64,000 nucleotides of DNA from Pristiophorus japonicus (taxonomy: Eukaryota). The stretch covers positions 146,692,001 to 146,756,000 of the forward strand of contig NC_091984.1 in the NCBI RefSeq assembly GCF_044704955.1, written 5' to 3'. Of this stretch, positions 1-64,000 are shown in pieces; within the stretch, counting starts at the first letter, position 1, and each line of letters starts with the position of its first letter. A program made the translations under genes and the position numbers. The notes under the pieces were generated by a model. It did no database searches. It had not been told where the DNA came from and saw nothing but the letters and a program-made list of their open reading frames with translations.

Positions 1-992
1 AGACTTATTTTCCAAGGGTCGGTAGGGTCCTTATCCCTCCTACCATTTTGCACCACCTCTCAGTAATTCGCTAAGCCTGTGTCAGCTCCGTCTAGTTTCT
101 GAAGCCTACCCTGTCCCAGTGGATTGCGGGCGTTCCAATCACACTATCATGGGAATAGTAGTGAGGATGCCGGTCATGGATGGGACAGCCCGACCCTCAC
201 CGGTATACAGGGTGGAGAACACTGGGGTCATTCAAGGAGGTGCACATGTTCATTTCACAGCGTTCCCACCTATGACATAAAGTGGGTGCAAGCTAAGACA
301 GATACTGACCTCTCTAGGTGCCGGAGCCGGGGTGCACACATAATACTGTGCCCCCAGCACTTGAACGCCTATTCCAAACCACAGTGCGGGTTTAAAGCTG
401 CTGGCACACAACCTATCAACTGTACCATGGAGGTGATGGCACAAGTCCATGTTCCTCCACAGGTAGCATATATAGGGGGTGGGACATACTGTGTCACCAC
501 GAGTGCGCCCCACTACCAGCATGGATAGCACATTTGGTGTCCGGTGAGTGAAAGCATTTTCTGTTTTAAACCCGAGGCAGAAGTTCAAGTGGCTCAGGAA
601 CGGATTGTCCCCATTCCTGAACCCTCCTCTGTTCACCTCACTGTAAGTGACAACATAACAAACCTGCAAGACTGTCGCATACTTTGGTTACGAGATTCCC
701 CCCTCTACCCGAACATCTTACCGCCCTACTGAAAGCTGTAGAAGTATCACAGAAACATTTCTATACTCTAGAACAAAAAACAGTTGAGATAGGGGGCGAG
801 ATTTCGGAAATCACAGTTCCACCTTGGTGGAATATTTTCAGAAATATAGAGGTCTCAGCCGGGATCAGAATAGCTTCCCACGTTTTAGTTGTCTGCCAGC
901 TCGCGATTATTCTTTATCTATGGTGTACTACGTGCAGGGTGAGAGGCAGAGGTCATTGGTCCTGGCACCAGAGGGTGCTGGACGAGCCCTAG
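1..992 (+). pseudogene. env: 3' part of env (F1/TM-like subunit) of long-LTR retrovirus A, frameshifted
   Basis: Frames give LSLCQLRLVSEAYPVPVDCGRSNHTIMG..YRVENTGVIQGG..DLSRCRSRGAHIILCPQHLN..QKHFYTLEQK..PPWW..hydrophobic TM IASHVLVVCQLAIILYLW. Colinear with the env at 51315-52500. Confidence 0.85.
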
Positions 993-1368
993 CTGAACTT
1001 AAGGATTGTATCAGGGAGGGAAACACAAAATATGATAGAACACTGCAAAAGAATCGCAGTCGCCCGGTGAGGTCCGGTTTAGATTCCACCTGCTGTAAAA
1101 AAACGCAGAGGACAAGTGTTAAAAAGTTTGTCCTATGTGTGTTTTACTGTGTACTTTTTGTGAAACTGGAGTAATGGAGGGGCATTGGACCCTTCAATGC
1201 TGTAATGTGACTTATGACGGAATTTACCTGTAAACAGTAATACATCTCAAAGGAGAATGTACGTTTGGGTTTAGCTAGGTAAATTACAGGGGCAGGTGGG
1301 CTCTCGGGAATCAGGAATTTTGTTCATTTAGGATGACACTCTGGGGCGAAGAGTGGTAAATGGGGGAT

Positions 1369-3080
1369 TGTAAGATTCCAAAATTCGTGGAAAGCCCGCC
1401 AGTGTTTGGACTCACTGAAAAGGAAATTAAGCAGGAAGTTTGGGATCCTGAAATGCCCATGGAAGAAATCTACGAATTTTAACCAAGTTTGGGATTTTAA
1501 AAAGGTGCATGTTGGGTCTGTGAGAAAAGGGCTGCAAGACCAGGGGTGGGTTCAACCTCTGAAAAACCCATTTGGATATTGGAGCTAATCAAGCTAATCA
1601 AGCTGTCTGGGGATATTGGAGCTAATCAAGCTGTCTGGGGATATTGGAGCTAATCAAGCTGTCTGGGGATATTGGAGCTAATCAAGCTGTCTGGGGATAT
1701 TGGAGCTAATCAAGCTGTCTGGGGATATTGGAGCTAATCAAGCTGTCTGGGGATATTGGAGCTAATCAAGCTGTCTGGGGATATTGGAGCTAATCAAGCT
1801 GTCTGGGGATATTGGAGCTAATCAAATTGTCTGGGGATATTGGAGCTAATCAAATTGTCTGGGGATATTGGAGCTAATCAAATTGTCTGGGGAACTGTTT
1901 ACTCTCAAACCTTCCCCCAGAAGACATTTACATTTCAACAATCGACCCAAGAAAGTACAGTTTCAATCCAAGCACAGGACCCATTCGACACATGCATAAT
2001 GCCAATCACCTTTCCGGCCTGCATAGAAAGCTGGGTCACAGGCAGACAACTCAACATCAGAAACTAGCTTTAACAATTGCGACTCGAAACCCACAGATAA
2101 TTTTAACAATTGATGCATTTTCAATCCAGATACCGGTAACGAGCCCACCAAAACTTAAACAAAGAACCAAGGTTGATTTGGCGAGCAGATTAGGGGATCT
2201 CACACAGTATAACTGGGGGCCAGTTTTTATAGTCAGGACTGCACTTTGCTTCTACAGCAGCCTCGTATGCTTCAGAGCTGGCAGACAACAAGATCAGCAC
2301 ACCAGCTTCGTTAACCTGGTTCTTCAGAACATCAACCAAGACAGGATCGCAAGTGACCAGGACATCAAGTACACCGTGGCAGCGAGAGGCTCATGAAACA
2401 ACCACCAAGTTATTACCAGCAACCAAATTGGTAATATTGAGCCACCACGACCAACGATTTCAAAACCGAAGTCACCTCGACGAAAACCCGAAGATTTGAA
2501 AGCTGTTTCCACTCTACCAGCTATCCCTGAGCTACCAACGGGTACAACATTACCTAAAAGAACTTTAAAAACTACTGCTGAAGGAAGAAAGTGGGTACTT
2601 AGCCCATAGATCCAATACGCACCCTACCGCATCAGCGGACACCACCCAACTGTGGAACACGCAGCAAGAAGTCCTCTCCTACGTTCTGGGTAGGGCTAGC
2701 AGAATCAACAACGCACCCCGAAACATGACCCATTACTGACTGTCAAGGAAGGGTTGGTGAGCATTGTCCCTGAAGCCCCAGAGCCTAACTTAGTTAGAAA
2801 AGGGAATTGGGAGGTGGGCGGTATTGTACTGCTGTGTATACTCTTGTGTTTTAGTAAAGGATTCCCCATTAGAGTGATAAGTTTTCTCTCATTTAAAATG
2901 ATAATTTTTCTCAGTTTTTAATAAAAGATGTATTCATTCTTCTTGAATAAAATCCATAACTTCTTTGGACAAGACGGTTGTCTGCTGCACTTTATCACAC
3001 CCTGATTAATAAATCCAGGTTCGAGAACCAGGGAGTGGGAGCAACTCACAACCGCTCTGGGTCAGGAAGGCAAACTGACA
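1369..3080 (+). mobile_element. 3' LTR (about 1.7 kb) of retrovirus A
   Basis: Purine tract ..AAATGGGGGAT, then TGTAAG at 1369. AATAAA motifs at about 2920-3013. Ends ..CTGACA at 3080 (right end less certain). Start and U5 segment resemble the LTR at 49296-50823. Confidence 0.75.
1575..1892 (+). repeat. 28-bp tandem array (about 11 copies) in U3 of the LTR
   Basis: Unit CTGGGGATATTGGAGCTAATCAAGCTGT. The last three copies read CAAATTGT. Confidence 0.95.
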
Positions 3081-3100
3081 GACACACCACCCTCAACACT

Positions 3101-3300
3101 CAGTACTGCCCCTCTGATAGTGCAGCACTCCCTCAGTACTGCCCCTCTGACAGTGCAGCACTCCCTCAGTACTGCCCCTCTGACAGTGCAGCACTCCCTC
3201 AGTACTGCCCCTCTGACAGTGCAGCACTCCCTCAGGACTGCACAGTGGTATATGTCTTTATTTTACACTCAGGTCCCTGGAGTGGGGCTTGAACCCAAAA
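3101..3300 (-). repeat. 33-bp minisatellite (about 4 copies) derived from a Deu-type SINE, with SINE head remnant
   Basis: Unit CAGTACTGCCCCTCTGACAGTGCAGCACTCCCT. Its reverse complement matches the SINE body at about 35205-35242. Ends in a reversed B-box-like GGGTTCAAGCCCCACTCCAG. Confidence 0.8.
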
Positions 3301-4667
3301 TACAACATTGCATCATTGGATGCTGCACAGTCTGAGCTGTGAGTCATATCACGACCTCAGTTGGAACAGCTAACTCAGAACAAACAACAAATGCAACTTT
3401 TATACAGCACCTTTAACACAGTAAAACTCCCCGAGCGCTTCACAGAAGCGTTATAGAATAAAGATTGACAGCGAGCCACGTAAGGAGACATTGAAAATTG
3501 CAGCTCAGTCAAATTGTGAGGGAAATTGGCAGTGTTGTCTTCATATCAAAAGGGGGCGATGTTGGTTCTGAAAAGACCAAATTTTTGGACAATTTCTGTG
3601 TCACACAATTGATTGGTTTGTAAAACCCGTTTGTATCAAACCTCCAGTCAGGTTTGCAGAATCATTTCCAGATCCCCACGTGTCATTTGATGGTGGATCT
3701 CAGCATGTATCTCCTCGTCCGCTCGTGAGGCGGTGTCTCAGACCGATTGGCAGGTCAGCAGCCACTCCGCACTGCAGCGAGCATCGGCTGGCCATTCCAC
3801 TGTGGGAGGCCTCACCGCGGAGCTCGGTGCACGGGGTATATCCACACAGAGACACTCTGCCGCCAGGTACAGCAGCAACAACCTGCATTGCTATAGCAAC
3901 TGGAACATTAGAACAACATCCCGAGGCAGCTGACAGAGGCGTAATCTGGTCAAAGTGGTGCTGAGCCAAAAGGGGAGGGGCTGGGAGGATGATCAAAACC
4001 CTCAGTCACAGATTGGGTTTGAAGGGAGGTCTTAAAAGAGGAGAGGGGTGGAGTGGCAGAGAGGTTTAGGGAGCAGGGAGTTAGGGCCCAGGCAGCTGAA
4101 GGCACGGCCCCCAATGGAGAGGGAAGGGAAGGAGGGGATGGATAAGAAGCCTGAGCCAGATACAGCGGCCCCTGAACACAACAACAACTTGCATTTATAT
4201 AGCGAGTGTTGTGACAATGACAGACAGTGAGAATATAACCCTGATAATGTAACACAGTATTTGCAGCACTTGACACTGTGGGGAAAGCTTGTAATTTTAA
4301 ATCCATGAGCTGTACATAAGCGAGAGCAGGACCTGTTTGTGGCTGGTGCGGAGATCACCACTTACAGAAGGTAGTTACTGCAGGGAATTCAGGGCCACAG
4401 TGACCTCCTGGACTAGTTTCCATCGCCTGCTGGGGAGGGGCAGGGGGTGGGGTCAGAGAGGAGTTTCCCAGATTTATTTCCCCCAATGGGTTTTTTCCCT
4501 GGTTTTTCGCCTCTCCCAGGAGATCAGGTAGTTTTGGGTGGGGTGGAGAGTCTATACTGTGATACACAAGGTATCACAATTGTGTGGGACGGGCTGGATG
4601 GACCACAGGGTCTTTACCTGTCCGTCACTGTCCGTGGGTTTGGGTTTCAAAGATGTGGAGCTGAATT

Positions 4668-4815
4668 GGAAAGAAAGACTTGCATTTATATAGCGCCTTT
4701 CACCACCTCAGGACGTCCCAAAGCGCTTTACAGCCAATGAAGTACTTTTGAAGTGTAGTCACAGCGGTAATGGAGGAGACACAACAGACAGTTTGTGCAC
4801 AGCAAGCTCCCACAT
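4668..4815 (-). mobile_element. SINE/L2-type 3' tail fragment
   Basis: Reverse of the ..GAAAGGCGCTATATAAATGCAAGTCTTTCTTT tail. Similar to 35420-35520. Confidence 0.65.
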
Positions 4816-5042
4816 GTAACTATGACCAAATAATGGGCCCAAATTGCGTATCGACCCGGTTGGGGCCGTAACTTTCCCTACGTTCAGGGACCACCCCGGA
4901 AGCGAAATTGGGGTCACGGCCCCTGACAGGAAGTGGAGCGCAATGTGGTGTGCTGCACCTCCCCTGGGGGTGGGCTCGGGGGCCAGTGCCGGGCTGCACC
5001 ATCGTGGCACCGACCCCGCCACATCAGCACAGAAAGGCCGAC

Positions 5043-6770
5043 CGGAGAACTTTTTTAGCCAGTATGTAACACGCCCAACAAGGGAGGGGACGGTTCTTGA
5101 CTTGGTTTTCGGGAATGAAGAGGGGCAGGTGGAAGGGGTATCAGTGGGAGAGCATTTTTGGTGCTAGTGATCATAATTCAGTTAGATTTAGGGTAGTTAT
5201 GGAAAAGGACAAAGATAGACCAGGAATAAAAGTTCTCAGTTGGGGAAAAGCCAATTTTGCTGAGCTGAGATGAGATTTGGCCAAAGTAGACTGGAAACAG
5301 CTATTGAAGGTAAATCAGTGTCAGAGCAGTGGGAGGCATTCAAGGTGGAAATCCTGTGGTTTCAGAGAAAGTATGTTCCCTTAAAGCAAAAGGGTGGGAC
5401 TAACAAATCTAGAGGCCCCTGGATGTCAAGGGAAATACAGTGTAAGATAAAGTAAAAAAGGGAGGCTTATGACAGATACCGAGGGCTCAATACTGCAGGA
5501 ACTTTAGAGGAGTATAGAAAGTGCAGGAGTGCAATTAAAAAGGAAATTAAGAAAGCAAAGAGAGAGCATGAAAACATTTTAGCAAGTAAAATCAAGGAAA
5601 ATCCAAAGATGTTTTATAAATACATTAAGAGCAAGTGGATTACTAAAGAAAGAGTAGGGCCTATTAGAAATGTTGTGTCTCTGCACCTTGTTAAAAACTC
5701 ACACGAGGCATGGATATATCAGACACGGTCACTCTGTGACCTTCACTTTATTCCCATGACGAAAGAGTGCTGATCCTGGGTGGGACCTACCCTTTTAAAC
5801 CTGGAAGCCCAGGTGAGGAGCTCACTCCCTGTGGTCAGGATGTGAATTACAAGGGTACAGGTACAGTATGCATGAGTTACAGTTACATTCTTCTAGTCAT
5901 TGCAAGATGGTGAAATACATGACAAAGGTAATCTGTGGTGTGGAGGCGTAAGACGTGGGTATGGATCTTAATGATTACTTTGCATCTGTTTTCACAAAAG
6001 AGAGGGGCGATGCAGACATTGTAATCAGGGAGGAGGAGTGTGAAATATTAGATGAAATAAACATAGTGAGAGCGGAAGTATTAAGCGACTTAGTAGCTAT
6101 GAACGTGGATAAATCCCCTGGCCCGGATGAAATGTATCCCAGGTTGCTAATAGAAGCAAAAGAGGAAATAGCAGAGGCTTAGACCGTCATTTTCCAATCC
6201 TCTCTGGCTACAGGTGTGGTATGAGAGGACGAGAGGTCTGCTAATATTGCACATTTGTTTAAAAAGGGGAAAGGGATAGAACAAATAATTACAGGCTAGT
6301 CAGCCTAACCTCGGTGGTGGGAAAATTATTCGAAAAAATTCTGACAGACAGCATAAATCTTCATTCAGAAAGACACACCTTAATCAAGGACAGTCAGCAT
6401 GGACTTGTTAAGGGAAGATTGTGTCTGATTAACTTAATTGAATTCATCGAGGAAGTAATCAGGAGGATCTCTGACGTCAGCACGTTTGATGTAGTGTATA
6501 TGGATTTTAGCAAGACATTTGATAAGGTCTCACATGGCAGACTGGTCACGAAAGTAAAAGCCCATGGGACCCAGGGCAAAGTGGCAAGTTGGATCCAAAA
6601 TTGGCTCAGAGGCAGGAAGCAAAGGGTAATGGTTGATGGGTGTTTTTGTGACTGAAAGGCTGTTTCCAATGAGGTTCCGCAGGGCTCAGTACTAGGTCCC
6701 TTACTTTTTGTGGTATATATCAATGATTTAGACTTGAATGTAGGGGAATGATAAAGAAGTTTGCAGATGA
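5043..6770 (+). mobile_element. CR1 LINE ORF2 fragment (degenerate), interrupted by a solo LTR
   Basis: DLVFGNE, KSPGPDEMYPR, YMDFSKTFDKV and KFADD motifs. Inverted counterpart at about 31320-32820. Confidence 0.9.
5671..5924 (-). mobile_element. Solo LTR of Mag-like Gypsy family
   Basis: TGT..ATACATGACA termini and a CCAGGTGAGGAG core shared with the LTRs at 36268 and 40752. Interrupts the CR1. No clean TSD. Confidence 0.75.
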
Positions 6771-8952
6771 TGTGTAATGAGAATGGACTAATTAATAATC
6801 TTATTGTGCGAGGCCCCTTGGGGAAGAGTGACCATAATATGATAGAATTCTTTATTAAGATGGAGAGTGACACAGTTAGTTCAGAGCCTAGGGTCCAGAA
6901 ATTAAGGAAAGGTAACTTCGATGGTATGAGACGTGAATTGGCTAGAATAGACTGGCGAGTGATACTTAAAGGGGTGACGGTGGATAGGCAATGGCAAACA
7001 TTTAAATATCACATGGATGAAATTCAACAATTATACATCCCTGTCTGGACTAAAAATATAACGGGAAAGGTGGCTCAAACGTGGTTAACAAGGGAAATCC
7101 AAGGAAGAGGCATATTAATTGGCCAGATAAAACAGCAAACCTGAGGACTGGGAGAATTTTGTAATACAGCAGAGGAGGACTAAGGGTTTAATTAGGCGGG
7201 GGAAAATAAGGTATGAAAAGAAGCTTTCTGGGAATATAAAAATTGACTGCAAAAGCTTCTATCGATAAGTGAAGAGAAAAAGATTAGTGAAAACAAATGT
7301 AGGTCCCTTGCAGTTAGATTCAGGTGAATTTATAATTTGGAACAAAGAAATGGCAGACCAGTAAAACAAATACTTTGGTTCTGTCTTCACGAAGGAAGAC
7401 ACAAATAACCTTCCGGAAATTCTAGCGGACTGAGGGTTTAGTGAAAAGGAGGAACTGAAGGAAATCCTTATTAGGCAGGAAATTGTGTTCGGGAAATTGA
7501 TGAGATTGAAGGCCGATAAATCCCCAGGGCCTGATAGTCTGCATCCCAGAGTACATAAGGAAGTAGCCCTAGAAATAGTGGATGCATTGGTGATCATTTT
7601 CCAACAGTCTATCGAATCTGGATCAGTTCCTATGGAGTGGAGGGTAGCTAATGTAACACCACTGTGTAAAAAAGGAGAGAGAGAGAAAATGGGTAATTAT
7701 AGACCGGTTAGCCTGACAGTAGTGGGGAAAATGTTGGAATCAATTATTAAAGATGAAATAGCAGCACATTTGGAAAGCAGTGACAGGATCGGTCTAAGTC
7801 AGCATGGATTATGAAAGGGAAATCATGCTTAACAAATCTTCTGGAATTTTTTGAGGACTAGTAGAATGGACAAGGGAGAACCAGTGGATGTGGTGTATTT
7901 GGACTTTCAAAAGGCTTTTGGCAAGGTCCCACACAAGAGTTTGGTGTGCAATATCAAATCACATGGTATTGGGGGTAATGTACTGATGTGGATAGAGAAC
8001 TGGTTGGCAGACAGGAAGCAGAGAGTTGGGATATACGGGTCCTTTTCAGAATGGCAGGCAGTGAATAGTGGGTTGTCGCAGGGCTCGGTGCTGGGACCCC
8101 AGCTCTTTACAATATACATTAATGATTTAGATGAAGGAATTGAGTCTAATATCTCCAAGTTTGCAGATGACACTAAACTGGGTGGCGGTGTGAGCTGTGA
8201 GGAGGATGCTAAAAGGCTGCAGAGTGACTTGGAAAGGTGACTTGATGAGTGGGCAAATGCATGGCAGATGCAGTATAATGTGGATAATTGGGAGGTTGTC
8301 CACATTGGGGGCAAAAACACGAAGGCAGAATATTATCTGAATGGCGGCAGATTAGGAAAGGGCGAGGTGCAGCGAGACCTGGGTGTCCTGGTTCATCAGT
8401 CATTGAAAGTTGGCATGCAGGTACAGCAGGTGGTGAAGAAGGCAAATGGTATGTTGGCCTTCATAGCTCGTGGATTTGAGTATAGGAGCAGGGAGGTCTT
8501 ATTGCAGTTGTACAGGGCCTTAGTACACTGGAGTTTAGAAGGATGAGAGGGTGTCTCATAGAAACTTATAAGATTCTGACAGGACTGGACAGGTTAGATG
8601 CGGGAAGAATGTTCCCGATAATGGGGAAGTTCAGATTCAGGGACACAGACTTCGGATAAAGGGTAGGCCATTGAGGACTGAGATGAGGAGAAACTTCTTC
8701 ACTCAGAGCGTTGTTAACCTGTGGAATTCCCTCCCGCAGAGAGTTGTTGATGCCAGTTCATTGGATATATTAAAGAAGGAGTTAGATATGGCCCTTACGG
8801 CTAAAGGGATCAAGGGATATGGAGAGAAAGCAGGAAAGGGGTACTGAGGGAATGATCAGCCATGATCTTATTGAATGATGGTGCAGGCTCGAAGGGCCGA
8901 ATGACCTACTCCTGCATCTATTTTTTATGTTTCGATGTTTCTATGTTTCTAT
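6771..8952 (+). mobile_element. 5'-truncated CR1 LINE with (TTTCTATG)n 3' tail
   Basis: RT motifs YLDFQKAF, QGSVLGP, KFADD. Internal deletion near 8523. Octamer tail at 8920-8952. Confidence 0.92.
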
Positions 8953-10290
8953 GGGTCCAGAGCTGCATGCAGTACTCTAGCTGTAACCTAACTAGTGTTT
9001 TATACAGTTCAAGCATAACCTCCCTGCTCTTGTATTCTGTGCCTCGGCTAATAAAGGCAAGTATTCCGTCTGCCTTTTTAACCATCTTATCGACCTGGCC
9101 TGCTACCTTCAGGGATATGTGGCCATGCACTCCAAGGTCCCTCCGTTCCTCCACCCCTCTCAGTACCCTCCCATTTATTGTGTATTCCCTTGCCTTGTTG
9201 CCCTTCCCCAAATGCATTAGAACAAGGCTGCAGCTAGAGCAGCCTTTCCACCCGCTGACAGTGCTCACTGAGTCTGACTCATGGAATCGATCAGCTGGAC
9301 ATTGATCTGGAAACACCAGCCCCCTGGTGAGGGAATCAAGGCTCTGATGCGACTGATAAAAGTCAAGATGAAATTGCGGAGAGGTACACAGCTACTGCTG
9401 GACACAATGAACAGGAGGAGGCCATTCAGTCCCTCGAGCCTGCTCCCCCATTCAATCAGATCATGGCTCATCTGTATCTGAACTCTATCTACCCATCTTG
9501 GTTCCACAAGTTCCAAGGCCTATACTCTCTAGAGTTTAGAAGAATGAGAGGGGATCCCATTGAAACATACAGAATTCTGACAGGGTAGATGCAGGGCGGA
9601 TGTTTCCTCTGGCTGGGGAATCTAGAACCAGGGGTCAAAGTCTCAGAATAAGAGGTCGGCCATTTAGGACTGAGGTGAGGAGAAACTTCTTCACTCAGAG
9701 GGTGGTGAATCTCTGGAATTCTCTCCCCCAGAGGGCTGTGGAATCTCAGGGGTCAAGTTTCAGGCCGCGCCTAGAACGGCGCAGCCCCGACATGGACGCC
9801 CGTTTTTCGTGCCTAAAAGTGCGACAAAAATGTACCTTGCAATTCTCGGGCTCCCTGCAGGTCCCTCGCAGCTCGGCGCGGCGCGCAGACATCAGCAGGG
9901 GGCGGAGCCACAGAGTCGCGCCAATTCTGCAAGTGCAGGGGGCGGGGCTAAGTCAAATGAGAGAACGTCCTGCCGACAGCCCTGCGCCGTGCGTTTTGGA
10001 GCACGCGCGCCCGCGCAGTAGCCCATAAACATTGGCACTCGGCCATTTTTAAAGGAACTTGAAGAAATGTGCTGGTTTGTCTCGTGGACCTCTGGAAAGG
10101 CTTGGGATTGAATTTTGGTGATTTTTTGGTGTCTGAAAGAGTACTCTTAGCAGCACTGTTGAAGAAATCACCTGCTGATATTAGTGAGTGCTGCTTTTCG
10201 CTGCTAAACTTCCAGAACAGGTGCTGCATAGGTGCATGCAAAATAAGGACTGTGTGTTTTGAAAAATAAGAGTTTCAATTCAATACAGCA

Positions 10291-12034
10291 ATGGAAAAAC
10301 GTCCACCAAGAACAAAGACTTTCTTGCATGAGGAAGTGGAGATGTTCATAAATGTCATTGAGCAGAGATGGCAGGAGCTAGATACCAGCAACAGAGGTCG
10401 CATAAAAGTGCCACCGAAAGAAATGAAGAAACGTTGGAACCAAGTTGCAAAATAGATCTGGAAGCCAATGTAAAAAGAAATGGCACGACCTTGGTCAAGT
10501 AGTTAGTGGGAATAATTTTTTCATTTTTTAATGGAATCGGAATTGTGATGTGACTATTTATATGTCCCTCCCTGCAGAAAGACGCACTCTGTAATAAGTT
10601 ATATTTTACTCTTTGCAGAAGAAAGTGCCTCACAACAAAAGGGAAGCAACTCGAACAGGAGGAGGCACGCTCAATCTGCAGCAACTGACACCCTTGGAAC
10701 AGAGGGTAGCTGCCATGATGAGTCGTACATGGAGAACAACATTCAGTACAGCACAAGCTGGACCCACACGTGAGGAAGAGGGTAAGTCCTGAAAATGCAT
10801 CGTGGCCCTTGAAAATCAACCTGCTGCCTGGCCTGCTATATGTGAGAGTACTCATGCCCCCCATCCTGCCCCTTCCCTTGCTGTTAAACATTTGACTGTT
10901 CTGATATATTTTTCAGAACATGATGATGATGATGATGTCAACCCTGAGGATCCTGAAGATACAGAACAAGAACCAGTACAACCAGATGCGGACGATCCAG
11001 ACTGGACGCTGGCGGCGATGACTGAAATGTCTACAGTGGAGACCTTCCAAATTAATGTTTATGAGCCCCTATTAAGGGGTATCTGAGTTTCAACCCCTTG
11101 CATCGGATCTGGTTCCACCTTCCGTGGTTTTGATTCCGACGTTGCGGGTCCCAGTGGTGCTGGTGATATCATGAAGCAGTTTACAGCCAGTGCACCAGAG
11201 TCCGAGCCTGCGCCTCTCACTCGCATAGGTTCTGGTTCCACCTTCCATGGTTTTGATTCCGACGTTGTAGGTCCCAATGGTGCTCGTGATATCATGGAGC
11301 AGTTTACATCCATTCACCCACCATCCCAGCCCATGCCTCTCTCTCTAGTACTGCTGTCTGGAACACCGAGCGCCTCACCATCCCAGCCCGCGCCTCTCTC
11401 TCTAGTACTGCCGTCTGGAACACAGAGCGTCCCACCGGCCCAACCTGCAACTCTCTCTCTCGTACTGCCGTTTGGAACACAGAGTGTCCCACCATCCCAG
11501 CCCACGCCTCTCTCTCTAGTACTGCCGTCTGGAACACAGAGCGTCCCACCATCCCAGCCCACGCCTCTCTCTCTAGTACTGCCGTCTGGAAAACCGCGCG
11601 TCTCACCGTCCCAGCCCGCGCCTCCCTGTGTAGTGGTGCCGTTTGGAACACCGAGCATCCCACCGTCCCTGTCCGCGCCTCCCAGTGTAGTGGTGCCGCG
11701 AGGCAGGCCCAGGCAGAGGAGAAGGAGATTGGAGACACGCTCTCCTGAGATGCTGCATGCAACAGATGCGGATCAGGTTGTGGCATTGGGTATGAAGACC
11801 AATGAGCTTACCCGATCACTCATCGGTAGCGTCAGTGCAGTGGGTGAAGAGGTGACGGTCCTGATGGGAGAAATAGCAGTAATGACACGGGAACTTAGGG
11901 AGGGAATGTCCGAGGGAGTGCAATTGATGGCACAGGCCGTCAGGGAGGGCATGCAAGTGACGGCACAGGCCCTCATGGAGGTAGCTGCTGCAATAAGGGC
12001 ACACAGCCCCGCCAATCAAATGACACCCCCATGA
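10291..12034 (+). pseudogene. Harbinger Myb/SANT-like DNA-binding protein, spliced (about 3 exons), disrupted
   Basis: Exon 1 MEKRPPRTKTFLHEEVEMF..KKRWNQVA..QCKKKWHDL. Exon 2 (about 10619-10781) has REATRTGGG, with TTTGCAG acceptor and GTAAGT donor. Exon 3 from about 10917 is acidic and PST-repeat rich. Confidence 0.8.
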
Positions 12035-12531
12035 AGAAATGAACGTTCACTGAGATGTGGATGAGAGATGGTTACAGCCGTTCTTTGCTGCTTTTGTTCT
12101 TGTTCTTGATGTAGCTGTAGCAGTGTTTTTCACTTGAAATTGTTTTGTAACTTTTGTATCTTTTCAACTTATAAGTGATCATCGGGTTTTTAAATGATCT
12201 TATAGTGTAAATGCTCGCACTTTTTGTAACTTATTTAAGTTTGCAACTAAAAAGTGATTTTGAAGTTAAAGTGATCTTAAGATTATAAGATTATTCACAT
12301 TGAAATTGTCTTGTAACTTTACAAGTTTATAAGTGATCTTAAAGATCTTCAAGAGTAATATTAAAAAGTAAAGTTTGATACAACAAATATTTTATTACAG
12401 TGACGTTAACTTTTCAATAAAATATGTTTTCATTAAAACTGAATCATGTTCCATTAACACAACACAACATAGGAACAACTGCAAAGAATAAACATGTCCA
12501 TGGGCAACAGTTGTCGCAGAGCCCTCAGGCA

Positions 12532-13737
12532 TCAGTAATTGAAGCGTTCACGGATGAGCTGGTGGCGCAGGGCTCGAGCAATTGTTAAAGGAGCACGATG
12601 GACGGCCCTCCTCCGACCTCGTGCTCCGGCATCAGGCACTTGCATGCTTTCCTGATCGTCGTCATCATCCTCATCCTGCTCTTCCAAATTACTATCATCA
12701 GGCACTGGCCCCTCATGTGCATCTTCTGGTTCCACTACCAGCTCCTGCTGCCTCATGATGGCTAAGTTATGGAGCATGCAGCACACAACAGTGAAGTGAC
12801 CGACAATCTGAGGAGAGTATTGCAAGTGGCCTCCGGAATGGTCCAGGCTGTTTCAATATGCCAATGGTCCTCTCAATGATGCTGCGCGTCGCAATGTGCA
12901 CCATGTTGTATTGACGGTCAGCTTCCATCCGTGTCACGTGTAGGGGCGTCATGAGTCAAGTGGCCAGGCCGTACACTTTGTCTCCCAGTAGCCAGCTCTG
13001 CCCTTCTGGTTGCTGCTCAAACATGTCAGATATAATGCTGTCGCGTCGGATGAAGGCATCATCTGTGCTGTCAGGGTATCTCGCATCGACTGACATGATG
13101 CGCTGCTTGTCGTCACACATGAGCTGCACATTGATGGAATGGAAACCTTTTCTGTTCCTGTACTGCTCAGAATCCTCCACAGGTTCTCGCAAGGCGATGT
13201 GGGTACAATCAATGCAGCCCTGTACCTTTGGGAAGCCAGCAATCCTGAAGAAGCCTCACAGCCCTCATGGATCGCTTGTGCGGTCATTGGGAAATTGATG
13301 AAGTCATTCTTCTGCACATACAGTGCAGCCGTGACCTGGTAAATGCTGGCATGAATTGCACATTGAGAGGTGGCGCACACATTTCCAGTTGTAGCCTGAA
13401 ACGATCCCGAGGCATAGAAGGCAAGTGCAGCTGCTCCCTTCACTTCAACAGACAAGGCAGTTGGTGTTCTGCTTCTCGGCTGCAAATCTGCTCTCAGAAT
13501 ATCACAGATCTCAACAACAACTTCTCTGTGGAAACGTAGCCTTTTAACACAATCAGCCTCGCTCATGTCCAGGTACCAGCGCCTGGCTCGATATTGCCGA
13601 TGTGGGTAAGATCTCCTGCCCATCAGCCTACGGGCTATGACGTTCCTGTTGCGGTGAGCTCTAATCAATTCTCTCCTATGCTGTGAATTGCTGGTGAACC
13701 ATTGCATAATCCGTGGTGTTGACAATGCAGCACCCAT
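12532..13737 (-). pseudogene. Harbinger transposase (HARBI1-like DDE), frameshifted
   Basis: NRKGFHSINVQ, LLGD, RSIIERTIGILK and CCMLHN motifs spread over several frames. Confidence 0.92.
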
Positions 13738-13827
13738 TCTGCAATTACAAATTTAAGTTTCAAACTGGCTAGCTGGCTGCCTCTCCCTCCCGGTGCTGTG
13801 CACGCCTACCCTGTCCCCTGGCCGAAT

Positions 13828-16800
13828 CAACCTGCAGATACTGGAATGGTCCGACAAGAGCAGGAGCCTCAGTTGGGGCATTACCGTGATGGGTCCAGAA
13901 TTATTTTTCTGGCACACCACACAGCAGCCTACTACCAGCTGGGCGTGTTTTTTAAATCTCCAACCCCACCAGCTTTTCTGGAACCATGCTGTCATCTGTT
14001 GTGAGGCCAAGTGTCCCCACGAGTGGATCTGTTGGGCTAAAAAAGGCATTAGCGCTTGTGACGCGACTGGCTTGTCGGTAACTCTTTGCCTCCAGACACC
14101 ATCTTCACATAGCTTAATTCATGCCTCAATCCATGTCCATTTTTCCTCTCGGGAGCACTCGCCTTGCATTGTTTGAAGGTCTCGTGTCAGAGTCCTGAGT
14201 GCTTTCAATCTGCACTTCTGTGTTGGTTCTTCTGGGGGAACGCCCTGTGAGGCAGCATCTTTAGCTGCCTGGTCGGCTAGGGCATTTCCCTTTGCTTCCG
14301 TGATATTTTCCTTGGTATGGGCCTTACACTTCAGGATGGACACTTACTGAGGTAATTGTATGGCCTCTAGTAAGTCTCGGACTTCTTTTCCATTTCGAAT
14401 AGGTGTACCAGCAGCAGTGAGGAATCCCCTTTTCCGCCATTATGGACCAAAGTTGTGAGCGATTCCAAAAGCATAACGTGAATCTGTGTAGACATTAGCT
14501 GTCTGTCCTTCTGCTAACTCGGCCTGTTGTGCTGACATTCCTGAGGATAAACGTCCTTTTGCCAGTACCTCATGTAAGGTTGTAACTGCCCATCCTGCTT
14601 TTCCGGTACCATTGTCAACAAAGGAGGAACCATCTGTAAACAGGATGAGGTCTGGGTTGTGCAGAGGCTCCTCTGCTGCTAAGGCTGCTTCTTCTGTTTC
14701 TTTTAAAATCTCCACGCAGTCATGCTCGTCACATTCCCCCCCCTCTCTTGTTCCCTCGATTCTGACATCGGGAGCATAGTTGTGGGATTAACCGGGCTGG
14801 CCCGGACGATATGGAGATTAGGAGCTTACAAAACTGCAGTCCAGCGGGTCCATCTAGCTGCTGTCACCTGAGACATTCTATTCATAGACAGCAAAGCATG
14901 TACGGTGTGGGGACACTTGACAATCAGCTTTTGGTCGAGGACTAGACCCGCAATGATCATTACCGCTCGATATGTAGCTTCCATGGCCCTTAGGCAACTT
15001 CCCCATCCGAGGGCTACCGCATCCATTTTTGCCGAATAATAGCCAATAGGTCTTTGCCGATCCCCATGTGCTTGTTTCAGTATAGCTGTCATATATCCTT
15101 CTTTGTCATGGACAAACAGGGTAATTGGCTTATCACTGTCGGGGATTCCCAGAGCCGTTGCCGAACACAAAGCCTTTTTCAAACTCAGGAAGGCCTCTTG
15201 CTGTTCCCTAGTGAGGGTGATGGCTTCTTTCGAAACACGTTTCCCCCTTAAGATATCATTCAATGGCTGAGCAAGCTGTGTGAAGGAGTCAATCCAATTT
15301 CTGTTAAAGTTACACAATCCCAAAAAAGACCTTAGTTCCTGAATAGTGGTGTTTTTTTTAGCAGCCCGAATGGCTGCAGTTCTATCCTGGGTAAGTTCTC
15401 TCTTTCCTTGTGAAATCTTTTGTCCCAGGTATACAACCTCTTCTTGGGATATTTGTGCTTTGTCGATGCTGGCTTTATGTCCTTTCAGCCAAAGGTGGTC
15501 CAGCAAAGCTCGTAAATCTTGTTCATGCTGTTCTTCTGTGTTTTAAGCTAGCAGGATATCGTCTACATATTGGATGACTGTGGATAACAGGGGAGATAAT
15601 TCTCGCAAATGGCTTTGTAAAGCCATGTGGAATACCGTAGGGCTGTTGTGGAAACCTTGCGATAACCGGGTCCAAGTATACTGTTGTCCTTGGACCGTGA
15701 AAGCAAACCACTGTCGAACCTCCGGTGCCAGAGGCACCGACCAAAATCCGTTGGCCATATCTATAACCGAGAAATATTTATGTTCCGGTTTGAGGGCATT
15801 AAAAATGGTGGAGGGATTTGCGACCAAGGAGCTTTTTGATCAATGCACTGGTTAGCTTTCCTATAATCGACAGTCAAACGCCAAGTCTCATTAGATTTCT
15901 GTACCGGCCACACGGGGCTATTGGAGGAGCTATGCGTTTTAACAAGCACCCCTTGTTTCTCCAATTGCTGCATAACAGGTAAGATTCCCGTGATGGCAGT
16001 TGGACTGATGGGATACTGTTTAGTGCATGGAGGCTTGGTCCCGGTAAATGACGCAGGCTCCGTCTGGAGTAGGCCACAATCATTCTTATCTTTAGCTCAT
16101 ATCGGGTGTTCCTTGAATTCTTCTTTCTTCAAAGTTCTAATTGACCATGTAACCCGACCATCCTCGAAATGCAATGATGAATCTACTTGGATTAAAACGT
16201 CCATTCCCAAAAGGGGTTGATCTACTGGGCCTATCCAGACTGGCGTGGTTAGTTCATGTGGACACAGCCCGATATAAGTACTGGTGTTGTCCTTTTAATT
16301 TCCATTTTATGGCCCCCAACTCCATAGGCTGTACATGCCCTACCATCCAACGGCAAAAAGTCTCCATATCGTAGGGGTAAGCATGTTAATTCCGCCCCTG
16401 TGTCTAAAAGACAGTCCACATCCTTATCGCCCACCCTCACAGTTATATATAGCCCATCTCCCCTTTGTTGTATTAGTGCAAGGAGGTGGACCAGGGTGGA
16501 CTCTAATCATTTTTTGCTATCCCAAGTAACTCCTTCTGTTGTTGTATTGTCAGTCGCTTAAATGCTTCTATGAGGTCGTTATCTTGTGACAAGCCAAGTT
16601 TGTTGGCTGAATGTATACCTGGCTGCGTCCTCTTCCCCGGCCGCAACCTTGCTATTTTGCGCTGCACGTCTTAGCCCAATGACCTTCTTTCCCACAATAA
16701 TGACATTTTCCGGGTAATTTTCCTAATAACTGTTTATCGGAATCCTGGGATTTCCATCCCATAGTCTGTACAGCTCGGACTTTAGCTCCCATATCCCGAT

Positions 16801-18709
16801 CGAATTGGTTACATCGATCCACCAATGCTGCAAAGGTAGTTCCTCTACCTTCCCAGTCCGGTTACTCTACCTTAAGCATTTTGGACAGTTCTGGCTTTTG
16901 ACCTGCCACGAAAGCTGCTTTCAGGGGTCCAAATACTTGTTCATCCATTTCCTCATCCATATTATTCATACCCGAATGTTCTAGCCACGTGCATCTGAAC
17001 CGCTCATCATACTCCAGGACCTCCTCTGTTCCTTTCTGTTGGCAGGCTGCAATTTTTCCCCAGTCTGTCTTAGCTGGACTGAAGGCTTGCAGCCAGTGTT
17101 TAATCGCCTCCCACCCTGTGTCTAATTCTTGCTCATCCTGCCCCAAAGCTTCTTCTATCTTGTGGTGCAATTTTCTTCCTGTTTTTTTGGCACCATTCTG
17201 GTCAAAATTTGAACTCCGCCCCAGGGATGAAGTTGATATATATTTCTTAAGCGGTCCAATTGGTCCCACGTTTTTACTCCCTCTTTCTTTGGATTGGGCA
17301 ATTCCTTGGACCATTTATCAATTTTCTCTGGGTCTGCCGGATCATGAACTAAATATTCTGCATACCCCCTTTTCCTCGTTTTTTTGGTTCCGCCCTCATC
17401 CGCAGTCTCTTCTGATTTGACTACAACTCATCTTTTTTTAAATGGGGCAAAGCGCACCCCTAATTCTTCATCCTCCGACACTGTATCGTCGGAGGATTCA
17501 GAATCCGTATCAATTCCTCGGTCGTGTCTTCAGGTTTGCTCTTTTAATTTATCCAAACATGGGTACCCTGGGAATTGACCAATGCATTTTCCTTTTCCCA
17601 TTACTGTCTCTTGACCTAATGATTTTTTCCATTCTTTAATTTCACCTTTAAGATCTTTAACTTCCGCTTCCGATTTTTCAAGTTCATGTCTTGTCTGTCG
17701 CAGCTGTGCACAAACAGCTTGCAATTGGTCCTTTGTACTGGTCAGTTTTTGATCATGTTGGGAACGCATTATAATTTCATTCCGCTTTCGGATCTGTCCC
17801 ATAATGTCTAGGGACCATCTAGTTCACTCTTTATTTTTCATACGGGTTGTTATTCCCCAGACCCTTTTAATCTCGTCCAAGGACCATTGTCCTTTGGAGG
17901 AACCGTATTTTTCTTCGATCTTAAAATAGGTTTTAGATAAGTTGAATTGTTGCTCTATGTATTCTTTCAACTGTTGGAGGATTTCATCTATCGAAAACTC
18001 AGATGGTGCCTGCCCGCCTTTAACAGTTGTAGGCAATTCTTCGCTCTTATCTCCTGCTGCCATAATACTGATTTCCTTACTGGGGTCTCGAGTCGTAGGC
18101 TTTCCAGCCGATCAGTGGGTCGGTGATTAATTAACTAACACAACGCCGAAGTTAGACGTCTATGGGACCTCGAGCCGACTACCAACTGGAGGGTTCGCAA
18201 TCAGGAGGTTTTCGGAATCGCGTAGAAGGAGAGGCAAATTTAGACTTTTGACCGGGGACTTTTATAAAGTGGAGTCCTTACCTCAGTATGTAGGTCCGAT
18301 GTCCAAATTCAGTTTCTTCCCTCAGCGATCTTGTTCGTGACGCCAAAATTGTTTGATTTCTTAATTCTCAATGAAATACGAACTCCGGTTCTGGTTTTAA
18401 TGTAACTTTATTCTGGCAGCAGCAACAAGCTTCTGGCTTTAAGCCAGGCCTTTGTCCTTCTGAGACCACATGGCCAAAATGGCTGCACTTATACCTGGTT
18501 CAATTTACAGAAAAGAACTCACCTTCTTTGACCTTATTGGCTCAATTGATAGTCTTTTAACCTTTAATTGGCTTGCTACCCAAGGTGCTAAAATGTCAAG
18601 TTGATTGATGACTTAATGCAACATGCTGAGTTGCACGTAACAGCTTTGACTTGGGGTCTGTGAATTTTCACAAAACTGCAGCCAGGCTGCAGAGCTTGAA
18701 TTCTCTATG
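13828..18709 (-). mobile_element. Epsilon-like (class I) ERV fragment: partial 5' LTR, PBS, gag, pro, RT, RNase H, integrase N-terminus
   Basis: NC knuckle CHYCGKEGHWAKTC (about 16664-16714), protease LLDTGA, RT QYVDDILL, RNase H FTDGSS..AQQAEL..YTDSRYAFG. Integrase HHCC, then abrupt end at 13828. LTR remnant 18350-18709 with TATAA and AATAAA. Confidence 0.88.
18328..18345 (-). promoter_or_regulatory. Primer-binding site, tRNA-Ser(CGA) type
   Basis: TGGCGTCACGAACAAGAT, 4 nt after the LTR end. One mismatch to the complement of the vertebrate tRNA-Ser(CGA) 3' end as I recall it (ATCCTGTTCGTGACGCCA). Confidence 0.8.
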
Positions 18710-19639
18710 AGTTACCCTCGCAGCTCGAAGGCTGTTTGCTGTGTCTTCGGCTGTCATTAAGTCACTGAGGCCGCCCCTGTCTCCAACATGGAAGGCTGCT
18801 GCTGCTTCACACAGGTGGGAATATTCAATATTTTGTATTTGCTTTGTTTATAATTTTTTATTCGGGCTGGCTCTTTATTTGTATAAGTAATACTGTTGAA
18901 TGCTTGTAGAATTGAATTACTTCCCCCCTCCCCCGCCCTCATTCCCTATGCCTGATTTGTAACCTGCGCCTGATTTCTAAAGTGTAGACAAGGTTTTTCT
19001 GAGCGTATAAAAATCTACATTTGCTCCATTCTAAGTTAGTTTGGAGTAAGTTTTCGCTGCCGAAACTTTCAAAACAGGCGTAAGTGACCACAAATGCCCC
19101 CTTTTGGAAAAAAACATCTGTTCCAAAATGAAACTGTTCCAACTCACTGGAACTGGAGCAAATTAAATGCTGAGAATTGCAATTTCTAAGATACTCCATT
19201 CTAAACCAGTTGCTCCAAAAAAAAGGAGCAACTCGAGCGGAAAGTTGACTCCTCAGTCTTTGAGTATATTCAAGACGGAGATCGATAGATTTTTGGATAT
19301 TAAGGGAATCGAGGAATATGGGGATAGTGCAGGAAAGTGGAGTTGAGGTAGAAGATCAGCCATGATCTCACTGAATGGCGGAGCAGGCTCGAGGGACCAA
19401 ATGGCCTACACCGGCTCGGGAGGGGCAGAGGGGATGGGAGGGGGAAGGAGGGGCATGTGAGATAGGGGGGCAGGGAGGTGGGGAGGAAGTGGGGGCTGAG
19501 TTGGGATCGGGGGAGGGAGGCTGAGGGATATGGTGTGAGGAGGGCGGGAGTGATGTAGGGAGGCGGGGGAGTGGCTCGAGGTGGGGATGAGGAGAATGGC
19601 TCGGTGGGGCAATGGTAGAGACTGACATCGGCTTCCAGT

Positions 19640-20046
19640 TCAGCAACGCCTCAATTTAAAAAATTCTCATCCTTGTTTTCAAATCCCTCCATGACCTCGC
19701 CCCTCCCTATCTCTGTAATCTCCTCCAGCCCCACAATCCCCCGAGATGTCTATCCTCCTCCAATTCTGCCCTCCTGAGCATCCCTGATTATAATTGCTCA
19801 ACCATTGGTGGCCGTGCCTTCTGTTGCCGAGATCCCAAGCTTTGGAACTCTCTCCCTAAACCTCTCCGCCTCTCTAACTCTCTTTTCTCCTTCAAGACAC
19901 TCCTTAAAACATACCTCTTTGGTCACCTACACTAATTTCTTCTTATGTGACTCGGTGTCAAATTTTGTATCTCATAATACTCCTGGGAAGTGCCTTGGGA
20001 CGTTTCACTACGTTAAAGGCGCTATATAAATACATGTTGTTGTTGA
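19640..20046 (+). mobile_element. L2-like LINE 3' end
   Basis: FKILILVFKSLHDLAPPYL-type C-terminus and AAAGGCGCTATATAAATAC..(GTT)n tail. Copies at 24007-24402 and 45575-45970 on the minus strand. Confidence 0.75.
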
Positions 20047-20107
20047 ATTAGGCAAAATCTGGTATTCTGGATGTCGCCGCTCCTTTTAACACCCTCTCCA
20101 AAGCACG

Positions 20108-20645
20108 CACAGCAAATGTAACGCCCCTATTTACAAAAGGAGGCAGACAGAAAGCAGGAAACGATAGACCAGTTAGCCTAACATCTGTCGTTGGGAAAAT
20201 GCTGGAGTCCATTATTAAGGAATCAGGAGCAGGACATTTGGAAAAGCATAATTCAATCAAGCAGAGTCAGCACGGTTTTATGAAAGGGAAATCATGTTTG
20301 ACAAATTTGCTGTAATTCTTTGAGGATGTAACGAGCAGGGTGGATAAAGGGGAACCATTGGATGTGGTGTATTTGGATTTCCAGAAGGCATTCGATATGG
20401 TGCCACATAAAAGGCACAAGATAAAAGTTCATGGGGTTGGGGGTAATATATTAGCTAGAATAGAGAATTGTCTAACTAACAGAAAACAGGGAGTTGGAAT
20501 AAATGGGACATTTTCCCGTTGGAAAACGTTAACTATTGGAGTGCTGCATGGATCGGTGCTGGGGCCTCATCTATTTACAATCGACATTAATGACTTAGAT
20601 GAAGGTGCCGAGTGTAATGTAGCCAAGTTTGCTGATGATACAAAG
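20108..20645 (+). mobile_element. CR1 RT fragment
   Basis: YLDFQKAFD..GSVLGP..KFADD. Paralogues at 23306-23950 and 44994-45510. Confidence 0.9.
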
Positions 20646-21527
20646 AAGGACGTTGAGCTATCCAACAAACACTATCACACATTACACCAAACAAATGAAA
20701 AAGTAAGGGAGGAAATTAAGGAAGGGATGGCCCCTCCAAAATGTGATTTGGGATTCAATATTCAGATTCTCCCCTGGGTTTGAATTGTGTCTCACGCATT
20801 AGCCATTGTATAGTTGGTTATCGTGGTGTAACTATTTATCTTATCCTGTAAGTTGAAAAAGAATACAAAGGAAGGGAATCTTTAAGGGTTGTTAAGATGA
20901 ACCAAAGCCAAAGTGTTTGTATATAAAACTGAAGTCAGATCAAGGCCGCATATTTTTGTTATAAAAGTGTTGGTTTGTCGGGGAAAAGTACTGTTTTTTG
21001 ATGTAAAAAATAATATTTGACTGAGACTGCAATACACCCAAAAAGAGCTCATGAAAAAAGAAGAATTCCACAAGTAATGTCTCTAGTTTTATATGTACGA
21101 AACATTAAAGGAGGGAGTGTAAGATTACGAATCTTCAGAAAGCACAGAAGGAGACGATGAACTAAAGATTAATACAAGCTTTTGGAATGAAGCTGGATAA
21201 TTAAGGACATTCTTGGTCAGGAACCAAAACTGGCTTCATGCATAACAAGAATGGAGTTGTTACGTGAGGCCCTGAAATTGATTGACCAGGGTGGGGAAAA
21301 CAAGCTCATTGGAGACATCAAACCTGTAAAAAGACTGGACAACAAAGGAACCACACTAGGTGCACATTTTTTGAGACGAGGTGTTAAGATGAGAAATCAA
21401 CTTAAGCCTTGCAGACTCAGTGTGCAACTGGGAAAACAGATGTGTCCATTATTGCAGTCAATCACCCAAGGGGACCACAATCAAATGTATCTATGTAAAC
21501 ACTTTATCAGAAACCGCAGTGGCAGGA
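20646..21527 (+). mobile_element. Fragment of long-LTR retrovirus C: env C-terminus, spacer, PPT and partial 3' LTR
   Basis: KDVELSNKHYHTLHQ..PWV*IVSHALAIV*LVIVV aligns to the env ends of A and B. AAAGGAGGGAG PPT, then TGTAAG at 21118. Confidence 0.8.
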
Positions 21528-21863
21528 TTAAGAATTAGTGTTGCTAGCCTCGAATGGTTAATCGGCATCCAGGAGTTCATTAACCCAACTCTCCGTTATC
21601 AGATGTGAATTATCCCCACACTGAAACACCCACAGTGACACAGACCCACACAGAGACACCCATCTGCACCCACCCCATCCCCCAACACCCCAACCCACCT
21701 CCCCGACCCACACACCCATACCCCTCCCCCACCCACACACACACACCCTCCCACACCCACTAACATGCACTCGCACACGCACTTAAGCGCACTCTCACGG
21801 AAACACCCACAGAGACACACACACTAATATACACCTATTAAACATCCTTCTCCTCCCTTTCAG

Positions 21864-22192
21864 GCCGAGGGAAGACACCACCCACGCTGACCCTGCTGCC
21901 CCCCTCCCCGGAGGAGGTCACGACCAAGGGCACTGCCACCCTGGTGTGCCTCGCCGATCACTTCTACCCCGATGCGGTGGAGGTGGAGTGGAAGAAGGAC
22001 GGGGCGACCATTTCGGCCGGGGTCCAGACCAGCGACTACCTGCGAGCTTCGGACAACACCTACAGTGTCAGCAGCCTGCTGACCCTCTCTGGCTCCGATT
22101 GGGAGTCCAACGCCAGCTTCTCCTGCAGCCTCACCCACGAGAGCCTCTCCTCTCCCCTCAGCAAGGGAGTCAGGAGAGCAGAATGTGCGTAG
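21864..22192 (+). CDS. IGKC: Immunoglobulin light-chain constant exon, kappa type (copy 1), open frame
   Basis: Polypyrimidine-CAG acceptor, phase-1 start. RGKTPPTLTLLPPSPEEVTTKGTATLVCLADHFYPDAVEVEWKKDG..YSVSSLLTL..FSCSLTHESLSSPLSKGVRRAECA*. C1-set Cys/Trp/Cys plus penultimate Cys. Closely resembles nurse shark NS4 as recalled. Confidence 0.95.
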
Positions 22193-22620
22193 TGTGTCAG
22201 GGACAGTCCGCGGGGGAGACGCAACTTTAAATAGAACGGGGTGAGCCGGGAGGGCAAAGGTCATTGTCAGCACTGCATTTCTACTTTCTTCCTTCTCGGG
22301 ACTGGGTCAGGGAAAACATCTGAGGGTCAGGGGGTAAGGCACGTTATTGGAGCAGTGTCAGGGGAGCTTTACTCTGTATCTAACCCATGCTGTACCTGCC
22401 CTGGGAGGATTTGATGGGACAGTGTTGACTCGTGCTGCCAAGTAAAACCTCTCGAAGATGCTGAAGACTGTCAGCAGAGTAAAACTAATGTTAAACTGCG
22501 AAATGCCGCTTCAGTAAGCAGACCCCCTCCCTGCTCACCCTGCTGTTACAATTCAAGGTTTAGTCCCCGTTTAAAGGGACAGGATTCTGACGGTGTGGAG
22601 AGAATCCCCACAACTGTTTT

Positions 22621-22626
22621 AATAAA
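22621..22626 (+). terminator. Candidate polyadenylation signal of C copy 1
   Basis: First AATAAA after the stop codon. Conserved at 41504-41509 in copy 2. Confidence 0.6.
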
Positions 22627-23305
22627 GCTGCATTCTCCCTGTGAATGTCTCCAGCTCGCTCTCGCTGGGCTGTTTATTCAAGTCTTGTTTCTGTAAATGT
22701 GAATCTGTAAAAGGCAATAAACGTGAAGAATATTCAGTCTGTGTCTGGTGAGTGCTTTGGAAATGTCCCACCTTCCCCACAGCTGGATTGGCTGCATTTC
22801 AGTAAGTGTCTGTCCTGATTGGCTGGGTGAGCTGTCTATTAATGACACGTAGCAGGAGATTCGCTTCAAAGCCAATTATCAATCATTTTAAACGATCAAA
22901 TTGATCTCGAGCCCCTGGAGTGCACAAGATTAAACACAGAGACTCTAAAAGCTGCTGGGATTAAACCCTCCCAGTCTGAGCATTGGCTCTCACTCTGCAC
23001 ACTGCGGGTGTTGGGGCAGCTCCCGATGGTGGGATCGCACTGTGCACTCTGTGCTGAGTGCTGGGGGCAATCTGGGGGCAGGAGACCACAGGCACAACGT
23101 TGCATTCTCTCTCCTTAACGTGTGGCTCGTGGCAGCAGCACAAAACTGTACCGAGTGAGGCCCCAGCTTAGGGAGAGGAGCAGTCATACACGTGTATCAC
23201 CGTGTACATGTCCCTGAGTGTTAGTGTGGCTTACCCACTGTAGGGGTGTGTGTGTGTGTGTGTGTGTGTGACTATTACCCAGCACCGCCTGTAGATGTGT
23301 GTGTG

Positions 23306-24954
23306 TTGCTTTCCCACATTATACTCCATCTGACAACTTTTTGCCCACTCACTTAGCCTGTCTATATCCCTTTGCATATTTTTTGTGTCCTCCTCACAAT
23401 TTGCTTTCCCACCCATCTTGTATCATCAGCAAACTTGGCTGCATTACACTCGATCCCTTCATCTATGTCATTAAGGTAGATTGTAAATAATAAGGACCCA
23501 CCACCGATCCCTGCGGCACCCCACTAGTTACTGTTTGCCAACCGGAAAATGACCCATTTATGCTGACCCTCTGTTTTCTGTTAGTTAGCCAATCCTCTAT
23601 CCATGCTAATATATCACCCCCAACCCCGTGAATTTTTATCTTGTGCCTTTTATGTAGCACCTTATCGAATGCCTTCTGGAAATCCAAATACACCACATCC
23701 ACTGGTTCCCCTTTATCCACTTTGCTCGTTACATCCTCAAAGAATTCCAGCAAATGTGTCAAACATGATTCCCCTTCATAAAACCGTGCTGACTCTGCTT
23801 GATTGAACTACGCTTTTCCAAATGTCCTGCAACTGCTTCCTGAATAATGGACTCCAGCATTTTCCCAACGACAGATGTTAGGCTAACTGGTCTATCGTTT
23901 CCTGCTTTCTGTCTGCCTCCTTTTTTAAATAGGGGCATTACATTTCCTGTGCATGCTTTGGAGAGGGTGTTAAAAGGAGCAGTGACATCACCAGATTTTG
24001 CCTCAATTCAACAACAACAGACTGTGTTTATATAGCGCCTTTAACGTAGTGAAACGTCCCAAGGCACTTCCCAGGAGTATTATGAGATACAAAATTTGAC
24101 ACCGAGTCACATAAGAAGAAATTAGTGTAGGTGACCAAAGAGGTATGTTTTAAGGAGCATTTTGAAGGAGGAAATAGAGGTATAGTGTCGGAGATGTTTA
24201 GGGAGGGAGTTCCAGAGCTTGGGGTCCTGGCAACAGAAGGTACGGCCACCAATGGTTGAGCGATTATAATCAGGGATGCTCAGGAGGACAGAATTGGAGG
24301 AGCGGAGACATCTCGGGGGTTTGTGGGACTGGAGGAGATTACAGAGATAGGGAGGGGGCGAGGCCATGGAGGGATGTGACAACAAGGATGAGAATTTTAA
24401 AAATCAACCCCTCCACCGAGCCATTCTCCCCTCTCCCACAGGGCTAGGCTCCCGTCTCCCCCCCACCGGCCCCTTGAGCCTGCTCTGCCATTCAATGAGA
24501 TCATGGCTGATCTTGTACCTCAACTCCACTTTCCTGCACTGTCCCCATATCCCTTTAATATCCAAAAATCTATCGATCTTCGCCTTGAATATACTCAAAG
24601 ACTGAGCCTCCACAGCCCTCAGAGGTAGAGAATTCCAGAGATTCACCACCCTTTGAGTGAAGAAGTTTCTCCTCATCTTATTCCGAAATGGCCAACCCCT
24701 TATTCTGGGACTGTGACCCCTGGTACTAGACTCCCCAGCCAGGGGAAACATCCTCCCTGCATCTACCCTGTCAAGCCCTGTCAGAACTTTGTATGTTTCA
24801 ATGAGATCACCTCTCATTCTTCTAAACTCTGGAGAGTATAGGCCTTGAAACTTGTGGAACCAAGGCGGGTAGATGGAGTTCAGATACAGATGAGCCATGA
24901 TCTGATTGAATGGGGGAACAGGCTCGATGGGCTGAATGGCCTCCTCCTGTTCAA
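23306..24954 (-). mobile_element. CR1 + L2 + CR1 fragment cluster (flank copy B, pre-insertion state)
   Basis: Same order of fragments as 19253-20645/9408-9748 (inverted) and 43637-46717, but without the Harbinger and env-fragment insertions. Confidence 0.85.
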
Positions 24955-27900
24955 TGTTAATATGTCCTTGCTATACAGTATAAATGCACAGGAGGCCCAT
25001 ACTTGAGAGAAGGTCTCTCTGTGATCAGTAACCTTTATTAGCCAGCACTGAAGTGATGAAGGTGGGTGGAGCTTCCCCTTTTATACCTGAAAGTCCAGGT
25101 TAGGAGTGTCTCCCACAAGTTCACCACCTAGTGGTCAATGTTCTCATGGTGTACAACTTAGGTCACTTTTTTCATGGGTTACAATGACAGTTAAATACAT
25201 GACATCACCTCCCCCGCAAAGTCTTATTGGACTCACAGGTTAAGTCTCTCTGGTGGTTTACTCTTCCTTGTAGAGCGCCTGAGTTGGGGCTCCAGTTGTT
25301 GGGCGCTGGCCTGATTGTCTGCTGTTTGAGGTGCCTCAGGCCTGTCCGGACTGCCCACAGTGACTGGGCAATCCTTCGCTTGGTTCCGGTGTTCGGTCAC
25401 CTGTGGTGGAGTGAACTCTACATCGTGTTCTTTCTCTGCTTCTTCTGTAGGGTAGCTGAACCTCCTTTATTGTTTGATCCATGTGTTTGTGGCAGATTTG
25501 TCCATTGGTAAGTTTAACTACCAGAATCCTATTCCCCTCTTTGGCAATCACAGTGCCTGCGAGCCATTTAGTCCCTGCAGCGTAGTTGAGGAAAAAGACA
25601 GGGTCATTGACATCAATACATCGTGCCTTTGCATTCCCGTCATGGTAGTCACATGATGACTGGCGCCTGCTCTCAACAATTTCTTTCATGGTGGGGTGTA
25701 TAAGGGATAACCTGGTTTTGAGCATCCTTTTCATTAGCAGCTCTGCGGGTGGGACCCCTGTGAGTGAGTGTGGTCGGGATCCATTGGCCAACAGGAGGAA
25801 TGCTAAGCGGCTTTGTAGGGGACCCCCTTGGATTCTGAGCATCCCCTGTTTGATTATCTGCACTGCTCGTTCCGCCTGGCCGTTTGAGGCCGGCTTGAAT
25901 AGTGCCGCTCTGACATGGTTGATACCATTTCCTGCCATGAAGGCCTGGAATTCAGTGGTTGTAAAGCACGGGCCATTGTCGCTGACCAAAACGTCCGGTA
26001 GACCATGGGCGGCGAACATTGCCCGTAGATTTCGACCGTGGCAGCGGATGTGCTTCAATTGAGAATGTCACACTCGATCCATTTGGAGTAGGCGTCTACT
26101 ACAACCAAAAACATTTTTCCTATGAAAGGACCTGCGTAGTCCACATGGATGCGTGTGCATGGCTTGGCGGGCCAGGACCAGGGGCTAAGGGGGGCTTCGC
26201 TGTGCGCATTGCCCAGCTGGGCACACGTATTGCACCTGCGAACACAAAGTTCCAGGTTTGCATCTATCCCTGGCCACCAAACGTGTGACCTGGCAATTGC
26301 CTTCATCATGACAATGCCCGAGTGCTCATTGTGGAATAATCTGATGAATATCTCTCTGCCCATCTGGGGCATGACTACTCGGTTTCCCCACCCATAGTAG
26401 GCAATCGGCGTGAATCGAGAGTTCATCCCTGCGCCTGTGAAATGGTTTAAATTCCTCAGGGCATGCCCTGTACGTGGCTGCCCAGGCCCCATTCAGGACA
26501 CATTTCTTGACTAGAGACAATAGCTGGTCTCCATTTGTCCAGACTTTAATCTGACGGGCTGTCACTGGTGAGCCTTCGCTTTTGAAAGTTTCAACAGCCA
26601 TGACCATCTCAGCAGCATGCTCGGTTGCCTCCTCGGTGGTGGCTAGTGGGAGCCTGCTGAGTGCATCGGCGCAGTTTTCAGTGCCCAGACTGTGACGAAT
26701 TGTATAGTCAGAGGCAGCTAATGTGAGTGCCCACTTCTGTATGTGGGCCGATGCATTTGCATTTATGGCCTTGTTGTTGGCCAAAAGGGAAGTTAGGGGT
26801 TTGTGATCTTTCTCCAGCTCAAATTTCCTGCCAAACAGGTACTGGTGCATTTTTTTTACAGCATATACACATGCAAACGCTTTCTTTTCTACCATCCTGT
26901 AGCCCCATTCTGCCTTGGACAGACTTCTGGAGGCACAAGCTACCGGCTGTAACTGACCCTTGGAATTAACATGCTGCAACACACACCAGACCCCATAGGA
27001 CGACGCGTCGCACGTTAAAACGAGTGTCTTACATGGGTCATATAGCGTTAACAGATTGTTGGAGCATAACAAATTTCGTGCTCTATCAAAAGCCCTTTCC
27101 TGGCTGTCCCCCCAGACCCATTCGCGACATTTGCATAAGAGTACGTGTAGCGGCTCTAACAGCATGCTCAATTTGGGAAGAAAGTTAACAAAATAGTTCA
27201 GGAGCCCCAGGAACGAACGCAGCTCCGTCGTGTTGCGGGGTCTGGGTGCTCTCTGGATTGCTTCCGTTTTGGACGCATTAGGTCTGATCCCGTCTGCTGC
27301 TACCCTCATCCCCAGGAATTCTACCTCTGGAGCTAGGAAGACGCACTTCGCTTTTTTCAGTTGTAGACCTCCCCGGTTCAGTCTGCGTAGCACCTCCTCC
27401 AGGTTGCGAGGTGTTCTTCAGTATCACAACCCGTGATGAGGATATCGTCTTGAAAAACCACTCTCCTTGGAATCGACTTGAGGAGGCTTTCCGTATTTCG
27501 TTGAAAGATCTCGGGGCCGAGCGAATCCCAAATGGACATCTGTTGTACTCAAACAACCCCTTGTGTGTCGTGATGGTGGTCAGCTTCTTAGACTCACTCG
27601 CCAGCTCCTGGGGCATATAAGCTGAGGTCAGGTCCAATTTTGAAAAAAGTTTGCCACCGAATAGCATCGCAAAGAGGTCCTCCGCTCTCGGTAGTGGTTA
27701 CTGGTCTTGGAGTGACACCTGATTGATGGTGGCCATGTAATCACTACATATCCTGACCGACCCATCCGCCTTGAGCACCGGCACAATCGGGCTTGCCCAG
27801 TCACTGAATTCGACTGGCGAGATGATGCCTTCCCTCAGCAGGCGGTCCAATTTGCCTGCTATCTTTTCCCGCATCACGTACGGCACCGCTCTGACCTTGT

Positions 27901-29692
27901 GGTGTACTGGCCTCGCACCCGGGTTTATGTGAATCACTACCTTGGTCCCCATGAAAGTGCCAATGCCGGGTTGAAATAGTGAGTCAAATTTGTCCAGGAC
28001 CTGTGAGCATGATATTCACTCCACAGAAGAAATTGCATTGACATCGCCCCATTTCCAGTTCATGACAGCCAGCCAACTCCTCCCCAGCAGTGCGAGACCG
28101 TCCCCCGGGACAATCCAGAGTGAAAAGCTGTTCTCCAAATCTTTGTGGGTCACGACTACCATGGCGCTGCCCAGCACCGGAATGATCTCCTTTGTATATG
28201 TCTGTTGCTGTGCGTCAATCGGCAATAATTTTGGCCTCCTGGCCTTGGACGCCCACAACTTGTCGAACTGTTTGATACTCATCAGGGACTGGCTGGCCCC
28301 TATGTCTAGCTCCATTGATACTGGGATGCCATTGAGGAAGGCTTTCATCATTATTGGTGGTGTCCTGGTATATGAACTGTATACGTGCTCCACATGAACT
28401 CGTCAAACTTCAGCTTCCAGCGAATTCCCCCAGTGTCCATTTGGCATCGTAGAGTTTACATCGCCTCCGTCATCCTCGTACATCAAACTGGCTGCAGGCT
28501 TCCTGCATATACGCGCCAAGTGACTGCTGACATTGCAGTTTCTGAAGGTATATTGCTGATACCTGCAAACTCTGGCTGTGTATTTGCCTCTACACCTCCA
28601 GCAAGAGCCGTTGTTGGAAACAGAAGGTCCATTGCCAGTCGATCGTCTCTGACTGTCTCTGTAACTGTCCTTAAGCGCACCATTGACAGGTGTTTATGGC
28701 CCCGTTACTGGCCGTATTGTCCCTTGCGTTGGCATGAATCGCCATTCAGCTAGCCATTGTCTCTGTTGCATTCCCCCTTTGGGTTCGTCTACATGCTCAG
28801 GCATGTCCGATTGCCCCTGTCTGCCTGGAGAACTGTGTGCTGCGTTAACAATGTTGACACCCTGTCCATTTGCTGTATTTAAACCAAGATTCTTGTCAAA
28901 CGTCATTCTGGTCTCTTCCTCCCCCGAGATAAATGTCTGGGCCATCAAAGCCGCTGTTTCCAGGGTCAAGTCTTTGGTTTCAATCAGTTTCCTGAAAACC
29001 CCAGCGTGCCCGATGCCCTCAATAAAAAAGTCTCGTAGCATCTCCGCTCTGCATGCATCTGGGAACTTACATAGGCTCGCCAGTCGCCGTAGGTCTGCCA
29101 CGAAGTCTGGAACGCTTTGCCCTTCTCGCTGCCGGTGCGTATAAAACCGGTGTCTCGCCATGTGCATGCTGCTCGCCGGTTTAAAGTCTTCCCCGATCAA
29201 CTTACTGAGCTCTTCAAAAGTCTTGTCCGCCGGCTTCTCTGACACTAGAAGGTCCTTCATCAGGGAGTAGGTCCTGGATCCATAAACCGTCAGGAGATGA
29301 GCCTTGCATTTGTCGGCCGAATCCTGACCCAGCCATTCCTTAGTGACGAAGCTTTGCTGTAGTCTCTCAATAAAATCATCCCAATCATCACCAACACAGT
29401 ACCTCTCGTCTGTGCTGCTAGTGGCCATGCTCGCGTGGTTTAAATCCCAGTTTCTGTCGCCTTTACAGTATAAATGCACACGAGGCCCATACTTGAGAGA
29501 AGGTCACTCTGTGACCAGTAACCTTTATTAGCCATCACTGAAGGGGTGAAGGTGGTTGGAGCTTCCCTTTTATACCTGAAAGCCCAGGTTAGGAGTGTCT
29601 CCCACAAGTTCACCACCTAGTGGTCGATGTTCTCACAGTATACAACTGAGGTCAGTTTATACATGGTTACAATGACAGATAAATACATGACA
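24955..29692 (-). mobile_element. Mag-like Ty3/Gypsy LTR retrotransposon 1 (degenerate, near full length)
   Basis: LTRs 24955-25204 and about 29463-29692 (inner end/PBS deleted). PPT at 25205. Gag 28694-29479, tandem knuckles CWRC..C/..NC..HLARIC, protease 28016-28393, RT/RH 26326-27952, IN RIHVDYAGP..SDNGP..NGQAER. Confidence 0.93.
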
Positions 29693-29883
29693 GTTGTGTC
29701 CAGCAGCAGCTGTGTACCTCTCTGCAACCTCATCTTGACTTTTATCAGTCCCATCAGAGCCTTGATTCCCTCACCAGGGGGCTGGTGTTTCCAGATCAAT
29801 GTCCAGCTGATCGATGCCATGAGTCAGACTCAGTGAATGCTGTCAACGGGTGGAAAGGCTGATCTAACTGCAGCCTTGTTCTA

Positions 29884-30660
29884 ATGCTTTTGGGGAGGGG
29901 CAACAAGGCAAGGGAATACACAATAAATGGGAGGGTACTGACAGGGGTGGAGGAATGGAGGGACCTTGGAGTGCATGTCCACAGATCCCTGAAGGTAGCA
30001 GGCCAGGTCGATAAGGTGGTTAAAAAGGCATACGGAATACTTGCCTTTATTAGCCGAGGCATTGAATACAAGAGCTGAGAGGTTATGCTTGAACTGTATA
30101 AAATACTAGTTAGGCCACAGCTAGAGTACTGCGTGCAGTCCTGGTCACCACATTACAGGAAAGATGTGATTGCACAAGGGAGGGTATAGAGGATTTTCAC
30201 GAGGATGTTGCCAGGACTGGACAATTTTAGCTATGAGGAAAGATTGGATCTGCTGGGCGTTTTTTCCGTGGAGGCTGAGGGGAGACCTTATTGAGGTGTA
30301 TAAAATGGTGAGGGTCCTCGATAGAGTGGATAGAATGGACCCATTTCCCTTAGCAGAGGGGTCAACAACTAGGAGGCATAGATTTAAAGTAATTGGTGGA
30401 AGGGTTAGAGGAAGATGAAGAAACAATTCTTCACCCATAGGGTGGTGGGGGTCTGGAACTCACTGCCTGAAAGGGTGGTAGAGGCAGAAACCCTCACCAC
30501 ATTTAAAAAGTACTTGGATGTGCACTTAAAGTGCCGTAACCCACAGGGCTACAGATCCAGAGGTGGAAAGTGGAATTAGGCTGGGTAGCTCTTTGTTGGC
30601 CGGCGCTGACATGACCGACCGAAATGGCCTCCTTTCGTGCTGTAATTTTCTGTGATTCTA
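29884..30660 (+). mobile_element. CR1 3' fragment
   Basis: RDLGVHVHRSLK..KAYGILAFI..RLRGDLIEVYK and tail. Its 5' part is duplicated in inverted form at 8955-9217. Confidence 0.88.
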
Positions 30661-31097
30661 TGATCGTGCTGGTGGTGTTGACCACTTTAAAAGTCACAGC
30701 ATACATTTTATTGAAGCTATTTCTGTTCCCGGTTTCCCCATTGCCAATAATTGGATCAATCGATGCTGTAGCGCCCCCTTGTGGTACATCTATATGGACT
30801 CCACCCAAACCCCTGCTTTCAAACCTTGAAACCACATTGCCTACGCTAGCTGGAGCCCCCCTCCTTAATCACAGCATCTCACAGCACAGAGGGAGGCCAT
30901 TCGGCCCATCAAACCTGTGCTGGCTCTTTGAAAGAGCTATGGACCACTAAGGCCTGGATTAATGATCCAGGGACATGAGTTCAAACCCACCATGGCAGCT
31001 GGCGAATTTAAATTCAGTTAATTAAATAAATCTGGAATAAAAAGCTAGTGTCTGTAATGGTGACCATGAAACTGCTGGATTGTTGTAAAAACCCACC

Positions 31098-34000
31098 TAC
31101 CTGGCCTGCTACCTTCAGGGATCTGTGGACATGCATACCAAGGTCCCTTTGTTCCTCGACACCTCTCAGTATCCTACCATTTAATGTGTATTCCCTTGCC
31201 TTGTTAGCCCTCCCCAAATGCATTACCTCACACTTCTCTGGATTGAATTCCATAGGCCAATGTTCTGCCCACCTGACCAGTTGATTGATATCTTCCTGCA
31301 GTCAACAGCTTTCTTCTTCATTATCAGCTACAAGGCTGATTTTACTATCATCTGAAAACTTCTTCATTATACCCCCTACATTCAAGTCTAACTCATTGAT
31401 ATATATCACAAAAAGCAAGGGACCTTGTACTGAGCCCTGCGGAACCCCACTGGAAACAGCCTTCCAGTCACAAAAACACACATCGACCATTACCTTTTGC
31501 TTCCTGCCTCCGAGCCAATTTTGAATCCAACTTGCCACTTTGCCCTGGATCCCATGGGCTTTGACTTTTGTGAGCAGTCTGCAATGTGGAACCTTATAAA
31601 AGCCTTGCTCAAATCCATCTACACTTCAATACGCACTGTCCTCATGGACCCTCCTTATTACTTCCTCGATGAATTCAATCAAGTTATTCAGACATGAGCT
31701 TCCCTGAACAATCCATGCTGACTGTCCTTGATTAATCCGTGTCATTCCAAATGAAGATTTATCCTGTCTCACAGAACTTTTTCCAATAATTTTTCCAGCA
31801 CCAAGGTTAGGCTGACTGGCCTGTAATTACTCGGTCTATCTCTTTCTCCCTTTTTAAACAATGGTGCATAATTAGCAGTCCTCCAGTCCTCTGGCATCTC
31901 ACCTGTAGCCACAGAGGATTGGAAAATGTTGGTCAGAGCCTCTGCTATTTCCTCTTTTGCTTCTCTTAACAGCCTGAGATACATTTGATCCGGGCCGGGG
32001 GATTTCTCCACATTCAAAGCTGCTAAGCCCCTTAATAATTCCTCTCTCACTATGTTTATTTCATCTAATATTTCACACTCCTCCTCCCTGATTGCAATGT
32101 CTGCATTGCCCATCTCTTTTTTGAAAACAGGTGCAAAGGATTCATTGAGAATCATATCCACATCTTCCGCCTCCACACACAGATTACCTTTATGGTCTCT
32201 AATAAGCCGTACTCGTTCTTTAATTATCCTCTTGCTCTGAATGTATTTATAAAACATCTTTGGGTTTTTCTTGATTTTACTTGCCAAAATGTTTTCATGC
32301 TCTCTCTTTGCTTTCCTAATTTCCTTTTTAATTGCACCCCTGCACTTTCTATACTCCTCTAAAGTTCCTGCAGTATTGAGCCCTCGGTCTCTGTTATAAG
32401 CCTCCCTTTTTTACTTTATCCTACACTGTATTTCCCTTGACATCCAGGGACCTCTAGATTTGTTAGTCCCACCCTTTTTCTTTAAGGGAACAGACTTACT
32501 CTGAAACCACAGGATTTCCTCCTTGAATGCCTCCCACTGCTCTGACACTGATTTACCTTCAAGTAGCCGTTTCCAGTCCACTTTGGCCAAATCTCATCTC
32601 AGCTCAGCAAAATTGGCTTTTCCCCAATTGAGAACTTTTATTCCTGGTTTATCTTTGTCCTTTTCCATAACTACCCTAAATCTAACTGAATTATGATCAC
32701 TAGCACCAAAATGCTCTCCCACTGATACCCCTTCCACCTGCCCCTCTTCATCCCCCCAAACCAAGTCCAGAACCGTCCCCTCCCTTGTTGGGCTTGTTAC
32801 ATACTGGCTAAAAAAGTTCTCCCAAAGGTATTTTAGGAATTCGCACCCTGTATACCTTTCACACTAATTTTATCCCAGTTAATATTCGGGTAGTTGAAAT
32901 CCCCTACTATTACTGCCCTATAGTTTTTGCACTTGTCAGAAATGTACCAACATATTTGCTCTTCTCTCTCCCTCTGACTGTTTGGGGGTTTATAGTACAC
33001 TCCCAGCAGTGTGATTACCCCTTTTTTGTTCTTCAATTCGACCTATATGGCCTCATTTGATGATCCTTCCGACATATCATCCCTCCTCACAACTGTAATT
33101 GTTTCTTTCAATTGATTCACAACTGCGACGCCCTCCTTTTTTATCCCCCTCTCTATCCCGTCTGAAAACCCTGTAACCAGGAATGTTGAGCTGCCATACC
33201 TGCCCTTCTTTCAGCCATGTCTCAGTAATAGCTATAATATCGTACTCTCAAATGTCTATCTGTGCTCTCAGCTCATCTGCCTTTTTCCCTACACTTCTTG
33301 CATTGAAGTATATACCATTGAGCACTGCCAAACTGCCTTGCTGTCTATTTTCCAGACTTTGTTTCCTCTGTCTTCCAAATTCACTTTCTACTTTTCTGCT
33401 TTCCAATTCCAGCTTTGCTTCTCTCCCTTCTGAATCGATTCTCCGGTTCTCACCCCACTGGCAAGCGAGCGTAAACCCTCCCCAACCACACGAGCAAACC
33501 CCACCGTGAGGATATTGGTCCCAGCTCTGTTGTGGTGCAACCCGTCTGGCTTGTACACGTCCCACCTCCCCCAGAAATGGTCCCAATGCCTTCGGAATCT
33601 AAAGCCCTCTCTCCTGCATCATCTCTCCAGCTATGCATTCATCTGCTCTATGCTTCTATTTCTGTACTCACTAGCACGTGGCACCGAGAGTAATCCAGAG
33701 ATTACGAGCTTTAAGGTCTTGCTTTTTAATCTCTCTCCTAGCTCCCTAAACTCTGCCTGTAGGACCTCATCCCTCTTTCTACCTATGTCATTGGTACCGA
33801 TATGGACCACAACCTCTGGCTGGTCACCCTCCCCTCTCAGAATGTACTGCAGCCACTCAGTGTCATCCTTGACCCTAGCACCAGGCAGGCAACATACCAT
33901 CCTGGAGTCACTTTTGCGGCCACAGAAATGCCTGTCTGTTCCCCTAACTATCCAATCCCCTACCACTATTGCTCTTCCACTCTTCTTCCTCCCCCCTGTG

Positions 34001-34430
34001 CAGCTGAGCCACCCGTGGTGCCGTGGACTTGGCTCTGGCTGCACTTCCTAGAGGCACCATCGCCCCCACCAGTACTCAGAACACAATACTGGTTGGAGAG
34101 CGAGATGGACTCAGGGGATTCCTGCACTACCTGTCTGGACCTCCTCTTCTGTCTGGTGGTCACCCATTCCCTCTCTGCCTGCACACTCTGAAGCTGCGTG
34201 GTGGTTAGAAACGTGCTATCCACGACGTTCTCAGCCTCGCGGATGCACCGCAGTGACTCCAGCCGCCGCTCAATCTCCGAAATGCGGAGCTCGATTTGCT
34301 GTAGCTGGTGACACTTCCTGCACATGTGGTCGTCCAGGCCACGAGAAGTGTCCAGGAATTCCCACATGGGACAGGATATGCACTCCATGGAACAGAACTG
34401 CCCTGCCATGCCTCTATTTAATAGCTGAGA
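31098..34430 (-). mobile_element. CR1 LINE retaining 5' part: ORF1 (zinc finger/leucine zipper + SGNH esterase) and ORF2 (APE endonuclease-RT), degenerate
   Basis: ORF1 CISC..CRKC, IVVGDWIVRG, CLPGA, VVHIGTND. ORF2 YFNARS, GVYYKPP, VGDFN, KSPGPD, KFSDD. Confidence 0.92.
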
Positions 34431-35129
34431 ACTAACTTAGCAGAAATAAACTGAAAGTAATAAAAAAGCAGAAAATGGCCTGACCTCCATCAATCAGGCC
34501 ATCATTTTTTCACCCCATCTTTCCTCATCATTCCTCATAGCTAAAATTTTCCAGTCCAGGCAACATCCTCATAAATCTTCCTGTGTGCAATTCGTTGTAA
34601 AGCACCTTGGGACGTCCTGATATTGTGAAAGGCGCTATATAAATTCAAGGCTTTCTTTCATTGAAGTGGGAGGGCCCTGATCCTGACCCTCGCCCATTGT
34701 CTGACCTTCCAGGAGGTCACGGGATCATTGGGAGCAGTGACCCTGCCTGACCCCAGTACACTGAGGCTAATTGTAGCCTCACCCTTGACCTCACCCCGGT
34801 GCTGGGCAGCAAGCTTTTAAATGCAATCTAGAAGCTTCTACACCGACACCCAACATGAAGCCTTGCTGAAGTGTGTTTATACAAGTGTGCCGCAATGTTC
34901 CCGGATAAAGTTCTCCCGATCTGTGTGTGATCTGAGCTTTCTCACTGCTGAGCCTGTTTCCCCTGTATCCACCCATCTACAGTTCGAGCTTCCTGCCAGT
35001 GAACAGCGTCTTAATGGGACACTCAGTCTTTACCGACTCTTACTGTTAACCATTTCAGTGCTGAATGTGTGCCAACCCTGCACTGCAGATGTTTATACAA
35101 CAGTCCAATATGATTTTGAGTATCAGCCG

Positions 35130-35522
35130 TGGTTCTGAGTCAGAAGTTTGTGGGTTCAAGTCCCACTCCAGGGATTTGAGCGCAAAAATCTAGGCTGACA
35201 CTCCAGTGCAGTGCTGAGGGAGTGCTGCACTGTCGGAGGTGCCCTTCTTCAGATGATATGTTAAACCGAGGCCCCATCTGCCCTCTCATGTGGATGTAAA
35301 GGATCCCATGCCACTATTTCACAAAAGAGCAGGGGAGTTCCCCAGTCTCCTGGTCAATATTTCTCCCTCAACCAACATGACAAAAGAACAGATTATCAGG
35401 TTGTTATCACATCGCTGTTTTTGGGAGCTTGCTGTGCACAGATTGGCTGCCGTGTTTCCCACATTACAACGGTGACTACACTCCAAAAGTACTTCATTGG
35501 CTGTAAAGCACTTTGAGATGTC
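35130..35522 (+). mobile_element. tRNA-derived Deu-domain SINE (SacSINE1-like)
   Basis: B-box GGGTTCAAGTCCC, GTGCTGCACTGTCGGAGGTGCC..GTTAAACCGAGGCCCC core, L2-like tail region. Confidence 0.8.
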
Positions 35523-35752
35523 CACCTTACAATCAAACGCATTTATATTTCGATTAAACTTACCAAACGAGGCAAAGAAGATTAAGAATTAGTGTTGCTC
35601 GCCTCTCATGGTTAATCACCAGCCAGGAGTTCATTAACCCAGCTCTCCGTTATCAGATGTGAATTATCCCCACACGGAAACACCCACAGTGACACACACA
35701 CACACACACAGACTAATATACACCTATTAAACATCCTTCTCCTCCCTTTCAG

Positions 35753-36081
35753 GCCGAGGGAAGACACCACCCACGCTGACCCTGCTGCCCCCCTCCCCGG
35801 AGGAGGTCACTACCAAGGACACTGCCACCCTGGTGTGCCTCGCCGATCACTTCTACCCCGATGCGGTGGAGGTGGAGTGGAAGAAGGACGGGGCGACCAT
35901 TTCGGCCGGGGTTCAGACCAGCGACTACCTGCGAGCTTCGGACAACACCTACAGTGTCAGCAGCCTGCTGATCCTCTCTGGCTCCGACTGGGAGTCCAAC
36001 GCCAGCTTCTCCTGCAGCCTCACCCACGAGAGCCTCTCCTCTCCCCTCAGCAAGGGCATCAGGAGAGCAGAATGTGCGTAG
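35753..36081 (+). CDS. IGKC: Immunoglobulin light-chain constant exon, kappa type (copy 2), open frame
   Basis: Same acceptor and frame as copy 1. Three substitutions (KG>KD, LLTL>LLIL, GV>GI). Confidence 0.95.
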
Positions 36082-36267
36082 TGTGTCAGGAACAGTCCGC
36101 GGGGGAGACGCAACTTTAAATAGAACAGGGGGTGAGCCGGGAGGGCAAAGGTCATTGTCAGCACTGCATTTCTACTCTCTTCCTTCTCGGAACTAGGTCA
36201 GGGAAAGCATCTGAGGGTCAGGGGGCAAGGCACGTTATTGGGGCAGTGCTTTACTCTGTATCTAACC

Positions 36268-39200
36268 TGTAAAGTCCTTGCACAATACCACAAATCTACA
36301 CAATGCACATTCTATGCACAAGGTCCCTCCATGACCTGAACCTTTATTCACAGGACCAAGAAGTGATGACCCTGCGTGGGTCTCCCTTTATATGCCTGGG
36401 TGACCAGGTGAGGAGTGTCTCCCACAAGTTCACCCCCTGTGGTCAAGGCGTGCATTTCTTACGTATTTTCAGTATTGCAGTGTTGTTACATAAAGGTTAC
36501 ATACATGGCATCACCTCTCCCTCAACATCTGATTGGGATCATAGGTTAAGTCTCTCGGGTGGTCTGCGCTCTATCATGGAGGTTCGCAGTTGGGACTCTG
36601 GGTGTTGAGCCTTGGTATGTGTGTCTGTCACCTGTGGTGATTCCAGCCTTTCCGGGCTGACCGCAGGGACTGTGCATGCTGCTGAATGTTCTTGTTGCTC
36701 GTTCACTGGCGGTGGTGTGAATACCATCTCATGATCTTCCTCAGGTTCCTCAGTGTCCATGCTGAAACTTTTTTTTACTTGGTCCAGATGCTTGCTGCAT
36801 ATCTGCCCATTGTTAAGTTTAACCACTATGAATCTATTCCCCTCTTTGTCTCTTACAGTACCTCAAGCCATTTGGGCCCCAAAGCGTGATTGAGAACATA
36901 TACGGGGTCATCAGTTTCTGTACTTCTACCCCTTGAATTTCGGTCATGGTACTCGTTTTGGGTCTGGCGCTTGCCCTCAACATTGTCGGACAGGACTGGA
37001 TGAATGAGGGACAGCCGAGTTTTGAGTGTTCGTTTCATGAGTCGCTCTGTGGTCGGGACCTATAGGCCAGCAGGAGGCGCGATAGCAGTGAAGGGAGGGT
37101 CCTTGAGTCCGGCGCATGCCTTGTTTTGTGATTTGGACCGCACGTTCCGCCTGGCCATTGGAGGCCGGATTGAATGGTGCTGTCCTGAAATGGTTAATGC
37201 CGTTACCCGACCTGAACTCCCGGAATTCATAGCTTGTGAAACATGGGCCATTATCACTAACAAGGATGTCTGGCAAGCCGTGGGTCACAAAGACCGAGCG
37301 CAGACTCTCCATGGTGGTGGATGTCGTGCACGAATTCAAAACGATGCACTGAATCCATTTCGAGTACGCATCAACCACAATGAGAAACATTTTTCCCATG
37401 AACGGGCCCGCGTAGTCTACGTGAATACGTGACCATGGCCTGGTGGGCCAGGGCCACGAGCTGAGTGGGGCCTCCCTGGGGGCAGTACCCAGCTGGGCAC
37501 ATGTCATGCACCTGCGAACATAGTGTTCCAGGTCTGAATCAATTTACAGCCACCACATATGTGACCGGGCAATGGCCTTCATCAGCACGATGCCTGGGTG
37601 CTCGCTGTGGAGTTCCCTGATGAATGCTTCCCTGCCCCTCTGGGGCATGACTACCCAGCTGTCCAATCGTAGGCAGTCGGCTTGGATGGAGAGCTCATCC
37701 ATCCGTCTGTGAAACGGTCTGACCTCCTCAGGGCATGCTCCGTGTGCGGGCGCCCAATCCCCAGTCAGGACACATTTCTTAATCAAGGACAGGAGGGGAT
37801 CTCTGTTGGTCCAGATTTTGATCTGGCGTGCTGTGATGGGAGATCCTGCGCTATCAAAGGTCTCGACAGCCATGACCATCTCAGCGCTTTGCTCCGCTGA
37901 CCCCTCAGTGGTGGCCAGTGGAAGCCTGCTGAGCGAGTCAGCGCAGTTTTCGGTGCCGGGCCGGTGCCGGATGGTGTAGTCATATGCAGCGAGCGTGAGA
38001 GCCCATCGCTGTATGCGAGCTGACGCATTGGCATTGACAGCCTTGCTGTCTGACAGCAGATATGTTAATGGCTTATGGTTCATTTCTAATTCGAACCTCC
38101 TGCCAAAAAGGTACTGATGCATCATTTTCACCCCATAGGCACATGCGAGTGCTTCCTTCTCAACCATCCCATATCCCCGTTCAGCTTGAGAGAGCGACCT
38201 GGAGGCATAAGCCACAGGTTGTAGTTGGCCCTCAGCATTATCCTGCTGCAACACGCACCCAACCCCATAGGACGATGCATCACATGTCAGAACCAATTTC
38301 TTACGGGGATCGTTCAATGTCAACAACTTATTTGAACAAAGTAGGTTCCGCGCCCGATTGAAAGCCCGTTCCTGACAGTCCCCCCAAAACCAATCGCAAC
38401 CCTTACCCTGGAGTACGTGTAGCGGCTCCAACAACATGCTTAAGTTTGGCAGAAAGTTCCCGAAATAGTTCAAGAGTCCCAGAAATGAACGCAACTCCGA
38501 TGTGTTGCAGTGCCTGGGCGCTCGTCGAATCGTCTCTGTTTTGGATTCGCTGGGCAGAATCCCGTCTGCAGCAACCATCTTGCCCAGAAACTCGACCTCG
38601 GGAGCCAAAAACACACACTTAGACTTCTTGAGTCGCAGACCTACCCGGTTCAGTCGGCGTAGCACCTCCTTCAGGTTGTGGAGGTGTTCCTCGGTGTCAC
38701 GACCACTGATGAGGATGTCGTCCTGAAATATGATCGTTCCGGGAATGGATTTGAGCAGGCTTTCCATGTTTCTTTGAAAAATCGCGGCCGCTGACCGAAT
38801 GCCAAACAGACACCTGTTGTAAACAAACATTCCCTTGTGCATGGTGATGGTAGTCAGTAGTTTAGATTTGTCGGCCAGTTCTTGGGTCATGTAGGCTGAA
38901 GTGAGGTCCAACTTGGTGAACAGCTTGCCGCCTGCCAGTGTGGCAAAATGGTCCTCTGCTCTCGGGAGCGGGTTTTGGTCTTGTAGGGACACCTGGTTGA
39001 TAGTGGCCTTGTAATCGCCACAGATCCTGAGCGAGCCATCCGCTTTTAGGACGGGAACGATGGGGCTCGCCCAGTCGCTGAATTCAATGGGCTAGATGAT
39101 GCCCTCTCTCAGCAACCAGTCCAACTCGCCCTCAATTTTCTGCCGCATCACATACAGCACAGCTCTGGCTTTGTGGTGCACTGGTCTGGCGTCCGGGGTG

Positions 39201-40995
39201 ATACGTATCACTACTTTGGTACCTTTGAACGTCCCGACGCCAGGTTGAAATAGTGACTCAAATTGCTGTAGGACCTGTGAGCATGAACTTCGCTCCACAG
39301 ATGACATGGTGTGCACATCCCCCCATTTCCAGTTCATCTCAACTAACCAGCTCCTCCCCAACAGTGCGGGACTATTGCCCGGGACAATCCAGAGCAGCAG
39401 CCGGTTCACCGATCCATTGTGTGTGACCGCCAACATTGCACTGCCGAGCACTGGAATGATTTATTTGGTGTACGTCCCTAATTGCGTCTCAATGCATTCT
39501 AGTTTGGGTCTGCTGGTTTTGAGTGGCCACAGATTTTCGAATTGTTGAATGCTCATGAGTGACTGGCTGGCCCCCGTGTCCAGCTCCATGCATACAGGGA
39601 TGCCGTTTAATAGGACTTTCATCATCATAGGTGGCATTTTGGTATATGAGCTGTGAATGTTTGCCACATGAACCCGCTGAACTTCAGCGTCCATTGATTT
39701 GCCCCAAGCGTCATCCTGCCTCGCAGTCCCCTCATCTGGTTCATCCGCCTCGTATATTAGCTCGGTCACAGGCTTTCTGCACATTCTGGCTAAATGGCCA
39801 CTGTGGTTACAATTTCTGCAGACGAATTGTTGAAACCTGCAAGTCCAGGCAGCATGTCTACCCCCACACCTCCGGCATGAACTGAGATTCCATTGTTGTG
39901 AACAAAAGAGCTGTTACACGGCATTCTTCGCTGATTGACCCTTTGACTGCTCTTGAGCACCCTGTTAGTGGGTGTCAATGGCCCCATCCCGGGCCGCATT
40001 GTCCACTGGCGGGGGGTGGGGGCGTAAATGTCCGTTCAGCCTGCCATTGTCTCTGTTGGAGACTTACTCTTGGGTCTATGCTGTCTGGGGTGTCTTGAAC
40101 TGCCCTTGCCTGCCTGCGGGGCTCTGTGACGCATTTATGATATTGACTCCCTGATCCATTGCCACATTGGAGGCAGAATTGCGCATGTATATTATCTTGG
40201 TTTCCTCCTCCCCCGCCATAAAAGTCTGAGCCATCAACCCGCCGCCTCCAAGGTCAAGTCCTCAATTAGCTTTCTGAAAATCCCAGCATGACCGATGCCC
40301 TCAATAAAGAAATCCCTTAGCATCTCCCCACTGCAGGCATCTGTGAACTTACAGAGGCTGGCAAGCGCCGGAGGTCCGCAACGAAATCTGGTATGCTCTG
40401 TCCTTCACAACGTCGGTGGGTATAGAATCTGTGTCAGGCCATGTGTATGTTGCTCACCAGTTCGAGGTGCTCACCGATTAGTTTGCTGATTTTATGGTCT
40501 TCTATGGTTTTGTCCGCCGGCTTCTCGGGTGCTCGCAGGTCTTTCATGAGCGCGTAAGTCTTCGATCCACAGCTGGTCAGCAGATGAGCCCTTCACTTGT
40601 CGGCCACTGCGTCTCCCAGCCAGTCATTCGTGATAAAACTCTGCTGGAGCCTCTCAGTGAAATCGTCCCAATCCTCACAAACACAGTACCGTTCATCTAT
40701 GCTGGTGGTGGCCATTCTCGTGGGACGTTGATTCCCGTTTCTCGTCGCCAATGTAAAATCCTTACACAATACCACAAATCCACATGAGGCACATTCTATG
40801 GACAAGGTCACTCCATGACCTGACCCTTTATTCACAGGACCAAGAAGTGATGACCCTGTGTGGGACCTCCCATCATATATCTGGATGACCAGGTGAGGAG
40901 TGTCTCCCACAAGTTCACCCCCTGTGGTCAAGGTGTGCATTTCTTTCATATATACAGTATTGCAGTGTTGTTACATAAAGGTTACATACATGACA
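36268..40995 (-). mobile_element. Mag-like Ty3/Gypsy LTR retrotransposon 2 (full length, degenerate)
   Basis: LTRs 36268-36510 and 40752-40995 (TG..CA). 5-bp TSD TAACC. PBS TGGCGACGAG (tRNA-Ser GCT-type). PPT at 36511. Protease LDTGAS, RT FQDD in the 482-aa ORF 37544-38992, IN 36977-37507. Confidence 0.96.
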
Positions 40996-41305
40996 TAACC
41001 CGTGCTGTACCTGCCCTGGGAGTGTTTGATGGGATAGTGTAGAGGGAGCTTTGCACTGTATCGAACCAGTGCTGTACCTGCCCTGGGAATGTTTGATGGA
41101 ATAGTGTAGAGGGAGCTTTACTCTGTATCTAATCCGTGCTGTACCTGCCCTTGGAGTGTTTGATGGGACAGTGTAGAGGAAGCTTTACTCTGTATCTAAC
41201 CCGTGCTGTATCTGCCCTGGGAGTGTTTGATGGGACAGGGTCGAGGGAGCTTTACTCTGCATCTAACCCGTGCTGTACCTGCCCTGGGAGGGTTTGATGG
41301 GACAA
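40996..41305 (+). repeat. 67-bp tandem repeat (about 4.5 copies)
   Basis: Unit CCGTGCTGTACCTGCCCTGGGAGTGTTTGATGGGACAGTGTAGAGGGAGCTTTACTCTGTATCTAAC. Only about 1 unit at the paralogous site 22355-22422. Confidence 0.92.
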
Positions 41306-42106
41306 TGTTGACTCGTGCTGCCAAGTAAAACCTCTCGAAGATGCTGAAGACTGTCAGCAGAGTAAAACTAATGTTAAACTGCGAAGTGCCGCTTCAGTAA
41401 GCAGACCCTCTCCCTGCTCACCCAGCTGTTACAATTCAAGGTTTTGATCCCGTTTGAAGGGACAGGATTCTCACGGTGTGGAGAAAGTCCCCACAACTGT
41501 TTTAATAAAGCTACATTCCCCTGTGAATGTCTCCAGCTCCCTCTCGCTGGGCTGTTTATTCAAGTCTTGTTTCTGTAAATGTGAATCTGTAAAAGGCAAT
41601 AAATGTGAAGAATATTCAGTCTGTGCCTGGCGAGTGCTTTGGAAATGTCCCACCTCCCCCTCAGCTGGATTGGCTGTATCTAAGGGTCTATCCTGATTGT
41701 CTGGGTGGGCTGTCAATCAATGTCACATCAGCAGGAGATTTTATTCAAAGCCAATTATCAATCATTTTAAAACGATCAAATTGACCTCGAGCCCCTGGAG
41801 TGCACAAGATTAAACACAGAGACACTAAAAGCTGCTGGGATTAAACCCTCCCAGTCTGAGCATTGGCTCTCACTCTGCACACTGGGGGTGTTGGGGCAGC
41901 CCCCGATGGTGGTATCGCACTGTGCACTCTGTGCTGTCTGCTGGGGGCAATCTGGGGGCAGGAGGCCACAGTCACAAAGTTGCATTCTCTCTCCTTAACG
42001 TGTGGCTCGTGGCAGCAGCACAAAACTGTACCGAGTAAGGCCTCAGCTTAGGGAGAGGAGCAGTCAGTGTATCACTGTGTACAATTCCCTGAGTGTTCGT
42101 GTGGCT

Positions 42107-42387
42107 NNNNNNNNNNNNNNNNNNNNNNNNNNNNNNNNNNNNNNNNNNNNNNNNNNNNNNNNNNNNNNNNNNNNNNNNNNNNNNNNNNNNNNNNNNNNNN
42201 NNNNNNNNNNNNNNNNNNNNNNNNNNNNNNNNNNNNNNNNNNNNNNNNNNNNNNNNNNNNNNNNNNNNNNNNNNNNNNNNNNNNNNNNNNNNNNNNNNNN
42301 NNNNNNNNNNNNNNNNNNNNNNNNNNNNNNNNNNNNNNNNNNNNNNNNNNNNNNNNNNNNNNNNNNNNNNNNNNNNNNNNNNNNNNN
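42107..42387. other. Assembly gap (N run) next to a (GT)n microsatellite
   Basis: Run of N. Confidence 1.
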
Positions 42388-42843
42388 TGTAGGTGTGTGT
42401 GTATTTGTGTGTGTGTGTGTGACTGTTACCCAGCACCGTCTGTAGGTATGTGTGTGTGTGTTTGTGTGAGCTCCAGCTCCTGGGGGCGTGGTGGAGGGTC
42501 GGTAGGGGAGTGGGGGCAGGGTGATCGGGGCCTGAACTTGTGTGGAACAGGGGGACTGAGGCAATCGGGAGGGTCCCTGGAAGGACAGGGCATCCGGGGA
42601 GACCAGCGTGGTCGAGGACTGAGAGCGGGAGGTCGCGGAGTGGAGGGGTCTCAGGGGACCAGGCTGGGGGGTGGCGGTCGGGGAGGGGGCTCGTGGACCA
42701 GGGGACCAGCCAGTCACCACTCTGCACACACTCTGCTCTCTCTGTGTCTCAGTCCAGTGTTGCATTGAGGAGTTCAGGATCTGAGGCTCAGGCTGGTTCT
42801 CCGGCACCATCTGCGCCCTGTTGGGTAAGGGTATTAAGGGTTA

Positions 42844-45510
42844 AGAACATAAGAAATTGGAGCAGGAGTAGGCCACCTGGCCCCTCGAGTCTGCTCCGCC
42901 ATTTAAAAGATCATGGCTGATCTGATCATGGACTCAGCTCCACTTCCCTGCCCACTCCCCATAACCCTTTATTCCCTTATGGCTCAAAAATCTGTCCATC
43001 TCCACATTAAATATAATCAATGATCCAGCCTCCACAGCTCTCTGGGGCAGAGAATTCCACAGATTTACAAGCCTCCGAGAGAAGAAATTCCTCCTCAACT
43101 GACTTTTAAATGGGCGGCCCCTTATTCTGAGACTATGACCCCTAGTACTAGTTTCCCTTATGAGTGGAAATATCCTCAGTGCATCCACCTTGTTGCCCCC
43201 TCATTATCTTATATGTTTCGATAAAATCACCTCTCATTCTTCTGAATTCCAATGATTATAGGCCTAACCTACTCAACCTATCCTCATAAGTCAACCCCCT
43301 CATCTCCAGAATCAACCTAGGGAACCTTCTCTGAACTGCCTCCAAAGCAAGTCTATCCTTTCTTAAGTATGGTGACCAAAACTGTACGCAGTACTCCAGG
43401 TGTGTCCTCACCAATACCCTGTACAGTTGTAGCAGGATTTCTCTGCTTTTATACTCTATCCCCCTTGCTATAAAGGCCAACATTCCATTTGCCTTCCTGA
43501 TTATTGCTTTACCCACATACTAACTTTTTGTGTTTCATGCACAAGGTCCCTCTGTACTGCAGCAGGTTGCAATCTTTCTCCATTTGAAAATGAATTTGCT
43601 TTTCTATTCTTTCTGCCAAAGTGGAAAGCCTCACATTTTCCCACATTATACTCCACCTGCCAAATGTTTTCCCATTCACTTAGCTGGTCTATATCCCTTT
43701 ACAGGCTATTTGTGTCCTCCTCACAATTTACTTTCCCACCCATCTTTGTATTATAGTGCGATTGTTTTTCAATCTACTCTCATTCTTAGAAATTGACTGA
43801 AGACATACAATCGCCCTCCCTGCTGTAGCTATTGTAGGTTCGTGGTCATTGGTTCTGTGCCCGGTTGGTTCTTCTTCTGGCCTTTCTCTGCATTGCTGTT
43901 CCCTCCGTTTATACCACGTCCTTCCATCTGTTCGTCTGTTTGTTCTTTTGACCTATGTCCATCTGTACATGTGTCCTTCTACTTCTTCTGTGTGCTTCTT
44001 CTTCCATCTGTTCCTTTCCTTCATCCATCTTCTGCAGAGCTGCTTCTAGCTCGCATATTTATATCCAGGTTATGACTGATCTCCCGCCACTGCAGTTTCT
44101 GATAAAGTATTTACATAGATACATTTTATTGTGATCCCCTTGGTTGATTGACTGCAATAATGGACTCATCTGTTTTCCCATTTGCACACTGAGTCTGCAA
44201 CGCTCAAGTTGATTTCTCATCTTAACACCTCATCACAAAAAATGTTCACCTAATGTGATTCCTTTGTTGTCCAGTCTTTTTACAGATTTGGTGTCTTCAG
44301 TGAGCTTGGTTTTCCCCACTCTGGTCAATCAAGTTCAGGGCCTCATGTAACAATTCCATTCTTGTTATGCATGAAGTCAGTTTTGGTCCCTGACCAAGAA
44401 TGTCCTCAGTTGTCCAGCTTCATTCCAAAAGCTTGTATTAAATTCCAAAAGCTAATATAAATCTTTAGTTCATCGTCTCCTTCTGTGCTTTTCTGAAGAT
44501 TAGTAACCTTGCATTCCCTCCTTTAATGTTTCGTAAATATAAAACTAGAGACATTACTTGGGGAGTTCTTTTTTCATGAGCTCTTTTTGGGTGTATTGCA
44601 GTCTCAGTCAAAAACTCCAGATTTCATCCTATTTTTACTTCAAAAAACAGTACTTTTTCCCGACAAACCAACAGTTTTACAACAAAAATATTTGGCCTTG
44701 ATCTGACTTCAGTTTTATATACAAACACTTTGGCTTTGGTTCATCTGAACAACCCTTTAAGATTCCCTCCCTTTGTATTCAGTTTTAACTTACAGGATAA
44801 GATAAATAGTTACACCACTATAACCAACGATACAATGGCTAGTGCGTGAGACACGATTCGAACCCAGGGGAGAATCTGAATATTGAATCCCAAATCCCAT
44901 TTTGGATGGGCCATACTTCCTCAATTTCCTCCCTTACTTTTTCATTTGTTTGGTGTAATGTTTAATAGTGTTTGTTGGATAGCTCAATATCCTTCTTTGT
45001 ATCATCAGCAAATTTGGCCACATTACACTCGGTCCCTTCATTTAAGTCATTAATATGGAATGTAAATCGATGAGGCCCCAGCACCGATCCATGCGGCACT
45101 CCACTAGTTACCATTTGCCAACGGGAAAATGACCCATTTATCCCAACTCCCTGTTTTCTGTTAGTTAGCAAATTCTCCATCCATGTTAATATATTACCCC
45201 CAACCCCGTGAACTTTTATCTTGTGCCTTTTATGTAGCACCATATCGAATGACTTCTGGAAATCCAAATACACCACATCCACTGGTTCCCCTTTATCCAC
45301 CCTGCTCGTTACATCCTTAAAGAATTCCAGCAAATTTGTCAAGCATAAAACCATGCTGACTCTGCTTGATTGAACAATGCTTTTCCAAATGTCCTGCTAC
45401 TGCTTCCTTAATAATGGACTCCAGCATTTTCCCAACGACAGATGTTAGGCTAACTGGTCTATCGTTTCCTGTCTCCCTCCTTTTTTAAATAGGGGCGTTA
45501 CATTTGCTGT
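42844..45510 (-). mobile_element. CR1 LINE (3' half) split by the retrovirus C fragment
   Basis: RT and C-terminal motifs at 42934-43740 and 44994-45510. Confidence 0.88.
43752..44993 (-). mobile_element. Retrovirus C fragment, longer copy (env end, PPT, partial LTR from 44513)
   Basis: Inverted paralogue of 20646-21527. Flanked by a TCTTTGTAT direct repeat. Confidence 0.8.
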
Positions 45511-46184
45511 GCGTGCTTTGGAGAGGGTGTTAAAAGGAGCGGCGACATCCAGAATACCAGATTTTGCCAAATTCAACAACAACAACCTGTATTTATATAG
45601 CGCCTTTAACGGAGTGAAACGTCCCAAGGCACTTCCCAGGAGTATTATGAGATACAAAATTTGACACCGAGTCACATAAGAAGAAATTAGTGTCGGTGAC
45701 CAAAGAGGTATATTTTAAGGATCACCTTGAAGGAGGAAAGAGAGGTAGAGAGGCGGAGAGGTTTAGGGAGAGAGTTCCAGAGCTTGGGGTCTCGGCAACA
45801 GAAGCCCTGCCACCAATGGTTGAGCAATTATAATCAGGGATGCTCAGGAGGGCAGAATTGGAGGAGCGCAGACATCTCGGGGGGTTGTGGGGCTGGAGGA
45901 GATTACAGAGATAGGGAGGGGCAAGGCCATGGAGGGATTTGAAAACAAGGATGAGATTTTTTTAAATTGAGGCATTTCTGAACTGGAAGCCGATGTCAGT
46001 CTCTACCCTCCCCCCACCGAGCCATTCTCCCCACCCCCACCTCGAGCCGCTCCCCCGCCTCCCTCCCTCACTCCCGCCCTCCTCACACCACATCCCTCAG
46101 CCTCCCCATTCGGCCCCTTGAGCCTGCTCCGCCATTCAATGAGATCATGGCTGATCTTCTACCTCAACTCCACTTTCCTGCACT

Positions 46185-46644
46185 GACCTATCAAGAAAGA
46201 TTGGATCAACTGGGCTTGTATTCACTGGAGTTCAGAAGAATGAGAGGGGACCTCATAGAAACGTTTAAAATTCTGACGGGTTTAGACAGGTTAGATGCAG
46301 AAAGAATGTTCCCAATGTTGGGGAAGTCCAGAACCAGGGGTCACAGTCTGAGGATAAGGGGTAAGCCATTTAGGACTGAGATGAGGAGAAACTTCTTCAC
46401 CCAGAGAGTGGTGAACCTGTGGAATTCTCTACCACAGAAAGTAGTTGAGGCCAATTCACTAAATATATTCAAAAGGGAGTTAGATGAAGTCCTTACTACT
46501 CAGGGGATCAAGGGTTATGGCGAGAAAGCAGGAAGGGGGTACTGAAGTTTCATGTTCAGCCATGAACTCATTGAATGGCGGTGCAGGCTAGAAGGGCTGA
46601 ATGGCCTGCTCCTGCACCTATTTTCTATGTTTCTATGTTTCTAT
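46185..46644 (+). mobile_element. Short 5'-truncated CR1 insertion, younger than the duplication
   Basis: Absent from the paralogues at about 19325 and about 24540. (TTTCTATG)n tail. Highly similar to 62374-62835. Confidence 0.9.
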
Positions 46645-46717
46645 GTCCCCATATCCCTCGATTCCCTTAATATCCAAAAATCTATCGATCTCTGTCTTGA
46701 AAATAATCAAAGACTGA

Positions 46718-49295
46718 GGAGTCAACTTTCTGCTCGTGTCGCTCCTTTTCTTTGGAGCAACTGGTTCAGAATGGAATATCTTAGAAATTGCAATTCTCGG
46801 CATTTAATTTGCTCTAGTTCCAGTGAGTTAGAACAGTTTCATTTTGGAACAGATTTTTTTTTCAAAAGGGGGCATGTCTGGCCACTTACGCCTATTTTGA
46901 AAGTTTAGGCAGCGAAAATTTACTCCAAACTAACTTAGAATGGAGCAAGTGTAGATTTTTGTACGCTCAGAAAAACCTTGTCTACACTTTAGAAATTAGG
47001 CGTAGGTTACAAATCAGGCTTAGGGAATGGGGGGGGGGGGGAGGGGGGAAGTAATTAAATTCTACAAGCATTCAACAGTCTTACTGAGACAAATAAAGAG
47101 CCAGCTCGAATAAAAAATTATAAACAAAGCAAATACAAAATATTAAATATTCCTACCTGTGTGAAGTAGCAGCAGCCTTCGAGCTGCGGTGCTTCAGGCA
47201 GGCCTTCCTTCCATGTTGGAGACAGGGGTGGCGGCAGTGGCTGACGGCAGCGGAAGACACAGGAAGCAGCCTTCGAGCTGCGAGGGTAACTGAGGCTATT
47301 CGGCCAGGGGACAGGGTAGGCGTGCAAAGCACCGGGAGGGAGAGGCAGCCAGCTAGCCAGTTTGAAACTTACATTTGTAATTGCAGAATGGGTGCTGCAT
47401 TGTCAACACCACGGATTATGCAATGGTTCGCCAGCAATTCACTGCATAGGAGAGAACTGATTAGAGCTCACCGCACCAGGAACGTCATAGCCCGTAGGCT
47501 GATGTGCAGGAGACCGTACCCACATCGGCAATATCGAGCCAAGCGCTCGTACCTGGACATGAGCGAGGCTGATTGTGTTAAAAGGCTGCGTTTCCACAGA
47601 GAAGTTGTTGTTGAGATCTGTGATATGCTGAGAGCAGATTTGCATCCCAGAAGCAGAACACCAACTGCCTTGTCAGTTGAAGTGAAGGGAGCAGCTGCAC
47701 TTGCCTTCTATGCCTCGGGATCGTTTCAGGCTACAACTAGAGATGTGTGCGCCATCTCTCAACGTGCAATACATGCCTGCGTTTACCAGGTCACGGCTGT
47801 ACTGTATGCGCAGACGAATGACTTCATCAATTTCCCAATGACCACACAAGCGATCCATGAGGGCTGTGGCCTTCTCCAGGATTGCTGGCTTCCCAAAGTT
47901 ACAGGGCTGCATTGATTGTACCCACATCGCCTTGCGAGAACCTGTGGAGGATTCTGAACAGTTCAGGAATAGAAAAGGTTTCCACTCCATCAATGTGCAG
48001 CTTGTGTGTGACGACAAGCAGTGTACCATGTCAGTCGATGCGAGATACCCTGACAGCACAGATGATGCCTTCATCCTACGCGACAGCATTATATCTGACA
48101 TGTTTGAGCAGCAACCAGAAGGGCAGAGCTGGCTACTGGGAGACAAAGTGTACGGCCTGGCCACCTGGCTCATGAAGCCCCTACACGTGACACGGACGGA
48201 AGCTGACTGTCAATACAACATGGCGCACATTGCGACACGCAGCATCATTGAGAGGACCATTGGCATATTGAAACAGCGTTTCCGATGCCTGGACCATTCC
48301 GGAGGCCACTTGCAATACTCTCCTCAGATTGTCGGTCACTTCACTGTTGTGTGCTGCATGCTCCATAACTTAGCCATCATGAGGCAGCAGGAGCTGGTAG
48401 TGGAACCAGAAGATCCACATGAGGAGCCAGTGCCTGATGATAGTAATTTGGAAGAGCAGGATGAGGATGATGACGATGATCAGGAAAGCATGCAAGTGCC
48501 TGATGCCGGAGCACGAGGTCGGAGGAGGGCCGTCCATCGTGCTCCTTTAACAATTGCTCGAGCCCTGCGCCACCAGCTCATCCGTGAACGCTTCAATTAC
48601 TGATGCCTGAGGGTTCTGCGACAACTGTTGCGCATGGACATGTTTATTCTTTGCAGTTGTTCCTATGTTGTGTTGTGTTAATGGAACATGATTCAGTTTT
48701 AATGAAAAAATATTTTATTGAAAAGTTAACGTCACTGTAATAAAATATTTGTTGTATCAAACTTTACTTTTTAATATTACTCTTGAAGATCACTTAAAAA
48801 CTTTAAGGTCACTTATAAACTTGTAAAGTTACAAAGCAATTTCAACGTGAAAAATCTTACATTCTTAAGATCACTTCAAGATCACTTTTTAGGTGCAAAA
48901 TTAAATAAGTTACAAAAAGTGCGAGCATTTACACTATAAGATCACTTAAAAACCCTAAGATCACTTATAAGTTGTAAAGTTACAAAAGTTACAAAACAAT
49001 TTCAATGCTACAGCTACATCAAGAACAAGAACAAAAGCAGCAAAGGAAGGCTGTAACCATCTCTCCTCCACATCTCAGTGAATGTTCACTTCTTCATGGA
49101 AGTGTCATTTGATTGGCGGGGCTGTGTGCCCTTATTGCAGCAGCTACCTCCATGAGGGCCTGTGCCGTCACTTGCATGCCCTCTCTGACGGCCTGTGCCA
49201 TCGATTGCACCCCCTTGGACATTCCCTCCCTAAGTTCCCGTGTCATTACTGCTATTTCTCCCGTCACGACCGTCGCCTCTTCACCCACTGCACTG
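46718..49295. mobile_element. Harbinger transposon copy 2 (inverted paralogue, cut by retrovirus B)
   Basis: TIR GGAGTCAACTTTC after TGA in the same CR1 site as copy 1. Myb gene 3' end at 49094-49295. Confidence 0.92.
47388..48603 (+). pseudogene. Harbinger transposase, one frameshift near 47860
   Basis: IDCTH, NRKGFHSINVQLVCD, LLGD, IERTIGILKQRFRCL, CCMLHN. Confidence 0.93.
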
Positions 49296-50823
49296 TGTAG
49301 GGGGTTTTTGCTCTGTCCAATTACGGGGGTCTTTGGTGGCTGTTGGTGTATTGGGCCTCTCTGTCCCTTCTAGGGGATGTCCCGCAGCTTAGGGCTGGCT
49401 GACCACTAAACTGGCGGTTTCGAAGCACCCTAGCACCCCTATCTGGTTCTAAGCTCAGAACTTTTAGTGGATTATGAGCTTCCACAAGGGAAAACAAAAC
49501 ACTCAGAGACAAGTGGTCCTTGGAACAAAAAAAACGGTTAAGTCCAATTTATTAACCACGCTAAGTTTCCAACAAGGTCAAACTTCATCGAAACACATAT
49601 CTGATACACACTTATAAACTGTGAAAATCTTTGGGAAGAAACGGACACAACGAAAACCTTACACAATTTTATCTTTACAAGACAGTTCTAACATCACCCC
49701 CACCCCCCTTTGTACCTGACTGACCTAGGCTGACAGTTGGGAAAAGAAACCCCAGGATAATACTTATGATCCCTTTTGACAGTTATCTTTTTAGCCTTAG
49801 GATGGTTGGTTTAAGGGGTAGCCGGAGTGAATGTTGCCTCTCCCAGTTACTTCGGTCTCCGATTCTTCAACTGGTTGGCCTCGGAGCGTTGTTCGGTGTG
49901 CGGCTCGACTTCTTGAGACGATGTTGGGCCTCTCGGTAGTTGGGTTCTATATTCTGCACACAAGTCGAGTCCAGGGCCCGTACGAGGGTATGTTTCACAG
50001 CCGGTAACAGTCTGTCTCCGTCCTCTCTCGGTTTCTGTCTTGTTGCTCCTCGACTCCTTCTCCGACTGCCCCAGCTGCTTTCTCTCTGTTGTTTGTCTGT
50101 GGTTCTATAGGTCCTACTCCTCCAGCTACTTTTCCTACTATATTCAAACTGGGCCCGGTCGTGCCTATTGGTTGAGGATTTCCCCGCTTCAGGCCCGACT
50201 TGACCCTTGATTGGCCTGCCAGAATGCACTTTTCCCCCATTGGCCAGTGCCTCTGTCTCACTTTTGAGCTAGACTCCACAATGTAATCAGAAGATGTCAC
50301 AGGTAGGTGTGAGGATCGGGGTATTGTTTCAGTGCACATTGGTGCCTCAACATCTGTTGGTCTATTGTAACGTCCCGGGAGTCAATTACCACAGTGATCT
50401 CCAGACTATTGTCCATTGTCCATATTAATTAGGTAGATAATGGTCCACATTCATAATTTGATTATGGGTGAGTCATATTTTCAAACTGGGCCGGGTAGTC
50501 CATTGGTTGAGGATTTTCCCGCTTCAGGCCGGACTCGACCCCTGATTGGCCTGCAGAAGGCACTTTTCCCCCATTGACCAGTGCCTCTGTCTCGCTTTTG
50601 AGCTAGACTCCACAATGTCTGTATCCGCCCACACGTTTCCCAGCCTGCCTGGTTTGAGGGTTTGACTTGGCCAAAAATGTAAATTTAAAATACATTGAGT
50701 TAAAACAACAGTGCACTACTTGGCCAAAAATGTTCATTTTAAAATGTATAGGATGATCCCTTTTAGTTTACTTGTCGTTAGGGTGTTCCAATAAAATGCG
50801 GCCGTGGATTTTCGAACCTTACA
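49296..50823 (-). mobile_element. 3' LTR (1528 bp) of retrovirus B
   Basis: PPT GATGGGGGAG, then TGTAAG..CTACA. The end abuts Harbinger sequence exactly. Internal ~140-bp duplication (50143-50284, 50480-50618) with several CCAAT boxes. Confidence 0.9.
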
Positions 50824-51314
50824 CTCCCCCATCTTGACACACCCGGATATAGACGGAATGTGTCAAAAGGTTTGCAAGAAAATCCTAGAGCTCCCCAAGT
50901 GTCAGCCATCCCCATAATTACTCTAAACTATAGACTCGCATAAACCAATACGTACAAACAATATTTCTATCCATAATTGGTGCACTACTCACGCTCCTTT
51001 ACAGGTAAACTACGAACAAGGCACCATTTTTGCTTTTAATTACAGAGTTAAGTACATAATTATGGCACATCATGTCGCGTGTTCCTTGCGTTCCTTGAAA
51101 GATTATTCCGCCATCACAGCATATTGAACAGATGTATTTACACTGTGCAAATGTCTATCTGTGCTAACTAAGTCCTTATTGTGTCCTGTCATGGATAGTT
51201 TTAACAGCTTACATAGTCGACAGTGCCAGTCTGTTTCCAGGTACGAGTGTTACGGTAAACCAGAATGTTCCCTTTTGTTTAAACCACCTGGAAACAAAAT
51301 GGAATTCTAGTGTG

Positions 51315-53630
51315 TTAGACTGGGCTGTCCTTCTGTTGTTTCTGGAATATTTTAAGATAACTCCGTGCTGTTCGGGCTCTTTTGGATCTGCAGGCATTGA
51401 TGATGAGATATAGGACAATGACCAGTTGTACAATCACCAGTGTGTGGGAGGCCATGCGAAGCCAAACCGGGATATCTACTCTCATATCCCATTCCCACCA
51501 TGCTGGTGACTGTATGTCCGCGATTTCGAGGGCTATGTCTTTGGTCTTTTGCTGTAGGGTGTAATAATGTTTTTGGCTGAGATCCACTGCCTTCAACAGG
51601 GCGGTGAGTTTCTCAGGTGGCAAGGGTATGGGGTACCCAAAATGGGCAACATAGTTCTGCAGATAACTCGCGTTATACTGTACCATGAGGTGGACCGTGG
51701 AGGGTTCTGGGATTGGGATGATCCTTTCCTGGGCCACTTGAACTTCTGCCCTAGGTTTAAAACAAAAACTGTTGTCCGGAATATCACACCATTTACTTGG
51801 GCCGTGTCTATACTGGTGGGCAGTCGTGGCGATACAACCCGCTCTGTGGCCTCCCGAAGGCGTTCAAGTGCTGGGGACACAGGATGACCTGTGCTCCCCG
51901 GCTACGGCAGCCAGATAGGTCTGTACCCATGATTGCGCGCTCCCACACAATGACATCGGGTGGGATCGTTGTGAAACGGACGTGTACCTCCCCCGCGAAT
52001 GACTCCAGTGTTCTCCACACGGTACATGGGTGCTGGCTTGGCGGATGGCCCCATCACTAGCATTCGCACAACGGCACCCATAATAGTGTGGTTAGATTTC
52101 CCACAGTCAACAGGGAAAGGATAGGCTTCCGACACCACGCGGAGTTGGCAGGGACTGAGGGTGCTGCTGTATGGGTGTAGTGCCTCCAGGTGCTGGTTGC
52201 TGATCCAGGACGGGACCCGACCTTGCCTAAGGTCTTCCAAATTGCTCCGTCCCTCTCCCAGCAACCAGGCCCCATAGAGTACACATACCTCGTTCTGTGC
52301 AGCCTGATCCGAGGCCAGCCGGTCCTCCTTGATCAAGGTGTTTATTGTCCGGGCGTGAGCCTCTAGCTGGGAAATAATTTCTTTCAGATGCACCGTCATA
52401 GCCACCCCCTCGTGAAGTGTGGAACCCAACACATTATTCTCTTTCCCGAGGATGCTGCGCAGCTGTGACTTTAACCCATTGATCTGTAGGGCCAGCTGCA
52501 CATCATTCGGCTGTTCATGACCGATGCCCCTGTGTTAAATCCGGTGAAAACGTCATTCATGACCCCCCTGCGTTGTCTGCCCCGCTCGGTTGTATCTTCT
52601 TGTCTATACAGGTCCGCCACATTGACATCCCCAAAGTCCAGCTCGTAGAAGCTCCTGAACATTTCCTTCAGGAGAGCTTGGTACAACAACTCGGTTTCTC
52701 TGGGGCAGAAGGCGGGTAGGCGAACTTCTGTCAGGTTTAGAATTACTGAAGCAACTGCATAGTGTACTCCCTGGTATACTAACTTATCTGTCGGTACTAA
52801 CACTAACCCATTCCCAGGTCCCCTAGTGGTGGGCGGACATCCATAACTGTCAATGGGCTTGGGCGTGGGCAGGGCTTTCTTCACCTGAGCCAGCAGCTCG
52901 GTGGCGTTGACTGGTACCCGGAAGTGAGGGAACACACAGTCTTCCCTGCTGCGATCCCATTCCATCCCCTTCCCCGAGTCCTTCCATCATCTGGCAAAGG
53001 CAATGGACAAACCCGCTGGGCATACCTGGGCCGACTCCCATAGGCATGTATAGATCCCCTAATCATAGGCCCACCATTTCTCCCAACACACAGTGACCCC
53101 CCCGGTGACCCCATGATTGCCCAGTAGGTGTCATTGCTCAGATGTTCCCAGTCTGAGCTGCTGTCCTCGATGTCCGCGCTCAGTTTCCTGAGCCACCACC
53201 AGCGTCCGAAAGGTATGTCCCCAACACACGTTAAACACACTCTCCTTCCCTCTGTCACCCTAACCTGGGACATGGCCATCTCGATTTCGGGGTAAGGGAT
53301 GGAGGCCTCCCCATAGGTAAAACTCTAGTGGCTCGAATACCGGGTGGAATTCGAACCCAACCACCCAGGCCATCTCCTTTGTGGAAGTAGGTGGCCTGGT
53401 CTTCTGCCTCCATGATCTCCTTCTCCTGTGGTCACGATTGGCACCCTGCCCCCGGAGCACCCGTATGTCAAAGACATCTCGATGTCGAGTTTCTGTCCGG
53501 TGCAGGTCCCCAGGTAGGTAAATAACATCGTAACAGTCCGGAGCAGCTTCTGGAACACAAGATTGAACACAGTCTTGCCTGAGACTTCTTCAGGCACGAC
53601 TGGAGTAACATCACAAAATAAAAACACCAT
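51315..53630 (-). pseudogene. env: env of retrovirus B: signal peptide, Ig-like domain, F2-like segment, furin site, F1-like subunit, TM
   Basis: RGRQRR|GVMNDVFTGFNTGASV, heptad LALQINGLKSQLRSIL, Cys-rich region, HRB, PAWW, TM. Contains stops, frameshifts and an ~100-bp deletion near 51838. Confidence 0.85.
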
Positions 53631-53882
53631 CCCCTCACTTTAAAATCTCCCTAAACTATATACAGAACACCGGGCTATATGCAATGCCACCCGTCTCCGG
53701 GTGGTCAGGTCAGTCTCTGATACTGACTTGGCTTTGTCGGCCATCTTGCTGACCTTGCTCCAGGAGCCGGACTGTCGCCTTTTGTAGGGCTTGCAGGAGG
53801 ACTTCTTTTAAATGTCCAGCTTCCATTTCTGTGAGCCCTTCGGTGTCTGGGATCTTTCCCGGGTCTTTTGGTGGTGTCCCTT

Positions 53883-56800
53883 TTACCGCACAGAGTCTAC
53901 CACTCTTGTGCTTCTTTTCTCGTTTGACTCTGGGATGGGCAGGAAAGGATACGGGGAACAAGGCATCCTAGGCTGCCCCACTCTGGAACTATGCCTAACC
54001 AGGGGCGCGTAGTCCCATGTTACGGGCTGCACCCCTTGGTCCTCCCACTGGTCTATCCCTTCCTCTATCTGCCCTGTCGTTATACTGCACAGGACTCCCT
54101 TCTCCTGTGCTAAGTCCCTTTCCTGCCTATCAGGCTGTGCCACTTCACTCTGCTGTGTGATGGTCCTACTGTGGCAGTGGACTATTCCGGGTTGTGGGGC
54201 TTCGGGTCCGGGGTTGACCTCTGTTACAGCCTCCACATCCACCGGAATGTCCTTTGCCTCCCGTGGGGTTTCTTTACCTGTGGGAGCCTTCCTTTCTCCT
54301 GCCCTAGTAGGGTTGAACCGCTTGCATTGGTTTATGTGGTACCACTTTACTCGGCGGGGTAATTGGACCACATAAACCATAGGGCTTGCCTTGTCCACGA
54401 TACTGTCGGGCCCCATGTACAGTGGCTCGAACACCCCCACCCTGGCGAAGTTGCGTACCATGACCTGGTCGCCTATTTCCCAGTCGTGGTGGCTCCAGGG
54501 TTCCAGCAGCAGCTTGTTACTAAAGTGTTGTCTTCCCATGTTGGTGGCTGCCTGCCAGTAAATCTACTGCAGCTGGTCCAGCAGATTCCTAGCCAAGCGG
54601 TCTCGGTTAGCTTCCTGAAGCTGTCCTTCGGTGAGACCCGGCACCAATGTGTGTACTGGGGTCCTCATGGGTCTCCCAGTCATCAGCTCGTGGGGTGAAT
54701 ACCCTGTGCTTTTCGACTGACTGGCCCGGATCCCCATAAGGACCAGTGGCAAGACCTCTACCCATCTGTTGGGTGAATTCCCTGTCTCCTTGCAGAGCCT
54801 TTTCTTGATGGTGCGCTTGAGATGTTCCACAGGGCCTGAGGACTGGGGGTTGTACACCACATGCCACTGTGCTTTAATCCCCAGTACCATTAAAGTGGCC
54901 TGCATCACCTGGCCGGTGAAGTGGCTTCCCTGGTCGGACCCCACAAACTGCGGCAGACCCCACCTTGAGAACACTTCCCTGACCGGGATCTTGGACGTCC
55001 CCAATGCAGTAGCTGTTCGGCAAGGGAAGGCTTCCACCCATTTGGAGAATACACCCAACAGCACTAGACAGTACTTGTACCCCCCACCCCGGGCAGTTGG
55101 TAGGGGCCCTATGTCGTCAATTTGGATCGACTGCCATGGTCCCTCTACCCGCTTGATGTGTCCCATGGATGCCTTTCTCTTCTGGGGGTCTGGGTTGTTG
55201 GCTGAACACACCAGACAGGCTGCGCAGAAATCACGGACGTTGTTCCGGAGATCTGGCCACCATGCTGCCTGTTCCACCTTCTGCCAGGTGGACTCTAGCC
55301 CGGGGTGTCCCGCACCTGGACCCTCATGGGCCAGTTGTAGGAACTCCCGCTGGTGTTGTGCTGGAACCATCCACTTATCCCCTTTAAACAGCATTCCTTC
55401 CTTGACAGCTATATCTGCGGCACTGTATGGGCTCTCTGCCTTTCCTCCACTTAGAATGGTTGCTATGGCAGCCTTGAGGACGGGGTCCGGGGCCACTGCC
55501 ACCCCTGCACTCCCTGTTTCCCTGGCTTGCCTCTAGCTGCTATCACCCTGCCTTTCTCATACGGGTCCCAGAAGTGACCTGTCTTGGCTCCTTCTCTGGC
55601 CAGGAGGTCCGCCCTCTGGTTACCCTCTGCCCTGGGCTCTGTCTTAGAATGTGCCTTAACCTTGTGGATGTAGACGTCCCTATTGTTCTCTCGGGCTGCC
55701 ACTATCCTTACTAGCAGGGGTTTGGTTACCAGGGGCTTCCCATCTGCGGATGTGTACCCCCTGCATGACCAAATATCCAGACACTCTGTACACGAATTGC
55801 AAGTAAACATACTGTCCGAACAAATCGTGTACGGTGTGGGGAATTCCTCGGGGTGTGTCACTATGTACATCACCACTGACGGTTCAGCCTGCTGGGTGCT
55901 CAGGGTGCTGGGGAGTTTAAGCACCAAGGCTATGCCTGCCTCAGGGTCCCAAACTCTGCAACCCGTGAGTCTTGTACCCGCGGACACCGAACTGGATCCA
56001 TCGACGTAGATCTCGTGGCCTGTGGGGTGTACCCCTGCCCAAAATCCAAAGTCGGTGTCCCAAACCCATTCTACTGAGCATCTGTGTGGCTCCCCTGCAT
56101 AAATGAGGTTAGCTGCGAGCCTGGGCTCGCAGAGGTCCCTGACCCTAATGGCCATTTGGGAGAGGAGGAGGGTCCAGCGAGTGATCCTGGCACTGCTGAC
56201 TGTTCCATCCTTTATTCTCCCATCTAACAACATCTGGGTCGGGGTGTGATGGGTGAGGAGTGTGATAGGGGATACTCCTGTGAAAACCTGTGCTCTTTTC
56301 ACAGCCCAGTGAGTGGCTAACAGATGCCTCTCACAGTTGGAGAACCCCTTATCCACCTCTGCAAAGACGCTAGAGGAGTACACCACTGGTCTCAGCTGTC
56401 CGTGCCTTTCCTGTAAAAGCACTGCACTCAGACTGTCCCCGCTGCCTGCTACTTCTAAATAGAAATCCTTTCCCCCATCAATAGCCCCCAGTGCAGGTGC
56501 CTTCTGCAGGTTCTGTTTCAACTGAAGAAATACAGCTTGGCAGCCTTGATCCCACTCCCACTCGACCCCTTTGTGTAGGAGCCTGAGTAGAGGGGCTGCG
56601 ATTGCTGCATAATCTTCTATGAAATCTCAACAGTAGCCTGTGATCCCTAAAAAAGATCTGACTCCGGATACGGTGGTCGGTACCTGGAGTTCCTGCATGG
56701 CTTGCCTTCGGGCCTCATCTGGACCTCGTTCCCCTGCTCTGAGTGTTAGACCCAGGAATTTTACTTCCTTTAACCCTATCTGGGCCTTCTTGGGGTTGAC

Positions 56801-57893
56801 CTTAAAACCCCCCTCCTTGAGCACAGCCAACAGTTCTGCCAGAAGGGGATCATGCTCTTTACTGTTGTCAGTGAAAAGGAGCAGGTCGTCCACATACTGC
56901 ACCAACTGTTGCGGCTGGCTGAAGCTCTTTAAACAGTTCGCCATGCACTGGTGGAAGATGCTGGGACTGTTGTGAAATCCCTGAGGGAGGCAGCTCCAAG
57001 TATATTGCTGTTCCTTAAAGGTGAAAGCAAACTTGTACTGGTCCTCTCTCCTCACAGGGATAGACCAGAAGCCATTTGAAATGTCCGGACTGTGAAGGTG
57101 GTTGCAGATGCAGGGATTTCCCTGATCAGGTCTGCCACTGCTGCCACTGTAGGAGCAGAAGCCGGGAGATTTCTGTTGAGCACCCGATAGTCCACGGTGG
57201 CCCTCCACGAGTTGTCCGGTTTTTTGACCGGCCACAGGGGAGAGTTCACGTGCATGGCTCTGGGTCTCAGCACAACCTGCTGCACCAGTGAGCTCAGTGA
57301 CATTTCCAAGTCGGCTTCTGCCTCTCTCGGGACGTTATACTGTCTCTGAGGTCAGGACATGGGATCCCCATCTATCCTGACCTTTACTCCGGTGACTCTC
57401 CCACAGTCGTGTTTGTGGTAGCAAATGCTGCGAGACTGGCTCGCACATAGGCCCTGTACTCTGCCAGGGTGTCCCTGACAAGCTCTAAGTCATAACCCCC
57501 TTTTAGCTTCACAGTACACAGAGCCCCTTTGTCTTGTATCCTTTCTATAAGCATGACCTTGTTGTTTGTACCTGGGTCCATTGTTCCCCATAAACAGTGA
57601 TTTCGCAAATCCAGCTGGATCTGGTGGGCTATAATGAAGTCGGCCCCCAATATACCTTTGTTAGCCTGCTCCCACCTTATCAGGACGCACTTCCATTTGG
57701 TGGTCAGTGCTCCCAATTTAAGGGTCAGTGGGATCGAAAAATACCCTGTTCTTTCGTTCCCCTTGAAGCCGACTAGCTCGTAGGGCACACCGCTGGACAG
57801 GGGCGAGGAGGCCGGGTCCTCTGTGTAGACCCACGGTCTTCCCCACGAGTCATAGTCCAGCGGACACAGGTAGGCAGGCTTGGTGAGTACTAG
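53883..57893 (-). pseudogene. pol: pol of retrovirus B: protease (active-site segment deleted), RT, tether RNase H, RNase H, integrase
   Basis: GILGADF; LPQGFHNSP..QYVDD; tether LLQERHGQLRPVVYSS; RNase H IYVDGSS..QQAE..SDS..KVKAH..GNQRAD; IN HHCC, IQIDDIGPL, SDQGSHF, SSGPVE, GPY/F-like tail. Confidence 0.92.
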
Positions 57894-59717
57894 TCATGGT
57901 TCCTGCCGTATGGGAGCTGTGGGGATCTCTTTACCCACCGCTACATTGATACGGCCGGGACCGGTCAGCAGCTGCCTGAGAGTTTCAAACACTGTTGTGG
58001 CACCCGCTTTCTCATTACCCGGTTTCACCTCCGTGGGTGTTTTTACTTCTTTCACGCGGTAGGGGTTGGCCCTGCAGTTGTTGCGGCAGTGGCCAGGCTT
58101 ACTGCACTCGTAACACTCCCCCCTTCTATCGGGAGGATGTCCACCCTCCTGATGCCACTCCCTCTTGGGGGTTTGGTTGGGTTGCACCACATGCACCCGG
58201 CCTTTTACTGTTTTCTCTGGCTTCCCCTCTTCCTCCCCATCCCCCGCCGTGTGGCAGCCAGTCTGCCTATCACGATGGCTTCGGTGAGATTGGGGTCTCC
58301 CGGGATGAACCAGAGATCTACCCTTTCCTTGACACTGGGCAGGCTGTTCGCAATTATGGTGCGAAACCATGCTTCCCTTTGTTCCGCTGTAAGGTTGTTT
58401 CTGACAAGCAGGCCACCACATGCTGTGCTGTAGACCAGCCATAACCTTTCCATGTATATCTGTGGGGCTTCTCCTGCTAACTGGCGTGTTTTCGCTATCC
58501 TTTCAAAGGGACTCCCTTCGTTCCACCCCATGGCCTCTAGGATAGCCCTTTGTAGTGCTGCGAGGATGCTTTATCCCTCGCGACAATCTGGGGGAAGAGC
58601 CTGGTAGATCTTCCCGTCAATGGAAAAAAGGAGCACTTTAACTGCTTCCGTATTATCACATGTGTTCATGTCCACTGCCTGCACTATCTCCAGGAAGTGA
58701 GCATATGGATCTCCCAGTCTAGTGAGCTTTGGGATATATGACACCATGGCCTTTAATGCAGCAACTGAATGCGGAATGATAAACTCGCTATCCAGCGGTC
58801 CTTGGGTTTGTGCACCTTGTGGGGGACCGTGCTTCCTCTGCACAGCCGGGCACATCAGTCCCGCGGCAGACACCACCACTGGCTCCCCCCTTTCTTCAGC
58901 CTCAACTGCCTCTGAATTTAAATCTGCAGACTCGACCCTTTCTGCGGGTGTCCCATACCCCTTTGGCTGGACCGGCTCTACCTGGCCGATCCCATACCCT
59001 GTGGGTTTCTTGGGCTGCACCCTCTGATCCTCCGTAAGGCCTGCCGGACACACTACCAGCGCCTCAGGAGGCGGTCGACTGTCCTCTGCTGCCGGATCCT
59101 CTTCCACTCCCCGATACCCTGTCTCGTTGGTTGCCTCCCTGGGCGCCAACAGACAGACTGTCCCCTTTACCTGGGACAGAACCTGGAGGAGGGATTGGAT
59201 CTGCTTATGGTAGGGTGCATGATTTGCCTTCTCATGGCTTATTTCGATGTTAACTTTTAGGCTGTGCGCAAATCCCTTAATTGGACCTGAAGCACGAGGA
59301 CCTGCTGGACATAAGCTGCACTCTGCTCCCTGTACTTCTGTTCCATAGCCCGTGACACCGTAAGCTGACTCTGCAGGTACTCCTGATGGTTGCGGAACGT
59401 TTCCTCTAACCGTGCCCTTCTATTCCTTTCCTCTATTAACTCTTCTGTGACCTTAGTACCCGCGGCCTCCCTGGCCACTGAGGTGATAACAGCATCCTTT
59501 AATTCCTCCTGTAATTTTCCTACCTGAAGGTCTAACTCCCGAACCTGCCTAGTTCAACATATCAGCCAAATTGCCTTTTCTACCCTTTTGTTATGTGTCG
59601 GCCCTTCTGTCCACTGGACTGCCGCGTCCACTGGACGTGGTGCCCTGGTCAGCTTCTGAACCCATGTTTTGGTAAAATTGACCTTGGAGAAAACATATTC
59701 CGTGATTCTCTCCTCCA
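57894..59717 (-). pseudogene. gag: gag of retrovirus B with N-terminal coiled coil and one CCHC knuckle
   Basis: Long E/R/Q heptad region 59257-59540, CA-like region RQLAGEAPQIYMERL, CYECSKPGHCRNNC. Confidence 0.85.
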
Positions 59718-62353
59718 GGAGGAGGCCATCTAGCCCCTCGAGCTTGCTCCGCCATTGAACAAGATCATGGCTGATCTGGCTGTGGACTCAGCTCCACTTA
59801 CCCGCCCGCTCCCCGTAACCCTTAATTCCCTTATTGGTTAAAAATCTATCTGTCTGTGATTTGAATATATTCAATGAGCTAGACTCAACTGCTTCCTTGG
59901 GCAGAGAATTCCACAGATTTACAACCATCTGGGAGAAGAAATTCCTCTGAACTCGGTTTTAAATTGGCTCCCCTGTATTTTGAGGCTGTTCCCCCTAGTT
60001 CTAGTCTCCCCGACCAGTGGAAACAACCTCTCTGCCTCTATCTTGTCTTACCCTTTCATCATTTTAAATGTTTCTATAAGATCCACCCCTCATCCTTCTG
60101 AACTCCAACGAGTAAAGACCCAGTCTACTTATAAGGTAATACATACCTTATGTATTGATAGTGATTGTCTCAAGGTCCTCCCTTCCTACATTCCTGTGAC
60201 CAGTCTATTATCATAACGTAACCCCCTCATCTCCGGAATCAGTCTTGTGAATCGTCTCTGTACCCGCTCCAAAGCTAGTATATCCTTCCTTAAGTAAGGT
60301 GACCAAAACTGCTCGCAGTACTCCAGGTGCAGCCTCACCAATACCTTATACAGTTGCAGCAGGACCTCCGTGCTTTTGTACTCCATCCCTCTCGCAATGA
60401 AGGCCAACATTCCATTCGCCTTCCTGATTACCTGCTGCACTTACAAAATACCTTTTTTGGGATTCACGCACAAGGAGCCCCAGGTCCCTCTGCACGGTAG
60501 CATGTTGTAATTTCTCCCCATTCAAATAATATTCCCTTTTACTGTGTTTTTTTTCCAAGGTGGATGACCTCACATTTTCCGACATTGTATTCCATCTGCC
60601 AAACCTTAGCCCATTCGCTTAACCTATCTAAATCTCTTTGCAGCCTCTCTGTGTCCTCTACACAACCCGCTTTCCCACTAATCTTTGTGTCATCTGCAAA
60701 TTTTGTTACACTACACTCTGTCCCCTCTTCCAGGTCATCTATGTATATTGTAAACAGTTGTGGTCCCAGCACCGATCCCTGTGGCACACCACTAACCACC
60801 GATTTCCAACCCGAAAAGGACCCATTTATCCCGACTCTCTGCTTTCTGTTCGCCAGCCAATTCTCTATCCATGCTAATACATTTCCTCTGACTCCGCGTA
60901 ACTTTATCTTCTACAATAACTTTTTGTGTGGCACCTTATCGAATGCCTTTTGGAAATCTAAATACACCACATCCTACACCTCTATCTACCATGCTCGTTA
61001 TATCCTCAAAGAATTCCAGTAAATGAGTTAAACATGATTTCCCCTTCATGAATTCATGTTGCCTCTGCTTGATTGCACTATTCCTATCTCGATGTCCCGC
61101 TATTTCTTCCTTAATGATAGCTTCAAGCATTTTCGCAACTACAGATGTGAAACTAACCAGCCTATAGTTACCTGCCTTTTGTCTGCCCCTTTTTTAAACA
61201 GAGGCGTTACATTAGCTGCTTTCCAATCTGCTGGTACCTCCCCAGAGTGCAGAGAATTTTGGTAGATTATTGCGAATGCATCTGCTGTAACTTCCACCAT
61301 CTCTTTTAATACCCTGGGATGCATTTCATCAGGACCAGGGGACTTGTCTACCTTGAGTCCCATTAGCCTGTCCAGCACTACCCACCTAGTGATAGTGATT
61401 ATCTCAAGGTCCTCCCTTCCCACATTCCTGTGACCAGCAATTTTTGGCATGGTTTTTGTGTCTTCCACTGTGAAGACCGAAGCAAAATAATTGTTTAAGG
61501 TCTCAGCCATTTCCACATTTCCCATTATTAAATCCCCCTTCTCATCTTCTAAGGGACCAACATTTACTTAATCACTCTTTTCCGTTTTATATATCTGTCA
61601 AAGCTTTTACTATCTGTTTTTATGTTTTGCGCAAGTTTACTTTCGTAATCTATCTTTCCTTTCTTTATTGCTTTCTGAGTCATTCTTTGCTGTCGTTTAA
61701 AATTTTCCCAATCTTCTAGTGTCCCACCAACCTTGGCCATCTTATACGCATTGGTTTTTAATTTGATGCTCTTCTTTATTTCCTTGGTTATCCACGGCTG
61801 GTTATCCCTTCTCTTACCGCCCTTCTTTTTCACTGGAATATATTTTTGTTGAGCACTATGAAAGAGCTTCTTATAGTCCTCCACTGTTCCTCAATTGTGC
61901 CACCGTTTAGTCTGTGTTTCCAGTCTATTTTAGCCAACTCTGCCCTCATCCCACTGTAGTCCCCTTTGTTTAAGCATAGTACGCTCACTTTGAGACACTA
62001 CTTCCTCAGCCTCAATCTGTATTACAAATTCAACCATACTGTGATCACTCATTCCGAGAGGATCTTTTACTCGGAGATCGTTTATTATTCCTGTCTCATT
62101 ACACAGGACCAGGTCTAAGATCGCTTGCTCACTTGTAGGTTCTGTAACATACTGTTCTAAGAAACAATCCCGTATGCATTCTATGAATTCCTCCTCAAGG
62201 CTACCCCGTGCGATTTGATTTGACCAATCAATATGTAGATTAAAATCCCCCATGATTACTGCCGTTTCTTTTTCACATGCCTCCATTATTCCCTTGATTA
62301 TTGCCTGCCCCACCGTGAAGTTATTATTTGGGGGCCTATAAACTACGCCCACC
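59718..62353 (-). mobile_element. CR1 LINE (5'-truncated, degenerate)
   Basis: GVVYRPP, MGDFN, KSPGPD, VPQGSVLGP, KFADD. Confidence 0.93.
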
Positions 62354-62373
62354 AGTCGAGTCCAGGGCCCGTT

Positions 62374-64000
62374 CATAGAAACATAGAAACATAAAAAATA
62401 GGTGCAGGAGTAGGCCATTCGGCCCTTCTAGCCTGCACAGCCATTCAATGAGTTCATGGCTGAACATGCAACTTCAGTACCCCATTCCTGCTTTCTTACC
62501 ATACCCCTTGATTCCCCTCGTAGTAAGGACTTCATCTAACTCCTTTTTGAATATATTTAGTGAATTGGCCTCAACAACTTTCTGTGGTAGAGAATTCCAC
62601 AGGTTCACCACTCTCTGGGTGAAGAAATTCCTCCTCATCTCGGTCCTAAATGGCTTACCCCTTATCCTTAGACTGTGACCCTGGTTCTGGACTTCCCCAA
62701 CATTGGGAACATTCTTCCTGCATCTAACCTGTCTAACCCCGTCAGAATTTTAAATGTTTCTATGAGGTCCTCTCTCATTCTTCTGAACTCCAGTGAATAC
62801 AAGCCCAGTTGATCCAATCTTTCTTGATAGGTCAGTCCCGCCATCCCGGGAATCAGTCTGGTGAACCTTCGCTGCACTCCCTCAATAGCAAGAATGTCCT
62901 TCCTCAGGTTAGGTGACCAAAACTGTACACAATACTCCAGGTGTGGCCTCACCAAGGCCCTGTACAACTGTAGCAACACCTCCCTGCCCCTGTACTCAAA
63001 TCCCCTTGCTATGAAGGCCAACATGCCATTTGCTTTCTTAACCGCCTGCTGTACCTGCATGCCAACCTTCAATGACTGATGTACCATGACACCCAGGTCT
63101 CGTTGCACCTCCCCTTTTCCTAATCTGGCACCATTCAGATAATAGTCTGTCTCTCTGTTTTTACCACCAAAGTGGATAACCTTACATTTAACCACATTAT
63201 ACTTCATCTGCCATGCATTTGCCCACTCACCTAACCTATCCAAGTCACTCTGCAGCCTCATAGCATCCTCCTCGCAGCTCACACTGCCACCCAACTTAGT
63301 GTCATCCGCAAATTTGGAGATACTACATTTAATCCCCTCGTCTAAATCATTAATATACAGTGTAAACAGCTGGGGCCCCAGCACAGAACCTTGCGGTACC
63401 CCACTAGTCACTGCCTGCCATTCTGAAAAGTCCCCATTTACTCCTACTCTTTGCTTCCTGTCTGACAACCAGTTCTCAATCCATGTCAGCACAATACCCC
63501 CAATCCCATGTGCTTTAACTTTGCACATTAATCTCTTGTGTGGGACCTTGTCGAAAGCCTTCTGAAAGTCCAAATATACCACATCAACTGGTTCTCCCTT
63601 GTCCACTCTACTGGAAACATCCTCAAAAAATTCCAGAAGATTTGTCAAGCATGATTTCCCTTTCACAAATCCATGCTGACTTGGACCTATCATATCACCT
63701 CTTTCCAAATGCACTGCTATGACATCCTTAATAATTGATTCCTTCATTTTACCCACTACCGATGTCAGGCTGACCGGTCTATAATTCCCTGTTATCTCTC
63801 TCCCTCCTTTTTTAAAAAGTGGGGTTACATTGGCAACCCTCCACTCCATAGGAACTGATCCAGAGTCAATGGAATGTTGGAAAATGACTGTCAATGCATC
63901 CACTATTTCCAAGGCCACCTCCTTAAGTACTCTGGGATGCAGTCCATCAGGCCCTGGGGATTTATCGGCCTTCAATCCCATCAATTTCCCCAACACAATT
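62374..64000 (-). mobile_element. Young CR1 LINE, long open RT frame (442 aa), continues past window end
   Basis: ORF 62668-63996 with full RT motifs. (TTTCTATG)n tail at 62374-62400. Confidence 0.96.

Follow-up and report, generated by a model that had tools for sequence, protein, structure and literature searches.

Does the broken env gene on the minus strand of a 64,000-nt stretch of the Pristiophorus japonicus genome (contig NC_091984.1; the whole stretch is called the window hereafter) encode a genuine immunoglobulin (Ig) domain ahead of its fusogen, as a preliminary description of the sequence had proposed, and what could such a domain do for a retrovirus? Our preferred reading, to which we assign a probability of roughly 0.6, is that a conserved, in-frame module of ~200 residues with a predicted V/I-type Ig fold precedes a likely F-type fusogen and is a built-in receptor-binding domain.

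The window copy and its place in the genome

The env gene belongs to an ancient, high-copy endogenous retrovirus, of which the window holds a broken gag-pol-env unit on the minus strand with the following parts.

57894..59660, minus strand: gag-like region, broken, with a coiled coil, a capsid-like part and a zinc knuckle (limits approximate)
53883..57893, minus strand: pro-pol, broken, with reverse transcriptase (RT), tether (RT_RNaseH_2), RNase H and integrase (H2C2, rve, SH3-like), assigned by Pfam
53496..53546, minus strand: probable env signal peptide, ending in TCTG, aligned to the signal-like stretch of unbroken copies (start approximate and inferred)
52882..53495, minus strand: Env N-terminal module of ~200 aa with eight conserved Cys, predicted to be all-beta with an Ig core
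53325-27 (TAG), 53097-53103 (frameshift in a G run), 53059-61 (TAG) and 52987-89 (TGA), minus strand: breaks in the N-terminal module
53190..53264, minus strand: predicted Ig strands A', B and C (VRVTEG, CLTC, WWWL)
53044..53100, minus strand: predicted Ig strands E (GVTVCW) and F (DxGIYTC)
52882..52914, minus strand: candidate Ig strand G (PVNATELL), ~40 residues past strand F, from one low-confidence model with matches reaching model residue 202
52840..52881, minus strand: Pro/Thr-rich linker, the least constrained region (dN/dS 0.24)
52579..52839, minus strand: F2-like segment, opening with CPxxxxGPGNG
52567..52578, minus strand: furin site RQRR
51315..52566, minus strand: F1/TM-like subunit with fusion peptide, HR1, Cys-rich beta region, HR2 and transmembrane helix (51443-51399)
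near 52510, 51960-51990 and 51810-51840, minus strand: more frameshifts in the F1/TM-like subunit
49983..50826, minus strand: probable 3' LTR, beginning right after a purine tract, inferred from a 76-90% match to an LTR-like stretch right of the window

Pfam recognized an RT, a tether-type RNase H (RT_RNaseH_2), a second RNase H and an integrase in the element, and a protease domain was detected in a related copy. The 5' side of the gag-like region is truncated by LINE insertions, and a search for a 5' LTR within the 64-kb window found none. Just right of the window, an LTR-like stretch (L063:2864-3628) is 76-90% identical to 49983-50826 in the same orientation; it is a solo LTR in its own right or else a 5' LTR that has been displaced. 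On the plus strand, positions 20-980 hold the 3' portion of another env copy, which belongs to the family of the element described here but is more diverged (protein identity 48-62%).

A six-frame reading of the minus strand placed the motifs where the preliminary description had located them, namely MVFLF at 53630, the TAG at 53325-27, VRVTEG at 53264-47, CLTCVG from 53237, RWWWL at 53204-190, AYD*GIYTC at 53070-53044, the TGA at 52987-89, the start of F2 at 52839 and RQRR at 52578. Two assignments had to be corrected. The frame break had been put near 53075, but it falls within the run of G at about 53097-53103. GSLCV, previously taken for the E strand, is therefore read out of frame, and the E strand is instead GVTVCW (53100-83), which unbroken copies show as well. 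The proposed env start at 53630 does coincide with an ATG, which is however probably upstream of the true start, since a signal-like stretch common to the subfamilies opens ~80 nt past 53630, behind an AG acceptor-like site. With its several breaks, the window's own env copy is broken and inert.

The window lies in an Ig light-chain region, with two near-identical Ig light-chain constant exons on the plus strand (21860-22190 and 35749-36080) and no V exon by motif scan of the window. These two exons invite the explanation that the Env domain was captured once from the surrounding locus or simply confused with it. This is refuted by the occurrence of module copies genome-wide and in a skate and by the absence of resemblance to the two C exons, against which the module scored 0.7 and 1.0 bits, values reached by 11/200 and 9/200 shuffles, respectively, in line with the original remark that the domain does not resemble them.

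Among 5834 candidates in the species' own genome, at least 150 env copies were scored, which is a floor and not a copy number. Three unbroken natural env frames of 805, 796 and 757 codons lead from the signal peptide through CLTC..W and DQGIYLC to the furin site and the heptads, and two of them extend to the transmembrane helix. In such copies the B- and F-strand motifs thus share one frame with the fusogen, which is what had been anticipated for intact copies. To quantify this arrangement, we used three differently biased samples of loci. Among the 30 best loci from the genome search with the window query, 5 carry both motifs in one frame (4 stop-free across the domain); the same holds for 16 of 20 loci chosen for long frames (11 stop-free) and for 23 of 30 loci retrieved with a skate query (16 stop-free), which amounts to 31 stop-free Ig domains over the three samples. 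The first sample favours copies broken at the same G run because its query included the window's out-of-frame tail. This G run (53097-53103) is located at the D-E turn, and its length differs among copies of the window's subfamily, which marks it as a slippage hot spot and accounts for the frequent frameshift at this position. The B and F cysteines, ~61 codons apart in the window copy as initially noted, are separated by 61 residues in 36/45 and by 62 in 6/45 same-frame copies elsewhere (42/45 together), within the range of ~55-75 used here for V/I-set domains of the Ig superfamily (IgSF).

The same module was found in the skate proteins P0002 and P0008 (46-50% identity). P0002, annotated as skate LOC144608216, has the Ig-like module together with F2, fusion peptide and TM but is missing most of the F1 middle; it may be a copy with an internal deletion or a spliced one. 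Given the many genome copies, the motifs in one frame and the stop-free domains, the module is not a chance reading and is almost certainly a real in-frame part of Env.

Between subfamilies, dN/dS was 0.12 in the Ig part and 0.14 in the sequence ahead of it, whereas the linker gave 0.24 and the F core 0.07 (rough NG86 estimates from 16 copies of four subfamilies, in which pairs are non-independent and 27/93 and 64/93 pairs are saturated). The N-terminal module is under purifying selection, and selection of this strength fits a structural role as much as receptor binding. According to one rival explanation, which we consider unlikely, the module acts structurally, as a cap or clamp that stabilizes the prefusion F trimer or aids its folding, and receptor binding resides elsewhere. 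Such a role would agree with the eight conserved Cys and the many invariant Trp of the module (the B and F Cys are conserved by row selection, and five of the positions tested are invariant because of how rows were chosen), with a constraint near that of the F core and with large predicted insertions that could pack onto the F head, but it sits poorly with the weakly constrained Pro/Thr-rich linker between module and core and with relatives that keep the same F core behind a different module or none.

Predicted fold of the module and type of the fusogen

The N-terminal module very likely adopts a V/I-type Ig fold, a prediction backed by four concordant lines of evidence that are each moderate and singly not decisive. 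The B-strand Cys, the C-strand Trp and D-x-G-x-Y-x-C all lie in one frame with canonical order and spacing, A' strand included. The profile search suggested in the preliminary description did return Pfam Ig_3, which matched 18/32 rows at E <= 0.1 (best E 4.9e-5), but the match stayed below the curated cut-off (23.6 bits vs 30). In the ESM Atlas, the top matches were V/I-set clusters with values of 0.90-0.92, a range to be read against shuffled proteins, which attain 0.9 in 4-10 of 100 cases; the best 10 named matches all belonged to the Ig clan (10/10). Sequence matches in the PDB were to CRTAM and obscurin (best E 0.09-0.14).

An AlphaFold model of the module built from 32 natural rows is all-beta with a mean pLDDT of 54.5, compared with 34-41 for four other models. 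With this model, Foldseek retrieved Ig-type chains only (best E 0.012); at E <= 0.001 it retrieved none, and a search of BFVD likewise gave nothing at E <= 0.001. VIA-align was run on 48,161 chains, and judged by title or chain range all of its best 50 rows were V/I-set domains (a further run agreed), with 78-100 residues aligned, an rmsd of mostly 2-3 A and Z of 6.2-7.5, although Z below 8 may reflect a common beta arrangement and is not proof of a fold. In 49 of these 50 rows, the ~90 aligned residues span model residues 15-202. The model suggests an A strand near GCSG, a G strand at PVNATEL and large A-A' and F-G insertions, so that the predicted Ig domain would cover the whole ~200-residue module and carry extra disulfides, as far as one low-confidence model can tell. 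The expectation of an Ig-like fold agrees with the overall predicted fold, with V/I-set domains as best matches to a low-confidence model (pLDDT 54.5). The nearest host IgSF domain, which had also been sought, did not emerge: sequence searches found no donor gene and, at E ~0.1, the best PDB sequence matches were again CRTAM and obscurin. Capture from a host is assumed from the fold alone, because the donor gene was not found.

Behind the signal peptide, the order of elements is module, Pro/Thr linker, F2-like segment, furin site, fusion peptide, heptads and TM. In length and arrangement the protein fits a class I F-type fusogen, with furin site, fusion peptide, HR1, a long Cys-rich beta region, HR2 and TM all present. 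A profile of 29 fusogen cores had the foamy-virus Env 8rm1 as best PDB match (E 0.0016 over 140 positions) and no direct match to a paramyxo- or pneumovirus F in the PDB, and PF00523 was absent from the 25 of 37 families listed. One weak Env relative matched Baculo_F (E 0.0011), and a single-sequence AlphaFold model of the whole Env reached a pLDDT of 33. The F-type assignment of the core is graded as likely only, because a direct match to paramyxovirus F is absent. The central proposal of the preliminary description, an in-frame IgSF-like domain N-terminal to an F-like fusogen, thus finds support in the unbroken copies, Pfam, the Atlas and the structure matches.

Virus affiliation and the N-terminal slot of related Envs

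The virus carrying this Env is likely a relative of snakehead retrovirus (SnRV-like, clade Huo), judging from its RT sequence. In a hand count over a 46-residue RT core, 34/46 positions are identical to SnRV, 24/46 to Loki-Lch, 24/46 to FFV, 23/46 to HERV-L and ~18/46 to MuLV. Coelacanth and frogs provide the nearest RTs in the database, and the nearest Pols carry the automatic name NYNRIN-like. In a tree without a labelled SnRV row, Pol falls together with those of coelacanth and frogs (SH-aLRT 94). According to the accessible parts of the respective papers, coelacanth and frogs are rich in SnRV-like endogenous retroviruses (PMC4977317), and an SnRV-like lineage is known in the elephant shark (PMC4422223).

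Two other affiliations found no support. Pol bit scores are about equidistant (MLV 234, Ty3 223, foamy 211), and membership in the Spumaretrovirinae does not agree with a Pol for which foamy RT ranks below both Ty3 and MLV. Membership in the lokiretroviruses is disfavoured by the RT, which reads PQGFH where the Loki RTs shown have PFGY or PFGL and which shares only the 24/46 core positions with Loki-Lch, and by Env, which has ~200 extra N-terminal residues vs none in 22/22 published Loki N-termini. The element does have a tether and RNase H, but these are common to all retroviruses and hence not diagnostic of lokiretroviruses.

A full HMMER scan yielded 44 Env relatives, and those named come from sharks, a skate and frogs (30/44 looked up); SnRV was not among the 30 of 44 looked up. 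The motif opening the F2-like segment is common to all long Env relatives, and the region ahead of it differs. The frog Env P0021 (Pelodytes ibericus) has a V-like domain that ends in a J-like WGxG G strand, and its PDB matches were antibody heavy chains in 45/45 cases (best E 0.005), in a database rich in antibodies. P0031 carries a V-set-like domain (E 0.045) that lacks the usual cysteines and had no PDB match at E <= 1, while its sister P0039 has no N-terminal domain at all and keeps the F core. As this protein and the published Loki Envs have no module, F-type Envs can do without one. In P0011 and P0023, the same slot is occupied by a Cys-rich domain without Ig match. An Ig-like domain in P0013 and L051 is doubtful: the UniRef name of P0013, heavy-chain matches at E 0.054 and motifs recognized by eye speak for it, but the Atlas (0.75), profile comparison and a PDB profile gave it no support.

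Compared directly, the module scored 5.2 bits against the frog domain (0/200 shuffles) and 3.9 bits against P0013 (6/200), and the rest did no better than shuffles; pairwise and profile comparison found no significant similarity among the different N-terminal modules. Because of this lack of mutual similarity, one ancient capture and several captures are both compatible with the data. In the fusogen tree, the module types are interspersed. That the shark module could be a beta-sandwich born in the virus, with Ig-like motifs acquired by convergence, would be consistent with the absence of similarity to other modules and with single scores that are all moderate. We nevertheless regard this origin as improbable in view of the canonical order and spacing of A', B-Cys, C-Trp and D-x-G-x-Y-x-C, the concordance of Pfam, language model and structure search, and the frog relative with its J-like G strand and matches to heavy-chain V regions only.

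Two further groups of env sequences were observed in the survey. L051:6351-8708 on the minus strand (G000:C18:30167351-30169708) is an unbroken env-like frame of 786 codons from a related, otherwise decayed family. It is the sole full-length stop-free match among 120 (the others are ~60-80% identical), and no other frame of at least 250 aa was seen within its own 10 kb or in the downstream sequence, while the upstream side contains just fragments of a different element. Its product is 45% identical to an intact Chiloscyllium protein (P0013). From its sequence and setting, L051 is a candidate co-opted env gene. A word-index protein search with this solo env returned no relative; the method is insensitive here, since it missed P0013. 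Furthermore, L053 and L061, whose Envs resemble P0023 and P0011, represent a second young family with the same kind of fusogen core and a Cys-rich N-terminal domain without Ig match. Pol of this family is MLV-like (MLV 405 bits vs Ty3 198 and foamy 205) and groups with a fish Pol bearing MLVIN_C, so this family appears to combine an F-type Env with a class-I-like backbone. We tentatively consider that these sequences from sharks, skates and frogs could form a clade of F-type Envs not described so far, in which an exchangeable N-terminal receptor slot may have repeatedly taken up V-type Ig domains, some of them resembling antigen-receptor V regions with a CDR3-like F-G insertion, and in which the env cassette may have moved between SnRV-like and class-I-like backbones.

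Proposed role and comparison with known Envs

Attachment is probably the main role of the module. This view derives from its location at the N-terminal end of the surface subunit (SU), on a flexible linker, from the variability of the slot and from the analogy to the receptor-binding domains (RBDs) of gamma-type Envs. After cleavage at the furin site, the module would remain part of the surface subunit and sit at the trimer tip, where it could bind a host surface protein, with IgSF-type adhesion as the obvious model. Binding would then license refolding of the F core, and one protein would do the jobs that paramyxoviruses split between H/HN/G and F.

The module could instead act as an immune decoy or as a mimic of a host ligand that binds an inhibitory receptor or masks the fusogen instead of driving entry. 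Poxviruses and herpesviruses have IgSF proteins that act as decoys or mimics, and CRTAM was among the weak sequence matches of the module. Captured IgV domains can also keep surfaces for host ligands, as indicated by a SIRP-like Env domain that retains up to 12/19 CD47-contact residues in the accessible part of bioRxiv 10.1101/2024.03.17.585361. For the shark module, however, no close host counterpart was found and the domain is heavily remodelled, and we hold a pure decoy function to be rather improbable, although decoy and attachment roles are not mutually exclusive.

The preferred reading of the module as a built-in receptor-binding domain can be set against known Envs, as described in the accessible portions of the papers cited here and in the next two paragraphs. 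In gamma-type Envs (bioRxiv 10.1101/2024.03.17.585361), an Ig-fold RBD-C is present in MLV, FeLV and EnvP(b)1 and a SIRP-like IgV domain in Env-Dbi. The shark Env shares with them an IgV-like domain at the SU N-terminus, expanded loops and an exchangeable RBD slot, and the SIRP-like class has the canonical B-F disulfide. The shark fusogen is by contrast long and F/foamy-like and differs from the gamma-type TM, and unlike in Env-Dbi, where the SIRP donor is obvious, the shark module has no recognizable donor.

Lokiretroviruses (PMC7947760) resemble the shark element in their gag-pol-env organization, tether and RNase H, in an Env with signal, RxKR, fusion peptide, coiled coil and TM, and in a similar GPxxGxxL motif (compared by eye) that opens the F2-like segment. 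All 22 of 22 published Loki Envs with an N-terminus, however, run from the signal peptide straight into this motif. None are reported from Chondrichthyes in the same source, with 3 Orectolobiformes screened and 0 found. Foamy Env (PMC11468914) also is a retroviral Env with an F-like core and an RBD within SU, a parallel that presupposes the attachment role inferred for the shark module; its RBD of ~330 residues has a fold that its authors describe as previously unidentified and is held by two flanking linkers inside SU, whereas the shark Ig-like module of ~200 residues is appended N-terminally and the RT is not foamy-like. The likeness to SnRV and SnRV-like endogenous retroviruses (clade Huo; PMC6001957, PMC4422223, PMC4977317) is drawn from the RT (34/46 core identities), not from Env. 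Errantivirus and baculovirus F-type Envs (PMC13524379) offer the parallel of an F-type fusogen on an LTR element, but errantiviruses are Ty3/gypsy elements of invertebrates.

The accessible text of the errantivirus Env paper (PMC13524379) makes no mention of immunoglobulin or Ig-like domains, and that of PMC7947760, PMC9040795, PMC12440569, PMC13709493, PMC12813294, PMC4977317 and bioRxiv 10.64898/2026.05.06.723177 makes none of an immunoglobulin domain on Env. Full-text literature searches for this layout found no Ig domain on an F-type Env. The earlier impression that the architecture is without precedent therefore needs qualification: N-terminal Ig-fold domains are known from gamma-type Envs, and what is new, as far as we found in print, is the combination of an Ig domain with an F-type Env.

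The F-type fusogens of paramyxoviruses rely on a separate attachment protein. If our reading is true, an Ig module fused ahead of an F-type fusogen would be a third solution for attachment besides such a separate protein and the inserted non-Ig domain of foamy viruses. It would also parallel the Ig-fold RBDs of gamma-type Envs and would mean that two unrelated Env classes captured RBDs convergently. As the module is small and soluble, its fold and its partner would be testable without any virus. F-like Envs are known, in the accessible parts of the respective sources, in lokiretroviruses (PMC7947760), foamy viruses (PMC11468914) and errantiviruses (PMC13524379). Our data would place F-type Envs outside the loki- and foamy viruses as well, in SnRV-like and class-I-like retroviruses from frogs and cartilaginous fish, and this wider range bears on the origin and the swapping of retroviral Envs.
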